DNA of 32,000 bases, taken from assembly GCF_000172995.2 (NCBI RefSeq), contig NC_014729.1, positions 330,001 through 362,000 on the forward strand, read 5' to 3'. Source of the DNA: Halogeometricum borinquense DSM 11551. GTDB taxonomy: Archaea > Halobacteriota > Halobacteria > Halobacteriales > Haloferacaceae. Positions within the stretch are counted from its first letter, which is position 1; each line of letters begins with the position of its first letter. Made by a program: the position numbers and the translations under genes. Positions 1 through 32,000 of this stretch are shown here, one piece after another. The notes under the pieces were generated by a model. That model saw nothing but the letters and a program-made list of their open reading frames with translations, made no database searches and had not been told where the DNA came from.

Positions 1-129
1 TCCGAAACCGGCGCTCGGCGCATTTCGCTCGCTGATCTTTCGGCAGAGCGAGTGTCGGAAGCCGCGGCGTCGGTTCACGACGCTTGATACTCTTCGGCTG
101 CTGACTCCCGTCTTACTATTCCTGACGAA

Positions 130-1344
130 CTACCGCGTCGCCGGACGTGTGTGGAGTCGATACGCGCCGTGGGTGACGCCTTCGTCGTGGTATTCGACGG
201 GTTCCTCGACTACCGCGAGAACGTCGTCACCAACTGCGACTGCCGTCGGGATACCCGCAATCGAATCCGTCTCGACGTGGCCTTCCTCGGCGTCGAACGT
301 GTGGACACCGTGCGTTTCGGCGCTTCGCCGCCGGAAGTTCTGCGCCGACGGGATGATCGCGCGCCCGTCGCTCGATCTGGCTGCGCGGGCGAAGCCACCG
401 TTGCTGTGCGTCCACAGTTGCTCTCCGTTTTCGACCGCGAATGCGGTATGTTCGTCCGGATGTCTTGCGTCCGGGTCGCGCGTCGATTCGGCGAACGTGT
501 TGCCCGTTACGAAGACGGCAACGCCGTCGGCGACGCAGACGTGATTCGGATAGGCGTACACCGTCTCCCCATCGATGTCCTGCTTCGTCGCAAGGTCGAA
601 CCCCCACTGCTCGTGGCCGTCGGAGTCGAGCAGGTAACCGCGTTTGTCACCGTGACAACAGACGGCGATATCGCCGTCCGCGAACGCCACGTCACCGACG
701 CGCCGGTCTTCGTCGGTGTCGGGATCCCACGTCGTGAGAGTGTCGCCAGTTTCGCTATCCAGTACGACGAGACCGTCTTGGTCGGGCTTCGGACACCGGT
801 TGTACGCGACGGCGACGCGGCCGTTCTCGACAGTCAGCGCGATTGGTGAGGCACCGACTCGGTAGCGCCACTGGACTGCTCCGTCGCGGTCGAAGCCGAG
901 GACGACGCTCGACCAGACTCGCTCGTCGCCGTCGCGTTCGTACCGTCTGGCGGCGGCGATTACCCGGTCGTCCGTGACCGCGACATCGACGACGTACGGG
1001 TAGAAAAACAGCGACTCCTTCGTCGCGGTCCCGATGTCGTCGGTCGTCGCGTACTCCCAGCGACGCTCACCCGTCTCCGGGTCTAGCACGCGCAGCGAGC
1101 TATCTTCGCCGCGTTCGCCGACGACGAGGCAGTCGTCGGTTGCGGCCATCGATACGACGCTTGTCGCGCCGTCCGCAGACCACAGTTCGCTGTCGAGAGC
1201 CGAGTCGAACGCGGATACCTGTCCGTCGTTCGTTCCCACGAACACCCGTCCGGCGGCGGCGGCGACGGCGGACCGCGCCCAGTTGTGTCTGCTCGCCGCG
1301 GCTTCGAGGTCGCCCAGTTCAGTTCGGTTCGTGAAGGCGGCCAT
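130..1344 (-). CDS. PQQ-like / BamB-like beta-propeller repeat protein (about 404 aa), last gene of the cobalamin operon
   Basis: The ORF track gives 130..1356. The sequence has repeated G-x-V/L-x-A-x-D-x-x-T/D-G-x-x-x-W units (e.g. GTNDGQVSAFDSALDSELW, VLDPETGERRWEY, VLDSETGDTLTTW, AVENGEQLWT), typical of PQQ-type propeller blades. The first ATG is at 1344. An alternative GTG at 1356 overlaps the upstream stop (1353-1355) by 4 nt. Confidence 0.75.
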   Translation of the reverse strand: MAAFTNRTELGDLEAAASRHNWARSAVAAAAGRVFVGTNDGQVSAFDSALDSELWSADGATSVVSMAATDDCLVVGERGEDSSLRVLDPETGERRWEYATTDDIGTATKESLFFYPYVVDVAVTDDRVIAAARRYERDGDERVWSSVVLGFDRDGAVQWRYRVGASPIALTVENGRVAVAYNRCPKPDQDGLVVLDSETGDTLTTWDPDTDEDRRVGDVAFADGDIAVCCHGDKRGYLLDSDGHEQWGFDLATKQDIDGETVYAYPNHVCVADGVAVFVTGNTFAESTRDPDARHPDEHTAFAVENGEQLWTHSNGGFARAARSSDGRAIIPSAQNFRRRSAETHGVHTFDAEEGHVETDSIAGIPTAVAVGDDVLAVVEEPVEYHDEGVTHGAYRLHTRPATR

Positions 1345-1352
1345 CGAGTCTC

Positions 1353-1730
1353 TCACTCCTCGACCGGGAACGTTTCGTGGAGCGTGTGGTGTGCTTCGCC
1401 GAGGTCTTCGAGGAACGAGTCCGTCTGTCCGCGGAGACGGCTCAGCGTCCGTTGGGCGTCCCGAACAGCGACCACGCGCCCACGGAGGTATCCGGACTGC
1501 GGGTCGTCGTCGTCGGCCTGCATCGCTTCCTCTTCAAGTTCGACGAGCGCGGCGTCGAGATGACGCTGTGCCTCGTCCAGTGTCGATGCTTCGGCCAGCG
1601 CCTGTATCGGGCCGGGTTCGTCCAGATAGCCTTCGAGTTCGGCCTCAGCGTGTTGTTTGACGCCCTCATCGACGGTTCCGGTAATGTTCATCAGTGCGAG
1701 TCGCAGTGCTTCGAGTTCAGCGCATGCCAT
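1353..1730 (-). CDS. Small acidic helical protein (125 aa) of unknown function, conserved cobalamin-operon-type protein (possibly DUF3209-like, from memory)
   Basis: This is the C-terminal part of ORF 1353..1886. I placed the start at the ATG at 1728-1730 (MACAELEALRLALMNITG...), because upstream of it the ORF is Arg-rich and overlaps the cbiX 3' end. It begins 2 nt after the cbiX stop (1733). The composition is acidic with high GC3. Confidence 0.65.
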   Translation of the reverse strand: MACAELEALRLALMNITGTVDEGVKQHAEAELEGYLDEPGPIQALAEASTLDEAQRHLDAALVELEEEAMQADDDDPQSGYLRGRVVAVRDAQRTLSRLRGQTDSFLEDLGEAHHTLHETFPVEE

Positions 1731-1732
1731 GA

Positions 1733-2947
1733 TTAGAGTGATTGGTGTACGAGGTCGGAGACGATGCGGTCCCGTTCGAGGTGGGACGAAACGATGCGTT
1801 CTGTGTCGTCGGGTGTCACGCTCCCGTACCAGATGCTGTCGGGGTAGACGGCGACGATGGGGCCGTCGCCGCACTGCCCCAGACACGAACTCCGCGAGAA
1901 GTGAACGTCGCAGTCGTCCGAATCTCGCGCGTGTTGTCTGAGTTGTTCGAGCACGGTCGCAGCGCCGCTTGCGGCACAGGTCTGGTTCGTACAGACGGCA
2001 ACGTGTTTTGCGGGCGCATCGTGGACGTGCGGGTCGTCGTCCACGTCGCTGCGGTCGGCGTGTTCGGCCTGATGGACGAGCGAGCGGAGCATCGCCCGCG
2101 CGCCGCCTTGGTCGTCTTCGTACCCCGACAGTTCGACTTTGTACTTGCAGGTGTCACACGACATCTCGACGCTTCCGGAGCGCGCTTCCTGACAGCGGTC
2201 CGCGAGTACGTCCACGAGTCGTTCGTCGGTTCCGAGCGGGCCGGACGCGCCGGCACGAACGTACGGATATTCGTCATCGAACGTCTCCGCCGTATCGATG
2301 ATCCGCTGCGTCAGGACGCCGTCACCGAGCATGTAGGGGACGACGACGACCGCGTCCGGTCGGTCCTTTGCGACGCTGTGGAGCGTGTCTTCGAGTCGGG
2401 GCGACGTGACGCCGATGAACGACGGTTCGACGCGAGTGAACTCGCGGCCTTCGTACAGCAGCCGCGAAAGCTTGTGTACGTCGCCGTTGGAGTCCGGGTC
2501 GCTCGACCCGCGAGCGCACAGCACCACGGCCACGTCGTCGTTGTCTCGGTCAACTCCGAGATCGGATTCGACAGTCCGGATGCGGTCATCGAGCAGGTCC
2601 ACAATCGACGGATGGATTCCGAGATGCGACCCGAAGTGGAACGTCACGTCATCGTACTTCGTCCGGGCGGTCTGAACCGCCATCGGCACGTCGTTTTTGA
2701 CGTGGCTGGCGGCGAACAACGACAGCGGGATCACCGTCAGCGTCCGACAGGTCGGTGCCAACGTCTCGATAGCGTCCTCGATTGACGGCTCAGCAAGCTC
2801 GATATACGCCGCATCGACGGGTACGGACAGTTCGGTTTCCAGTTTACCGGCGAGTGTCCGAACCTGTTCGTTCGACTTCTCCCGGCGCGACCCGTGTCCG
2901 ACGAGGAGTATCGCGTCGTCGTCGAGTGAGGGCTGCTCGGTACGCAT
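1733..2947 (-). CDS. cbiX: Sirohydrochlorin cobaltochelatase CbiX (double CbiX domain) fused to a His-rich linker and a C-terminal thioredoxin-like [2Fe-2S] ferredoxin domain
   Basis: AILLVGHGSRREKSNEQV and VVLCARGSSDPDSNGDV are the two CbiX-type half-domains. CDTC plus the His-rich segment HQAEHADRSDVDDDPHVHDAPAKH follow. The C-terminus carries CTNQTC...CLGQCGDGPIVAVYP (CX4C...CX3C). I placed the start at the ATG at 2945-2947 (MRTEQPSLDDD). This overlaps the upstream stop (2947-2949) by 1 nt. The longer ORF-track start (3037) would overlap the upstream gene by 91 nt. Confidence 0.88.
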   Translation of the reverse strand: MRTEQPSLDDDAILLVGHGSRREKSNEQVRTLAGKLETELSVPVDAAYIELAEPSIEDAIETLAPTCRTLTVIPLSLFAASHVKNDVPMAVQTARTKYDDVTFHFGSHLGIHPSIVDLLDDRIRTVESDLGVDRDNDDVAVVLCARGSSDPDSNGDVHKLSRLLYEGREFTRVEPSFIGVTSPRLEDTLHSVAKDRPDAVVVVPYMLGDGVLTQRIIDTAETFDDEYPYVRAGASGPLGTDERLVDVLADRCQEARSGSVEMSCDTCKYKVELSGYEDDQGGARAMLRSLVHQAEHADRSDVDDDPHVHDAPAKHVAVCTNQTCAASGAATVLEQLRQHARDSDDCDVHFSRSSCLGQCGDGPIVAVYPDSIWYGSVTPDDTERIVSSHLERDRIVSDLVHQSL

Positions 2948-3615
2948 CAGTTTTCGGCCTGTTCGAGGCTTCGTGTCAGCTTCTGTCGTCGTGTCGGTGC
3001 GAACAGGTTCGTCTCGTCGCTTCCGTCGTAGACCCACGTGCCGAACGGGGCCGCCGCGTCGTCGTCGAGACCGAACCAGTAGCCGCCGGACGAGGTTTCA
3101 CTAATTTCGCCCGTCGGCGCGTCAACCGGGCAGGCGTCGAGCAGGCTATCAACCGTCTCCAGCAGTTTCCGGTCATCGTGGACAAACGAGATGCCGACCG
3201 TCCCGCTGGACGACTTGAAACAGACGGTTCCGCAACTTTCGAGGAGTCCGCGGAGGAGTTGCCGCTGAAATTCTTCGAACACGTCGAATCGGTAGCCTCC
3301 GGCGTCGTCACCGACTGGAAGCCCGAACGCCGCAGTCGCGTTCGAGACAACGTCACCCTCGACCGTCACGAGATACTCGTCTTTTGTCCGGGTGACTGCG
3401 GTGTTGTGTGCGTAGGGCCGCTCGGTCTCCCGCTGGTCGATGTCGCCGCCGCCAGCGATAGCCGCGAGGCGGTCCGCACACGTCTCGTCGTTCGTACTGA
3501 TCGTGAACTCGCCCGGCTGAATGTCGCCGCTTCCTGCGACGTGTCCCCAGAGATAGGCTGTCTCGGGTGCGCCCTTCAGGAGATCCGACGCGGGTTCGAT
3601 GTCAGTGTCGCTCAT
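2947..3615 (-). CDS. Uncharacterised cobalamin-operon protein, 222 aa, with two degenerate LAGLIDADG-like motifs
   Basis: The ORF is acidic with good GC3. A 4-nt ATGA overlap joins it to the upstream ferredoxin gene and a 1-nt overlap joins it to cbiX. The motifs are AYLWGHVAGSGDIQPGEFTIST and QLLRGLLESCGTVCFKSSSGTVGISFVHDDRKLLETVDSLL. No methylase, chelatase or reductase signature was recognised. Confidence 0.8.
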   Translation of the reverse strand: MSDTDIEPASDLLKGAPETAYLWGHVAGSGDIQPGEFTISTNDETCADRLAAIAGGGDIDQRETERPYAHNTAVTRTKDEYLVTVEGDVVSNATAAFGLPVGDDAGGYRFDVFEEFQRQLLRGLLESCGTVCFKSSSGTVGISFVHDDRKLLETVDSLLDACPVDAPTGEISETSSGGYWFGLDDDAAAPFGTWVYDGSDETNLFAPTRRQKLTRSLEQAEN

Positions 3616-3863
3616 GTGTCTACCTCTCGAACCGTAATTGCGTCAGGTGGACACGCCTGCGCCGCCAGCTGCGCGTCATCGATATTTCCTTCGACCGTCG
3701 CGACGACGCTGTTTCGCTCGTCGTCGCGTGCGACTTCAATGACGCCCTCGGCGTCCGCATCAATCGTTGCGAGTCCCGTTTCGTCTTCGACGAATCGGCC
3801 GTCGCGGGCGAGACACGCGAAGATGCCGTCGCAGGCCGTCCGGTCGATTTCGATTTCGAACAT
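3612..3863 (-). CDS. Small ferredoxin (83 aa), single-cluster 4Fe-4S/3Fe-4S type
   Basis: MFEIEIDRTACDGIFACLARDG...AAQACPPDAITV has the C-x(2,5)-C...CP pattern of small bacterial-type ferredoxins. It starts 1 nt after the cbiH stop and is therefore in the operon. Confidence 0.8.
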   Translation of the reverse strand: MFEIEIDRTACDGIFACLARDGRFVEDETGLATIDADAEGVIEVARDDERNSVVATVEGNIDDAQLAAQACPPDAITVREVDT

Positions 3864-3864
3864 C

Positions 3865-4827
3865 TCAGTACTCGTATTTTTGCTCGTAGCCGCGGGGGGT
3901 CACCATCCGGCCGTCCCAGACGTAGGTCTCCTCGTTGCCGACGAGTAGCGTCGTCGTCATGTCTATGAGGTCCGTTTCGCCGAGTTCGGGAAGGTCTTGG
4001 AGTTCGACGATTTCGACTTCCTCGTCCTCGCGGCCCGCGCCGTGGACGATACCGACCGGCGTCTCGGGGTCGCGGTGTTCGAGCAGAATCTCGCAACACT
4101 TCTCGTAGTTCGACCGCCGCTTGCGACTCCACGGGTTGTAGATGACGATGGTGAAGCCCTCTTTTGCGGCCGAGTGCAGGCGAGATTCGATGGTCGGCAT
4201 CGACGTCAGGTGATCCGAGAGGCTGATGGTGACCGTGTCGTTCACCAAGGGCGCACCCAGTCGTGCGGCACAGGACTGTGCGGCGGGGACGCCAGCAACC
4301 ACGTCGAAATCGACCATGCTTGCGGTCGCACCTTTCGATTCGAGGATTTCGAGTGCAAGCCCAGCCAGCGCGTAGACGTTCGGGTCGCCGCTCCCGACGA
4401 TTGCCACGTCGTTGCCGGCGAGCGTTCGGTCGATTGCCTCCTCGGTCCGGGAGACTTCGCCACACATCGGCGTCGAGTAGATGTCCTCGGCACCCTCGAC
4501 GATGTCGTCGGGGAGGAGTTCGATGTACGTCGTGTAACCAACGATGTGTTCTGCGTCTCGGAGCGTCTCTTTCGCCAGCGTCGTCATCTCACTCGCTCGG
4601 CCGGGACCGAGGCCGACCGCGACGAGTTGGCCCGGTTCGGCGTCGAAGTCCTCGACGGTCGCTTCGACCTTCTCGTCAGTCTGTTCTTTCTTCGAACTCC
4701 CGCATTTGGAACTTGACGAGGTGTCCTTCGATTTCGAGGACCCACCGCACTTCGAGGTTGTTTCTTCGCTCGATTCGCTCGTCTTTCCGCCGCACTTCGA
4801 TTCGGATTGTGTGTTACTTTCGCTCAT
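3865..4827 (-). CDS. cbiH: Cobalt-factor III / precorrin-3B C17-methyltransferase CbiH with a roughly 60-aa Ser/Lys/Cys-rich N-terminal extension
   Basis: The tetrapyrrole methylase fold is indicated by LVAVGLGPGRASEMT, IVGYTTYIELL, VGSGDPNVYA, VVAGVPAAQSCAARLGAPL, TISLSDHL, IVIYNP and MVTPRGY. The N-terminus MSESNTQSESKCGGKTSESSEETTSKCGGSSKSKDTSSSSKCGSSKK precedes the methylase core. Confidence 0.9.
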   Translation of the reverse strand: MSESNTQSESKCGGKTSESSEETTSKCGGSSKSKDTSSSSKCGSSKKEQTDEKVEATVEDFDAEPGQLVAVGLGPGRASEMTTLAKETLRDAEHIVGYTTYIELLPDDIVEGAEDIYSTPMCGEVSRTEEAIDRTLAGNDVAIVGSGDPNVYALAGLALEILESKGATASMVDFDVVAGVPAAQSCAARLGAPLVNDTVTISLSDHLTSMPTIESRLHSAAKEGFTIVIYNPWSRKRRSNYEKCCEILLEHRDPETPVGIVHGAGREDEEVEIVELQDLPELGETDLIDMTTTLLVGNEETYVWDGRMVTPRGYEQKYEY

Positions 4828-4829
4828 GA

Positions 4830-5681
4830 TTAGAAGTCGTCAACGTCGCGCCCGCCGCGGGGCGTGACGAGGTACGTTTCGTAGTCGTTACTCCACGGTT
4901 CGGTCTCGTGCGTGCCGATGAGAATCGACGTTCCCATTCCGCCGACGTCGTCGTCGTGCGACTTCGCGTCGCCGAGAGTCGTAATCGAGAACGTCTCGTC
5001 GTCCAGATTTCGACCCGCCTCGCCGCGACCGGCGTCGTTGAAGATGCCGACCGGAACATCGTCGGCGCGTTCTTCGCGGACGATGTCGATAGCGCGGGTG
5101 TAGTTCCGCCAGCAGTTGTACAGGACGATGACGAAGTTGCTGATGGCGGCCGCGCGCAGTTTCTCCTCGATTTCGTCCCACCCGCGCCACTTGTCGGACA
5201 GCGAAATCGTACAGAAGTCGTTCGACAGCGGCGCGCCCATCATCGCCGCGCCGCCGAGTGCCGCGGTCACGCCGGGGACGATTTCGATTGGAACGTCCGT
5301 CGCGTCGTCGGATTCCGCCATCGTGAACACGAGGTCGGACTTGCCGTAGACGTTCGGGTCACCGCCGGAGACGTGCGCCACGTCCTCGCCGTCTCGAACT
5401 CGCTCGAAGGCTTCGCGGGTCAGTTCGACCTGTTGGCCCATCGAGGAACGGACGACTTCCGGGCCGTCGTCGCTGTCTTCTGGCGGAAGCGTCCCATCGT
5501 CGCGGAGGAATTCCTGATAGAGATTCGAGGCGACGACGCAATCGGAAGTCTGGATGACTTCCTTGGCACGCTGGGTCATGTGATCCGGGAGACCGGGACC
5601 GATGCCGACGACGTAGAGTGTTCCGTAGTCGTCGGGGACTTCCGCGTGGCTGTCTGTCGTCGTCTCCGCGCCTTCGCTCAT
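4830..5681 (-). CDS. cbiH: Second CbiH-like tetrapyrrole methyltransferase (paralog, 283 aa)
   Basis: Motifs are LYVVGIGPGLPDHMT, VSGGDPNVYG, IVPGVTAALGGAAMMGAPL, TISLSDKW, IVLYNCW and LVTPRGG. It shares the ISLSD / TPRG CbiH-type signatures but is divergent. It overlaps cbiG by 4 nt and lies 2 nt upstream of the other cbiH. Confidence 0.85.
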   Translation of the reverse strand: MSEGAETTTDSHAEVPDDYGTLYVVGIGPGLPDHMTQRAKEVIQTSDCVVASNLYQEFLRDDGTLPPEDSDDGPEVVRSSMGQQVELTREAFERVRDGEDVAHVSGGDPNVYGKSDLVFTMAESDDATDVPIEIVPGVTAALGGAAMMGAPLSNDFCTISLSDKWRGWDEIEEKLRAAAISNFVIVLYNCWRNYTRAIDIVREERADDVPVGIFNDAGRGEAGRNLDDETFSITTLGDAKSHDDDVGGMGTSILIGTHETEPWSNDYETYLVTPRGGRDVDDF

Positions 5682-6640
5682 CGTCCCACCGCCACGGTCA
5701 CCGCGTCGTCGTAGCGCTGCTTTTCGACAATGAGTTCGTGGTCGCGGCCGCCGGCAATCGCGCTCGCTTCAGCAATTCCCGGCCAGCCGATGAGTTCCTT
5801 CGACCGCGACGGCGTCGGTCCCTCGAACTCGGTGAGCGTCTCCTTCTCGAAGTAGACGACGCCCGCATCGATTTCTTGGGCGGCGTCGAGCATGCCGGGT
5901 TCGTCGGCCTTTCGCGTGCCGGTGGCGACGAAGTCAACGTCGTCCCAGTCGCAGTCGGCGTCGTCGAGTGCGCGTTCCCACGCGGTCAGGAACTGCTCTT
6001 TCTTCGCGCCGGAGACGCTGCCGGTGCCGAGGACGACGCCGTCGTCGCCGTTTCGCTTGAGAACGGTCACGTCGTCATCGACGAGGACGGCTTTCGGTCC
6101 GTCGAGTCGGGCCACTGGGCCGAGTTCGTCGTTGAGGACGGCGAGGTTCGTCGCAACGGTCGAATCGCCGTTGACGACGTGTGTGTCGAGCGCCTTCGCC
6201 TTGCTCTCGACACCCTGCTTTCCGGCCGCCTCGGAGGCGGTCGTCATCGCCGGCACCGCGCCGAGTTTCGAGAGGTCGTAGGCGACCTGATTCGCGCCGT
6301 GATGTCCGCCGGTGAGCGGAATCGCCCACGTGAGTTCTTCGTCTACGACGACGACCGCGGGGTCTTCCCACTTGTCGTCGAGGAGGCCGGCGGTCTTTCG
6401 CATGGCAATCCCGCTGGCCATCAGGCCGACGAAACAGTCGTATTCGCCCCAATGCTCGGCGAACACGTCGCCGTGGTAGGTGAGGATGTCTATCCTGTCG
6501 TAGTCGTCCGCGAGGTCCCGCTTGATCTCTTCGGCCGTCTCCAGTTTCCGTTCGAAACTGACGATAGCAATCTCGCGGGCGACTTCTCCGTCGCTGTCCG
6601 GTGTACTACAGTGTCCGCTTCCGGAATCAGAATCACTCAT
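5678..6640 (-). CDS. cbiG: Cobalt-precorrin-5A hydrolase CbiG
   Basis: Motifs are FVGLMASGIAMRKTAGLLDDKWEDPAVVVVDE and IPLTGGHHGAN, with a C-terminal ...IGWPGIAEASAI domain. It has 4-nt overlaps with cbiF and the cbiH paralog. Confidence 0.9.
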   Translation of the reverse strand: MSDSDSGSGHCSTPDSDGEVAREIAIVSFERKLETAEEIKRDLADDYDRIDILTYHGDVFAEHWGEYDCFVGLMASGIAMRKTAGLLDDKWEDPAVVVVDEELTWAIPLTGGHHGANQVAYDLSKLGAVPAMTTASEAAGKQGVESKAKALDTHVVNGDSTVATNLAVLNDELGPVARLDGPKAVLVDDDVTVLKRNGDDGVVLGTGSVSGAKKEQFLTAWERALDDADCDWDDVDFVATGTRKADEPGMLDAAQEIDAGVVYFEKETLTEFEGPTPSRSKELIGWPGIAEASAIAGGRDHELIVEKQRYDDAVTVAVGR

Positions 6641-7482
6641 TGTGTATCACGCTCCTGTGTTTCAGAATCGTCGCCGTCGTTCGGCGCGTCACCACCGCGA
6701 GCCCAGTCGCCGTAGAGGAACGACCGCTCGTAGTCTGAGCCGGTGACCGCCTCGCCAATCATCACGAGTGCCGAAGCCCGATAGCCGGCTTCGGACACCT
6801 TCTGGCCAATCGTCTCGATGGTACCTTCGATAACGTCCTCGTCCGGCCACGAGGCGTGGTAGACGACCGCGACCGGCGTCTCGGGGTCGTGTCCCTCGTC
6901 CAGCAGTCGGTCCATCGTTTCTTCAACGGCGTGCGTCCCGAGGTAGATACACACCGTCGTGTCGCCGAAGCCGACGAAGTCGCTGATGTGGTCTTCTTCG
7001 GCAGAGAGCGTCCGACCCTGTGGCCGGGTAAAGACGACGTGATTTGCGACTTCGTTCAGCGTCAACTGCGTTCTGAGCGTCGCGCTCGCGGCGAATGCGG
7101 AGGTGACGCCCGGAACGAGGTACGTCGGCACGCCCTCGGATTCCAGCGCGTCCATCTGTTCGAGCGCCGCACCGTATACCGCCGGGTCGCCGCTGTGAAG
7201 ACGGACGACCGTCTCGCCGGATTCGTAAGCGTCGGCCATCAGCGGAATCAGCTCTTCGAGGTCCTTGCCGACGCTGTTGACCTGCTCGGCGTGGTCACAG
7301 TACTCGTCGAGGAGTTCGCTGTTGACGAGCGACCCGGCGTGAACGACGAGGTCTGCTTCTTCGACGAGTCGCCGCCCCGCGACCGTAAGCAGTTCAGGGT
7401 CGCCCGGCCCGGCACCGACGAAGGGAATCCCCTCCTTGTCGGTGAAGCCGGTGTCTGCGTCGCCGTCGACGGGGTCGCTCAT
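6637..7482 (-). CDS. cbiF: Cobalt-precorrin-4 C11-methyltransferase CbiF
   Basis: Motifs are FVGAGPGDPELLTVAGRRLVEEADLVVHAGSLV, VVRLHSGDPAVYGA and LVPGVTSAFAASA. Confidence 0.9.
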   Translation of the reverse strand: MSDPVDGDADTGFTDKEGIPFVGAGPGDPELLTVAGRRLVEEADLVVHAGSLVNSELLDEYCDHAEQVNSVGKDLEELIPLMADAYESGETVVRLHSGDPAVYGAALEQMDALESEGVPTYLVPGVTSAFAASATLRTQLTLNEVANHVVFTRPQGRTLSAEEDHISDFVGFGDTTVCIYLGTHAVEETMDRLLDEGHDPETPVAVVYHASWPDEDVIEGTIETIGQKVSEAGYRASALVMIGEAVTGSDYERSFLYGDWARGGDAPNDGDDSETQERDTQ

Positions 7483-8207
7483 TTCGACACCTCCGGCTCG
7501 ACCGCGTCGGTATCCGCCGACTCAGCGTCGAACTCCGCGGTCGCAACGTCACGTTCGAGACCTTCGCGCTCTGCGTACGCCAGCGTGTAGTAATCACGTT
7601 CTGCGATTTCCTGCGGATTCGACGTTACGAGCGTCTCACCCTGCTCCATGAAGAGACGGCGTCCGAATTTTACATCGTATCCGGCTTCTGTCAGCCCCTC
7701 GTAGGTCGCGGGGGCGTCGGTGACCTTGAACAGAATCATCCGATCAGGCCCGGTCGGGGCCGCGCCGTTTGCGGCCTCGCGGAGCGAGAGGCCGGTTCCG
7801 GATTCGATTTCGACGCCGAGTGCGGTGGCGAACGCCGTCATCGCACTCACGCCGGGCACGACTTCGAGTTCGACCGCTGGATGGAACGCATCGAGCGTCC
7901 GGCGGAGATGGCCGAACGTCGAATACACGTTCGGGTCGCCGAGCGTCACGAATGCAACGTCACCCGATTCGGCTCTCTCTGCGACCTCTGCGGCGGCTTC
8001 CTTCCACGCGCGTCGGAGTTCGTCCGGGTCGCGCGTCATCGGGAAGTCGAGGTCGCCGATTCGTTCTTCGGGGACGTGGTTCAGCGCGACAGTCCGCGAG
8101 AGTCGGCCCGGAGAGTAGACCACATCGACCGATTCGAGAATCCGCTTTCCTTTGACGGTCACGAGGTCGGCATCGCCGGGACCCAATCCGACGCCGTAGA
8201 CGGTCAT
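7479..8207 (-). CDS. cbiL: Cobalt-factor II (precorrin-2) C20-methyltransferase CbiL
   Basis: Motifs are MTVYGVGLGPGDADLVTVKGKRILESVDVVYSPG, VAFVTLGDPNVYSTF and VVPGVSAMTAFA. Confidence 0.88.
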   Translation of the reverse strand: MTVYGVGLGPGDADLVTVKGKRILESVDVVYSPGRLSRTVALNHVPEERIGDLDFPMTRDPDELRRAWKEAAAEVAERAESGDVAFVTLGDPNVYSTFGHLRRTLDAFHPAVELEVVPGVSAMTAFATALGVEIESGTGLSLREAANGAAPTGPDRMILFKVTDAPATYEGLTEAGYDVKFGRRLFMEQGETLVTSNPQEIAERDYYTLAYAEREGLERDVATAEFDAESADTDAVEPEVSK

Positions 8208-8764
8208 CAGTCCAGCCCTCCGGCGTCGCGCCGTCCGACGATGATGTACACCGGATTGTTGGATTTGAAACTCGTCGCTCCGGCGAGTTCGTAGCCGTGG
8301 CTCACCTGCATCTGGACGACTTCGTCGAGCAGGTCACGTTCGCGGAAGGCCTCGATTGCCGCACCGGTCGGTTCGACCCGCGAGACGTTCATGACGACGC
8401 GGTCGATTTCGGATTTGACGGCGTGGTCCAGCACCGCCTCGAAGTTCCGGCTCCCGCCGATGAACATCGCATCCGCGTCGTCCGGGAGACCTGCCGGTGC
8501 TTCCGCCTCGTGGAGCGCTACGTCGGCATCGTACTCGTTCGCCGCGAGGTTCTTCCGCGTCACCTCCAGTCGCTTTGCCTTTCGTTCGACAGCGGTCACC
8601 CGTTTGACTCGTTGCGCCGCTTCGATGCTAACCGACCCGGTACACGACCCGACATCGACGAAGTGGTCAGTCGGACGTAAGTCGAGTTTGTCGAGCGTTA
8701 CCGCTCGCACCTCCGACTTCGTCGGTCCTGCCTTGGCGTCGTGCGGGAGCGTTACGCGTGACAT
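8207..8764 (-). CDS. cbiT: Cobalt-precorrin-6B C15-methyltransferase (decarboxylating) CbiT, first gene of the operon
   Basis: PTKSEVRAVTLDKLDLRPTDHFVDVGSCTGSVSIEAA is a class I SAM methyltransferase motif in the CbiT context. The gene is 185 aa and overlaps the cbiL start by 1 nt. Confidence 0.88.
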   Translation of the reverse strand: MSRVTLPHDAKAGPTKSEVRAVTLDKLDLRPTDHFVDVGSCTGSVSIEAAQRVKRVTAVERKAKRLEVTRKNLAANEYDADVALHEAEAPAGLPDDADAMFIGGSRNFEAVLDHAVKSEIDRVVMNVSRVEPTGAAIEAFRERDLLDEVVQMQVSHGYELAGATSFKSNNPVYIIVGRRDAGGLD

Positions 8765-8929
8765 TCGAATCTACTATCCAGACGACGTTTGAAAACAATT
8801 ATGCTTGTAGTACAGCAAACTGAGTTTCACAACCGATGCGGCTGTAATTATTAAACCCGAGTTGCGTTAGAACAATCAAAATTGATTTATGTCGGTGCTC
8901 TCATCGAACCGACACGGAGAGATTCACTA
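8765..8929. promoter_or_regulatory. AT-rich divergent control region between the cbiT operon and cbiMNQO
   Basis: This is a 165-bp AT-rich spacer in a GC-rich genome. TATA-like AATTAT lies at 8797-8802, about 35 nt from the cbiT ATG on the minus strand. AATTATTAAA at 8846-8855 and ATTTAT at 8885-8890 lie upstream of cbiM. There is an imperfect palindrome GCTTGTAGTACAGC at 8803-8816 and a 5-bp hairpin GTCGG...CCGAC at 8891-8913. Confidence 0.5.
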
Positions 8930-9592
8930 ATGCACATCATGGAAGGGTTTTTGCCACCGTTTTGGGCGTTCGTTTGGACGGCGGTCGCGCTCCCGTTCGT
9001 CGCCTACGGAGCCAAGCGAACGATCAAAACGATGCGGGCAGACACCAAAATGAAGGCGCTCATCGCAATCGGGACGGCGTTCGTCTTCGTTCTCTCGGCG
9101 CTCAAACTCCCATCGGTGACCGGGAGTAGTTCGCACCCGACTGGGACAGGTGTCATGGTCGTCCTGTTCGGTCCGGCAGTCACCGCTTTCGCCGCCGCTA
9201 TCGTCCTCCTCTATCAGTCTTTACTGCTTGCCCACGGAGGACTGACGACGCTCGGTGCGAACGTTGTGGCAATGGGAATCGTCGGCCCGTTCGTCGGTTG
9301 GGTCGCATACCGTGCCGTTCGGTCGTCCCTCTCGCTCGAACAATCGACGTTCGTCGCCGCGGTACTCGCTGACTGGACGACGTATCTCACCACATCGGTC
9401 CAACTTGGGGTAGCGTTCCCCGGAGGTGGTGGAATCGATGGTATACTCACATCAGTCATCGACTTCGTTGCGGTGTTCGCCATCACGCAAGTCCCCATTG
9501 GGATTCTCGAAGGTGTCATCGCGGCGGCACTCGTCGGCTATCTCGCTCGCGTGGGTTCAGTTACGAAAGACCGTCTGGGGGTCACAGCATGA
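8930..9592 (+). CDS. cbiM: Cobalt ECF transporter substrate-capture component CbiM
   Basis: I placed the start at ATG 8930, giving MHIMEGFLPPFWAF. The Met-His N-terminus is the conserved metal-ligating start of CbiM/NikM. The protein is multi-pass hydrophobic. The ORF-track TTG start at 8882 is rejected. Confidence 0.9.
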   Translation: MHIMEGFLPPFWAFVWTAVALPFVAYGAKRTIKTMRADTKMKALIAIGTAFVFVLSALKLPSVTGSSSHPTGTGVMVVLFGPAVTAFAAAIVLLYQSLLLAHGGLTTLGANVVAMGIVGPFVGWVAYRAVRSSLSLEQSTFVAAVLADWTTYLTTSVQLGVAFPGGGGIDGILTSVIDFVAVFAITQVPIGILEGVIAAALVGYLARVGSVTKDRLGVTA

Positions 9593-9861
9593 AACGTCCG
9601 CTCGCGGCTGGTCTGTTGGTTGTCGGTCTCGTCATCCTCAGTACGATAGCGGTGTCTGGGCTGGGGGCGACAGACGAACAGGCGGTCGCAACGATCACAG
9701 ACAAGGATCCGAACTACAGTCCGTGGATGGGCCCCGTATGGGAACCACCGGGTGGGTACGGAGAGATGGCGCTGTTCGCACTACAGGGAGGTGTTGCGGC
9801 CTTCGTCCTGACGTACTACGTCGAGCGCCTCACGGACGGGACGTATGCATCAGACGCTTGA
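9589..9861 (+). CDS. cbiN: Cobalt transport protein CbiN
   Basis: The 90-aa protein has two TM segments flanking ...DKDPNYSPWMGPVWEPPGGYGEMALFALQ. It has an ATGA overlap with cbiM. Confidence 0.85.
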   Translation: MKRPLAAGLLVVGLVILSTIAVSGLGATDEQAVATITDKDPNYSPWMGPVWEPPGGYGEMALFALQGGVAAFVLTYYVERLTDGTYASDA

Positions 9862-10576
9862 AGGCATTCAGGCCGAAGCGACGCCGGTCATCGACGGGCC
9901 GCTGAAAGTATATTTTGTCGCGGTCTCGCTGTTGTTGACTGCGACGAGCGCTCGCCTTCCGACGTTCGTCGCCGTCATCGTTGTCTTCTCGGTTCTCACG
10001 ACGCACGCCGTCGGACGGGCGTATTTCAGATTCGTTCGGTATCCGTTCTGGTTTCTGGTCCCGAGCCTCGCCCTGATTACGTTCGTCACTCCCGGTCAGA
10101 CGGTCTTCGAGTATTCCGTCCTTCACGTCTCTGAGGAGGGGGTTCGACTTGCGATACGGACTGGCCTGCGCTCAGTCGCGTCGCTGTCGGTGCTCTCGTT
10201 TCTCGCGCTCACTACGACTGTTCCGCAACTCGTCTCTGCGTTGGACAGACTGGGTCTTCCCGATTCGATTGTCGAGATGCTGCTGTTGGTGTACCGCGGC
10301 ATTCAGGTACTGATCGACGAATCGATTCGGCTGTACACCGCCGCAAAACTCCGCGGTGGGTTCACGTCTCGACGCTCGACGTTCCGAACGACGAAACACG
10401 TCGCAACATCACTGCTTTTGAGTTCGCTCGACAGCGCAGAACAACTCGACTTGTCGATGCGCTCGCGGTGCTACTCCGGTCGCTTCCCAGTTCGAGAGTA
10501 CGAGAGCCACGGTCACGCGTACGCACTGGGTGTGCTCGCTGTCATCGTGTTCGTGAAATTCGGACAGCTGCTATGA
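9845..10576 (+). CDS. cbiQ: ECF transporter transmembrane (T) component CbiQ
   Basis: The protein is hydrophobic, with ...LRSVASLSVLSFLALTTTVPQLVSALDRLGLP...LLLVYRGIQVLIDE...AAKLRGG, the ARG-type coupling motif region of EcfT/CbiQ. Confidence 0.85.
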   Translation: MHQTLEGIQAEATPVIDGPLKVYFVAVSLLLTATSARLPTFVAVIVVFSVLTTHAVGRAYFRFVRYPFWFLVPSLALITFVTPGQTVFEYSVLHVSEEGVRLAIRTGLRSVASLSVLSFLALTTTVPQLVSALDRLGLPDSIVEMLLLVYRGIQVLIDESIRLYTAAKLRGGFTSRRSTFRTTKHVATSLLLSSLDSAEQLDLSMRSRCYSGRFPVREYESHGHAYALGVLAVIVFVKFGQLL

Positions 10577-11268
10577 TACGCACTGACGACCTTCATTTCG
10601 GCTACGACGAACAGTCTATCCTCCGTGGAATCGACTTCCGCGCCGAGACGGGAGACGTAACGGTCCTGCTCGGGCGGAACGGCGCCGGTAAATCGACGCT
10701 TCTCAAGCATCTCAACGGACTTCTCGAACCCGACCGCGGTCACGTGATGATCGACGGCGACCGGATTCAGTACGACGACGATAGCCTCCTCAGCCTCCGA
10801 CAGGAGGTCGGATTCGTGTTTCAGGACCCCGACGACCAACTCGTCGCCCCGACGGTCGAACAGGACGTGGCGTTCGGTCCGATCAACCTCGGCACCGACC
10901 CGACTGAAGCCGTCGAGTGGGCGCTCTCCCGCGTCGGCCTTGCGGGCTACGAAGATCGTCTGTGTAGCCGACTGAGCGGTGGCGAGAAAAAGCGCGTCGC
11001 ACTGGCGGGCGTCCTCGCCATGAAGCCGAAATACCTCATTTTCGATGAACCGACGGCCGGTCTCGACGGTGATGGGACGCGCGCACTCGTTGATCTCATT
11101 CGTGAACTCACGAACGAGGGCATCTCTTTCGTCGTTTCGACCCACTACCCCGACTTTGCCGCTGCAGTCGGCGATACGTTCACGCTAATCGACGATGGAC
11201 AGGTCGCCTGCCGTGAGTCGTCGCTCGATGAAATTCCCGCAAAGAAGTATGGGCTGAGAGGAGTCTGA
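10573..11268 (+). CDS. cbiO: ECF/cobalt ABC transporter ATPase CbiO
   Basis: I placed the start at ATG 10573 (MIRTDDLHFGY), which has an ATGA overlap with the cbiQ stop. Walker A is GRNGAGKST, the signature is LSGGEKKRVALAG and Walker B is LIFDEPTAGLD. Confidence 0.9.
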   Translation: MIRTDDLHFGYDEQSILRGIDFRAETGDVTVLLGRNGAGKSTLLKHLNGLLEPDRGHVMIDGDRIQYDDDSLLSLRQEVGFVFQDPDDQLVAPTVEQDVAFGPINLGTDPTEAVEWALSRVGLAGYEDRLCSRLSGGEKKRVALAGVLAMKPKYLIFDEPTAGLDGDGTRALVDLIRELTNEGISFVVSTHYPDFAAAVGDTFTLIDDGQVACRESSLDEIPAKKYGLRGV

Positions 11269-11367
11269 CACTTCGTAAGTATCTCGTATATCGATGTAAA
11301 CGGCCGTTTTGGTTCCTATCACTCTCCATGAGGATACTCATTTATACGCGCAGTGATGTGTGTCACT

Positions 11368-12012
11368 ATGCATCAGGCCGTACTCCGAATTAACAGCAAC
11401 ACCCCGTACGAACGAGCGACTGCTGGGTCTGATGCGCGAATCGAGTTGTGGTGTAACAACCACTGTGACCTGCTCTCCGTCGATGGTCGCGTCGGTGAGG
11501 AGGTGTTCGATCATATCGAGGAGACGGTCGGGGTGTACAACGAACTCCGCGGCGAACACGGCCGCGTAATCGTTACGGATGCCTGTTTGAAGGCTCACAG
11601 CAAGCACAACATCGAACCGTATCTGGAATCCAACAACTGCCTGCTTGTGCCGCCAATCCGCTACGAAGGCGGTGCCAAGCGCGTTCGTGTGCTTGCTTCC
11701 CGTGCGGAGGATCTCACGAACTTCTACGCCGAGATTACCGAAACGTACGAGGTTCACGTAGAGTCGAAGAGAGAAATCACGGCGGTGTTTGCAGACCAGC
11801 CTGTCGTGTCGTTGCAGGCGCTCTTACCGACACTATCACCCCGTCAACGCGAGATTTTCACCCTCGCACACGAGCGTGGTTATTACGAAATTCCCCGTGA
11901 AACCACGACGACCGAACTGGCCGAAGAAGTCGGAATCCAGCGCCGCACGCTCGAACATCATCTTCGCCGCACTGAGGAGAAACTCGCGGACGCGTTCGTC
12001 GAATTGCTCTGA
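11368..12012 (+). CDS. HTH_10 (bat-type) helix-turn-helix transcriptional regulator
   Basis: The C-terminal LSPRQREIFTLAHERGYYEIPRETTTTELAEEVGIQRRTLEHHLRRTEEKL is the haloarchaeal HTH_10 signature. TTTATA at 11341-11346 lies 27 nt before ATG 11368, which suggests a leaderless transcript. Alternative in-frame starts are at 11353 and 11356. Confidence 0.8.
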   Translation: MHQAVLRINSNTPYERATAGSDARIELWCNNHCDLLSVDGRVGEEVFDHIEETVGVYNELRGEHGRVIVTDACLKAHSKHNIEPYLESNNCLLVPPIRYEGGAKRVRVLASRAEDLTNFYAEITETYEVHVESKREITAVFADQPVVSLQALLPTLSPRQREIFTLAHERGYYEIPRETTTTELAEEVGIQRRTLEHHLRRTEEKLADAFVELL

Positions 12013-12056
12013 GCGTCGTTTGTCAGGAAGGCGCGGCGTTCCGGAGTGTCCCCTGC

Positions 12057-13517
12057 TCAACCGAGGAGACCGATAGCCGCGGCGAGGTGCGTCATTCCTG
12101 CGATTATCGGGACCAGAATGACGGTCCGCATGACGAACAGCGCCACGAGGTCACGGAAGCGAATCGGAACGTCGCTGAACATGTCCATCGTCATCGGGCC
12201 GACGCTCGAAAAGAAGATCAGCTGAGAGACGGCCAGCACGGCGATGAAGAACTTCGCTTTGAGCGCCGTTTCCGTGACCAAGAGGACGGGGACGTACATC
12301 TCGGTGATGCCGACGATTGTGGCCGGGGCGACCGTCTCCGCGTTCGGAATCCCGAGCGCAGCAATCACCGGTGTCAGCGGCCGGCCGAGAATGTCGAAGA
12401 TGGGCGTATTCGCCGACAGTAACGTGGCCGCGAGTCCCACAGTCAGGATCGTTCCGAGGATGAGTGTCGTGAGTTTCAGCCCGTCAACGAACCCCCGCTT
12501 GGCCGCCTCCAAGAACGACTCGCCTTCGTCGGCTTTCTCGACCGCTTCGGCCAGTGCCAGACGGAAGTACTCCCTGATCGATCCGGAAAACGCTGTCTCC
12601 GGATCGGGTTCGGTGATGTACTCCGCAGGCACACGCGAAATCGGAGGGATACGAACCAAGATTGCGGCAGTCACGATGACGCACAGGAAATAGGCTCCAA
12701 AGACCACCGGAAACAGTTGCAGAATATCGAGAGTCGCCGCAACGACGCCGACGAACCCGATGCTCACCGTCGAAAAACACGTTGCGATGGTGAACACATC
12801 GCGTTTGTTGTAGCCGCCCTGTTCGAACACGTTGCGGGTGACGTACAGTCCGACACTGTACGAACCGACCCACGAGGCGAGACTGTCCAGCGCCGCCCGT
12901 CCAGGGATTTTGAACAGCGGGCGCATCACCGGGCGAGCGATTGTCCCGACGAACTCCAACCCTCCTAACTCGACGAAGATTGTGATAAACACCGCGCCGA
13001 TGGGGATGATGACGCCGACGCTGTACACGAGTGTTCCCCACATGAGACCGCCAGTTCCGGGAGTGTGGAGCCAGCTTGGGCCCAGTTTAAAGAACATGAC
13101 TGGTGCGACAACGACACCCGCGAGACGGAGTATCCAGAATGCAACCGATGTATCGAAATACGAGAGGTCGTATCCGGCAACCGTTCCGTCACCGACTCTC
13201 GCCGCCGTGGTCAACACGCCGCCAGCGACGATTATCGCAAGCGCGTACACGCCGACCGCCGTGGGAAAGGTCTCCGTGATCGTACTCACTACGATGTCGA
13301 ACGGGACCGTCAGTTCACCCTGATACGGCACGGGAACGAGGAAGAACACTGCACCGATCAGGAACGCGGTGACGAACTTGACGACTGGTTGCCTGCGAAT
13401 CTCGTGGAGATCGAGTTCTTCGATACTCTTTGCGTGCCGCTCCTGTTCGACTGTCCACGTCTGCTCGGCCTGTTTGCCTTCTGTTGCCATACCTGGCTGT
13501 TTGTTAATGTATTGCAT
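12057..13517 (-). CDS. Large polytopic membrane protein, probably nucleoside-recognition (Gate) domain / YjiH-like transporter
   Basis: The 486-aa protein has about 10 or more hydrophobic segments. The block FKIPGRAALDSLASWVGSYSVGLYVTRNVFEQGGYNKRDVFTIATCFSTVSIGF resembles Gate-domain proteins. The family assignment is from memory only. Confidence 0.55.
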   Translation of the reverse strand: MQYINKQPGMATEGKQAEQTWTVEQERHAKSIEELDLHEIRRQPVVKFVTAFLIGAVFFLVPVPYQGELTVPFDIVVSTITETFPTAVGVYALAIIVAGGVLTTAARVGDGTVAGYDLSYFDTSVAFWILRLAGVVVAPVMFFKLGPSWLHTPGTGGLMWGTLVYSVGVIIPIGAVFITIFVELGGLEFVGTIARPVMRPLFKIPGRAALDSLASWVGSYSVGLYVTRNVFEQGGYNKRDVFTIATCFSTVSIGFVGVVAATLDILQLFPVVFGAYFLCVIVTAAILVRIPPISRVPAEYITEPDPETAFSGSIREYFRLALAEAVEKADEGESFLEAAKRGFVDGLKLTTLILGTILTVGLAATLLSANTPIFDILGRPLTPVIAALGIPNAETVAPATIVGITEMYVPVLLVTETALKAKFFIAVLAVSQLIFFSSVGPMTMDMFSDVPIRFRDLVALFVMRTVILVPIIAGMTHLAAAIGLLG

Positions 13518-13560
13518 AGGATTGGGATCTCCGAATGGAGTGTCCTATATATGGCTCAGA

Positions 13561-14116
13561 GGCTCTGTTGAAATTCCATTCTTCAGAATAAACTGGGCTG
13601 AAACAGCCGGGTGAAGAATGCGTACTGCTTAGTATCCTTTTATTATGTGGGAGTGACAGGATCAGAATGATGGTCCTCGGGCTCATCCTTTCCGGTCTAA
13701 TTGGATTCGTGCTTGTGATGATTGCGACCTATGCTGGGGCACTCCGGGCGTTAGAAGTCTACTTCGACCCGAAACAAAACAGCATATTCCTCTCAGACGA
13801 TCACGAGCCACCAGGTGGTCAGTAATTTCGGGCTCTGTTGAAACCCTCAGACCTTGACACAGACAGCGGGTGAGTCTTTCAATCAGGGTACTCAGAACTG
13901 AACGACTATCCTCTACTGGTCGTCAAGTGTTGGGAACTCCAAGTCAAGTCTCCCGCTCAGTGAATAGCCACTACTGAGTAATCCACTGCCACCGAGTTCG
14001 ATTTCGCCATCGATGAGGAGTTCGGTACCTGCCTTCTCTCGAGGCTGGACAACGAGGTCGAGTGTGCTAATCGTCTCGTCTTTGAGGTTATCAGTAACTG
14101 GGGTTCAACAGAGCCG
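13561..14116. mobile_element. Inverted-repeat-bounded non-autonomous element or IS remnant (MITE-like), with three copies of GGCTCTGTTGAA
   Basis: The copies are GGCTCTGTTGAAATTCC at 13561, GGGCTCTGTTGAAACCC at 13830-13847 (same orientation) and GGGGTTCAACAGAGCC at 14101-14116 (inverted). CTCAGA abuts the left end (13555-13560) and recurs 2 nt outside the right end (14118-14123). The region is AT-rich and no transposase is present. Confidence 0.45.
13667..13825 (+). CDS. Possible 52-aa single-pass membrane micro-protein
   Basis: The translation is ATG ATG ... MMVLGLILSGLIGFVLVMIATYAGALRALEVYFDPKQNSIFLSDHEPPGGQ*. It has one clear TM helix and an acidic tail, and lies between two same-orientation repeat copies. 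It is below the ORF-track size cut-off. Confidence 0.3.
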   Translation: MMVLGLILSGLIGFVLVMIATYAGALRALEVYFDPKQNSIFLSDDHEPPGGQ

Positions 14117-14294
14117 ACTCAGAATATTTCCCTGCCTTGCAGACTATCTGACTCAAGGAGAAAGTCCCGTCCTTTAGGGCGTTACCAGAACGCAGAGCGT
14201 TCTGGTTGCCCGCCAGACGTCGTCTACCGACGGGCGTGAATCCGACACTCCATGACACAGACCACGTTCGACACTCTCGCGGTTGCTGCTCGAG

Positions 14295-14828
14295 TTAATC
14301 GCTGTTCGAGAGGATTTTGTGCCACGCCTTGTGCGTCTTCGTCACGGGCACAGTCTCGTACCGTTCGACCGCGTCGTGGGTCTGTAACTGTGCTCTGAGA
14401 TAGCTCTTAATATCTGAGAGCGACGCGTGCCACACACGGAGCAACAGGTCGTATTTCCCCATGTACTCGTCGATTTCGTAGATGAGTTCCTCGCCTTCGA
14501 TTTTCGAAAGAAAGTCATCGAAATCGTCCTGACTAATATCCGAATTGAGGGTTACGAACGCGTCGGCGTACGCGAGTTCGGCCTCTTGGAGTACGAGTAC
14601 CCCGAGTACGTCAACGAGTCCTTCACTCTGTAGCTTCTCCCGCCGCCGGCGTGCTGCGGTCCGCGACAGACCGACACGTTCGCCCAGTTCTGTGTCGGAG
14701 ATCCGACCGTCGCGGTTTAGCTCCTTGTAGATGCGGTAGTCTGTCTCGTCGAGATACTCCGTGAGGATCCGCTTTACTTTCTCGTTCTCCAACCACTCTG
14801 TTGTCGGTTGTGACCGTCTGTCACCCAT
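14295..14828 (-). CDS. Lrp/AsnC family transcriptional regulator (177 aa, with N-terminal extension)
   Basis: DYRIYKELNRDGRISDTELGERVGLSRTAARRRREKLQSEGLV is the HTH_AsnC motif. It is followed by an RAM-like ligand domain (AYADAFVTLNSD...YDLLLRVW). Confidence 0.85.
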   Translation of the reverse strand: MGDRRSQPTTEWLENEKVKRILTEYLDETDYRIYKELNRDGRISDTELGERVGLSRTAARRRREKLQSEGLVDVLGVLVLQEAELAYADAFVTLNSDISQDDFDDFLSKIEGEELIYEIDEYMGKYDLLLRVWHASLSDIKSYLRAQLQTHDAVERYETVPVTKTHKAWHKILSNSD

Positions 14829-15057
14829 CTGTGAGTCTTTTCAGTGTCAACCCACCTTACATTGACGGTCGGATTGCAATCACTACCTATTCAATGTGAA
14901 CGCTCTCTTACTTTTTCAATTTCCGTGCTGAGACTTTGTTTCTTTTCGAGTTCACCCGTCTAGTGAGGGTATGATCCGGTTGTGATCCCGGTAGGTCGGT
15001 TCAAATGTATCGGTTTGTCGTCTATTCGAAATATCTCTCTGTTGTCTTCATATCAGT

Positions 15058-15297
15058 TCAGCTATCAAATTCGTCACCGTACTGTTCGTAGGTAATCGTC
15101 AGTTTCCCCGTCGTTGGTTGTCTCGCTTCCTCTCGAAGTGTTTTGAACTCTTGAAGGATCGCGGTTGCGTCGTCTGTTCCTTCTCGGACGCTTCGTGACT
15201 CTTCTCGAATCGTGTCGTACGCTTGTTCTAGGATGCGCCGCACAGCGTACGAATCAGATTTTGAGTGTATCTCGAAGGTCGCTTCGTGTTTCGACAT
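15058..15297 (-). CDS. Small acidic hypothetical protein (79 aa)
   Basis: The ORF has an ATG start and acidic, helical-looking composition (MSKHEATFEIHSKSDSYAVRRILEQAYDTIREESRSVREG...). It sits in an AT-rich accessory stretch and I recognise no family. Confidence 0.5.
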   Translation of the reverse strand: MSKHEATFEIHSKSDSYAVRRILEQAYDTIREESRSVREGTDDATAILQEFKTLREEARQPTTGKLTITYEQYGDEFDS

Positions 15298-15526
15298 ACT
15301 CGTGATTGGTTCTCTGGTGAGTTAACAGATACCATGTCGCATTCTTTCTCGGGTATTCTTCTGGGCACTGCGCTTCAATTTCAGTGTCAGTGAAAAGACG
15401 TGGTTGCGGAGCGTTCGTGGCGGATCTCGTATGGATGTGGCGAGACAATGCCCGCCAAATTTCCGAGTGTATCCGGGGTCGAGAGCCATCAACACCCACA
15501 TTAGTCCCGACCGAAATCGGAACGAT

Positions 15527-16213
15527 ATGGGTCTCGTCGCCGAGTTCGAAATCGATTGTGATGCACTCCCGCTCGTCGAGGTGGCGGCGGCCGTGCCAGA
15601 GGCGATGATAGAGGTTGCAATCCAGTTCAACCACGGCAATCGGCCACCGTTTATCGCCCATATAACGCACGGGGACCCTGATGCAATCGAACGCGCCTTC
15701 GAGTCGGGAGCATTCGCGGCAGAGTACACTCTGGTCGGACGGGCGGGCGAGACACACCGATATCAGATCCTCCCAGCGGTCGGGTTAGAAGCAAAACTCG
15801 GTGAACAAATCGATGATCTCGACGGTCTCCGCGCGCTCGCTACCACCGATGCCATCATCGAGCGGATCCGTGTCACCTCCTCCGGTTGGATTCAAACAGG
15901 GTGGTTCGCTAATACGGACGAGTTTGATATGTTCCGCCGATTCTGGCAGCAAAACGCCGGCTTCTCGCTCCGCCGATTAACCCACGACGGCGAACCCGAA
16001 GAGCCGGGTGATGGGCTTACCGACCCCCAGCGCGAGGCGCTCCGAACGGCCTACGAAATGGGATACTTCGAGATTCCACGGACCGCGTCTCTGGACGATG
16101 TCGCGGGCGAACTCGGTATTACTGCGTCTTCGCTTTCCGAACGACTTCGTCGCGCACAGACCCACCTCATCGAAACGACAGTTGCCTCGACGTGGCCCCC
16201 GCTCCCGGTGTGA
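15527..16213 (+). CDS. HTH_10 (bat-type) transcriptional regulator
   Basis: I placed the start at ATG 15527 (MGLVAEFEIDCDALPLVE...), a typical N-terminus for this family. The C-terminal LTDPQREALRTAYEMGYFEIPRTASLDDVAGELGITASSLSERLRRAQTHL is the HTH_10 motif. The ORF-track start at 15404 adds an Arg-rich, atypical leader. Confidence 0.82.
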   Translation: MGLVAEFEIDCDALPLVEVAAAVPEAMIEVAIQFNHGNRPPFIAHITHGDPDAIERAFESGAFAAEYTLVGRAGETHRYQILPAVGLEAKLGEQIDDLDGLRALATTDAIIERIRVTSSGWIQTGWFANTDEFDMFRRFWQQNAGFSLRRLTHDGEPEEPGDGLTDPQREALRTAYEMGYFEIPRTASLDDVAGELGITASSLSERLRRAQTHLIETTVASTWPPLPV

Positions 16214-16326
16214 GGACGCCGGTGTCGAACCACCGCATGCGGTTGGAGTCGTTCGCTGTCGTATAAATGGCCTCACGACTGAGATACAGTCTTAGCCGAA
16301 TCTGCCGCCAACGTGACGGTGCAGCG

Positions 16327-17460
16327 ATGAACGCCCCTCGTTCGACCGTACAGACGAATCGCGCAGATCGATCAGACGCAGCGAATCAGTCCGGTGCCGC
16401 GGATCAATCAGACGCAGCGAATCAGTCCGGTGCCGCGGATCAATCAGACGCAGCACAACTTGCAATCGACGCGACGGACGTACACGTTACCTACGATGAC
16501 GGTACTGAAGCCGTTTGCGGCGTCAATCTCTCCGTTTCGGCGGGCGAGTTCTTCGGCTTTCTGGGCCCGAACGGTGCCGGCAAAACGACCACGATCAAAA
16601 CGCTCGCCGCGCTACTCCGTCCGAATCTGGGTTCGGTGAGTATCAACGGATTCGACATCGAGAATGACTCGAAAGCGGTCCGCGAATCTATCGGTTACAT
16701 GGCACAGGAGACGAGCGTTGATGAAGCACTCACCGCTCGTGAGAACGTTCGCTTTGCCTGTGACATCTACGGCGTCCCGGCGGGCGAACGAGACGAACGG
16801 GTTGATGAGTTACTGGCGCTCGTGAATTTGACGCACGTTGCTGACAAACGGGCGGAGAACTTCTCCGGTGGAATGAAAAAACGGCTGGATGCCGCCACCG
16901 TACTCGTCCATCGACCGCCTGTCGTGTTTCTCGACGAACCGACGACCGGTCTCGACCCCGAAGCACGAATCCGGTTTTGGGAGTATCTCCGGTCGATCAA
17001 CGAACGAGGGACGACGGTAGTTCTGACGACCCAGTATCTGGAGGAAGTGGATCGGCTCTGTGACCGTCTCGCCGTCATTCAGGACGGTGAGATCATCGCA
17101 ACGGACACCCCGGACGCGCTGAAGTCGAGGGTCGGTGGCGACATCATCGAGTTGGCGCTGGACGATCCCGCTGCACGGACAACGGAGCGAGCAACGAGAA
17201 TCGTTCGTGAATCGAACGCTTTCGAAGCCGCAACTATCGAAACGACGGATCGCGGTCTCATAATCACGTCCGAACACGCCAGAGAAGCCGTGACCGACCT
17301 CTTCGTCTCACTCGACGACGCCGACATCACGGTCACCGGCCTCGACATTAGGTCACCGACGCTCGACGACGTGTTTCTCTCTATCACTGGAGAACGTTCG
17401 AACTCCTCTGATCTGTCTCCACAGCACGGGGTCACCTCGATGCAGGAGGTGTCCAAATGA
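16327..17460 (+). CDS. ABC-2 type (DrrA-like) exporter ATP-binding protein
   Basis: Walker A is GPNGAGKTTT, the signature is FSGGMKKRLDAA and Walker B is VVFLDEPTTGLDP, with a C-terminal DrrA-type domain. Start ATG 16327 is preceded by GGTG and lies about 36 nt downstream of the transcription start site (TSS) predicted from TATAAA at 16262-16267. An alternative ATG is at 16267. Confidence 0.85.
   Translation: MNAPRSTVQTNRADRSDAANQSGAADQSDAANQSGAADQSDAAQLAIDATDVHVTYDDGTEAVCGVNLSVSAGEFFGFLGPNGAGKTTTIKTLAALLRPNLGSVSINGFDIENDSKAVRESIGYMAQETSVDEALTARENVRFACDIYGVPAGERDERVDELLALVNLTHVADKRAENFSGGMKKRLDAATVLVHRPPVVFLDEPTTGLDPEARIRFWEYLRSINERGTTVVLTTQYLEEVDRLCDRLAVIQDGEIIATDTPDALKSRVGGDIIELALDDPAARTTERATRIVRESNAFEAATIETTDRGLIITSEHAREAVTDLFVSLDDADITVTGLDIRSPTLDDVFLSITGERSNSSDLSPQHGVTSMQEVSK
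16366..16454 (+). repeat. 36-bp tandem repeat, about 2.5 copies, in frame in the N-terminus of the ABC ATPase
   Basis: Unit GATC(G/A)ATCAGACGCAGCGAATCAGTCCGGTGCCGCG occurs at 16366-16401 and 16402-16437, with a 17-nt partial copy at 16438-16454. There is one mismatch. It encodes (D)QSDAANQSGAA repeats. Confidence 0.95.
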
Positions 17461-18374
17461 GTCGATTCACCGACGATGCCGACACGTCCGAAATCGGGAC
17501 TGCACAGCGAGCATCGGGGAACCGTTTCGTGGTGGACATCCGAGTCAGTCTCAAGCGATGGCTCATCAAGACGTCCCGAAACCCCTTCGTGACGTTCTCA
17601 TCGCTCGTGCAACCGATCATCTTCTTCGTGCTGATGGCCGAAGTCTTCGGTTCGATTGCTGGTGGGACGCTTTCCCAAACACTCGGTGACGAGATCAACT
17701 ACGTGACGTATCTCACTCCGGCCATCGTGATTCAATCTGCGCTCGCCGCGGCGGCCGTCTCCGGTATCGGGCTGGTCGATGACATCGAAACGGGGATGTT
17801 CGAGAAAATACTCGTCTCCCCGATGAATCGGGGGGCGATGTTCCTAGGGAAGGTCCTTTCGGAGGTGGTTCGCATCGCTATCCAGACGGCGATCATCCTC
17901 GCTCTCGGCTACGCGATGCTGTTTCTGCAATCGGCTGCTTCGGTCGAGACCTATCTCCAGACGGGAGCTATCGGCGCTATCGGTATCGTCGGCATCGCGG
18001 TGATATTCGGCGGTGTCTTCATGGCGTACTCGAATATCGTCGCGCTCGTGACCCGCGACAGAGAGGCGACAATCATGATTGCGAACCTCCTGACGTTCCC
18101 GTTACTGTTCGTCTCCAGCGCGTTTCTCCCCCTTTCGGTCCTCCCGGGCTGGATTCGGACGTTCGCGGTGTTCAATCCGATCACCTACGGTGTTGACGCC
18201 ATCCGGGCGCTCATGCTCGGTCAAGACACGCTGTCTGTTCTCCATGTCACCGTCTTCTCGGGGTTCTGGAACACAGTTATCCCTTCGCTCATCGTTCTTC
18301 TGGGGGCTAACGCCGCTCTGGGCGGCATCGCTGTCCGTCTTCTCACGCGTGCCTCCCGCGCAGACGTACAGTAA
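17457..18374 (+). CDS. ABC-2 type transporter permease
   Basis: It has an ATGA overlap with the ATPase gene. The 305-aa protein has about 6 TM segments in the ABC-2 membrane layout (long first loop, C-terminal cluster of helices). Confidence 0.85.
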   Translation: MSRFTDDADTSEIGTAQRASGNRFVVDIRVSLKRWLIKTSRNPFVTFSSLVQPIIFFVLMAEVFGSIAGGTLSQTLGDEINYVTYLTPAIVIQSALAAAAVSGIGLVDDIETGMFEKILVSPMNRGAMFLGKVLSEVVRIAIQTAIILALGYAMLFLQSAASVETYLQTGAIGAIGIVGIAVIFGGVFMAYSNIVALVTRDREATIMIANLLTFPLLFVSSAFLPLSVLPGWIRTFAVFNPITYGVDAIRALMLGQDTLSVLHVTVFSGFWNTVIPSLIVLLGANAALGGIAVRLLTRASRADVQ

Positions 18375-18382
18375 CACCTCTT

Positions 18383-18994
18383 TTAAGAATCCAGACCGAC
18401 AGCCGGATAGGATTGTGCTTGTCCACTCGAATTCCGGGCGACGATTTGGGTTCGCATTGCGGTCCGGCCGTCGTCTCGGGATTCGGTTTTCGCATCGAAC
18501 GCGAGTACGGTGAGGTCCAAGCAGGTGTGGAGCAGTTCGTTTGCCCCGAAGCGATACTGGTCACCGCTCGGACCCGCCTCGTACTGATCGGTCGACCGCA
18601 GATGATGTTCGTAGAAGAGAACGCCGTCTTCGGCGAGTGCGTCGATGAGATCTGGGAGCCGATCAACCGTGCGATAGAAGCTGACCGTAATGAGATCGTA
18701 CCTGTCTTGGGGAAACTCGTGAGAAGGGATGTCCACTTGGAGACAGTCGAGTTGGTCGGCAACATCGCGGTCACGTGCTCGCTCACGCGTGATTCGCAAC
18801 CCTTCGCGAGACTGGTCGATGGCTTCCACTTCGTAGCCTTCCTCGGCGAGGAAGACGGCGTTTCGTCCGGTACCAGCCGCAACGTCGAGTGCGCGTCCCG
18901 GTGGGAGTGCATCGACGTACTGTTCGAGAAGCGGTGCTGGCTCCGGATCGCTTGGATACTCGCCGGAGCGGAACCGTTCGTCCCAGTTTGTCAT
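18383..18994 (-). CDS. Class I SAM-dependent methyltransferase
   Basis: The motif I region is RALDVAAGTGRNAVFLAEEGYEVEAIDQS. Downstream are the acidic loop DVADQLDCLQVDI and motif-IV-like YDLITVSF. Confidence 0.8.
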   Translation of the reverse strand: MTNWDERFRSGEYPSDPEPAPLLEQYVDALPPGRALDVAAGTGRNAVFLAEEGYEVEAIDQSREGLRITRERARDRDVADQLDCLQVDIPSHEFPQDRYDLITVSFYRTVDRLPDLIDALAEDGVLFYEHHLRSTDQYEAGPSGDQYRFGANELLHTCLDLTVLAFDAKTESRDDGRTAMRTQIVARNSSGQAQSYPAVGLDS

Positions 18995-19341
18995 TGAACT
19001 GTTCTATGATCGACTGCGGTAAAGACTCAGTGGGGACATCACGTTCTGAACCGGTCGGCGACGGTTCACGAACCTTCTCTGGCACAACTGTGGTAGAACT
19101 GTCTCCCAGAAAAATTCGCTTGTCAGTGTGGGTGAGACAGTCTCTGTTTCTGGTCTCGTGACGTCGTTCTCTACCGTGCCGATGTCGTTTTAGAGACAAA
19201 ACGCACATTTCGAATTATCAAATTTACTTGCCAATAAACACTGAATATGTCTGAATTTGGCTAGCCTAATCCTCACAAACGGAGATTTAGGCCCGCCAAA
19301 CACCACAGATTTATTACAAATACGGGTGTATGGTATTCTGT

Positions 19342-19668
19342 ATGAGTGCTGAAAGTCTTGAACGAAGAACGCGAAACTACCTCAGTAACAACGTCCCGCA
19401 GATTCAGGAACATGGCGGACACTTCGAGATCGAAGACGTCGATAACGAAACCGGTGAAGTGACGGTTGCCATCGGTGGTGCCTGCTCGGGATGCGGTATT
19501 GCACCGATGACGATGCGAGCGATCAGACATCGCCTCCCCGACGAAGTTGACGACATCTCGAAAGTAACTGTCCGTCGCGCAGGTGGCCCCCGAGCGGCCG
19601 TGATGCCGGACAAGACCGCAGAAATGGAGGAGATGGAAGAGTACAAAGACTACGAGCCACCGTTCTAG
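19342..19668 (+). CDS. NifU-like (C-terminal NifU/Nfu domain) Fe-S cluster assembly or carrier protein
   Basis: IQEHGGHFEIEDVDNETGEVTVAIGGACSGCGIAPMTM carries the CxxC Nfu motif. TTTATT at 19310-19315 predicts a TSS near 19339, which favours ATG 19342 over ATG 19330. Confidence 0.8.
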   Translation: MSAESLERRTRNYLSNNVPQIQEHGGHFEIEDVDNETGEVTVAIGGACSGCGIAPMTMRAIRHRLPDEVDDISKVTVRRAGGPRAAVMPDKTAEMEEMEEYKDYEPPF

Positions 19669-19775
19669 TGACGGATCCGACGAGTACGCTATCGCTCGCG
19701 TTCTCGGATTAGCACCCTGAGAATCTGTTTTAGGGGGTTTGTGGTTTCATTTCCGTCTTTTCGAGGCGTGCGAAG

Positions 19776-20207
19776 TCACTCTTGAGCAGAGTCACCGGTC
19801 GAAACGTATGGTTCCCCTCGTGTCTCCACAGCAGCGTCGCCGTCGTAGGGGAGTGTCGATGCGAGTCGATCCGCGATATCGGGACTCACGACTCCCGCCA
19901 TCTCCATCGCCTCGGATTCGTAGTCATCGAGTTCGAGCACGCTTCGGAAGAACCACGAGAGCGTCACGTACGTGTCATGCAACTCTGCTGCCGTCTCTCG
20001 TCCGACCTGTGTGAGTTCGGCACCGTCGTACGGTTTGTAGGTGACCAGTCCCTCGTCGTCCAACCGATGGAACGTCTCTATTGCCGTTGCTGATGATCGA
20101 TTGAGCATCGATGCGACGATACCGGGTGAGACGGGTGCCGACTCTCGATGCTCGGCAATATACAGCGCGATGAGATATTGCGGGCGGCCGCTCATCCGCT
20201 CCCCCAT
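19776..20207 (-). CDS. DtxR/MntR/SirR-family metal-dependent transcriptional regulator
   Basis: QYLIALYIAEHRESAPVSPGIVASMLNRSSATAIETFHRLDDEGLVTYKPYDGAELTQVGRETA is the DtxR-type wHTH. It is followed by the dimerisation/metal domain (LHDTYVTLSWFF...). An alternative ATG is at 20195. Confidence 0.82.
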   Translation of the reverse strand: MGERMSGRPQYLIALYIAEHRESAPVSPGIVASMLNRSSATAIETFHRLDDEGLVTYKPYDGAELTQVGRETAAELHDTYVTLSWFFRSVLELDDYESEAMEMAGVVSPDIADRLASTLPYDGDAAVETRGEPYVSTGDSAQE

Positions 20208-20500
20208 CGAACGACGGATGACTCGACGTACGAATCCGTCTCTGTCGGTCGATCACCGAACGGAGCCGTGTTTCCCCCGTCGAATTCGGACATTGCGCTG
20301 GCTTCTATCTCCGGCGCTTCGTCGGTTCGGCCACCGACTCGGTCCGCGAACTATCTACAGCCTTCACGCGCGAACGACTATTGACAGCTGTATCGCCGTG
20401 TTCGAGAGACGCTCGGTGGGTCGGTGTCCAGCGCGTCGCAAGTACCTTGTCCATGGATTTTGGCCGGCCTAAAAATCTAAAGAAGTTTCGGTTGTTAGGC

Positions 20501-20520
20501 AAACCAAAAAGTGTGAAAAA
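20501..20520 (-). terminator. Oligo-T tracts downstream of the amidotransferase gene
   Basis: The minus strand reads ...CAGTTTTTCACACTTTTTGG immediately after the stop at 20533-20535. Two T5 runs of this kind are typical archaeal termination signals. Confidence 0.45.
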
Positions 20521-20532
20521 CTGGTCTTCGAA

Positions 20533-21219
20533 TCAGTCGCTCACGGATGTCCGTTGTTGGCAGCACTGGGAGAAGTTTTCGAGCGTTCGTGTCGCCGTGG
20601 ACGCCTCGAACGAGTACTCGCTTTCGTCCCACGAATCGCTGTATTCAGGACGGATTTCGGGCGTGAACTCGGGGTGATACTGGACGGTCCAGATTGGACG
20701 CTCGTGATGGCGCGTCGCAAAGTATCGGTTGTAGTCGGCTGTACCGACGACTTCCATCCCTTCACCCGGTTCGGTCACGATATCGGAGTGGAGGACGGGG
20801 ACGACGTTTCTAACTCCTTCAAAAAGGGGAATCTCGGCTAGCGACGCTTCGACGAGATAGTTTCGGGACTCTCCGCTGTTGACGACGGTGCCCCCGAGTA
20901 CTTCGTTTACGAGTTGGTGTCCGAAACAGATCCCCAATAGCGGGATTTCTTCGTCGATGACTGCCTCGACGAACTCCTTCTGTCGGGTAATCCACGGCTG
21001 GTCCGGTTCGTCGTAGACGCCAGCGCCGCTTCCGCCGATGACCACGCCGTCAACGTCCTCGAGCGATGGATCGTCGTCTCCGTTCGGATAGTTGTACATC
21101 CGCACGTCATCGCCGGGTAACAGGCGGGCGACTTCGCCGGCCATGTATCCACCTTCCACTGCGTTGTCCACTACCAGTATCACGATACCTCCCGGTTCGG
21201 TTCCCAGTTTAATATACAT
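20533..21219 (-). CDS. Class I glutamine amidotransferase (GATase1, GuaA-N-like)
   Basis: LLGICFGHQLV is the nucleophile elbow Cys and VQYHPEF is the catalytic His. Confidence 0.85.
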   Translation of the reverse strand: MYIKLGTEPGGIVILVVDNAVEGGYMAGEVARLLPGDDVRMYNYPNGDDDPSLEDVDGVVIGGSGAGVYDEPDQPWITRQKEFVEAVIDEEIPLLGICFGHQLVNEVLGGTVVNSGESRNYLVEASLAEIPLFEGVRNVVPVLHSDIVTEPGEGMEVVGTADYNRYFATRHHERPIWTVQYHPEFTPEIRPEYSDSWDESEYSFEASTATRTLENFSQCCQQRTSVSD

Positions 21220-21356
21220 CTAGTCGCCCAGCCAAAATTATTCATCAGTGATATCTCGCCCGAACTGTGCTGAATTCAGGTGTGACCCACCCACTGACAA
21301 TCCTTTATAAATCCAAAAGATTGCTTATGGTGCAGCAAATACCCATTCTGAATTAG

Positions 21357-23537
<2,181 letters not shown>

Positions 23538-23631
23538 GCTGCGCGTATCTGGACCGGTGCTCGTGTGCGACCGCTCGATTGAGTGGAGCCACGGTCCCCA
23601 GTCCGGTCTCACAATCGACGTGATTTCCATC

Positions 23632-23659
23632 TTTTTTCAGCATTTCAGCAGAGCTGAAA
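23632..23659 (+). terminator. T6 run plus perfect 7-bp hairpin downstream of katG
   Basis: TTTTTT lies at 23632-23637, followed by TTTCAGC-AGA-GCTGAAA at 23643-23659, about 95 nt after the katG stop. Confidence 0.4.
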
Positions 23660-23793
23660 CGGTGGAACGAGCGAGCGCTACGACCGTTCTCATCGAAATC
23701 ACAAACTGCCCGCTGTGGCTTTCCTGTGGCGAACAGAGGACTGAAAAAGCGACGGAGTTGACGGTATCTCCAGAACGCTAATGGGTGTGAGTA

Positions 23794-23831
23794 CGTCGGG
23801 GGAGTGAGCGAAGCGAACGGACCCGACGGGA
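23794..23831. repeat. Distal copy of a 38-bp direct repeat derived from the tRNA-Arg 3' end and flank (att-like)
   Basis: CGTCGGGGGAGTGAGCGAAGCGAACGGACCCGACGGGA matches 24811-24848 at 37 of 38 positions. Weaker similarity extends about 25 nt further toward lower coordinates. Confidence 0.9.
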
Positions 23832-23935
23832 ATGCGTCATCGCGTGTGACAGAACCGTGTTAATCGGCGTGCTGTCTGGCGATTAACGACACACAGTTCT
23901 AACTACCGCAGATACACTTCTACCTGCTCGACGAC

Positions 23936-24232
23936 TTAGTCTACAAACGCCTTTTCGAGACGCCCTTGCCAGGCGACGAAGTCCTCTTTCCGAGGTGAAT
24001 GAACTGCCCACGGTGAGACGAACGAGTCGCGAGGAACACCACCGACCTCCCACAGGTCATCGGTAAGTGGGAGTGAATCGTCGTACCCCTTCGTCGAGAT
24101 GGCGACGGCGATGTACTGCTGGTCACCGAACGGGTGCGTGCTATTGTTGACGATAAGCCACGGTCGTTGCCTGTCGTCGCCGAGTTTGAACGGGTCGGAA
24201 CTCCGGACGACGTCACCACGCTCTGGTTGCAT
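23936..24232 (-). CDS. PemK/MazF-like type II toxin (98 aa)
   Basis: MQPERGDVVRSSDPFKLGDDRQRPWLIVNNSTHPFGDQQYIAVAISTKGYDDSLPL has the RGDVV...RPxLIVsn...ISTk pattern of MazF/PemK SH3-like toxins. The gene starts immediately after the upstream gene's stop. Confidence 0.75.
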   Translation of the reverse strand: MQPERGDVVRSSDPFKLGDDRQRPWLIVNNSTHPFGDQQYIAVAISTKGYDDSLPLTDDLWEVGGVPRDSFVSPWAVHSPRKEDFVAWQGRLEKAFVD

Positions 24233-24604
24233 CTACTGTTCGTCCTCGTCTCGTTCGCTCGGATGGGGTGCTTCTGGTGCCACTGTCTCCCATTCGTCAG
24301 CGTCGATACCGCCGTCTTCGTCGTCTAGTCTGTCGGTCGTGGTGTGGAGGTCGTACGCGGCGGCGACGCGCTCGTCGTCATCCGTGATTGCCCAGAACTC
24401 CCGCTTGTGGCGAACGAGATTACGGTCCTTCAAGCGGGAGAGTGCAGTGCCGACGGTGTTCGGGTCTTCACTGATGGCGGTCGCAATCTCCGAGCGCGTG
24501 AACGCCTGATCGCTGTGGGTGTAGAGATACGTGACCACCTGTTCCGGGACGCTTGGTCCTCGTGGAAGGTCACCGGACTCGAAGTCGTCGATGCTCACGG
24601 GCAT
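24233..24604 (-). CDS. Winged-helix (MarR/TrmB-like) protein with acidic tail, the putative cognate antitoxin/autorepressor
   Basis: VVTYLYTHSDQAFTRSEIATAISEDPNTVGTALSRLKDRNLVRHKREFWAI is the wHTH. The C-terminal tail DDEDGGIDADEWE...ERDEDEQ is highly acidic. The stop (24233-24235) abuts the toxin ATG (24230-24232). Confidence 0.7.
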   Translation of the reverse strand: MPVSIDDFESGDLPRGPSVPEQVVTYLYTHSDQAFTRSEIATAISEDPNTVGTALSRLKDRNLVRHKREFWAITDDDERVAAAYDLHTTTDRLDDEDGGIDADEWETVAPEAPHPSERDEDEQ

Positions 24605-24810
24605 ACTATGACTGTAGTGTGCTGATGTAATGAGTGTACTGCTGTACTTTGTGTGCTGGATATCGTAGTGAGTTCGTCACGGTGCGTGCCAGACCCCGTG
24701 GACGAGAAAACGTGTGATTTGGGGGCTACAGCACTCGTTCTTTGGTTCTACACCGCTCCAGAACTGTACGGACCCGACGGGACTCCCACGAGCGCTAGCG
24801 AGTGGGAGGT

Positions 24811-24848
24811 CGTCGGGGGAGTGAGCGACGCGAACGGACCCGACGGGA
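24811..24848. repeat. Proximal copy of the 38-bp direct repeat, overlapping the last 14 nt of tRNA-Arg
   Basis: CGTCGGGGGAGTGAGCGACGCGAACGGACCCGACGGGA. A third partial copy, ACGGACCCGACGGGA, lies at 24768-24782. Confidence 0.9.
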
Positions 24849-24907
24849 TTTGAACCCGCGACATCTTGGTCCGGAACCAAGCACTCTGTCCACTGAGCTA
24901 CGGGCCC
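24835..24907 (-). tRNA. tRNA-Arg (anticodon CCG), 73 nt, CCA not encoded
   Basis: The minus strand folds as GGGCCCG-TA-GCTC-AGTGGACA-GAGT-G-CTTGG-TTCCGGA-CCAAG-ATGTC-GCGGG-TTCAAAT-CCCGT-CGGGTCC-G. This is a full cloverleaf with U33, anticodon CCG and the TTCAAAT T-loop. Confidence 0.93.
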
Positions 24908-24963
24908 TCGGGCACAGATACCGCTCGCCTGCGTTTAACCGTTGTGAACCACGTTGATAAATC

Positions 24964-26442
24964 TCACTCCATGGCAGCCTCCGAGTGATCGATAACCGCC
25001 CGTTTCCACGTCCCGCGGGTGAACCACGCGGCCGCCGCAATCGCGCCGAGAATCTGTCCGACGGCCATCCCGATCCAGATACCCATCTCGCCGAAGCCCT
25101 GCATGAACGAGAGATAGTAGACGATGGGAATGCGTCCGAACCAGAGCGCAAATAGCGAGAACGCAAGCGCCGTTTTCGTGTTGCCCGCGCCGCGGTACGC
25201 ACCGAGGACAGTTTGGAGGACGCCGATGAAGCCGAACTCGAAGGCACGGACACGGATGTATTCGGCACCCAGTTCGATCGTTTTCGTTGCCGAGTCGGTT
25301 CCGGTATCGATGAATACGCTGACGATAGGCTCGGCAAAGAGAAAGGCGACGACACCGATGACGACCATGACGCTCGCGCCAACCTTTGCGGCCAACCACA
25401 CCGCCCGTTCGGCGCGTTCAGGTTTCTCTGCCCCGAGATTCTGCCCGACAATCGTGTCCGTCGCTCGACCCAGTCCGAGTGCGGGGAGAAACACCAAGGA
25501 CGTGAGACGGTTGCCGAGACCGTAGGCGGCGACGACTTCGGGGGCGAACGTCACGACCATCGCCGTGAGTGTGATGAAACCGAGCGCACTCGCGGACTGT
25601 TCGAGGGCGCTCGGGACACCCAACCGGATGATTTTCTCGATGTACTCCCGTTGCGGGACGAAATCCGATACCGATACGTCGGGGCCGGCGCTGGTCCCGA
25701 AGATGACGTACAGGCCGATAACGGTGGCGACAGCGCGAGAGAGAACGGTTGCGATTGCGGCACCGGTGACGCCGTAGCCTTCGAATCCCGTCGCGGCGAA
25801 CAGCGTGGACTCGACGCCGCGGATGCCGAGCATCCCGAACAGCGGGTTCGACTCGAAGCCGAAGATGAAGATGGGGTCTACGAGGACGTTGATGGCCACG
25901 CTGATGAACATCACGACCATCGGCGCGCGCGTGTTGCCGTACCCGCGCATGAGCGAGGAGAATACGAAAAAGCCGAACAGGAACGGCAGACCGAGGAAGA
26001 ACACGCGCATGTAATCGCCCGCGTGGGGAATGACCTGTCCTGCGGTCGCGGCGGAACTCGGCAGCACGCCGAGCATCAGGTCCGTCGAGGCGAATCCGAG
26101 GAGGCCGACGACGACGGCGATAATGCTGATAAACGCGAACGTCTGTCCGGCGACGACGCCCGCGGACCCTTCCTCTTTTGCACCGGTGTACTGGGCGACG
26201 AGGATGGTTCCGGCGACTGTGAATCCCCCGCCGACGGAGATAAGCAGAAAAATAAGCGGGAAGGCGAGGCTGATGGCGGCGACCGCGTCAGTCGAGAGAC
26301 GACCGAGCCAGATGGTATCTGCGAGATTGTAGGCGACCTGTAGCAACTCGGTGACGATAATGGGCCACGCGAGTGCGAACATCGGTCGGCGCAGGTCGCC
26401 CTCTGTGAGAGAGCCACCATCTGGCGGAGGCGTTGTAGGCAC
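24964..26442 (-). CDS. MATE family efflux transporter
   Basis: The 492-aa protein has 12 TM-like segments. The N-terminal LTEGDLRRPMFALAWPIIVTELLQVAYNLADTIWLGRL is the classic MATE opening motif. The second half repeats the pattern (...RLGVPSALEQSASALGFI...). The start is GTG at 26442. Confidence 0.88.
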   Translation of the reverse strand: MPTTPPPDGGSLTEGDLRRPMFALAWPIIVTELLQVAYNLADTIWLGRLSTDAVAAISLAFPLIFLLISVGGGFTVAGTILVAQYTGAKEEGSAGVVAGQTFAFISIIAVVVGLLGFASTDLMLGVLPSSAATAGQVIPHAGDYMRVFFLGLPFLFGFFVFSSLMRGYGNTRAPMVVMFISVAINVLVDPIFIFGFESNPLFGMLGIRGVESTLFAATGFEGYGVTGAAIATVLSRAVATVIGLYVIFGTSAGPDVSVSDFVPQREYIEKIIRLGVPSALEQSASALGFITLTAMVVTFAPEVVAAYGLGNRLTSLVFLPALGLGRATDTIVGQNLGAEKPERAERAVWLAAKVGASVMVVIGVVAFLFAEPIVSVFIDTGTDSATKTIELGAEYIRVRAFEFGFIGVLQTVLGAYRGAGNTKTALAFSLFALWFGRIPIVYYLSFMQGFGEMGIWIGMAVGQILGAIAAAAWFTRGTWKRAVIDHSEAAME

Positions 26443-26592
26443 TGGACACTAGGCACGGGTGGTTTTCGTTTCAACCCGTCGAAATGGGAAGGGACCGCCG
26501 GATGTTTCGAATCGAAATACTACGCACCTCGTGGGGAGTGCGCTACGCGATCAAACGTTCGAGAGAAGTAATCCTCGGGGGAATCGACTGCG

Positions 26593-27180
26593 TTACGGCG
26601 CTTCGCCGGTTTCGATGGTGAAGTCAGCCTTGGGATAGGCGACACAGGTCAGCGTGTAGCCATCGTCGAGTTCGGCGTCGCCAAGCATCTGCTGGTTGTC
26701 GTGGACGACGTAGTCCTCGGAGCTACCACCGGAGGTAATCTGTCCGGCACAGGAGACACACTGCCCCTGTCGGCACGCGTACGGGAGGTCCATGCCTTCG
26801 TCCTCACCGGCTTCGAGGACAGTCTCGTTGTTTGCGACCTCGATAGTCGCGCCCTGTTTTGCGTACTCGACCTCGAAGTATTCGACTTCGTCCTCGGGGA
26901 TATCGGCGGGACTCGACGACTCCTCTTCGGCTTCGCCTTCGAGTTCCGCACCCTCTTCGCCGCTAGCGACTGCACCCGCGGCGACGCCGCCACCGCCGAT
27001 GGAACGGTTCATCGGTTCGGGGAAGTCCGTCTCAGGGACCGTACTCGCCCGACGTTCGAGGACCTCTTGTGAGATGTCCGCGGCGGGCGTCCACTCGGTC
27101 CCCCGCGAGAAGTGCAGGGCGACGGCCATGAGCGTCAGGGTCATACCGATACCCAGCCCCACGAGGTTGATTTCGACCAT
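26593..27180 (-). CDS. Membrane-anchored plant-type [2Fe-2S] ferredoxin
   Basis: The N-terminal TM helix is MVEINLVGLGIGMTLTLMAVALHF. A Gly/Ala/Glu-rich linker follows. The C-terminal domain carries CRQGQCVSCAG...YTLTCVAYP (CX4CX2C...C). Confidence 0.85.
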   Translation of the reverse strand: MVEINLVGLGIGMTLTLMAVALHFSRGTEWTPAADISQEVLERRASTVPETDFPEPMNRSIGGGGVAAGAVASGEEGAELEGEAEEESSSPADIPEDEVEYFEVEYAKQGATIEVANNETVLEAGEDEGMDLPYACRQGQCVSCAGQITSGGSSEDYVVHDNQQMLGDAELDDGYTLTCVAYPKADFTIETGEAP

Positions 27181-27312
27181 GCCGGCGGCTACGGAGTCGG
27201 GGGTTAAGGGGATTATGATTGTGTTTACACGGGCGGGCGGTTCGCGGGGTGCGGAGCCGAATATCTTCGACTTCGACCGAACTGTTTTGGTCTCGCTCGT
27301 TCTTTCTCTGTC

Positions 27313-27486
27313 GTGGCAAAAATCGTCTACGACGACGGCACAGGCGTCGTCGAGTACGAAGCACCGACCATTGAGTACGACAAGACGCGACGCGCGTGGG
27401 TGATCCGACAGGGTGGCGACAAACCTGTCTCCATCTACATCCCCGAAACACAGGTGTTTCGGGTGGAAAAACAGGGCGGGCGGTGA
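27313..27486 (+). CDS. Possible unlisted small protein (57 aa, GTG start)
   Basis: The translation is (M)AKIVYDDGTGVVEYEAPTIEYDKTRRAWVIRQGGDKPVSIYIPETQVFRVEKQGGR*. GC3 is strongly biased and the composition is haloarchaeal-like, in an otherwise empty 400-bp gap. It is below the ORF-track cut-off. Confidence 0.4.
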   Translation: MAKIVYDDGTGVVEYEAPTIEYDKTRRAWVIRQGGDKPVSIYIPETQVFRVEKQGGR

Positions 27487-27584
27487 CGCCGACGCAGCAC
27501 CACGGGGCGATCCGTGACAGTGAGGCCATCTCCGCGACTGTCCCGCCCTCTCCTCACAGATAACTTCGCGCCGCTCGCAGACGC

Positions 27585-28481
27585 TTACTCCTCGCGGACG
27601 ACTTCGTGCCGGCCGAATCCGTAACGCAGGCGATTCGCCAGACGGCGGGAGAACCGCCCCTCATTCCGACTGTCGAACCGCTCGGCGAGCGCTTGGTAGA
27701 TGAGCGGAACCGAAACCTCCTGTTCGAGCGCCTCCTGAACCGTCCACGTACCCGTCGAACCACCGGCGACGTGGTCGGCCACGTCGCCCAGGTCGTTGCC
27801 CTCCTCGCGGAACGCTTCCTCGCAGAGTTCGAGCAGCCACGACCGGATGACTGCACCGTTGTTCCACGTCCGTGAGACGGCTTCGAGATCGAGATCGTAG
27901 CGGCCGTTCGCCAGCAATTCGAAGCCCTCGCCGTACGCCTGCATGAGAGCGTATTCGACGCCGTTGTGGACCATCTTCACGTAGTGGCCCGATCCGGCGG
28001 GACCCATCCGGTCGTGGCCGTCGGGCCCGGTCGCAACCGCGTCGAAAACGGGCGTCAGTTCCTCGTAGGCCCACTCGGGACCGCCAATCATGAGCGAGAA
28101 GCCGAGTTCGGCACCGGCGGGACCGCCGGACGTACCGCAGTCGAGGTACGCGGCCTCGGTCGCCTCCGCGCGGCGGACGGATTCCTCGAAGTACGAGTTT
28201 CCGCCGTCCACGACCACGTCTTGTCCGTCGAGATGTGGGTCGAGTTCGTCCAGCGTCGCGTCCACCGCTTCGCCCGCGGGGACCATGAGCCAGATGCGCT
28301 TTTCGTCGCCGAGTCGGTTCATCAAGTCCTCGATGCTGGAGGCGGGTTCAGCCCCCGCGTCGGCCGCCGTTGCGACGGCTTCTTCGGAGAGGTCGAACGC
28401 CACGACGTCGTGTCCAGCGTCGAGTACGCGATTGACCACTATCTGTCCCATCCGTCCGAGTCCGATGACGCCCAGTTGCAT
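27585..28481 (-). CDS. gnd: 6-phosphogluconate dehydrogenase, decarboxylating (short Gnd-like form)
   Basis: MQLGVIGLGRMGQIVVNRVLDAGHDVVAFD is the Rossmann motif. Also present are DGGNSYF, GTSGGPAGAELGFSLMIGG, GSGHYVKMVHNGVEYALMQAYGEGF, and the C-terminal YQAL..RF.S signature. Confidence 0.9.
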   Translation of the reverse strand: MQLGVIGLGRMGQIVVNRVLDAGHDVVAFDLSEEAVATAADAGAEPASSIEDLMNRLGDEKRIWLMVPAGEAVDATLDELDPHLDGQDVVVDGGNSYFEESVRRAEATEAAYLDCGTSGGPAGAELGFSLMIGGPEWAYEELTPVFDAVATGPDGHDRMGPAGSGHYVKMVHNGVEYALMQAYGEGFELLANGRYDLDLEAVSRTWNNGAVIRSWLLELCEEAFREEGNDLGDVADHVAGGSTGTWTVQEALEQEVSVPLIYQALAERFDSRNEGRFSRRLANRLRYGFGRHEVVREE

Positions 28482-28581
28482 GCGTGGCCGTCAATCCGCG
28501 GGGGAGGTAGTGGTTCCGGTTCGCCGAGTCGCGTACGAGAACGCGACGCGCCTATGTACTGTGACACCTAAGTACAAACCA

Positions 28582-28980
28582 ATGCTCGACGAACTCCTCA
28601 GAACGGACGTCCCGACTGCTGCACCGGAAACGCCCATCGCGGATGTTGCGACGGTGATGCGTGACACCGATGCCGATGCCGTCGTCGTCCTCGATGAGGA
28701 CCGTCCGCTGGGCATCATCACGCCCGCGACGTTAGGCCGCGCCGTCGTCGCCGGAGAGGACCTCGGTTCGGAATCAGTCGCCGAACTCGTCTCCGGCGAT
28801 CCGGTGACGATTCGGCGCGTGGCGAGTCGGTCGGACCTCGTGGCCGTGTTCGCCCGCGAAGATGTCCGCGAGGCCATCGTGCTTGATGAGATGGACCAGT
28901 ACGTCGGAATCGTCTCCTTCAAGGACGTTCTCACCGCATACAGCCGGGAGTTCGACGCACTCCTCGATCTTTTGGAGTAA
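28582..28980 (+). CDS. CBS domain pair protein (132 aa)
   Basis: There are two CBS-like units (IADVATVMRDTDADAVVVLDEDRPLGIITPATL and ...REAIVLDEMDQYVGIVSFKDVL). The upstream part of ORF 28090..28980 is the antisense shadow of gnd. An alternative GTG start is at 28561. Confidence 0.8.
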   Translation: MLDELLRTDVPTAAPETPIADVATVMRDTDADAVVVLDEDRPLGIITPATLGRAVVAGEDLGSESVAELVSGDPVTIRRVASRSDLVAVFAREDVREAIVLDEMDQYVGIVSFKDVLTAYSREFDALLDLLE

Positions 28981-29037
28981 CCCTTCTCACTCTCTCGCAG
29001 ACGCGACTGTTTTTATCGCGCCGCGTGACGCTCCGAT

Positions 29038-30135
29038 ATGGACCCCAGAATCCGTGACCACGCCGAGGTACTGGTCGATTGGAGTGCGCGAATCGAGTCG
29101 GGCGACGACGTGGTGGTGAGCGTCGCCGAAGGTGCTCACGAACTCGCCGTCGCCGTCGCCGAAAAACTCGGAGAACGCGGCGCGAACGTCGTCACTACCT
29201 ACGCGTCCGACGAAGTCTTGCGCGCGTATCTGCGCGCACACGATGCGGAATTCGACTTCGGAGCGCACGAACTCGCCCTTTACGAGAACGCCGACTCAGT
29301 GCTGTTCCTCGGCGGCGGACGCAACACGTTCGCCACTGCCGACGTACCCGGCGAGACGCGGCAAGCGTCGGATCGTGCCTCCCAGCCAGTCCGCGAGGCG
29401 CGCATGGACACCGACTGGGTGTCTACCGTTCATCCGACGCGTTCGCTCGCCCAACAAGCCGGAATGGCCTACGAGGAGTACCAGCAGTTCGTCTACGATG
29501 CCGTTTGCCGCGACTGGGAGGAACTGGCCGACCAGATGGCGAATATGAAGGAGATTCTCGATGAGGGGTCGGAAGTGCGACTCGTGAAAGGCGATAACAC
29601 CGACATTCGGATGTCTATCGAGGGCCGTACGGCCGTCAACTCCGCCGCCTCCGTCGCCTACGACTCGCATAACCTCCCCTCCGGGGAAGTGTTCACCGCA
29701 CCGTACGACCCCGAGGGCGAGGTGTTCTTCGACGTGCCGATGACAATCTCCGGTTCACGCGTTCGAAACGTCCATCTCACGTTTGCGGACGGTGAAGTAA
29801 CGGATTTCACCGCCGAATCAGGGGAAGATGCCCTCGCAGAGATTTTCGACACCGACGACGGCGCGCGCCGGCTTGGTGAGCTCGGAATCGGGATGAACCG
29901 CGGTATCGACCGCTTTACGGACAATATCCTGTTCGACGAGAAAATGGGCGATACAATTCACCTCGCTGTTGGCCGCGCCTACGGCTCCTGTCTCCCCGAG
30001 GGCGAATCGGGTAACGACTCGGCCGTCCACGTGGATATGATCACGGACGTAAGCGAGGAGTCGCGGATGGACGTAGACGGGGAAGTCGTTCAGCGTAACG
30101 GCGTCTTCCGATGGGAAGACGGGTTTGAGGGCTGA
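29038..30135 (+). CDS. M29 family aminopeptidase (AmpS/PepS-like)
   Basis: [27 protein letters not shown]..., [20 protein letters not shown] and HLAVGRAY...HVDM are characteristic M29 blocks. TTTTTAT at about 29010-29016 lies about 26 nt upstream of the ATG, which suggests a leaderless transcript. Confidence 0.88.
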
Positions 30136-30314
30136 AGCCCGGGAAATACCCCGTTCTCGGCTCGCCGTTTTCGACCGGAAATTACAATGTGTCTATCCGC
30201 TGGTGCTTGTTGTCTCTTGTCGTACTGAGAACCGGCCGAAACAGGCACTCGACGGTAAGAGAGGGCGGAAGCGCTTTCGACGTACTTTTTACCGGCTGTC
30301 GTTACGTTCCACGC

Positions 30315-30719
30315 ATGGCAGAATTCAAGGTTGTCGTCTCCGACCCCGACGCCGGTGACACGCACCAGTTCGAGGTTGATGGACAGGACGCGAACCGATT
30401 CCTCGGCCGAGACATCGGCGACGAGGTAGACGGCGGTGCCGTCGGTCTCGACGGATTCACGCTCGAAATCACGGGCGGGTCCGACGAAGCGGGCCGTCCG
30501 ATGCGCGAGAACGTCGCCGGTTCGAACCTCAAAGAACTCCTCCTTGAGGGCGGCGTCGGTTACAAGCCGTCCCGCGACGGCGAGCGCAAGCGCGTCACCG
30601 TTCGCGGCCGTCAGGTCTCCGACGAGACGGCGCAGGTCAACGCCAAAGTCATCGATGGCGGCGACGTCGCCGCTGCACTCGGCGAGGACGACGAGGAAGA
30701 CGAAGCGGACGAAGAGTAA
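30315..30719 (+). CDS. rps6e: 30S ribosomal protein S6e
   Basis: I placed the start at ATG 30315. [64 protein letters not shown]...RKRVTVRG is the S6e signature. The tail is acidic. Confidence 0.93.
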
Positions 30720-30768
30720 CTACTCACTCACCGTGTCGGAACGCGTCCCTAGCGACCACGACTCGGTG

Positions 30769-31170
30769 ATGTCGTACCGCGCGACCATCGCGCGTAGCGG
30801 CGGCACTCGCCGCCCCTGTCTCCGTCTCCCGGACGAGGTCACGGCCGTCGAAGACGGCGATATCATTCGGCTGTCCCTCGGCGGCGAACTGTTCCACGCC
30901 CGAGTGACGGCGGACAGTTCGAGCCGCCTCCTTCGCGGCGCGTACGACAACAAACGGCTCGCTCGGACACCGGGCGAGGGGACGAACCGCCTCGTCGAGT
31001 GGTGTGAAGCGACGAGCCGCGACCCCGGGTCGGCCGTCGAATTCGACGAACTCGATGCGGGCTTCTGTTACGGACTCCGCGAGCCCGGCAAGCGGACGGT
31101 GTACTCCGTCCCCTCGCGGCCAAACGAGTCGTTGGCGAACATCGCCGAGAAGTTCACGCGCGACGAATAG
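30769..31170 (+). CDS. Hypothetical protein (133 aa)
   Basis: This is the in-frame tail of ORF 30436..31170 beyond rps6e. ATG 30769 gives MSYRATIARSGGTRRPCLRLPDEVTAVEDGDIIRLSLGG... An alternative GTG is at 30733. GC3 is coding-like and I recognise no family. Confidence 0.6.
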   Translation: MSYRATIARSGGTRRPCLRLPDEVTAVEDGDIIRLSLGGELFHARVTADSSSRLLRGAYDNKRLARTPGEGTNRLVEWCEATSRDPGSAVEFDELDAGFCYGLREPGKRTVYSVPSRPNESLANIAEKFTRDE

Positions 31171-31214
31171 GCTGAGTTCACGCGACTTTTACGCTTCCGC
31201 GGGTATCTCGTCGT

Positions 31215-31694
31215 ATGAGCAAACTCGACGAGTTCCTCGCGGGCGAACGCCACGACGACGTCGCGCTGTTTCTCACACACGAGTATCTCGACAGTCAGGG
31301 GAAACTGCCCAATTTGGGCGAAGAAGTCGAGAACGGGTACGTGCTCGTCGTCCCCGGCGACGACGGCCGCCGCGCGTTCGCCGCCGGAACCGGGATGGAC
31401 GCGATGGAGTTCTCTCGCACCGCGATGGCCGAGAAAGGCCACATCGACCGTGAACTCGGCGGCGGCGAATGCCCCGACCACGACTCCGATGAGAACCATC
31501 AAGCCGAGTTCATCTTCTCGTTCTCCGAGGAGCAAAACGAGGAGGTCGGCGGTCTCTACGCTCGCGGCGACGTGGTCCACGCCTACGCACACTGCGCGTG
31601 CGGGGCGAACTATTCCGATAAGTGGGTTATCGGCGAGGAGACCGAAACGGGCGTCCAACCCGGCGAGTCCGAACCCGCAGAGGCGGACGAATAG
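31215..31694 (+). CDS. Hypothetical acidic protein (159 aa) with a Cys/His cluster
   Basis: The ORF has an ATG start. MSKLDEFLAGERHDDVALFLTHEY...GGGECPDHDSDENHQ...HAYAHCACGANYSDKW has typical haloarchaeal composition. I recognise no family with confidence. Confidence 0.65.
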   Translation: MSKLDEFLAGERHDDVALFLTHEYLDSQGKLPNLGEEVENGYVLVVPGDDGRRAFAAGTGMDAMEFSRTAMAEKGHIDRELGGGECPDHDSDENHQAEFIFSFSEEQNEEVGGLYARGDVVHAYAHCACGANYSDKWVIGEETETGVQPGESEPAEADE

Positions 31695-31733
31695 GGCGTT
31701 CGAGCGTGATCCCCGCCTCGACTGTAGCGTGGG

Positions 31734-31871
31734 TTAGACGCCGATTCTCGTCACGCCGAGTATCGCGCCACACTGGTTACATTCCCACACTCTGGCGTCA
31801 CTGAACTTCGCCGAGGTGTCGCTTTCGATGACTTCGATGAGTTCCGCTCCGCAGTCAGTACAATGTCCCAT
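31734..31871 (-). CDS. Zinc-ribbon micro-protein (45 aa)
   Basis: MGHCTDCGAELIEVIESDTSAKFSDARVWECNQCGAILGVTRIGV* has CxxC...CxxC and high GC3. TAATTATTTT (minus strand, 31896-31905) is centred about 29 nt upstream of the ATG, which suggests a leaderless transcript. It is below the ORF-track cut-off. Confidence 0.5.
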   Translation of the reverse strand: MGHCTDCGAELIEVIESDTSAKFSDARVWECNQCGAILGVTRIGV

Positions 31872-31971
31872 GTTGGTTTTCCAACACGAAGGGGCAAAAT
31901 AATTAGGGACTCGTGGATTGGTCTCTTTGCAGGACCGAACCGGTTGGCTGTTCTCAGTTCAGCGACGGCCG

Positions 31972-32000
31972 TTACGACTCCGTCTTGTCGGCCTCGTCGT
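31972..32000 (-). CDS. 3' end of a minus-strand gene that continues beyond the window
   Basis: The minus strand reads ...GAC GAG GCC GAC AAG ACG GAG TCG TAA (DEADKTES*), with all third positions G or C. The fragment is too short to identify. Confidence 0.3.

Follow-up and report, generated by a model that had tools for sequence, protein, structure and literature searches.

A DUF3209 protein paired with a long iron-sulfur CbiX, and a facultative beta-propeller, at the end of a haloarchaeal cobalamin operon

Results

Gene content and layout of the operon

The window that we analysed is a 32,000-nt stretch of the Halogeometricum borinquense DSM 11551 genome (NC_014729.1, positions 330,001 to 362,000). 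Its minus strand carries an 11-gene operon: cbiT-L-F-G-H1-H2, followed by genes for a ferredoxin, a 222-aa protein, CbiX, a DUF3209 protein and a beta-propeller, with all ten junctions falling within −4 to +8 nt. The six upstream genes (3865–8764; cbiH2, cbiH1, cbiG, cbiF, cbiL and cbiT in ascending coordinates) share this tight spacing with those for a single-cluster ferredoxin (3612–3863; Fer4_15, three cysteines, orthologue of HVO_B0056), a LAGLIDADG-like protein of 222 aa (2947–3615; orthologue of HVO_B0055) and the long CbiX cobaltochelatase (1733–2947; Pfam CbiX 167 bits, 2Fe-2S_thioredx 39.3 bits). The 222-aa protein matches PF14528 weakly and is assigned to PF26411 in precomputed tables; a PDB sequence search with it returned nothing significant. 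The two tail genes, both on the minus strand, encode a 125-aa DUF3209 protein (1353–1730; identified through PF11483 and PDB 2EHW, and orthologous to HVO_B0053 and TTHB059) and, as the last gene of the operon, the propeller (130–1344; orthologue of HVO_B0052, identified through Pfam PQQ_2 and an AF2 model). Divergently from cbiT, the plus strand carries cbiM, cbiN, cbiQ and cbiO (8882–11268; Pfam matches), which form a cobalt ECF transporter. A convergent plus-strand open reading frame ends near position 87, beyond the propeller gene.

The close packing of the tail genes that had been read from the sequence alone is borne out at both junctions. The TAA of cbiX (1735–1733) is separated by 2 nt from the ATG of the 125-aa frame (1730), the TGA of which lies at 1355–1353. 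The propeller has two possible starts, a GTG at 1356 that overlaps this stop codon by 4 nt (GTGA) and an ATG at 1344, 8 nt downstream. Public annotation picks the ATG, giving a protein of 404 aa (P0121, 100% identity and coverage); by our reading of the sequence, a Shine-Dalgarno-like GGAGTGA (1353–1359, minus strand) lies 8 nt 5' of this ATG and overlaps the DUF3209 stop codon. The count of four operon genes with no assigned step also agrees with the literature: the identical four are listed for Hfx. volcanii (PMC8305020).

Transcription of the tail genes

The only extended AT-rich stretches in positions 1–9000 are in the divergent cbiT/cbiM intergenic region (8788–8892), which, on its sequence, is likely to be the promoter site of the operon. 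No AT-rich TATA-like stretch occurs in 1009–3099, and neither tail gene is preceded by an AT-rich element. We infer that the DUF3209 and propeller genes are co-transcribed with cbiT-to-cbiX, an arrangement consistent with the sequence. Haloarchaeal promoters are sometimes situated within coding sequence. A scan of positions 1–9000 for the strict haloarchaeal TATA pattern TTTAWA gave no site and is uninformative, because even the region upstream of cbiT gave none. One terminator was predicted, at 1026–1002; this is a coding TTTTT in a conserved FxxPY motif, and the promoter/terminator scan that produced it uses a bacterial model that does not apply to archaea. An Rfam scan of the window gave one tRNA (24835–24907) and no riboswitch.

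Linkage and distribution of the two tail genes

HVO_B0052 and HVO_B0053 have been described as unassigned, synteny-conserved genes of the cobalamin cluster (Pfeiffer & Dyall-Smith 2021, PMC8305020), with a gene order that is, in most haloarchaea, tied strictly to that of cbiTLFGH1H2; the supplement to that study adds that the abundance of the HVO_B0052 protein shifts with temperature, like that of other cobalamin enzymes. Both the linkage and the set of four unassigned genes have therefore been published before, and the finding itself is not new. However, that study pools the four genes as candidates and favours a PQQ oxidoreductase, whereas we separate DUF3209 from the propeller. New here are their separate histories, the pairing of DUF3209 with a CbiX that carries a 2Fe-2S domain (CbiX-2Fe2S), the DUF3209 signature, the donor-bearing clusters that lack CbiJ, and the facultative nature of the propeller; PMC8305020 reports neither the bacterial distribution of DUF3209 nor its pairing with CbiX-2Fe2S, nor that about 20% of clusters have no propeller.

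The sequence-only reading would have been refuted by a lack of conserved linkage to cob genes, and such linkage was found: haloarchaeal genomes and metagenomes repeatedly show the order cbiT-L-F-G-H1-H2-fdx-p222-cbiX-DUF3209-propeller. DUF3209 lies immediately 3' of cbiX in essentially all of 80 haloarchaeal genome loci, and the propeller immediately 3' of DUF3209 in 63 of 79; among metagenomic haloarchaeal loci, 20 of about 29 that could be evaluated carry the propeller. Searches anchored on propeller orthologues, made at two loci, led back to the same operon both times, and the 222-aa protein is present in 76 of the 80 genome loci. The linkage of the tail genes to the operon is far above chance. 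In Haloferax, both genes occupy the same place after cbiX1, with the DUF3209 protein about 76–78% and the propeller about 67–68% identical to those of the window.

Beyond haloarchaeal genomes the two genes part company. CbiX and DUF3209 adjoin in 77 of the 80 metagenomic loci that had been retrieved with a CbiX-2Fe2S alignment (two of the three exceptions are contig ends, hence 77 of 78 evaluable), and they are also neighbours in Thermus and in three divergent bacterial contigs. Propeller orthologues are confined to haloarchaea, as are the 222-aa protein, the small ferredoxin and the second CbiH; where the propeller is present, it always comes right after DUF3209. It is missing from about 20% of haloarchaeal clusters, which retain all ten other genes (absence was scored within ±10 kb of the cluster, so that a copy relocated elsewhere in the genome would escape). 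The earlier proposal of a joint tail unit thus holds for the linkage to the operon but not for the unit itself, as DUF3209 follows CbiX across two domains of life. The histories of DUF3209 and the propeller differ, and the propeller is a facultative haloarchaeal addition.

CbiX and the genes around the CbiX-DUF3209 pair

The long CbiX combines an MXCXXC motif and two CbiX domains with a thioredoxin-like [2Fe-2S] domain at its C-terminus; its CxxC, its HxH and the four 2Fe-2S cysteines are invariant in all of the DUF3209-linked CbiX proteins that we aligned. DUF3209 clusters always include an electron donor, either a ferredoxin or an FNR-like flavoprotein, and an FNR-like gene lies immediately downstream of the pair in 34 loci. 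Other metal or redox neighbours of DUF3209 are CbtB-CbtA, HupE/UreJ and a free 2Fe-2S ferredoxin, and the pair adjoins the SUMT gene (cobA) both in Thermus and in locus L089. Bacterial DUF3209 clusters retain CbiD; we saw no SirC-type gene in them.

The Thermus thermophilus HB8 protein TTHB059 (PDB 2EHW) belongs to the same family as the DUF3209 protein of the window and has the same fold, at 35% identity, and it shares its position directly after a long CbiX with four 2Fe-2S cysteines. The Thermus cluster differs in having CbiD and a single CbiH, and in having no propeller, 222-aa protein or small ferredoxin. Bacillus megaterium offers a more distant likeness, with a long two-domain CbiX bearing MXCXXC and a thioredoxin-like 2Fe-2S protein in its cbi operon, the ferredoxin of which is CbiW; unlike in B. 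megaterium, however, the 2Fe-2S module of the window is fused to CbiX and is then followed by DUF3209, which B. megaterium presumably lacks, while presumably having CbiJ. According to Leech et al. 2003 (cited in PMC7242693), the MXCXXC motif of B. megaterium CbiX-L holds a 4Fe-4S centre.

A conserved Cys/His/Glu signature in DUF3209

The 125-aa protein matches PF11483 over the entire profile (positions 1–124 of 124; 175.9 bits, cut-off 25; E = 5.6e-52) and 2EHW by PDB sequence search (E = 7e-11). Its AF2 model (pLDDT 93.8) superposes on 2EHW with a TM score of 0.85–0.90 and an rmsd of about 2 Å. In a fold search there was no significant structural neighbour besides 2EHW; helical-bundle matches to CopM, thioferritin and DUF305 came at E of about 1 and are not evidence. 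A helical protein of 125 aa offers little room for a tetrapyrrole site, barring oligomerisation. The family is tiny, numbering 50 representatives in a set of 1.84 billion proteins, and always standalone. We searched for domain fusions and found none that was convincing: the one candidate (P0297) has a weak FNR-like tail and resembles a frameshifted neighbour gene. Our literature search for TTHB059 found no publication, 2EHW being a structural-genomics entry, and that for DUF3209 gave a single match, a row in a transcriptome table in which HVO_B0053 is up-regulated after deletion of a provirus.

The small protein had been described as all-helical and acidic, with no recognised cofactor motif. 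The first two properties stand (the model is all-helical, and the pI is 4.3); the third was too strong a statement, because the family has a near-invariant Cys/His/Glu signature. As defined in this analysis from 161 archaeal and bacterial sequences, this signature reads M-[AST]-C-x-E / H-x3-E / Y / H-x3-H: M1, C3, E5 and Y81 are found in 161 of 161, and H27, E31, H114 and H118 in 160. Residue 2 is Ala, Ser or Thr in every sequence, so removal of the initiator methionine should be possible. The DUF3209 protein of the window carries M1, A2, C3, E5, H27, E31, Y81, H114 and H118. Ni/Co metallochaperones have N-terminal metal sites, such as the MHE motif of HypA and Cys2 of CooT. DUF3209 resembles these in being a small protein with an invariant N-terminal motif (X-Cys-x-Glu after Met removal) plus His, and in having its gene beside that of a metal-inserting enzyme; its fold is different, and there is no homology.

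An eight-bladed propeller with an Arg/His-rich face

Assignment of the last gene to PQQ/BamB-type propellers is confirmed by the Pfam PQQ_2 score (57.4 bits, cut-off 27.6), and its AlphaFold model has eight blades (pLDDT 93.3). The protein was also correctly described as lacking a signal peptide: there is no hydrophobic N-terminus, no twin-arginine motif and no lipobox. In the model, residues 6–9 form the closing strand of blade 8, leaving no room for a cleavable signal peptide; a secreted protein was accordingly rejected, and the propeller is taken to be cytoplasmic. It is 47–77% identical to its counterparts in 119 clusters over at least 96% of its length, and about 60 residues are invariant across haloarchaeal families. 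When the alignment is mapped onto the model, 11 invariant Arg and 6 invariant His residues all fall on one face; these are located at B strand ends, in B>C and D>A loops and in A strands, whereas the A>B and C>D loops have none. The invariant residues include R133, R134, R137, H231, H268, H295 and H299.

PQQ-enzyme and BamB functions were considered for the propeller and rejected. Foldseek returned only generic 8-blade scaffolds, such as BamB, the WD40 domain of Fbw7 and designed propellers. BamB and PQQ alcohol dehydrogenases share the fold class and repeat type, at an identity of only 12–15%, but the propeller of the window has no lipoprotein or secretion signal and stays below the cut-offs of the equivalog and enzyme models. 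For PQQ-dependent dehydrogenases the scores were 18.5 against 480 bits (TIGR03075) and 13.9 against 26.7 bits (PF01011), and sequence matches to quinoproteins span just one or two blade repeats. BamB function was rejected on TIGR03300 (53.1 against 285.2 bits) and NF008351 (38.7 against 423), with about 80 residues aligned; BamB structures match the model at TM 0.55–0.65, and to our knowledge haloarchaea have no outer membrane.

Propellers that bind tetrapyrroles include the heme-d1 proteins NirS, NirN and NirF, which are periplasmic. Together with BtuG of Bacteroides, a corrinoid-binding propeller (PMC6143338, PMC10404256), they set a precedent, by analogy only, for a propeller face that holds a polycarboxylated tetrapyrrole. 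BtuG itself is a 7-bladed surface lipoprotein for uptake, whereas the propeller of the window has eight blades and no DUF5074/YNCE Pfam match, and BtuG lies outside the top Foldseek matches; a BtuG-type identity was therefore rejected. The conserved face is equally compatible with a protein-protein interface.

The CbiJ gap

Haloarchaea lack both CbiJ and CbiD (PMC6719526, PMC8305020). With no recognisable CbiD or CbiJ, two consecutive steps of the haloarchaeal early-cobalt pathway are therefore without a known enzyme (PMC8305020, PMC6719526). The CbiJ family PF02571 has no match in either tail protein. A tblastn search with Salmonella CbiJ gave no match at E ≤ 1 in 171 DUF3209 loci (2.6 Mb) or in the window; this was one query of limited sensitivity, and it covers the loci, so that CbiJ elsewhere in the genomes is possible. 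No CbiJ is annotated in the 40-kb B12 supercluster of Thermus pTT27, which otherwise covers the route that starts at uroporphyrinogen III as far as cobyric acid, and there is no strong CbiJ Pfam match in the 8 kb upstream of 12 bacterial clusters (the genes downstream are contiguous). In PLSDB, the same CbiJ query matched 341 records, and neither Thermus nor Haloferax is among the positive organisms with at least three records; a CbiC query, in contrast, found 34 Thermus and 7 Haloferax plasmids. Since the bacterial clusters retain CbiD, the module that they have in common with haloarchaea follows the CbiJ gap and not the CbiD gap.

Discussion

The two tail genes are two of only four candidates for the missing CbiD and CbiJ steps. 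Our data split these candidates: bacterial clusters that contain CbiD and apparently lack CbiJ have DUF3209 and the CbiX Fe-S domain in common with haloarchaea, and the division into bacterial-shared and haloarchaea-only genes makes the four-gene problem experimentally specific. DUF3209, a family with a solved structure, also gains a defined partner and a candidate ligand site.

The identity of the genes, their synteny and distribution, the folds and the conserved residues are established; binding of a metal or corrin, and the step of the pathway that is served, are inferred. Our preferred, still tentative, reading is that both tail genes, as the final cistrons of the operon, have accessory functions in early-cobalt corrin synthesis, each in a role of its own. 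DUF3209 would be a dedicated small partner of the long Fe-S cobaltochelatase CbiX. After Met removal, X-Cys3-x-Glu5, together with His27/Glu31 and with His114/His118, which lie where the long C-terminal helix ends, may form a ligand site, for which Co(II) or a cobalt-tetrapyrrole would be the most likely ligand. The protein may act with the [2Fe-2S]/MXCXXC domain of the chelatase and with an electron donor (the ferredoxin in haloarchaea; the FNR-like flavoprotein or the free 2Fe-2S ferredoxin in bacteria), serving a redox-linked step at cobalt insertion or later. The propeller would be a dispensable, haloarchaea-specific add-on and not a PQQ enzyme; its Arg/His-rich face would most likely hold a polyanionic cobalt-precorrin intermediate or dock acidic pathway proteins, making it a carrier or scaffold in the CbiD-less, CbiJ-less haloarchaeal route.

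A more specific proposal, which we consider unlikely, is that the CbiX [2Fe-2S] domain, DUF3209 and the donor form a non-orthologous, ferredoxin-type substitute for CbiJ, the cobalt-precorrin-6A reductase that depends on NAD(P)H, with DUF3209 providing the substrate and proton-donor site. Ferredoxin-dependent bilin reductases, which are also cofactor-free, offer an analogy. The failure to detect CbiJ in DUF3209 clusters, in pTT27 and upstream of the 12 bacterial clusters speaks for this proposal, as do the PLSDB contrast, the published haloarchaeal absence of CbiJ and CbiD, and the retention of CbiD in the bacterial clusters that carry the module. Against it, a CbiJ gene may sit elsewhere in these genomes, beyond a single tblastn query of limited sensitivity, and SirC is also missing from DUF3209 clusters, so that another redox step is equally possible. 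Moreover, B. megaterium, the cbi operon of which encodes the Fe-S proteins CbiW, CbiX-L and CbiH60, has CbiJ as well, and Fe-S modules alone therefore do not imply a replacement of CbiJ. We are similarly doubtful of a wider version, in which this replacement module spans haloarchaea, Thermus and many uncultured bacteria, and a haloarchaea-only set (the CbiH1 paralogue, the LAGLIDADG-like protein, the small ferredoxin and the Arg/His-faced propeller) serves a CbiD-less C1-methylation branch; here, the propeller would be a cytoplasmic carrier of corrin intermediates.

It is less probable again that the propeller, whether a generic protein-protein scaffold or a neutral hitch-hiker, has no specific part in B12 synthesis and that DUF3209 is merely a structural or stabilising subunit of CbiX. 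The generic 8-blade Foldseek matches and the facultative presence of the propeller are in line with the former, and 2EHW as the sole significant structural neighbour of DUF3209 with the latter. However, the 47–77% identity, fixed position and roughly 60 invariant residues of the propeller argue against hitch-hiking, and a near-invariant Cys/His/Glu set across archaea and bacteria favours chemistry over packing.

We give still less weight to a reading in which CbiJ is not involved, and the Fe-S domain, DUF3209 and the donor feed either CbiH ring contraction or the oxidation of precorrin-2 to sirohydrochlorin. The adjacency of the pair to SUMT in Thermus and L089 and the bacterial clusters without a SirC-type gene are compatible with such a role, as is the fact that CbiH60 of B. 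megaterium, an enzyme that requires reducing conditions, has an Fe-S extension not present in the CbiH proteins of the clusters. Ring contraction by CbiH, from cobalt-factor III to cobalt-precorrin-4, is reductive, and the oxidation of precorrin-2 is coupled to chelation (for the canonical early-cobalt steps, see PMC7242693). This reading leaves the absence of CbiJ unexplained, and the haloarchaeal SirC is located elsewhere (HVO_2312, PMC8305020).

The remaining alternative pairs the propeller, as a PQQ-dependent oxidoreductase, with the 4Fe-4S ferredoxin at the missing reductase step (PMC8305020 supplement). The PQQ_2 repeats, the co-located ferredoxin and invariant His, Asp and Glu residues on one face, which could be catalytic, speak for it; against it stand family-model scores far below cut-offs, quinoprotein matches of one or two blades, and a gene that is missing from about 20% of intact haloarchaeal clusters and from all CbiJ-less bacterial ones. 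PQQ enzymes are periplasmic, in contrast to this predicted cytoplasmic propeller, and we know of no PQQ synthesis in archaea; of the explanations considered here, this is the least probable.

Two tail genes of the cobalamin operon

The genes for a 125-aa protein and a 404-aa beta-propeller protein, each 100% identical to a public H. borinquense protein, close a minus-strand operon of 11 ORFs that runs from 8764 to 130: cbiT (8764-8207), cbiL (8207-7479), cbiF (7482-6637), cbiG (6640-5678), cbiH1 (5681-4830), cbiH2 (4827-3865), a Fer4_15 ferredoxin (3863-3612), a 222-aa protein (3615-2947), cbiX (2947-1733), the 125-aa ORF, a DUF3209 member (1730-1353), and the propeller (1344-130). Spacing at all 10 junctions is -4 to +8 nt. 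The tail coordinates of the sequence-only reading were exact: 2 nt separate the cbiX stop from ATG 1730, and the TGA at 1355-1353 is followed after 8 nt by ATG 1344, or, with GTG 1356 as the start, the two genes overlap by 4 nt. Public annotation begins the propeller (404 aa) at ATG 1344, and an SD-like GGAGTGA lies 8 nt 5' of this codon. Near position 87 a convergent plus-strand ORF comes to its end, which leaves the propeller as the final gene before that neighbour. The cobalt transporter genes cbiMNQO diverge from cbiT, and the cbiT/cbiM intergenic region (8788-8892) is the sole extended AT-rich DNA within 1-9000; between 1009 and 3099 we saw no AT-rich stretch in the window sequence. This distribution agrees with a single operon promoter, without proving it.

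Several other products of this region drew our attention. The N-terminal ~55 codons of CbiH2 (about 4827-4660, minus strand) form a Ser/Lys-rich extension with three K-C-G-[GS] repeats, possibly a thiol- or metal-binding tail, which typical CbiH proteins do not have. The ferredoxin (3612-3863, minus strand) has three cysteines only, suggesting a single cluster of the [3Fe-4S] type. The 222-aa protein (2947-3615, minus strand) has a LAGLIDADG-like domain (a weak PF14528 match; PF26411 LAGLIDADG_4 in precomputed tables) and is kept in 76/80 haloarchaeal cbi loci and in 0 bacterial clusters; a homing-endonuclease-type fold is an odd recruitment to a biosynthetic operon. Directly after cbiO comes an HTH_10/HVO_A0563_N-type transcription regulator (11353-12012, plus strand), a candidate for control of the cobalt/B12 region. 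Further away, and with no relation to the B12 genes, are a catalase-peroxidase-type gene (21393-23537, plus strand; two Pfam peroxidase domains) and a tRNA gene (24835-24907, minus strand).

Linkage across haloarchaea

With one genome scanned per species, 229 species yielded DUF3209 relatives; we examined the best 80 loci, all haloarchaeal, by tblastn with the 11 window proteins. Gene order was that of the window throughout, and cbiX lay directly 5' of DUF3209 at every locus whose sequence reaches that far. Sequence was long enough to judge the position of the propeller in 79 loci: in 63 of them its gene was directly 3' of DUF3209, on the same strand and with a gap of -4 to 131 nt. The other 16 (Halobellus, Halorubrum, Halopenitus, Halohasta, Haloarcula montana and several MAGs) have no propeller within 10 kb; they keep all 10 remaining operon genes, and DUF3209 is followed by chlID/cobN, CbtA-like genes or unrelated genes. 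When the propeller orthologues of Halalkalicoccus and Halococcus served as anchors, this operon was reached again, the propeller overlapping DUF3209 by 8 nt. These adjacencies constitute the conserved linkage to cob genes on which the sequence-only reading had staked its claim and, with the close packing in the window, they support its view of the two genes as a coupled tail of the operon. One metagenome contig (L165; GC 0.48, unusually low) holds a haloarchaeal-type cluster without the propeller or a detectable small ferredoxin, and may represent a reduced, Haloquadratum-like form of the operon.

The linkage was already published: by SynTax, in most haloarchaea the four unassigned operon genes, the two tail genes among them, are strictly coupled to cbiTLFGH1H2, and they were put forward as candidates for two open steps, EC 2.1.1.195 (CbiD) and EC 1.3.1.106 (CbiJ), the authors preferring to give the reductase role to the PQQ protein plus ferredoxin and the C1 methylase role to CbiH1 (PMC8305020). 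That haloarchaea are without CbiD and CbiJ is also stated elsewhere (PMC6719526). Our finding is therefore a correct rediscovery; published work already lists it as an open annotation issue. We add a testable hypothesis for the missing reductase and a distinction between the two tail genes, whose functions we infer: DUF3209 is a near-obligate partner of an Fe-S cobaltochelatase in archaea and bacteria, with a putative ligand site, and the propeller is a facultative haloarchaeal accessory.

DUF3209 accompanies an Fe-S CbiX in archaea and bacteria

In the megaplasmid B12 supercluster of Thermus, the DUF3209 gene lies directly 3' of a 367-aa CbiX. We also scanned metagenomes in the reverse direction, with an alignment of CbiX-2Fe2S (long CbiX with a fused thioredoxin-like [2Fe-2S] domain), and obtained at least 535 relatives; among the best 80 loci, 77 had DUF3209 directly 3' of CbiX-2Fe2S, and two of the three that did not are contig ends. 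These loci fall into two cluster types, haloarchaeal (as in the window) and bacterial (soil, groundwater, marine). The latter reads CbiX-2Fe2S, DUF3209, FNR-like protein (34 loci), CbiD, CbiC, CbiET, CbiL, CbiG, CbiH, a 137-aa protein and CbiF; variants without the FNR-like gene have a free 2Fe-2S ferredoxin in its place. Divergent metagenomic members of the DUF3209 family have these neighbours: ChuX-like, CbiX-2Fe2S, DUF3209, HupE/UreJ, 2Fe-2S ferredoxin, CbiD and more cbi genes (L085); CbiX-2Fe2S, DUF3209, an FNR-like FAD_binding_6 protein, CbiD and more cbi genes (L086); SUMT, CbiX-2Fe2S, DUF3209, CobO and more genes (L089); and, on a TARA ocean contig, CbtB, CbtA and DUF3209 (L088, 9001-10372), with cobalt transporter genes in place of cbiX. 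L087 carries an orphan DUF3209 (10001-10426) without B12 context, next to a 366-aa protein without a Pfam match.

The linked CbiX proteins, Thermus included, share two CbiX domains, an invariant CxxC, HxH and four thioredoxin-like [2Fe-2S] cysteines; in Thermus the four cysteines are present and the Pfam score of the [2Fe-2S] domain is sub-threshold. The invariant CxxC corresponds to the MXCXXC motif, in which B. megaterium CbiX-L carries a 4Fe-4S centre. Window CbiX (1733-2947, minus strand) has MXCXXC as in that protein plus the fused thioredoxin-like [2Fe-2S] domain, and the invariant HxH and His residues lie between the two in all linked proteins, that of the window included.

The 137-aa ORF between CbiH and CbiF recurs in 19 bacterial-type clusters (L095, L099, L101 and L112 among them; 15882-16295 in L085) without a Pfam match, and adds one more unassigned gene to these B12 clusters. 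The supercluster of Thermus pTT27 (L084) contains two hypothetical proteins, a 277-aa apolipoprotein-like coiled coil (6642-7475, minus strand) and a 602-aa TPR protein (8203-10011, minus strand), neither of which resembles CbiJ.

A conserved Cys/Glu/His signature in DUF3209

The 125-aa protein belongs to Pfam DUF3209, which it matches over its full length (E 5.6e-52), and is a homologue of Thermus thermophilus TTHB059 (crystal structure 2EHW), on which its AlphaFold model (pLDDT 93.8) superposes at TM 0.85-0.90; a fold search found no significant structural neighbours beyond 2EHW. The family is tiny: an exhaustive profile search of 1.84 billion proteins gave 50 representatives at 50% identity, always standalone and about 120-140 aa. 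We compared 161 unique sequences, of which haloarchaeal genome loci supplied 80, the metagenome scan 72, divergent metagenomic members 5, Thermus 3 and the window one. M1, C3, E5 and Y81 are invariant in this set, and H27, E31, H114 and H118 are kept in 160. No member has an N-terminal extension, and residue 2 is Ala, Ser or Thr in every sequence; under the usual methionine-aminopeptidase rule Met could then be removed, which would expose an X-Cys-x-Glu N-terminus. The model has helices at 4-17, 22-31, 41-46, 51-71 and 77-120. From this topology we infer packing of the N-terminus with helix 2 and the end of the long helix, which would bring Cys3, Glu5, His27, Glu31, His114 and His118 into proximity, a set typical of a transition-metal or axial-ligand site.

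Distribution of CbiJ and CbiD

With Salmonella CbiJ (taken from locus L172) as query, 341 PLSDB records gave CobK/CbiJ matches of 26-36% identity, with neither Thermus nor Haloferax among the organisms with at least three such records; a CbiC query of PLSDB found 34 Thermus and 7 Haloferax plasmids. The CbiJ query had no match at E <= 1 in the window plus 171 other loci (2.6 Mb of locus sequence in total), and the 8-kb stretches preceding 12 bacterial-type clusters held no strong CbiJ Pfam match. Thermus and 29 bacterial-type loci have CbiD; 80/80 haloarchaeal loci and the window lack it. The haloarchaeal type alone carries the propeller, the 222-aa protein, the small ferredoxin and the CbiH1 paralogue. 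Thus CbiX-2Fe2S, DUF3209 and an electron donor form the module shared by all these apparently CbiJ-less clusters, and the genes confined to haloarchaea go with the further loss of CbiD. Two caveats attach to reading this module as the answer to the CbiJ gap: B. megaterium has Fe-S proteins alongside a normal CbiJ, and SirC was likewise not seen in the bacterial clusters.

The propeller as a haloarchaeal accessory

The 404-aa protein has a PQQ_2 match above threshold, and its model (pLDDT 93.3) has eight blades, with an N-terminal strand that closes blade 8; by its sequence and by the place of this strand, the protein has no signal peptide. Foldseek returned generic 8-blade scaffolds only (12-15% identity). 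Orthologues share 47-77% identity over full length, the named ones all being haloarchaeal. In a 30-sequence alignment, 11 Arg (19, 24, 78, 133, 134, 137, 183, 214, 289, 338, 340) and six His (231, 268, 295, 299, 345, 386) are invariant. By DSSP of the model, every invariant polar residue falls at a B-strand end, in a B>C or D>A loop or on an A strand; together these sites make up a single face that surrounds the central channel. In the A>B and C>D loops only structural glycines are kept. A strictly kept Arg/His face in an acidic proteome (pI 4.5) suggests that the propeller binds a polyanion. Cobalt-precorrins have eight carboxylates each, which suggests one of these as a candidate ligand, with acidic partner proteins as the alternative. 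Heme-d1 propellers are a precedent for tetrapyrrole binding by such folds. Another is the corrinoid binder BtuG (PMC6143338, PMC10404256). We found no homology of the window propeller to either, and the likeness is one of analogy only.

About 20% of clusters that are otherwise intact lack the propeller, as do all bacterial CbiJ-less clusters, which argues against a role as obligatory reductase. The protein fell short of every enzyme and equivalog model. The PQQ alcohol dehydrogenase model scored 18.5 bits against a cut-off of 480, which argues against a quinoprotein, and BamB was rejected at 53 bits against the equivalog cut-off of 285.

We also noted, in a pooled scan of the 8-kb regions upstream of the 12 bacterial-type loci, three ORFs that match beta-propellers of the Cytochrom_D1/YNCE/DUF5074 type. 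The same regions hold FecCD, ABC-ATPase and periplasmic-binding-protein genes, and these propellers may be BtuG-like corrinoid binders near B12 clusters.

What the first reader, a model, noticed from the sequence alone, without database searches (positions are those of the whole stretch)
2947..3615. Unknown 222-aa protein with two degenerate LAGLIDADG-like motifs hard-wired into the B12 operon
- Operon context: the gene is translationally coupled on both sides. It has an ATGA overlap with the ferredoxin gene at 3612-3615 and a TGATG overlap with cbiX at 2945-2949. It is therefore almost certainly co-expressed stoichiometrically with corrin-ring enzymes.
- No known signature: I see no methylase, chelatase, mutase or reductase motif.
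- Internal motifs: two related segments are present, AYLWGHVAGSGDIQPGEFTIST and QLLRGLLESCGTVCFKSSSGTVGISFVHDDRKLLETVDSLL. Both look like the helix-then-beta-hairpin start of LAGLIDADG (DOD) domains (compare the generic xFLxGxxDGDGsv pattern), but with altered acidic positions.
- Why it matters: a domesticated, probably nuclease-dead DOD fold inside a cofactor pathway would be unusual.
- Pathway gap: this window lacks cbiD, cbiJ, cbiE, cbiC and cbiA. Pathway steps may therefore be encoded elsewhere or by non-orthologous genes such as this one.
- Prior annotation (from memory, unverified): curated haloarchaeal annotations call such ORFs 'conserved cobalamin operon protein' with no function.
Basis: partly seen in the sequence, partly recalled or inferred. 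Interest (0 to 1): 0.72.

Follow-up and report, generated by a model that had tools for sequence, protein, structure and literature searches.

The report
Nuclease-dead LAGLIDADG protein in B12 operon
A gene in the middle of a salt-loving archaeon's vitamin B12 operon encodes a protein with the fold of a DNA-cutting "homing endonuclease" that has lost its cutting residues; it is a strong candidate for an enzyme step that has long been missing from the B12 pathway of these organisms.

Summary
ORF 2947-3615(-) encodes 222 aa and is 100% identical to Halogeometricum borinquense C499_19252, the ortholog of Haloferax volcanii HVO_B0055. It overlaps the ferredoxin gene (ATGA) and cbiX (TGATG).

The fold guess is also right.
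- 29 of 46 family members give weak Pfam LAGLIDADG_3 hits.
- The AlphaFold2 model (pLDDT 94) shows two alpha-beta-beta-alpha-beta-beta-alpha units.
- All 50 listed Foldseek PDB hits are LAGLIDADG proteins (I-Tsp061I, I-DmoI, PI-SceI, bI3 maturase, WhiA).
- Pfam already names the family LAGLIDADG_4 (PF26411).

The nuclease acids are gone. Motif 1 position 8 varies, and motif 2 carries a near-invariant Cys. Conserved instead are H70, E126, C128-x3-C132, K134, Y196 and R209/R210.

The ferredoxin-ORF-cbiX order holds in 78-79 of 80 haloarchaeal genomes. Distant homologs sit beside cob clusters in marine Myxococcota; one such cluster contains cbiD but shows no cbiJ.

The gene was already published as one of four unassigned cob-cluster genes, candidates for the missing CbiD/CbiJ steps.

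My best mechanism is a ferredoxin-fed cobalt-precorrin-6A reductase replacing CbiJ. This is inferred, at about 0.33. Rivals are a cobalt chaperone, an intermediate carrier and a regulator.

The parts
2947..3615 (-). Gene for the 222-aa LAGLIDADG_4 (PF26411) protein. It is the ortholog of Hfx. volcanii HVO_B0055 and is identical to Halogeometricum borinquense C499_19252.
   Evidence: ORF. 100% identity to P0001. AlphaFold2 model with pLDDT 94.3. Foldseek hits all LAGLIDADG proteins. Pfam family name seen.
3493..3558 (-). Motif 1 (aa 20-41, AYLWGHVAGSGDIQPGEFTIST): the end of LAGLIDADG helix 1 plus the first beta-hairpin of domain 1. The canonical catalytic position is S29.
   Evidence: Translation. 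Secondary structure H17-29, E30-33, E36-41. Position 8 varies across the family (D65 A40 S20 G8 T6 K6 N5 R3).
3139..3261 (-). Motif 2 (aa 119-159, QLLRGLLESCGTVCFKSSSGTVGISFVHDDRKLLETVDSLL): LAGLIDADG helix 2, the hairpin and the next helix of domain 2.
   Evidence: Pfam LAGLIDADG_3 hit at aa 115-160 against profile positions 1-44. H111-128, E129-134, E139-146, H149-160.
3220..3234 (-). C128-G-T-V-C132. The Cys pair sits where the nuclease catalytic acid would be (C128 = motif position 8), preceded by invariant E126.
   Evidence: The sequence tgcggaaccgtctgt is read. Cys at motif 2 position 8 in 165 of 169 sequences, and E/D at position 6 in 169 of 169. C128 and C132 are universal in all three clades.
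3406..3408 (-). Codon of H70, which is invariant in haloarchaeal, Manganitrophaceae and Myxococcota members. It lies at the turn of the long beta3-beta4 hairpin of domain 1.
   Evidence: Strands E58-68 and E71-86.
3612..3863 (-). Gene for an 83-aa single-cluster ferredoxin (Fer4_15) with three conserved Cys (CxxXxxC...CP). Its stop overlaps the ORF start (ATGA at 3612-3615).
   Evidence: Pfam. Overlap read. Overlap conserved in 78 of 80 genomes. Cys pattern.
1733..2947 (-). cbiX cobaltochelatase gene: two CbiX domains plus a C-terminal thioredoxin-like [2Fe-2S] domain. Its start overlaps the ORF stop (TGATG at 2945-2949).
   Evidence: Pfam. Sequence. Adjacent to the ORF in 79 of 80 genomes.
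130..8764 (-). The co-directional cob operon that contains the ORF: cbiT-cbiL-cbiF-cbiG-cbiH1-cbiH2-fdx-ORF-cbiX-DUF3209-PQQ repeat.
   Evidence: ORFs. Pfam. The same order is annotated on Hfx. volcanii pHV3.

Best explanation
Shown:
- The ORF is a real, conserved gene for a monomeric, two-domain (pseudo-dimeric) LAGLIDADG-fold protein of Pfam family LAGLIDADG_4.
- It has lost the pair of acidic residues that homing endonucleases use to hold Mg2+.
- In their place it carries a different, universally conserved polar set: H70, E/D126, C128-x3-C132, K/R134, Y196, R209/R210.
- It is a fixed member of the cobalt-early corrin-ring operon of Halobacteria. Its start codon overlaps the stop codon of a small ferredoxin gene in almost every genome.

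Inferred:
- It is a pathway component that acts on a cobalt-corrinoid intermediate, not on DNA.
- Most likely it is the non-orthologous replacement of the missing cobalt-precorrin-6A reductase CbiJ (EC 1.3.1.106).
- In this model the polyanionic corrinoid lies on the beta-sheet saddle that holds DNA in the nucleases.
- The adjacent ferredoxin delivers two single electrons.
- The conserved His/Cys/acid/Tyr residues at the former nuclease centre supply the protons for reducing the C18=C19 bond. This would be functionally analogous to cofactor-less ferredoxin-dependent bilin reductases.

Confidence that it is a nuclease-dead LAGLIDADG-fold cob-pathway protein is about 0.9. Confidence in the specific CbiJ-replacement mechanism is about 0.33; that is the figure given below.
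For: Fold:
- AlphaFold2 pLDDT 94.3 with a 2 x alpha-beta-beta-alpha-beta-beta-alpha topology.
- The 50 listed Foldseek PDB hits are all LAGLIDADG proteins.
- Pfam LAGLIDADG_3 hits in 29 of 46 members. The family is named PF26411 LAGLIDADG_4.

Loss of the nuclease site:
- S29 and C128 occupy the catalytic positions here. In the family, motif 1 is variable and motif 2 is Cys in 165 of 169.

A new conserved site:
- The same polar residues are invariant in Halobacteria, Manganitrophaceae and Myxococcota.
- By the alternation of hydrophobic and polar residues in strands E129-134 and E139-146, residues T130, C132, K134, G141 and S143 face the saddle surface. This is inference.

Pathway link:
- fdx-ORF-cbiX adjacency in 78-79 of 80 genomes.
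- fdx/ORF codon overlap in 78 of 80.
- The same arrangement on pHV3.
- HVO_B0055 protein is reported to fall together with the other cob enzymes at high temperature (PMC8305020 supplement).

The gap:
- cbiD and cbiJ are absent from haloarchaea (PMC8305020; PMC3403918; PMC6719526).

Narrowing to CbiJ:
- Marine Myxococcota homologs lie next to cob genes in two different arrangements (L083/L091 and L085).
- The L085 operon encodes CbiA-type amidase, CbiD, CbiC, CbiET, CbiL, CbiF, CbiH, CbiG and CbiX, with no CbiJ in view.
- It has no homolog of the other three haloarchaeal unknowns, PQQ repeat protein, DUF3209 or ferredoxin.
- LAGLIDADG_4 is therefore the only unassigned gene shared by the two kinds of cluster, and it tracks the absence of cbiJ, not of cbiD.
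Against: - No biochemical or genetic data exist for any member.
- No redox cofactor-binding motif is recognisable, and no LAGLIDADG protein is known to be an enzyme acting on anything but nucleic acid.
- The Myxococcota argument is incomplete. Only 10 kb on each side could be read, the L085 operon continues past cbiX off the locus, and the rest of those MAGs could not be searched, so a cbiJ elsewhere is not excluded.
- Manganitrophaceae (Nitrospirota) members have no cob genes within 8-10 kb.
- The ferredoxin could instead serve CbiH2, which lies one base upstream of it. By my own recollection, not checked here, Bacillus megaterium CbiH60 carries its own Fe-S cluster.
- PMC8305020 prefers the PQQ-repeat protein plus the ferredoxin for the reductase step.
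- The ORF is less conserved (median 59% identity) than the established enzymes (71-79%).
- I had no model coordinates, so clustering of the conserved residues in space is inferred from LAGLIDADG topology and was not measured.
Confidence: 0.33

Rival explanations
1. Metal (cobalt) chaperone or accessory subunit of the CbiX cobaltochelatase. In this view the former two-metal nuclease centre was rebuilt with soft ligands (C128, C132, H70, E126) to hold Co2+ and pass it to CbiX, whose gene it overlaps.
For: - The Cys-x3-Cys plus His plus acid set is conserved at the site where LAGLIDADG nucleases bind divalent metals.
- The gene lies immediately upstream of cbiX in 79 of 80 genomes, with overlapping codons in 55 of 80.
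- The cbiMQO cobalt transporter is next to the operon.
- Myxococcota forms carry an extra N-terminal domain with a conserved SHLHLRH motif and a conserved Cys.
Against: - To my knowledge CbiX and CbiK act without a chaperone in characterised systems.
- The tighter and more conserved coupling is to the ferredoxin (78 of 80), not to cbiX (55 of 80).
- In Myxococcota the gene is not next to cbiX; in L085 it lies at the opposite end of the operon.
- This role does not fill either known pathway gap.
Confidence: 0.15
2. Non-catalytic carrier or scaffold for labile cobalt-corrinoid intermediates. The saddle would bind the polyanionic intermediate, with H70 or a Cys as axial cobalt ligand, and hand it between enzymes.
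For: - The saddle-face residues and basic residues (K/R134, R209/R210, K/R212) are conserved.
- Bacterial members have a strongly basic hairpin (CFRKKKRR, CYKKSTR) that suits a polycarboxylate ligand.
- The gene sits in mid-operon.
- It evolves faster than the enzymes.
Against: - This leaves both pathway gaps open.
- An invariant Cys pair is not needed for simple binding.
- No direct evidence exists.
Confidence: 0.15
3. Nucleic-acid-binding regulator, in the manner of WhiA or a maturase. The nuclease-dead LAGLIDADG saddle would still bind DNA (or RNA) and control cob gene expression in response to cobalt or corrinoid. This could fill the place that B12 riboswitches have in bacteria.
For: - Every characterised LAGLIDADG protein binds nucleic acid. 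The structural neighbours include WhiA in an RNA-polymerase promoter complex and the bI3 maturase.
- In Myxococcota the gene is divergently transcribed from cob operons, and it carries an extra N-terminal domain that could be a sensor.
- Bacterial members are neutral to basic, with pI 6.9-9.8.
Against: - A mid-operon position with codon overlaps on both sides in 11-gene enzyme operons is atypical for a regulator.
- The residues conserved from archaea to bacteria are Cys/His/acid/Tyr, not a lineage-specific DNA-reading surface.
- The L085 operon already has a cobalamin riboswitch.
- There is no HTH domain, unlike WhiA.
- A separate HTH_10 regulator gene sits beside cbiMQO in the window.
- The haloarchaeal protein has net charge of about -24 and pI 4.2.
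Confidence: 0.17
4. Replacement for CbiD, the cobalt-precorrin-5B C1-methyltransferase (EC 2.1.1.195), rather than for CbiJ.
For: - CbiD is also missing in haloarchaea, and the gene is one of four unassigned cluster genes.
Against: - There is no SAM-binding fold or motif.
- Myxococcota clusters that carry the gene also carry a normal CbiD.
- The extra TP_methylase paralog CbiH1, present in haloarchaea (two cbiH genes) but single in L085, is the better CbiD substitute.
Confidence: 0.04
5. Decaying selfish homing-endonuclease gene that merely happens to sit in the operon.
For: - It has the LAGLIDADG fold.
Against: - It holds a fixed position in 80 of 80 genomes across several haloarchaeal families.
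- Identity is 55-85% with invariant non-nuclease residues.
- There is no intron or intein host gene.
- Expression as a protein is reported.
- Bacterial homologs keep the same conserved residues.
Confidence: 0.01

Closest known systems
Monomeric two-domain LAGLIDADG homing endonucleases (I-Tsp061I 2dch, I-DmoI, PI-SceI endonuclease domain, I-SceI, I-AniI)
   Same: - Same fold and size: two alpha-beta-beta-alpha-beta-beta-alpha units in one chain of about 200 aa, with the two LAGLIDADG helices at the domain interface.
- Foldseek E down to 2e-8 and TM 0.55-0.65.
- The G-x-x-x-G-x-G helix-end motif is still recognisable.
   Different: - It lacks the acidic residue at the end of each LAGLIDADG helix: S29 (variable in the family) and C128.
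- It is not encoded in an intron or intein and is not mobile. It is a fixed operon gene.
- It has a conserved Cys-x3-Cys/His/Tyr/Arg set absent from the nucleases.
WhiA (DUF199) sporulation/cell-division transcription factor (3hyi, 8dy7/8dy9)
   Same: - It is a domesticated bacterial protein with two degenerate LAGLIDADG domains that lack the catalytic residues.
- It is a structural neighbour (ranks 4, 7, 24, 44).
   Different: - By my own knowledge, WhiA has a C-terminal helix-turn-helix domain that provides its DNA binding. This protein ends with the second LAGLIDADG domain and has no HTH hit.
- The genomic context differs (cob operon), and the conserved residues differ.
bI3 / I-AniI-type LAGLIDADG maturases (2ab5)
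   Same: - The LAGLIDADG scaffold is re-used for a non-nuclease job.
- It is a structural neighbour (ranks 3 and 6).
   Different: - Maturases are intron-encoded and bind their own group I intron RNA. There is no intron here.
CbiJ/CobK precorrin-6A reductase (Pfam PF02571)
   Same: - It catalyses the step proposed here, reduction of (cobalt-)precorrin-6A to 6B.
- It is absent from haloarchaeal genomes and from the visible Myxococcota cluster that carries this gene.
   Different: - There is no sequence or fold relationship.
- By my own knowledge, CbiJ uses NAD(P)H. Here a ferredoxin is the presumed electron donor, so any relationship would be functional analogy only.
Ferredoxin-dependent bilin reductases (PcyA, HY2, PebA/B); functional analogy only
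   Same: - By my own knowledge, these are cofactor-less, metal-free enzymes.
- They reduce a tetrapyrrole C=C bond with two single electrons from ferredoxin and with protons from conserved His/Asp/Glu residues, and the substrate lies on a beta-sheet.
- That is the working model proposed here.
   Different: - The fold is unrelated.
- The substrate is a linear tetrapyrrole.
- Nothing here has been tested experimentally.
HVO_B0055 of Haloferax volcanii (PMC8305020)
   Same: - It is the direct ortholog: 80% identity, with the same neighbours and the same 4-nt overlaps.
- It is listed as 'function unassigned, no domain', and as a candidate for the CbiD/CbiJ gaps.
   Different: - There is no difference in kind. 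That paper reported no fold or functional insight for this protein.

Membership tests
Pfam PF26411 LAGLIDADG_4 | Match to the family profile | tested here: met
   The identical protein P0001 and all 120 listed homologs carry precomputed PF26411.1. The name LAGLIDADG_4 is shown. The local Pfam copy lacks this model.
LAGLIDADG (DOD) fold superfamily | alpha-beta-beta-alpha-beta-beta-alpha core, duplicated, with the two motif helices packed at the pseudo-dyad | tested here: met
   Topology from the AlphaFold2 model, pLDDT 94.3. The 50 listed Foldseek PDB hits are all LAGLIDADG proteins with probability 1.00. Helix packing itself was not inspected, because no coordinates were available.
LAGLIDADG (DOD) fold superfamily | Detectable sequence similarity to LAGLIDADG profiles | tested here: met
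   The query alone is sub-threshold (E 0.0029, 18.3 bits against 22.5). Across the family, 29 of 46 members hit LAGLIDADG_3 (best 1.8e-6) and 9 of 46 hit Hom_end.
Active LAGLIDADG homing endonuclease | Conserved acidic residue (Asp/Glu) at the C-terminal end of each LAGLIDADG helix (motif position 8) for Mg2+ binding | tested here: not met
   These positions are S29 and C128 in this protein. In the family, motif 1 is D65/A40/S20/G8/T6/K6/N5/R3 and motif 2 is C165/S3/T1.
Active LAGLIDADG homing endonuclease | Encoded in an intron, an intein or a free-standing mobile insertion with patchy distribution | tested here: not met
   It is a free-standing gene at the same operon position in 78-80 of 80 genomes.
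Active LAGLIDADG homing endonuclease | Site-specific DNA cleavage | not testable with these tools
   This needs an in vitro cleavage assay.
WhiA family | C-terminal helix-turn-helix DNA-binding domain after the two degenerate LAGLIDADG domains | tested here: not met
   The protein is 222 aa and ends with domain 2 (H185-196, H207-221). No HTH_WhiA or other HTH hit appears at E up to 10.
CbiJ/CobK reductase (PF02571) | Sequence match to the CbiJ profile | tested here: not met
   No Pfam or NCBIfam hit, and the fold is LAGLIDADG. Only functional replacement is proposed, not membership.
CbiJ/CobK reductase (functional equivalence) | Converts cobalt-precorrin-6A to cobalt-precorrin-6B | not testable with these tools
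   This needs an enzymatic assay or mutant metabolite profiling.
CbiD methyltransferase (PF01888) | CbiD fold or SAM binding | tested here: not met
   No hit. In Myxococcota the gene co-occurs with a genuine CbiD.

The most novel reading that the evidence does not exclude
The LAGLIDADG homing-endonuclease fold has been converted into a metabolic enzyme: a ferredoxin-dependent cobalt-precorrin-6A reductase. Its former two-metal DNA-cleavage centre now carries a Cys-x3-Cys/His/acid proton-relay or redox site, and its DNA saddle binds a corrinoid. This would close the CbiJ gap in haloarchaeal B12 synthesis, and in that of some bacteria. It would also be the first non-nucleic-acid catalytic function for this fold.
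Probability: 0.3. Interest if true: 0.85.

Novelty: new variant of a known kind. Interest (0 to 1): 0.62.

Why it matters
Haloarchaea make cobalamin de novo, yet no gene has been found for two consecutive steps: CbiD (C1 methylation) and CbiJ (C18=C19 reduction). Curated reconstructions have listed this as an open gap from 2012 to 2021 (PMC3403918, PMC8305020, PMC6719526).

This work makes four points about one of the four unassigned cluster genes.
- It is a nuclease-dead LAGLIDADG protein with a new conserved Cys/His/acid site.
- Its start codon overlaps the stop codon of a ferredoxin gene in nearly all haloarchaeal genomes examined.
- It is the only one of the four also found beside bacterial cob clusters.
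- One of those bacterial clusters has cbiD but shows no cbiJ.

Together these turn a vague candidate list into a specific hypothesis that a deletion mutant or an enzyme assay can test.

If the hypothesis is right, it adds a new enzyme to the B12 pathway. That is relevant to predicting B12 producers from metagenomes, where a missing cbiJ is currently scored as an incomplete pathway. It would also be the first example of the LAGLIDADG scaffold recruited for small-molecule chemistry.

If the regulator rival is right instead, it would be a candidate for the unknown protein-based B12/cobalt regulation in archaea, where cobalamin riboswitches are, to my knowledge, not known.

Tried and rejected
- PDB sequence searches with the single protein and with the family profile found nothing meaningful.
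- NCBIfam found nothing.
- Internal-repeat test: hhalign of the N-half against the C-half gave only E 0.021 over 28 columns. The duplication is supported by fold, not by sequence.
- Exhaustive representative search: only 21 cluster representatives at E<=1e-3, so this is a narrow family.
- The 140-aa N-terminal domain of the Myxococcota long forms could not be identified.
  - Pfam, NCBIfam and the PDB profile search were all negative.
  - It is not related to DUF3209 or to the ferredoxin.
  - The homology search found only fragments and one stand-alone copy in an uninformative context.
  - The AlphaFold2 model of the long form was poor (pLDDT 50). Its Foldseek search gave no significant hits, only weak LAGLIDADG matches.
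- No cobalamin riboswitch lies in front of the Myxococcota LAGLIDADG_4 genes. The one in L085 faces the cbiA operon.
- The metagenome scan for more bacterial contexts returned only 5 loci. Four are Manganitrophaceae-like and one is a distant partial match; none has cob neighbours.
- The literature has no paper on HVO_B0055 beyond PMC8305020, and none linking LAGLIDADG to cobalamin biosynthesis enzymes.
- Rejected: the selfish-element remnant and the CbiD replacement (see rivals).
- Could not do:
  - read the rest of the Myxococcota contigs or the Manganitrophus genome to check for cbiJ;
  - inspect model coordinates for spatial clustering of the conserved residues.


Full report
**1. What is in the sequence**

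The minus-strand ORF 2947..3615 encodes 222 aa from an ATG, with no upstream alternative start.

On the coding strand, its ATG overlaps the TGA of the upstream 83-aa ORF 3612..3863 as ATGA. Its TGA overlaps the ATG that begins the CbiX reading frame (MRTEQPSLDD...) as TGATG.

Pfam identifies the following genes on that strand:
- 8207-8764: a CbiT-like class I methyltransferase
- 7479-8207, 6637-7482, 4830-5681 and 3865-4827: four tetrapyrrole methylases (cbiL, cbiF, cbiH1, cbiH2)
- 5678-6640: CbiG
- 3612-3863: a single-cluster ferredoxin (Fer4_15)
- 2947-3615: the ORF
- 1733-2947: CbiX with a C-terminal thioredoxin-like [2Fe-2S] domain
- 1353-1736: DUF3209
- 130-1356: a PQQ-like beta-propeller

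Divergently, cbiM, cbiQ and cbiO follow from 8882. The rest of the window has no cob genes.

**2. Identity and prior knowledge**

The protein is 100% identical to Halogeometricum borinquense DSM 11551 C499_19252. It is 80% identical to the pHV3 gene HVO_RS00265 (= HVO_B0055), which has the same neighbours and 4-nt overlaps on both sides.

Pfeiffer and Dyall-Smith (PMC8305020) list four unassigned genes of the haloarchaeal cobalamin cluster:
- HVO_B0052 (PQQ repeat)
- HVO_B0053 (DUF3209)
- HVO_B0055 ('devoid of any domain assignment')
- HVO_B0056 (ferredoxin)

They report that these four are strictly coupled to cbiTLFGH1H2 in most genomes. They treat them as candidates for the two remaining consecutive gaps, CbiD (EC 2.1.1.195) and CbiJ (EC 1.3.1.106). 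They also cite proteomics in which HVO_B0055 falls with the other cob enzymes at high temperature. The same two gaps are noted in PMC3403918 and PMC6719526.

I found no other paper on this protein.

**3. Fold**

Sequence evidence:
- The query alone gives a sub-threshold LAGLIDADG_3 hit: aa 115-160 against profile positions 1-44, E 0.0029.
- Across 46 aligned family members, 29 hit LAGLIDADG_3 (best 1.8e-6) and 9 hit Hom_end.
- All homologs carry the newer Pfam family PF26411, which the context tool names LAGLIDADG_4. Pfam curators have therefore already recognised the relationship.

Structural evidence:
- An AlphaFold2 model built from the 46-sequence alignment is confident, with pLDDT 94.3 and pTM 0.91.
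- It has the secondary-structure order H17-29, E30-33, E36-41, H44-53, E58-68, E71-86, H88-97 / H111-128, E129-134, E139-146, H149-160, E179-183, H185-196, H207-221. This is two LAGLIDADG core units in one chain.
- Foldseek against the PDB returns only LAGLIDADG proteins in the 50 listed hits: I-Tsp061I at E 2e-8 with TM 0.60/0.65, then I-DmoI, the PI-SceI and TliVMA intein endonuclease domains, bI3 maturase, WhiA, I-SceI and I-AniI.
- Direct N-half/C-half profile similarity is weak (E 0.021).

**4. Not a nuclease**

Aligning the motifs to L-A-G-L-I-D-A-D-G puts S29 and C128 at position 8, where the nucleases have the metal-binding Asp/Glu.

Across 169 family sequences:
- Motif 1 position 8 is D 65, A 40, S 20, G 8, T 6, K 6, N 5, R 3.
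- Motif 2 position 8 is Cys in 165.
- Motif 2 position 6 is always E or D.

The gene is not in an intron or intein. It sits at one fixed position in 80 of 80 genomes examined.

**5. What is conserved instead**

The family has three clades:
- Halobacteria: 173 GTDB species with a hit.
- Manganitrophaceae and related Nitrospirota: about 197 aa.
- Marine Myxococcota MAGs: about 342 aa, with an extra N-terminal domain.

Residues identical in all three are Y21, G24, D43, H70, P100, R122, G123, C128, G129, C132, G141, F144, G177, W180, F181, Y196, R209 and R210. Positions 126 (E/D), 134 (K/R) and 212 (K/R) are conservatively held.

From the alternation of hydrophobic and polar residues in strands 129-134 and 139-146, residues T130, C132, K134, G141 and S143 should face the saddle surface. 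C128 ends the second LAGLIDADG helix at the pseudo-dyad. This is inference from topology; I had no coordinates.

A polar Cys/His/acid/Tyr/Arg set preserved between archaea and bacteria looks like a ligand, metal or catalytic site. It does not look like a DNA-sequence-reading surface.

**6. Context statistics**

Among 80 haloarchaeal loci:
- cbiX follows immediately in 79 and the ferredoxin gene precedes in 78; the other two are partial ferredoxin matches in the same place.
- The ferredoxin stop and the ORF start overlap in 78 of 80, and 70 of those are ATGA.
- The ORF stop and the cbiX start overlap in 55 of 80; the remaining gaps are at most 97 nt.

The ferredoxin keeps three Cys (CxxXxxC...CP). 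By my own knowledge this is the pattern of [3Fe-4S]-type, or non-Cys-ligated [4Fe-4S], one-electron carriers.

Outside Haloferax the ORF is 59% identical (median) to this one. That is similar to DUF3209 (59%), above the ferredoxin (53%) and the PQQ protein (48%), and below the established enzymes (71-79%).

**7. Bacterial contexts**

Myxococcota:
- In three independent contigs the gene lies beside cob genes, in two different arrangements.
- In L085 it is divergent from an operon that starts with a cobalamin riboswitch (87.7 bits). That operon encodes a CbiA-type amidase, CbiD, CbiC, CbiE-CbiT, CbiL, CbiF, CbiH, CbiG and CbiX.
- In L083 and L091 it is divergent from a methylase-GHMP kinase-CobQ-CbiB operon, with CbiD-CbiC-CbiET-CbiL nearby.
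- No CbiJ domain is annotated in what could be read.
- No homolog of the haloarchaeal PQQ, DUF3209 or ferredoxin proteins is present.
- The genes on the other side differ between contigs.

LAGLIDADG_4 is therefore the only one of the four haloarchaeal unknowns that also accompanies bacterial cob clusters. It co-occurs with CbiD, so it tracks the cbiJ gap rather than the cbiD gap. Haloarchaea have two cbiH paralogs where L085 has one, which fits the published suggestion that CbiH1 replaces CbiD.

Caveats:
- The L085 operon runs off the locus past cbiX, and the rest of these MAGs could not be searched.
- Manganitrophaceae-type members show no cob neighbours. One has a convergent 2Fe-2S ferredoxin gene.

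**8. Mechanism**

Shown: the fold, the loss of the nuclease acids, the new conserved residues, operon membership, and the overlap with the ferredoxin gene.

Inferred:
- The protein acts on a cobalt-corrinoid intermediate.
- Most likely it is a ferredoxin-fed cobalt-precorrin-6A reductase standing in for CbiJ.
- The polyanionic substrate would sit on the saddle.
- The His/Cys/acid/Tyr set would donate protons, or act as a redox-active dithiol.

By my own knowledge, the closest working analogy is the cofactor-less ferredoxin-dependent bilin reductases.

I give the specific mechanism about 0.33, and 'nuclease-dead LAGLIDADG protein dedicated to corrin synthesis' about 0.9.

Rivals:
- Regulator (0.17). 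It is helped by the fold's universal nucleic-acid ligands, by the divergent orientation in bacteria, and by a possible N-terminal sensor domain. It is hurt by the mid-operon coupling, the riboswitch in L085, the absence of an HTH, and a separate HTH_10 regulator gene at 11353-12012.
- Cobalt chaperone for CbiX (0.15).
- Intermediate carrier (0.15).
- CbiD replacement (0.04).
- Selfish remnant (0.01).

**9. Novelty and verdict**

Three things are not new: the gene's existence, its synteny, its candidate status (2021 paper), and the fold label (Pfam LAGLIDADG_4).

What this analysis adds:
- The residue-level picture: nuclease acids replaced by an invariant Cys pair plus His.
- The near-universal codon overlap with the ferredoxin gene.
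- The bacterial relatives next to cob clusters that contain cbiD but show no cbiJ.

Together these focus the open pathway question on one gene and one step. I rate this a new functional variant of a known fold family. Interest is moderate to high because it makes an open gap in B12 biosynthesis directly testable.

Noticed in passing
window 3865-4827 (-), first ~60 codons (about 4650-4827): The CbiH2-type methylase has an N-terminal low-complexity Ser/Lys-rich extension with three K-C-G-[GS] repeats (SKCGGKTSE, SKCGGSSKS, SKCGSSKKE) before the TP_methylase domain starts at aa 68. It might be a Cys-based metal or cluster site. The ferredoxin gene lies one base downstream of this gene.
   Followed up: no
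window 1733-2947 (-), aa 313-387: The CbiX cobaltochelatase carries a C-terminal thioredoxin-like [2Fe-2S] ferredoxin domain (Pfam 2Fe-2S_thioredx, E 7e-10). The Myxococcota CbiX in L085 aligns to aa 12-338 of it at 38% identity.
   Followed up: partly
window 11353-12012 (+): An HTH_10 transcription regulator with an HVO_A0563_N domain is encoded directly after the cbiM/Q/O cobalt-uptake genes. It is a plausible protein regulator of cobalt uptake and cob genes in this archaeon. A second HTH_10 protein is at 15404-16213, ahead of an ABC-2 transporter pair.
   Followed up: no
P0147/P0149/P0137 aa 1-140; loci L083 10001-10420 and L085 10001-10420: Myxococcota LAGLIDADG_4 proteins carry a conserved 140-aa N-terminal domain of unknown fold, with a His-rich motif (R-S-H-L-H-L-R-H) and a conserved Cys16. 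It has no Pfam, NCBIfam or PDB match. One stand-alone homolog (P0186, 151 aa) sits in an unrelated context (L090).
   Followed up: partly
L081, L086, L088, L092-L095 (Manganitrophaceae/Nitrospirota-like contigs): Short (about 197 aa) bacterial family members keep all the universal residues but have no cob genes within 8-10 kb. Their neighbours include a GerE regulator, a chromate transporter, DUF4382, MacB-type efflux and, in L088, a convergent 2Fe-2S ferredoxin. None of the mechanisms proposed here explains this.
   Followed up: partly
L085 9598-9761 (-): A full-length cobalamin riboswitch (RF00174, 87.7 bits) lies ahead of the Myxococcota cbiA-cbiD-...-cbiX operon. It faces away from the LAGLIDADG_4 gene, which starts 240 bp further on. 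No riboswitch was found in the equivalent intergenic regions of L083 and L091.
   Followed up: yes
window 3612-3863 (-): The operon ferredoxin has only three conserved cysteines (C11-x5-C17 ... C70-P) in 78 haloarchaeal orthologs. This suggests a [3Fe-4S] cluster or a non-Cys-ligated [4Fe-4S] cluster rather than a standard 4-Cys cluster.
   Followed up: partly
window 21393-23537 (+): A 714-aa catalase-peroxidase (KatG-type, Pfam peroxidase, two domains) is encoded about 12 kb from the cob cluster. It is unrelated to the finding.
   Followed up: no

Follow-up and report, generated by a model that had tools for sequence, protein, structure and literature searches.

The 32-kb window analysed here, from Halogeometricum borinquense DSM 11551, poses the question of how a toxin-antitoxin (TA) gene pair came to lie, with no integrase gene, between copies of the 3' end of a tRNA gene (all features located below are on the minus strand of the window). 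An earlier note had read the repeats as an att-type scar of site-specific integration, left either by a decayed element of which an addiction module survived, by repeated integration and excision, or by a minimal cassette mobilised in trans.

The tRNA-Arg(CCG) gene (24835-24907, found by ARAGORN; Rfam tRNA, 65.6 bits), which is at the head of every related array, acts as an attB- or attI-like anchor. Three exact copies of a 15-nt core (ACGGACCCGACGGGA) start at 23817, 24768 and 24834 of the window, for which 0.35 matches with up to two mismatches are expected by chance, three being reached in 1 of 100 shuffles. Core copy 1 (24834-24848) comprises the final 14 nt of the tRNA gene plus one nucleotide and reads TCCCGTCGGGTCCGT in the tRNA sense, the 15 nt of tRNA 3' end that constitute the array junction. 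Core copy 2 (24768-24782), correctly reported in the earlier note as a third 15-nt copy, is an exact match and forms the left boundary of a cassette, the conserved left end of which begins at the next base; core copy 3 (23817-23831, also exact) forms the right boundary. A decayed fourth core (TACCGTCAACTCCGT, four mismatches, read from the sequence) is located at 23752-23766, and the four copies together set the limits of two units, a structured mini-unit of 66 nt and a cassette of 951 nt. The 38-nt direct repeat with a single mismatch on which the scar reading was based is real, and can be followed over 59 nt with 86% identity (23773-23831 versus 24790-24848); given the decayed fourth core, this long repeat amounts to a core plus mini-unit on either side of the cassette. 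As in tRNA-integrated elements, the bracketing direct repeats contain the 3' end of the target tRNA gene, and as in a CIME, attL and attR are kept while integration and transfer genes are absent. The absence of an integrase was borne out by tblastn, in which two integrases from elements with this core had no match in the 32 kb; the only genes of the element are those of a winged-helix-turn-helix (wHTH) protein and a MazF-like toxin, and upstream are a MATE transporter gene and the tRNA gene rather than the IntI, attI and Pc of an integron.

The two genes are indeed the sole cargo and abut each other (24233-24604 and 23936-24232, both on the minus strand), the upstream gene stopping at 24233 and the toxin starting at 24232 in the antitoxin-first order of a type II TA operon, and the pair is conserved across genera. 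The putative antitoxin (24233-24604, 123 aa), so assigned from its position upstream of the toxin and from weak HTH matches (Pfam, E 1e-3; PADLOC AbiEi, E 4e-3), has a winged-helix-like N-terminal domain and an acidic C-terminal tail; it is 89-95% identical across six Haloferax cassettes, and its single-sequence AF2 model was too poor to use (pLDDT 50). The toxin (23936-24232, 98 aa) is predicted to have a MazF/CcdB-type SH3-like beta-barrel fold, on the strength of an AF2 model (pLDDT 85, pTM 0.79; the one confident model among five) for which the best 50 Foldseek matches in the PDB are all MazF (probability 1.00, TM 0.6-0.73). It scores below the cut-off of 23.1 bits for Pfam PemK (PF02452; 13.4 bits for the 98-aa form, 17.1 bits for a 109-aa form), and no match was obtained for it in NCBIfam, in a profile search of PDB sequences or with PADLOC, whereas some sources annotate its homologues as PemK/MazF. 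These homologues are 109 aa long, and the family has a mean identity of 79% across genera, in most of which the TA pair occupies a fixed chromosomal context away from tRNA genes. In DSM 11551 the toxin is truncated by a TAA at 23936-23938 (CAA to TAA, Q99stop), and the remnant of the ancestral C-terminus (VVEQVEVYLR plus stop, 23903-23935), recognised by alignment of 29 homologues and by translation of a sister strain, remains in frame beyond the premature stop. Q99stop is recent and removes a conserved C-terminal helix, so the TA module is probably attenuated. The region upstream of the operon (agtacagcagtacactcattacatcag..., 24605-24661), which is kept also where other genera carry the TA pair outside cassettes, is a putative promoter/operator for a near-leaderless transcript.

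The cargo is enclosed by two conserved ends. The left end, type A (24662-24767, nhmmer profile, E 5e-24), contains the motifs GTTCT-N10-AGAAC, AGAGC-N4-GCTCT and CGTCAC-N5-GTGACG, and all 28 matches to the left-end profile in the examined loci begin directly after a core. The right end (23832-23892, nhmmer, E 2e-18) contains TAATCG-N12/13-CGATTA, GATT repeats and CGTCA-N7-TGACG; it includes the hairpin GTTAATCG-N13-CGATTAAC that had been placed just downstream of the toxin (23859-23887, confirmed), and 33 of 33 matches to its profile stop exactly at a core, in cassettes whose cargo is of at least five kinds. Cassettes with a PIN-like pair, MNT/HEPN, Fic or VapBC have these left and right ends in common, and no cassette end was found away from a core in approximately 0.8 Mb of loci. 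A type-B left end repeats the TAATCG-CAGACA motif in direct orientation. The right end is kept in sequence, with compensatory change at none of nine predicted pairs, and was accordingly rejected as an attC-like or terminator hairpin maintained by structure (RNAalifold). Also rejected were the left end as a decayed tRNA (it aligns locally to the tRNA no better than to shuffled sequence, and Rfam finds only the tRNA itself), the two ends as transposon terminal inverted repeats (none on reading), and a common regulator as the cause of the common left end (the antitoxins of cassette classes K0 and K1 have no similarity to each other).

Between cores 1 and 2 lies mini-unit A (51 nt, 24783-24833), which has the same sequence in the sister strain GCA_004150395.1 and recurs in at least 12 species. 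It carries an inverse-core segment (CCCCGACG in the tRNA sense, at approximately 24811-24818) that tracks the tRNA variant, and a 7-bp hairpin, CTCCCAC-N12-GTGGGAG, which had been described previously and is present, but one base from where it was placed (24783-24808, not 24784-24809). Compensatory changes are found at four of the seven pairs of this inner hairpin. Mini-units occur without any cassette at two loci (L007, L023), and many arrays have no mini-units between their cassettes (L013, L032, L034). On the distal side, comparison with the sister strain identifies a hybrid or decayed mini-unit (23767-23816), the first 32 nt or so of which match the mini-unit 3' of the sister-strain cassette, the similarity stopping near 23785; it may be the product of recombination between two mini-units, with loss of distal cassettes.

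The sister strain, which is also H. borinquense, has an identical MATE protein, a flank 99.7% identical, and a cassette that differs at 2 of 966 nt, but its array is longer, with an extra 174 nt (a long unit plus a mini-unit) and more cassettes distally, and its toxin gene has the CAA codon and encodes a protein of 109 aa. In DSM 11551, then, the array appears to have contracted to one cassette, and Q99stop to be strain-specific. The 174-nt difference between the strains is explained by a crossover confined to the 15-nt core; the distal breakpoint in DSM 11551 is inside a mini-unit, and looks like homologous rather than site-specific recombination. A search by katG for the far side of the sister-strain array matched DSM 11551 contigs only.

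Comparison of 22 related loci, each with a MATE gene and tRNA-Arg(CCG), indicates that the islet does not stand alone as a scar. Ten species have tandem arrays of cassettes of this kind, with MazF-like, PIN-like, MNT/HEPN, Fic and VapBC modules as cargo; the same 15-nt core bounds each cassette, and most have the right end of approximately 60 nt and the left end of approximately 105 nt despite their different genes. The 951-nt unit itself recurs with the same boundaries in Hfx. larsenii, Hfx. marisrubri, Hfx. namakaokahaiae, Hfx. gibbonsii, Hfx. chudinovii and one metagenome contig (of two contigs from a metagenome scan, one was identical to Hfx. chudinovii), making seven genomes including H. 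borinquense, and it occupies position 1, 2, 3 or last in the array. Cassette order is permuted between species (K0-K1 versus K1-K0, K2-K1 versus K1-K2) and cassettes are present or absent independently of one another, forming reassorting core-bounded arrays as in an integron or a CALIN, the latter being an attC cluster without an integrase.

Cores are located only downstream of the tRNA gene, with none in 8-9.5 kb upstream. In five loci (L007, L020, L023, L032, L046) the last core is followed by a native flank, TTTGTG..GTGAACGAG..TCGTACCGAATCCCC, which implies that the arrays are insertions between the tRNA gene and its old flank. A search for empty sites, as the earlier note had suggested, succeeded: Hgm. 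limi (L007) and a Haloferacaceae archaeon (L023) have the tRNA gene, a mini-unit and the native flank, the very flank that also ends the arrays of L020, L032 and L046, and some species are thus cassette-free, with this flank directly after the tRNA gene or its mini-unit. Among the close species Hfx. marisrubri, Hfx. gibbonsii and Hfx. chudinovii, the cassette has diverged 3-5 times as much at synonymous sites as the adjacent MATE gene (dS 0.49-0.71 versus 0.12-0.19), with nucleotide identities of 82.6-86.4% and 95.0-96.9%, respectively. All cores of one array carry the tRNA variant of their host (L011, L014), and this homogeneity could reflect concerted evolution in place rather than frequent import. 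Short units of 92, 111, 112 and 90 nt together with a duplicated tRNA gene at L009 were discarded as assembly artefacts, because they have N's inside and because artefactual 90-bp repeats have been reported for the sequencing study behind that locus (PMC7911831).

Integrase-bearing elements of 3-7.6 kb use the same core at the same tRNA gene in other Haloferax, and the core-bounded elements at L028, L033 and L046/L047 encode tyrosine integrases (PF00589). They share neither cassette ends nor TA genes with the cassettes, so their arm sites, if any, must differ; nor do the cassettes look like CIMEs decayed from an autonomous element with the same att, since ends and genes are unshared and the boundaries are identical in seven genomes. 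The L033-type integrase family is very large in haloarchaea (1225 matches at E<=1e-20); no Halogeometricum entry is among the best 120 of these matches, and no close homologue was found on Halogeometricum plasmids in PLSDB. The search for an integrase with this core that the earlier note had proposed was thus successful in elements of other Haloferax, but not in the window or on those plasmids. Larger open reading frames beyond the arrays look like ordinary genes, judged by eye. Viral contigs gave no match to the junction patterns or to the tRNA 3' end, PLSDB gave none to the cassette junction, a plasmid search matched only the TA coding part (megaplasmids of Haladaptatus and Halorussus) and a phage search only the tRNA; across these viral, PLSDB, plasmid and phage searches, neither a circular form nor a plasmid or virus copy of the cassette was found.

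The islet is one unit of an apparently undescribed family of small, integrase-less TA cassettes. The reading that accounts best for these observations, and that we regard as probable, is that each cassette is a discrete, non-autonomous unit moved in trans, and that the family is arranged in tandem arrays 3' of tRNA-Arg(CCG) in Haloferacaceae (Halogeometricum and Haloferax). From its sequence, a cassette may be described as a left end of approximately 105 nt, a self-expressed TA operon and a right end of approximately 60 nt. Conservative site-specific recombination between cores would insert and remove cassettes, by way of a circle with right end-core-left end at its junction; a tyrosine recombinase encoded elsewhere, either that of a mobile element or a host enzyme, would catalyse the reaction in trans, with the conserved ends as protein-binding arms. 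The cargo, a MazF-fold endoribonuclease with a wHTH antitoxin, would stabilise cassette and array as an addiction module, as do the TA cassettes of chromosomal integrons. The att-type scar reading is supported by cores that bound cassettes in ten species, by cassette-free sites and by integrase elements with the same core. Among the origins proposed for the scar, the minimal cassette mobilised in trans fits best, because the 951-nt unit recurs with identical boundaries at varied positions and its divergence is decoupled from that of the host, while repeated integration and excision is right insofar as the loci are arrays.

Against movement in trans it may be held that the array is old and vertically inherited, and that its ends and cores now do no more than provide substrates for gene conversion and homologous recombination, among them the replacement of alleles after mating of the Haloferax type. 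The 60-105-nt ends and the mini-units could supply the homology, the distal breakpoint of DSM 11551 falls within a mini-unit, the cores are homogenised to the tRNA variant of the host, no recombinase is linked to the cassettes, and the TA pair is ancient, with its fixed non-tRNA context in other genera. Nevertheless, a site-specific event is required for each cassette to have first arrived exactly at the tRNA 3' end with duplication of the 15-nt core, the crossover behind the proximal 174-nt difference between strains is limited to 15 nt, permuted orders are hard to obtain by unequal crossing-over alone, and integrase elements demonstrably use this core; on balance purely vertical inheritance seems unlikely, though it deserves weight.

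Far less credible is that the core, inverse core and hairpin units serve the tRNA transcript or its regulation (trailer processing or termination), the TA genes merely happening to lie between copies. Covariation of the mini-unit hairpin, the tracking of the tRNA variant by the inverse core and the cassette-free mini-units of L007 and L023 speak for such a function, but Rfam matches the tRNA alone, mini-units are missing between the cassettes of many arrays (L013, L032, L034 again), and the cassette ends, the shuffled cargo and the termination of integrase elements at this very core are left unexplained. Least credible is the notion that the islet is all that is left of one larger integrated provirus or plasmid, from which the integrase and everything but an addiction module have disappeared: integrated elements of archaea often lack an integrase, presumably by gene loss (PMC8371274), and the array of DSM 11551 is smaller than that of its sister strain, with a truncated toxin, but the same 951-nt unit with the same ends is discrete in six other genomes, the 3-7.6-kb integrase elements share neither ends nor TA genes with it, and independent decay would not halt at identical boundaries. 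The decayed element of the earlier note is thus unsupported as worded, and what stands of it is a contracted array and a toxin truncated relative to the sister strain.

A bolder extension of cassette movement in trans, which we put forward only tentatively, is an integron-like capture system, in which the 3' end of tRNA-Arg(CCG) would be attI-like, the right end plus core attC-like and the mini-units folded variants, and in which a dedicated recombinase acting in trans would insert, excise and reorder self-expressed TA cassettes. If true, archaea would possess a TA-mobility platform with an evolutionary origin separate from that of IntI integrons. To our knowledge, TA modules are assumed to be mobile, and for most of them, particularly in archaea, the chromosomal vehicle is not known. 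In these arrays it is visible: a standard 1-kb cassette format whose termini are conserved, which is tied to a single tRNA gene, is reshuffled between species and between strains, and carries at least five TA types. If the cassettes move site-specifically in trans, they would represent an independent archaeal counterpart of integron or CIME biology, and haloarchaeal genetics would gain a small, naturally occurring att cassette for inserting DNA at a defined site. Haloferax is a genus with good genetics, in which the recombinase, its att requirements and the contribution of the TA pair to stability are directly testable. For annotation, the cassettes account for the short tRNA fragments and orphan TA pairs that pile up 3' of tRNA-Arg(CCG).

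Among known systems, integrons and CALINs likewise have tandem arrays of small units with one operon each, every unit ending in a conserved site of approximately 60-75 nt and delimited by a short core that does not vary; relatives differ in cassette order, TA modules that bring their own promoters feature prominently in the cargo, no integrase is beside the array (a property of CALINs), and the mini-unit layout of inverse core and core with a covarying stem is also comparable. TA enrichment has been reported for archaeal integron cassettes, with references to the Vibrio superintegron, in a paper that makes no mention of Halobacteria or tRNA (PMC9668308). Unlike integrons, the arrays described here have no IntI, attI or Pc, their anchor and core are a tRNA 3' end, their cassettes have a conserved left end as well, and their hosts are haloarchaea; the right end is conserved in sequence, whereas attC is an imperfect inverted repeat kept in structure, and the covarying hairpin of inverse core and core is found only in the separate mini-units, not in the cassette right end.

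CIMEs, as defined in work on the accretion of ICEs and IMEs at tRNA genes of Firmicutes (PMC5704250), are similarly att-flanked, have no recombination genes of their own, and are arranged one after another at the 3' end of a gene also targeted by integrase-bearing elements. They are decayed ICEs or IMEs of several kb; the units described here are standardised cassettes of 1-1.4 kb with family-wide termini, give no indication of having descended from the resident integrase elements, and occur in archaea without conjugation. Integrative elements and proviruses of haloarchaea with XerC/D-like integrases also have terminal direct repeats that duplicate part of a tRNA 3' end, for example Humcor2 with its 13-nt att (PMC7911831), the IGEs of Hfx. 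gibbonsii LR2-5 (PMC7921747), the pleolipoproviruses and, at this very tRNA gene, the elements of L028, L033 and L046/47, but they are 3-40 kb long with an integrase near one end, whereas the cassette, at 0.95 kb, lacks an integrase and differs in its arms. The cargo, finally, resembles MazEF and PemIK in its two abutting genes, antitoxin first, and in its MazF-fold toxin. It differs from MazEF in that the antitoxin combines a wHTH domain with an acidic tail where MazE has an AbrB-type fold, and from both systems in a toxin that falls below the PF02452 cut-off, belongs to an unusually conserved family and is mostly found in a fixed chromosomal context.

The islet behind tRNA-Arg(CCG) in Halogeometricum borinquense DSM 11551 belongs to a family of non-autonomous toxin-antitoxin (TA) cassettes that are arranged in arrays anchored on this tRNA; in DSM 11551 the array is contracted and the toxin truncated. 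The window contains one tRNA, tRNA-Arg(CCG) (24835-24907, minus strand), whose last 14 nt plus one base make up a 15-mer (ACGGACCCGACGGGA, the core) that has three exact copies on the minus strand, at 24834 (core1, the tRNA end), 24768 (core2) and 23817 (core3), against a chance expectation of 0.35 matches with two or fewer mismatches. On the same strand, core1 is followed by a 51-nt spacer, or mini-unit, with a 7-bp hairpin (24783-24808), core2, a 936-nt interval in which two genes abut (24233-24604 and 23936-24232), core3, an incomplete repeat of the spacer, and a decayed fourth core (23752-23766), with the end of katG approximately 215 nt further on in the sense of the tRNA. The long direct repeat reaches 59 nt (86% identity), and no integrase gene is present within the 32-kb window. 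The tRNA-derived repeats, the two-gene cargo and the lack of an integrase described in the earlier note were all recovered in the sequence, as were its two hairpins, one of which was placed a single base off.

The predicted toxin (C499_19382 on AOHT01000053) is a weak match to Pfam PemK: its 98-aa form scores 13.4 bits and a 109-aa homologue 17.1 bits, both below the cut-off of 23.1 for formal membership in PF02452. Searches of NCBIfam and of PDB sequences gave no match to this toxin. A MazF fold is supported by structure prediction: in an AlphaFold model built with 30 homologues (pLDDT 85, pTM 0.79; one of five models confident), the top 50 Foldseek matches are all MazF structures (TM 0.6-0.73, probability 1.00). 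The putative antitoxin is the upstream 123-aa protein, with weak winged-helix matches and an acidic tail. Toxins of this family average 79% identity over many haloarchaeal genera and are nearly always 109 aa long. That of the window ends at codon 99, with the ten remaining codons still in frame (remnant ORF 23903-23935), by a nonsense change of CAA to TAA (Q99stop, 23936-23938) that removes 11 conserved C-terminal residues and is strain-specific, a second H. borinquense assembly (the sister strain) encoding an intact toxin of 109 aa.

Loci in which a MATE transporter gene precedes tRNA-Arg(CCG) were fetched from one genome per species. A tRNA scan of 22 loci found a single tRNA-Arg(CCG) in each, a duplicate in the Haloferax larsenii JCM 13917 draft being set aside; there (L009, AOLI01000014.1, 9580-11135), N's, duplicated stretches of about 90 nt and the duplicated tRNA-Arg are probably assembly artefacts, such as have been reported for that sequencing study (PMC7911831). 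Cores lie exclusively downstream of the tRNA, from one to more than ten per locus, and the segments between them fall into recurrent classes: K0 (951 nt, a pair of wHTH and MazF-like genes that the window shares with six other sequences), K1 (1370 nt, wHTH-DUF7437 and PIN-like), K2 (1435 nt, wHTH-nucleotidyltransferase and a protein weakly matching HEPN), K3 (1.5-1.9 kb, Fic/DOC with wHTH, encoded on the other strand), K4 (1005 nt, PIN-domain VapC after a small ORF that is AbrB-like by eye and has no Pfam hit), mini-units (62-72 nt) and long units (104-109 nt). Cassette order varies among Haloferax species: K1-K0 in Hfx. marisrubri, K0 first in Hfx. gibbonsii, K0-K1-K2 in Hfx. chudinovii, K2-K1-K3 in Hfx. 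elongans, long unit-mini-unit-K0-K9-K1-mini-unit in Hfx. namakaokahaiae, and mini-unit-K1-mini-unit-K4-mini-unit in Hfx. prahovense. Cassette-free loci, which the earlier note had proposed to look for, were found: Hfx. massiliensis and Hfx. denitrificans have the tRNA core alone, and in Halogeometricum limi (the closest species of the set, MATE 92% identical in amino acids) and a Haloferacaceae archaeon the tRNA is followed by a single mini-unit and then the flank. The native flank (TTTGTG..GTTTCG.GTGAACGAG..TCGTACCGAATCCCC) is conserved after the last core in these two (L007, L023) and three other loci (L020, L032, L046); the arrays thus separate the tRNA from the sequence that ancestrally flanked it on the 3' side.

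Cassettes with unrelated genes have common termini. The right end (approximately 60 nt, ..TAATCGCCAGACA.C...CCGATTAAAACAGATTCGTCACACGCGATGACGCAT; 23832-23892, minus strand, in the window) adjoins the core and includes the hairpin GTTAATCG-N13-CGATTAAC of the earlier note, and the left end (approximately 105 nt, ACAGTTCTGGAACGCTTTAGAACCAAAGAGCGAG...CGTCACGCACCGTGACG; 24662-24767, minus strand), common to many cassettes, directly follows a core. With nhmmer profiles, 33 of 33 right-end matches stop exactly at a core and 28 of 28 left-end matches begin exactly past one, with no match away from cores in the fetched loci. A shared regulator does not account for the shared left end, because the antitoxins of K0 and K1 are unrelated; the TA operon's own upstream sequence is also conserved in non-cassette copies of other genera, so its expression may be explained without the left end. 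Conservation of the right end is at the level of sequence, with no compensatory changes, a pattern that fits binding by a protein better than folding of the site. A second class of right end (..CCGTTCG.CCACCG.ACGAAA, then GCCCGTCGGGTCCGT, the first T replaced by G) is found at L009 14093, L010 11878, L014 11950, L019 13589 and L011 14343, where it accompanies Fic-type cassettes whose left end begins CATTTTCTAAAACC; there are therefore at least two to three families of cassette ends with one core.

The 51-nt spacer consists of an inverse partial core (CCCCGACG), the 7-bp hairpin and the next core, the inverse core reading CCCAACG where the tRNA core of the genome reads CGTTGGG. Four of the seven hairpin pairs show compensatory changes among 19 distinct mini-unit copies (closing pair CG, GC or UA). 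Long units, which combine an inverse T-loop/acceptor copy with a direct copy, resemble the tRNA 3' end extended as a palindrome; those between cores at five loci (L008 12544-12662, L010 9579-9702, L011 9645-9768, L014 9571-9689 and L051 5601-5723) each have a covarying hairpin, the inverted copy CCGACGGATTTGAATC and the direct copy GGTTCAAATCCCGTCGG. The layout of mini-units, from inverse core to core, is reminiscent of integron attC sites, but mini-units also occur alone beside the tRNA at loci without cassettes; they may serve as folded recombination sites or as tRNA-trailer RNA. In L011 and L014, where the tRNA core is a variant (TCCCGTTGGGTCCGT), nearly all downstream cores and mini-unit inverse cores carry the matching change, pointing to concerted evolution or to a crossover that takes place 5' of the variant position.

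The same TA pair occurs away from tRNA genes in Natronomonas halophila, Haloplanus halobius and Halegenticoccus soli (toxins 76-79% identical), with partly conserved neighbours. It is flanked in Haloplanus and Halegenticoccus by a different direct repeat (16-21 nt, GCCCGGAACACTA(A/C)CG), of which Natronomonas has a diverged version. In these loci (L041, L042, L043, at approximately 5530-6360), the Haloplanus/Halegenticoccus bracket repeat reads TGTGCGCCCGGAACACTACCG / TGTACGCCCGGAACACTAACG, and a conserved non-coding stretch comes after the pair. Megaplasmids of Haladaptatus and Halorussus have only the coding part. The pair thus looks like an old haloarchaeal module that Haloferacaceae took up between generic ends of cassettes.

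Three lines of evidence favour movement of the cassettes: two comparisons, and the integrase-bearing elements described further below. Among Hfx. marisrubri, Hfx. gibbonsii and Hfx. chudinovii, K0 cassettes (dS 0.49-0.71, 83-86% nucleotide identity) have diverged more than MATE (dS 0.12-0.19, 95-97%), and the cassettes found in sister species are thus not vertically inherited orthologues of one another; between genera, cassette divergence does not exceed that of MATE. The sister strain (L051, GCA_004150395.1; MATE protein identical, flank 99.7% identical) carries behind this tRNA an array that exceeds the one in DSM 11551 (RZHH01000001.1, 5535-9419): mini-unit, long unit (108 nt), mini-unit, K0, mini-unit and further cassettes (DUF4352, Fic). 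Its K0 differs from that of the window at 2 of 966 nt, one being the C/T difference at 23938 that makes the stop codon. The proximal difference between the strains is exactly one long unit plus one mini-unit (174 nt), and because mini-unit A (the one next to the tRNA) and the K0 left end are intact on either side, the crossover must fall within the 15 nt of the core. Distally, the strains begin to differ within the mini-unit after K0 (approximately 23785 in the window), as if two mini-units had undergone homologous recombination and the distal cassettes had been lost in the process.

Elements of 3.1 kb (L028), 7.5 kb (L033) and 7.6 kb (L046/L047) that lie at this tRNA and are bounded by its core encode a tyrosine integrase (PF00589) at their far end, and the repeat of the L033 and L046 elements is the 14-15-nt core alone, the same extent as for cassettes. 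Those of about 7.5 kb form a family in several Haloferax strains (L046/L047 3466-11080; L033 9580-17126), with DUF7563, DUF7845, a variable middle (DUF6414 or a Fic fragment, depending on the strain) and the distal integrase. A model in which the cassettes move by site-specific recombination, through a putative recombinase, is fairly probable. A serious rival is that an old locus was reshuffled by homologous recombination alone. All cores within an array match the tRNA variant of the host, perhaps through conversion in situ; a profile search found no cassette ends in the integrase-bearing elements at this tRNA, and searches of viral contigs and plasmids gave no cassette junctions. Integrases of the L033 type form a very large family in haloarchaea; the 120 best matches include no Halogeometricum entry, nor does any Halogeometricum plasmid in PLSDB carry one. 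No circular cassette was seen, the shortest contig (L006) being a linear chromosomal fragment. These negative searches, with the host-variant cores, keep reshuffling in contention, but it accounts neither for cassettes lying precisely at the end of the tRNA nor for the crossover confined to the core. Among the earlier scenarios of a decayed element, repeated integration and a cassette mobilized in trans, the last is the best supported.

A literature search found no description of tRNA-anchored TA cassette arrays. Neither Halobacteria nor tRNA is mentioned in a paper on archaeal integrons (PMC9668308); a review of archaeal tyrosine recombinases describes tandem integrations and integrase-less integrated elements, the latter ascribed to gene loss (PMC8371274); and papers on Haloferax and Halorubrum report elements of the classical kind, which carry an integrase and end in repeats derived from a tRNA (PMC7911831, PMC7921747). 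The closest functional analogues are the TA cassettes of chromosomal integrons and CALINs and the CIMEs of Firmicutes (defined in PMC5704250). Unlike integrons and CALINs, the H. borinquense islet lacks IntI and attC-type structure, and unlike CIMEs it shows nothing to indicate that it derives from an autonomous element; it would therefore represent a site-specific cassette or accretion system outside both classes.
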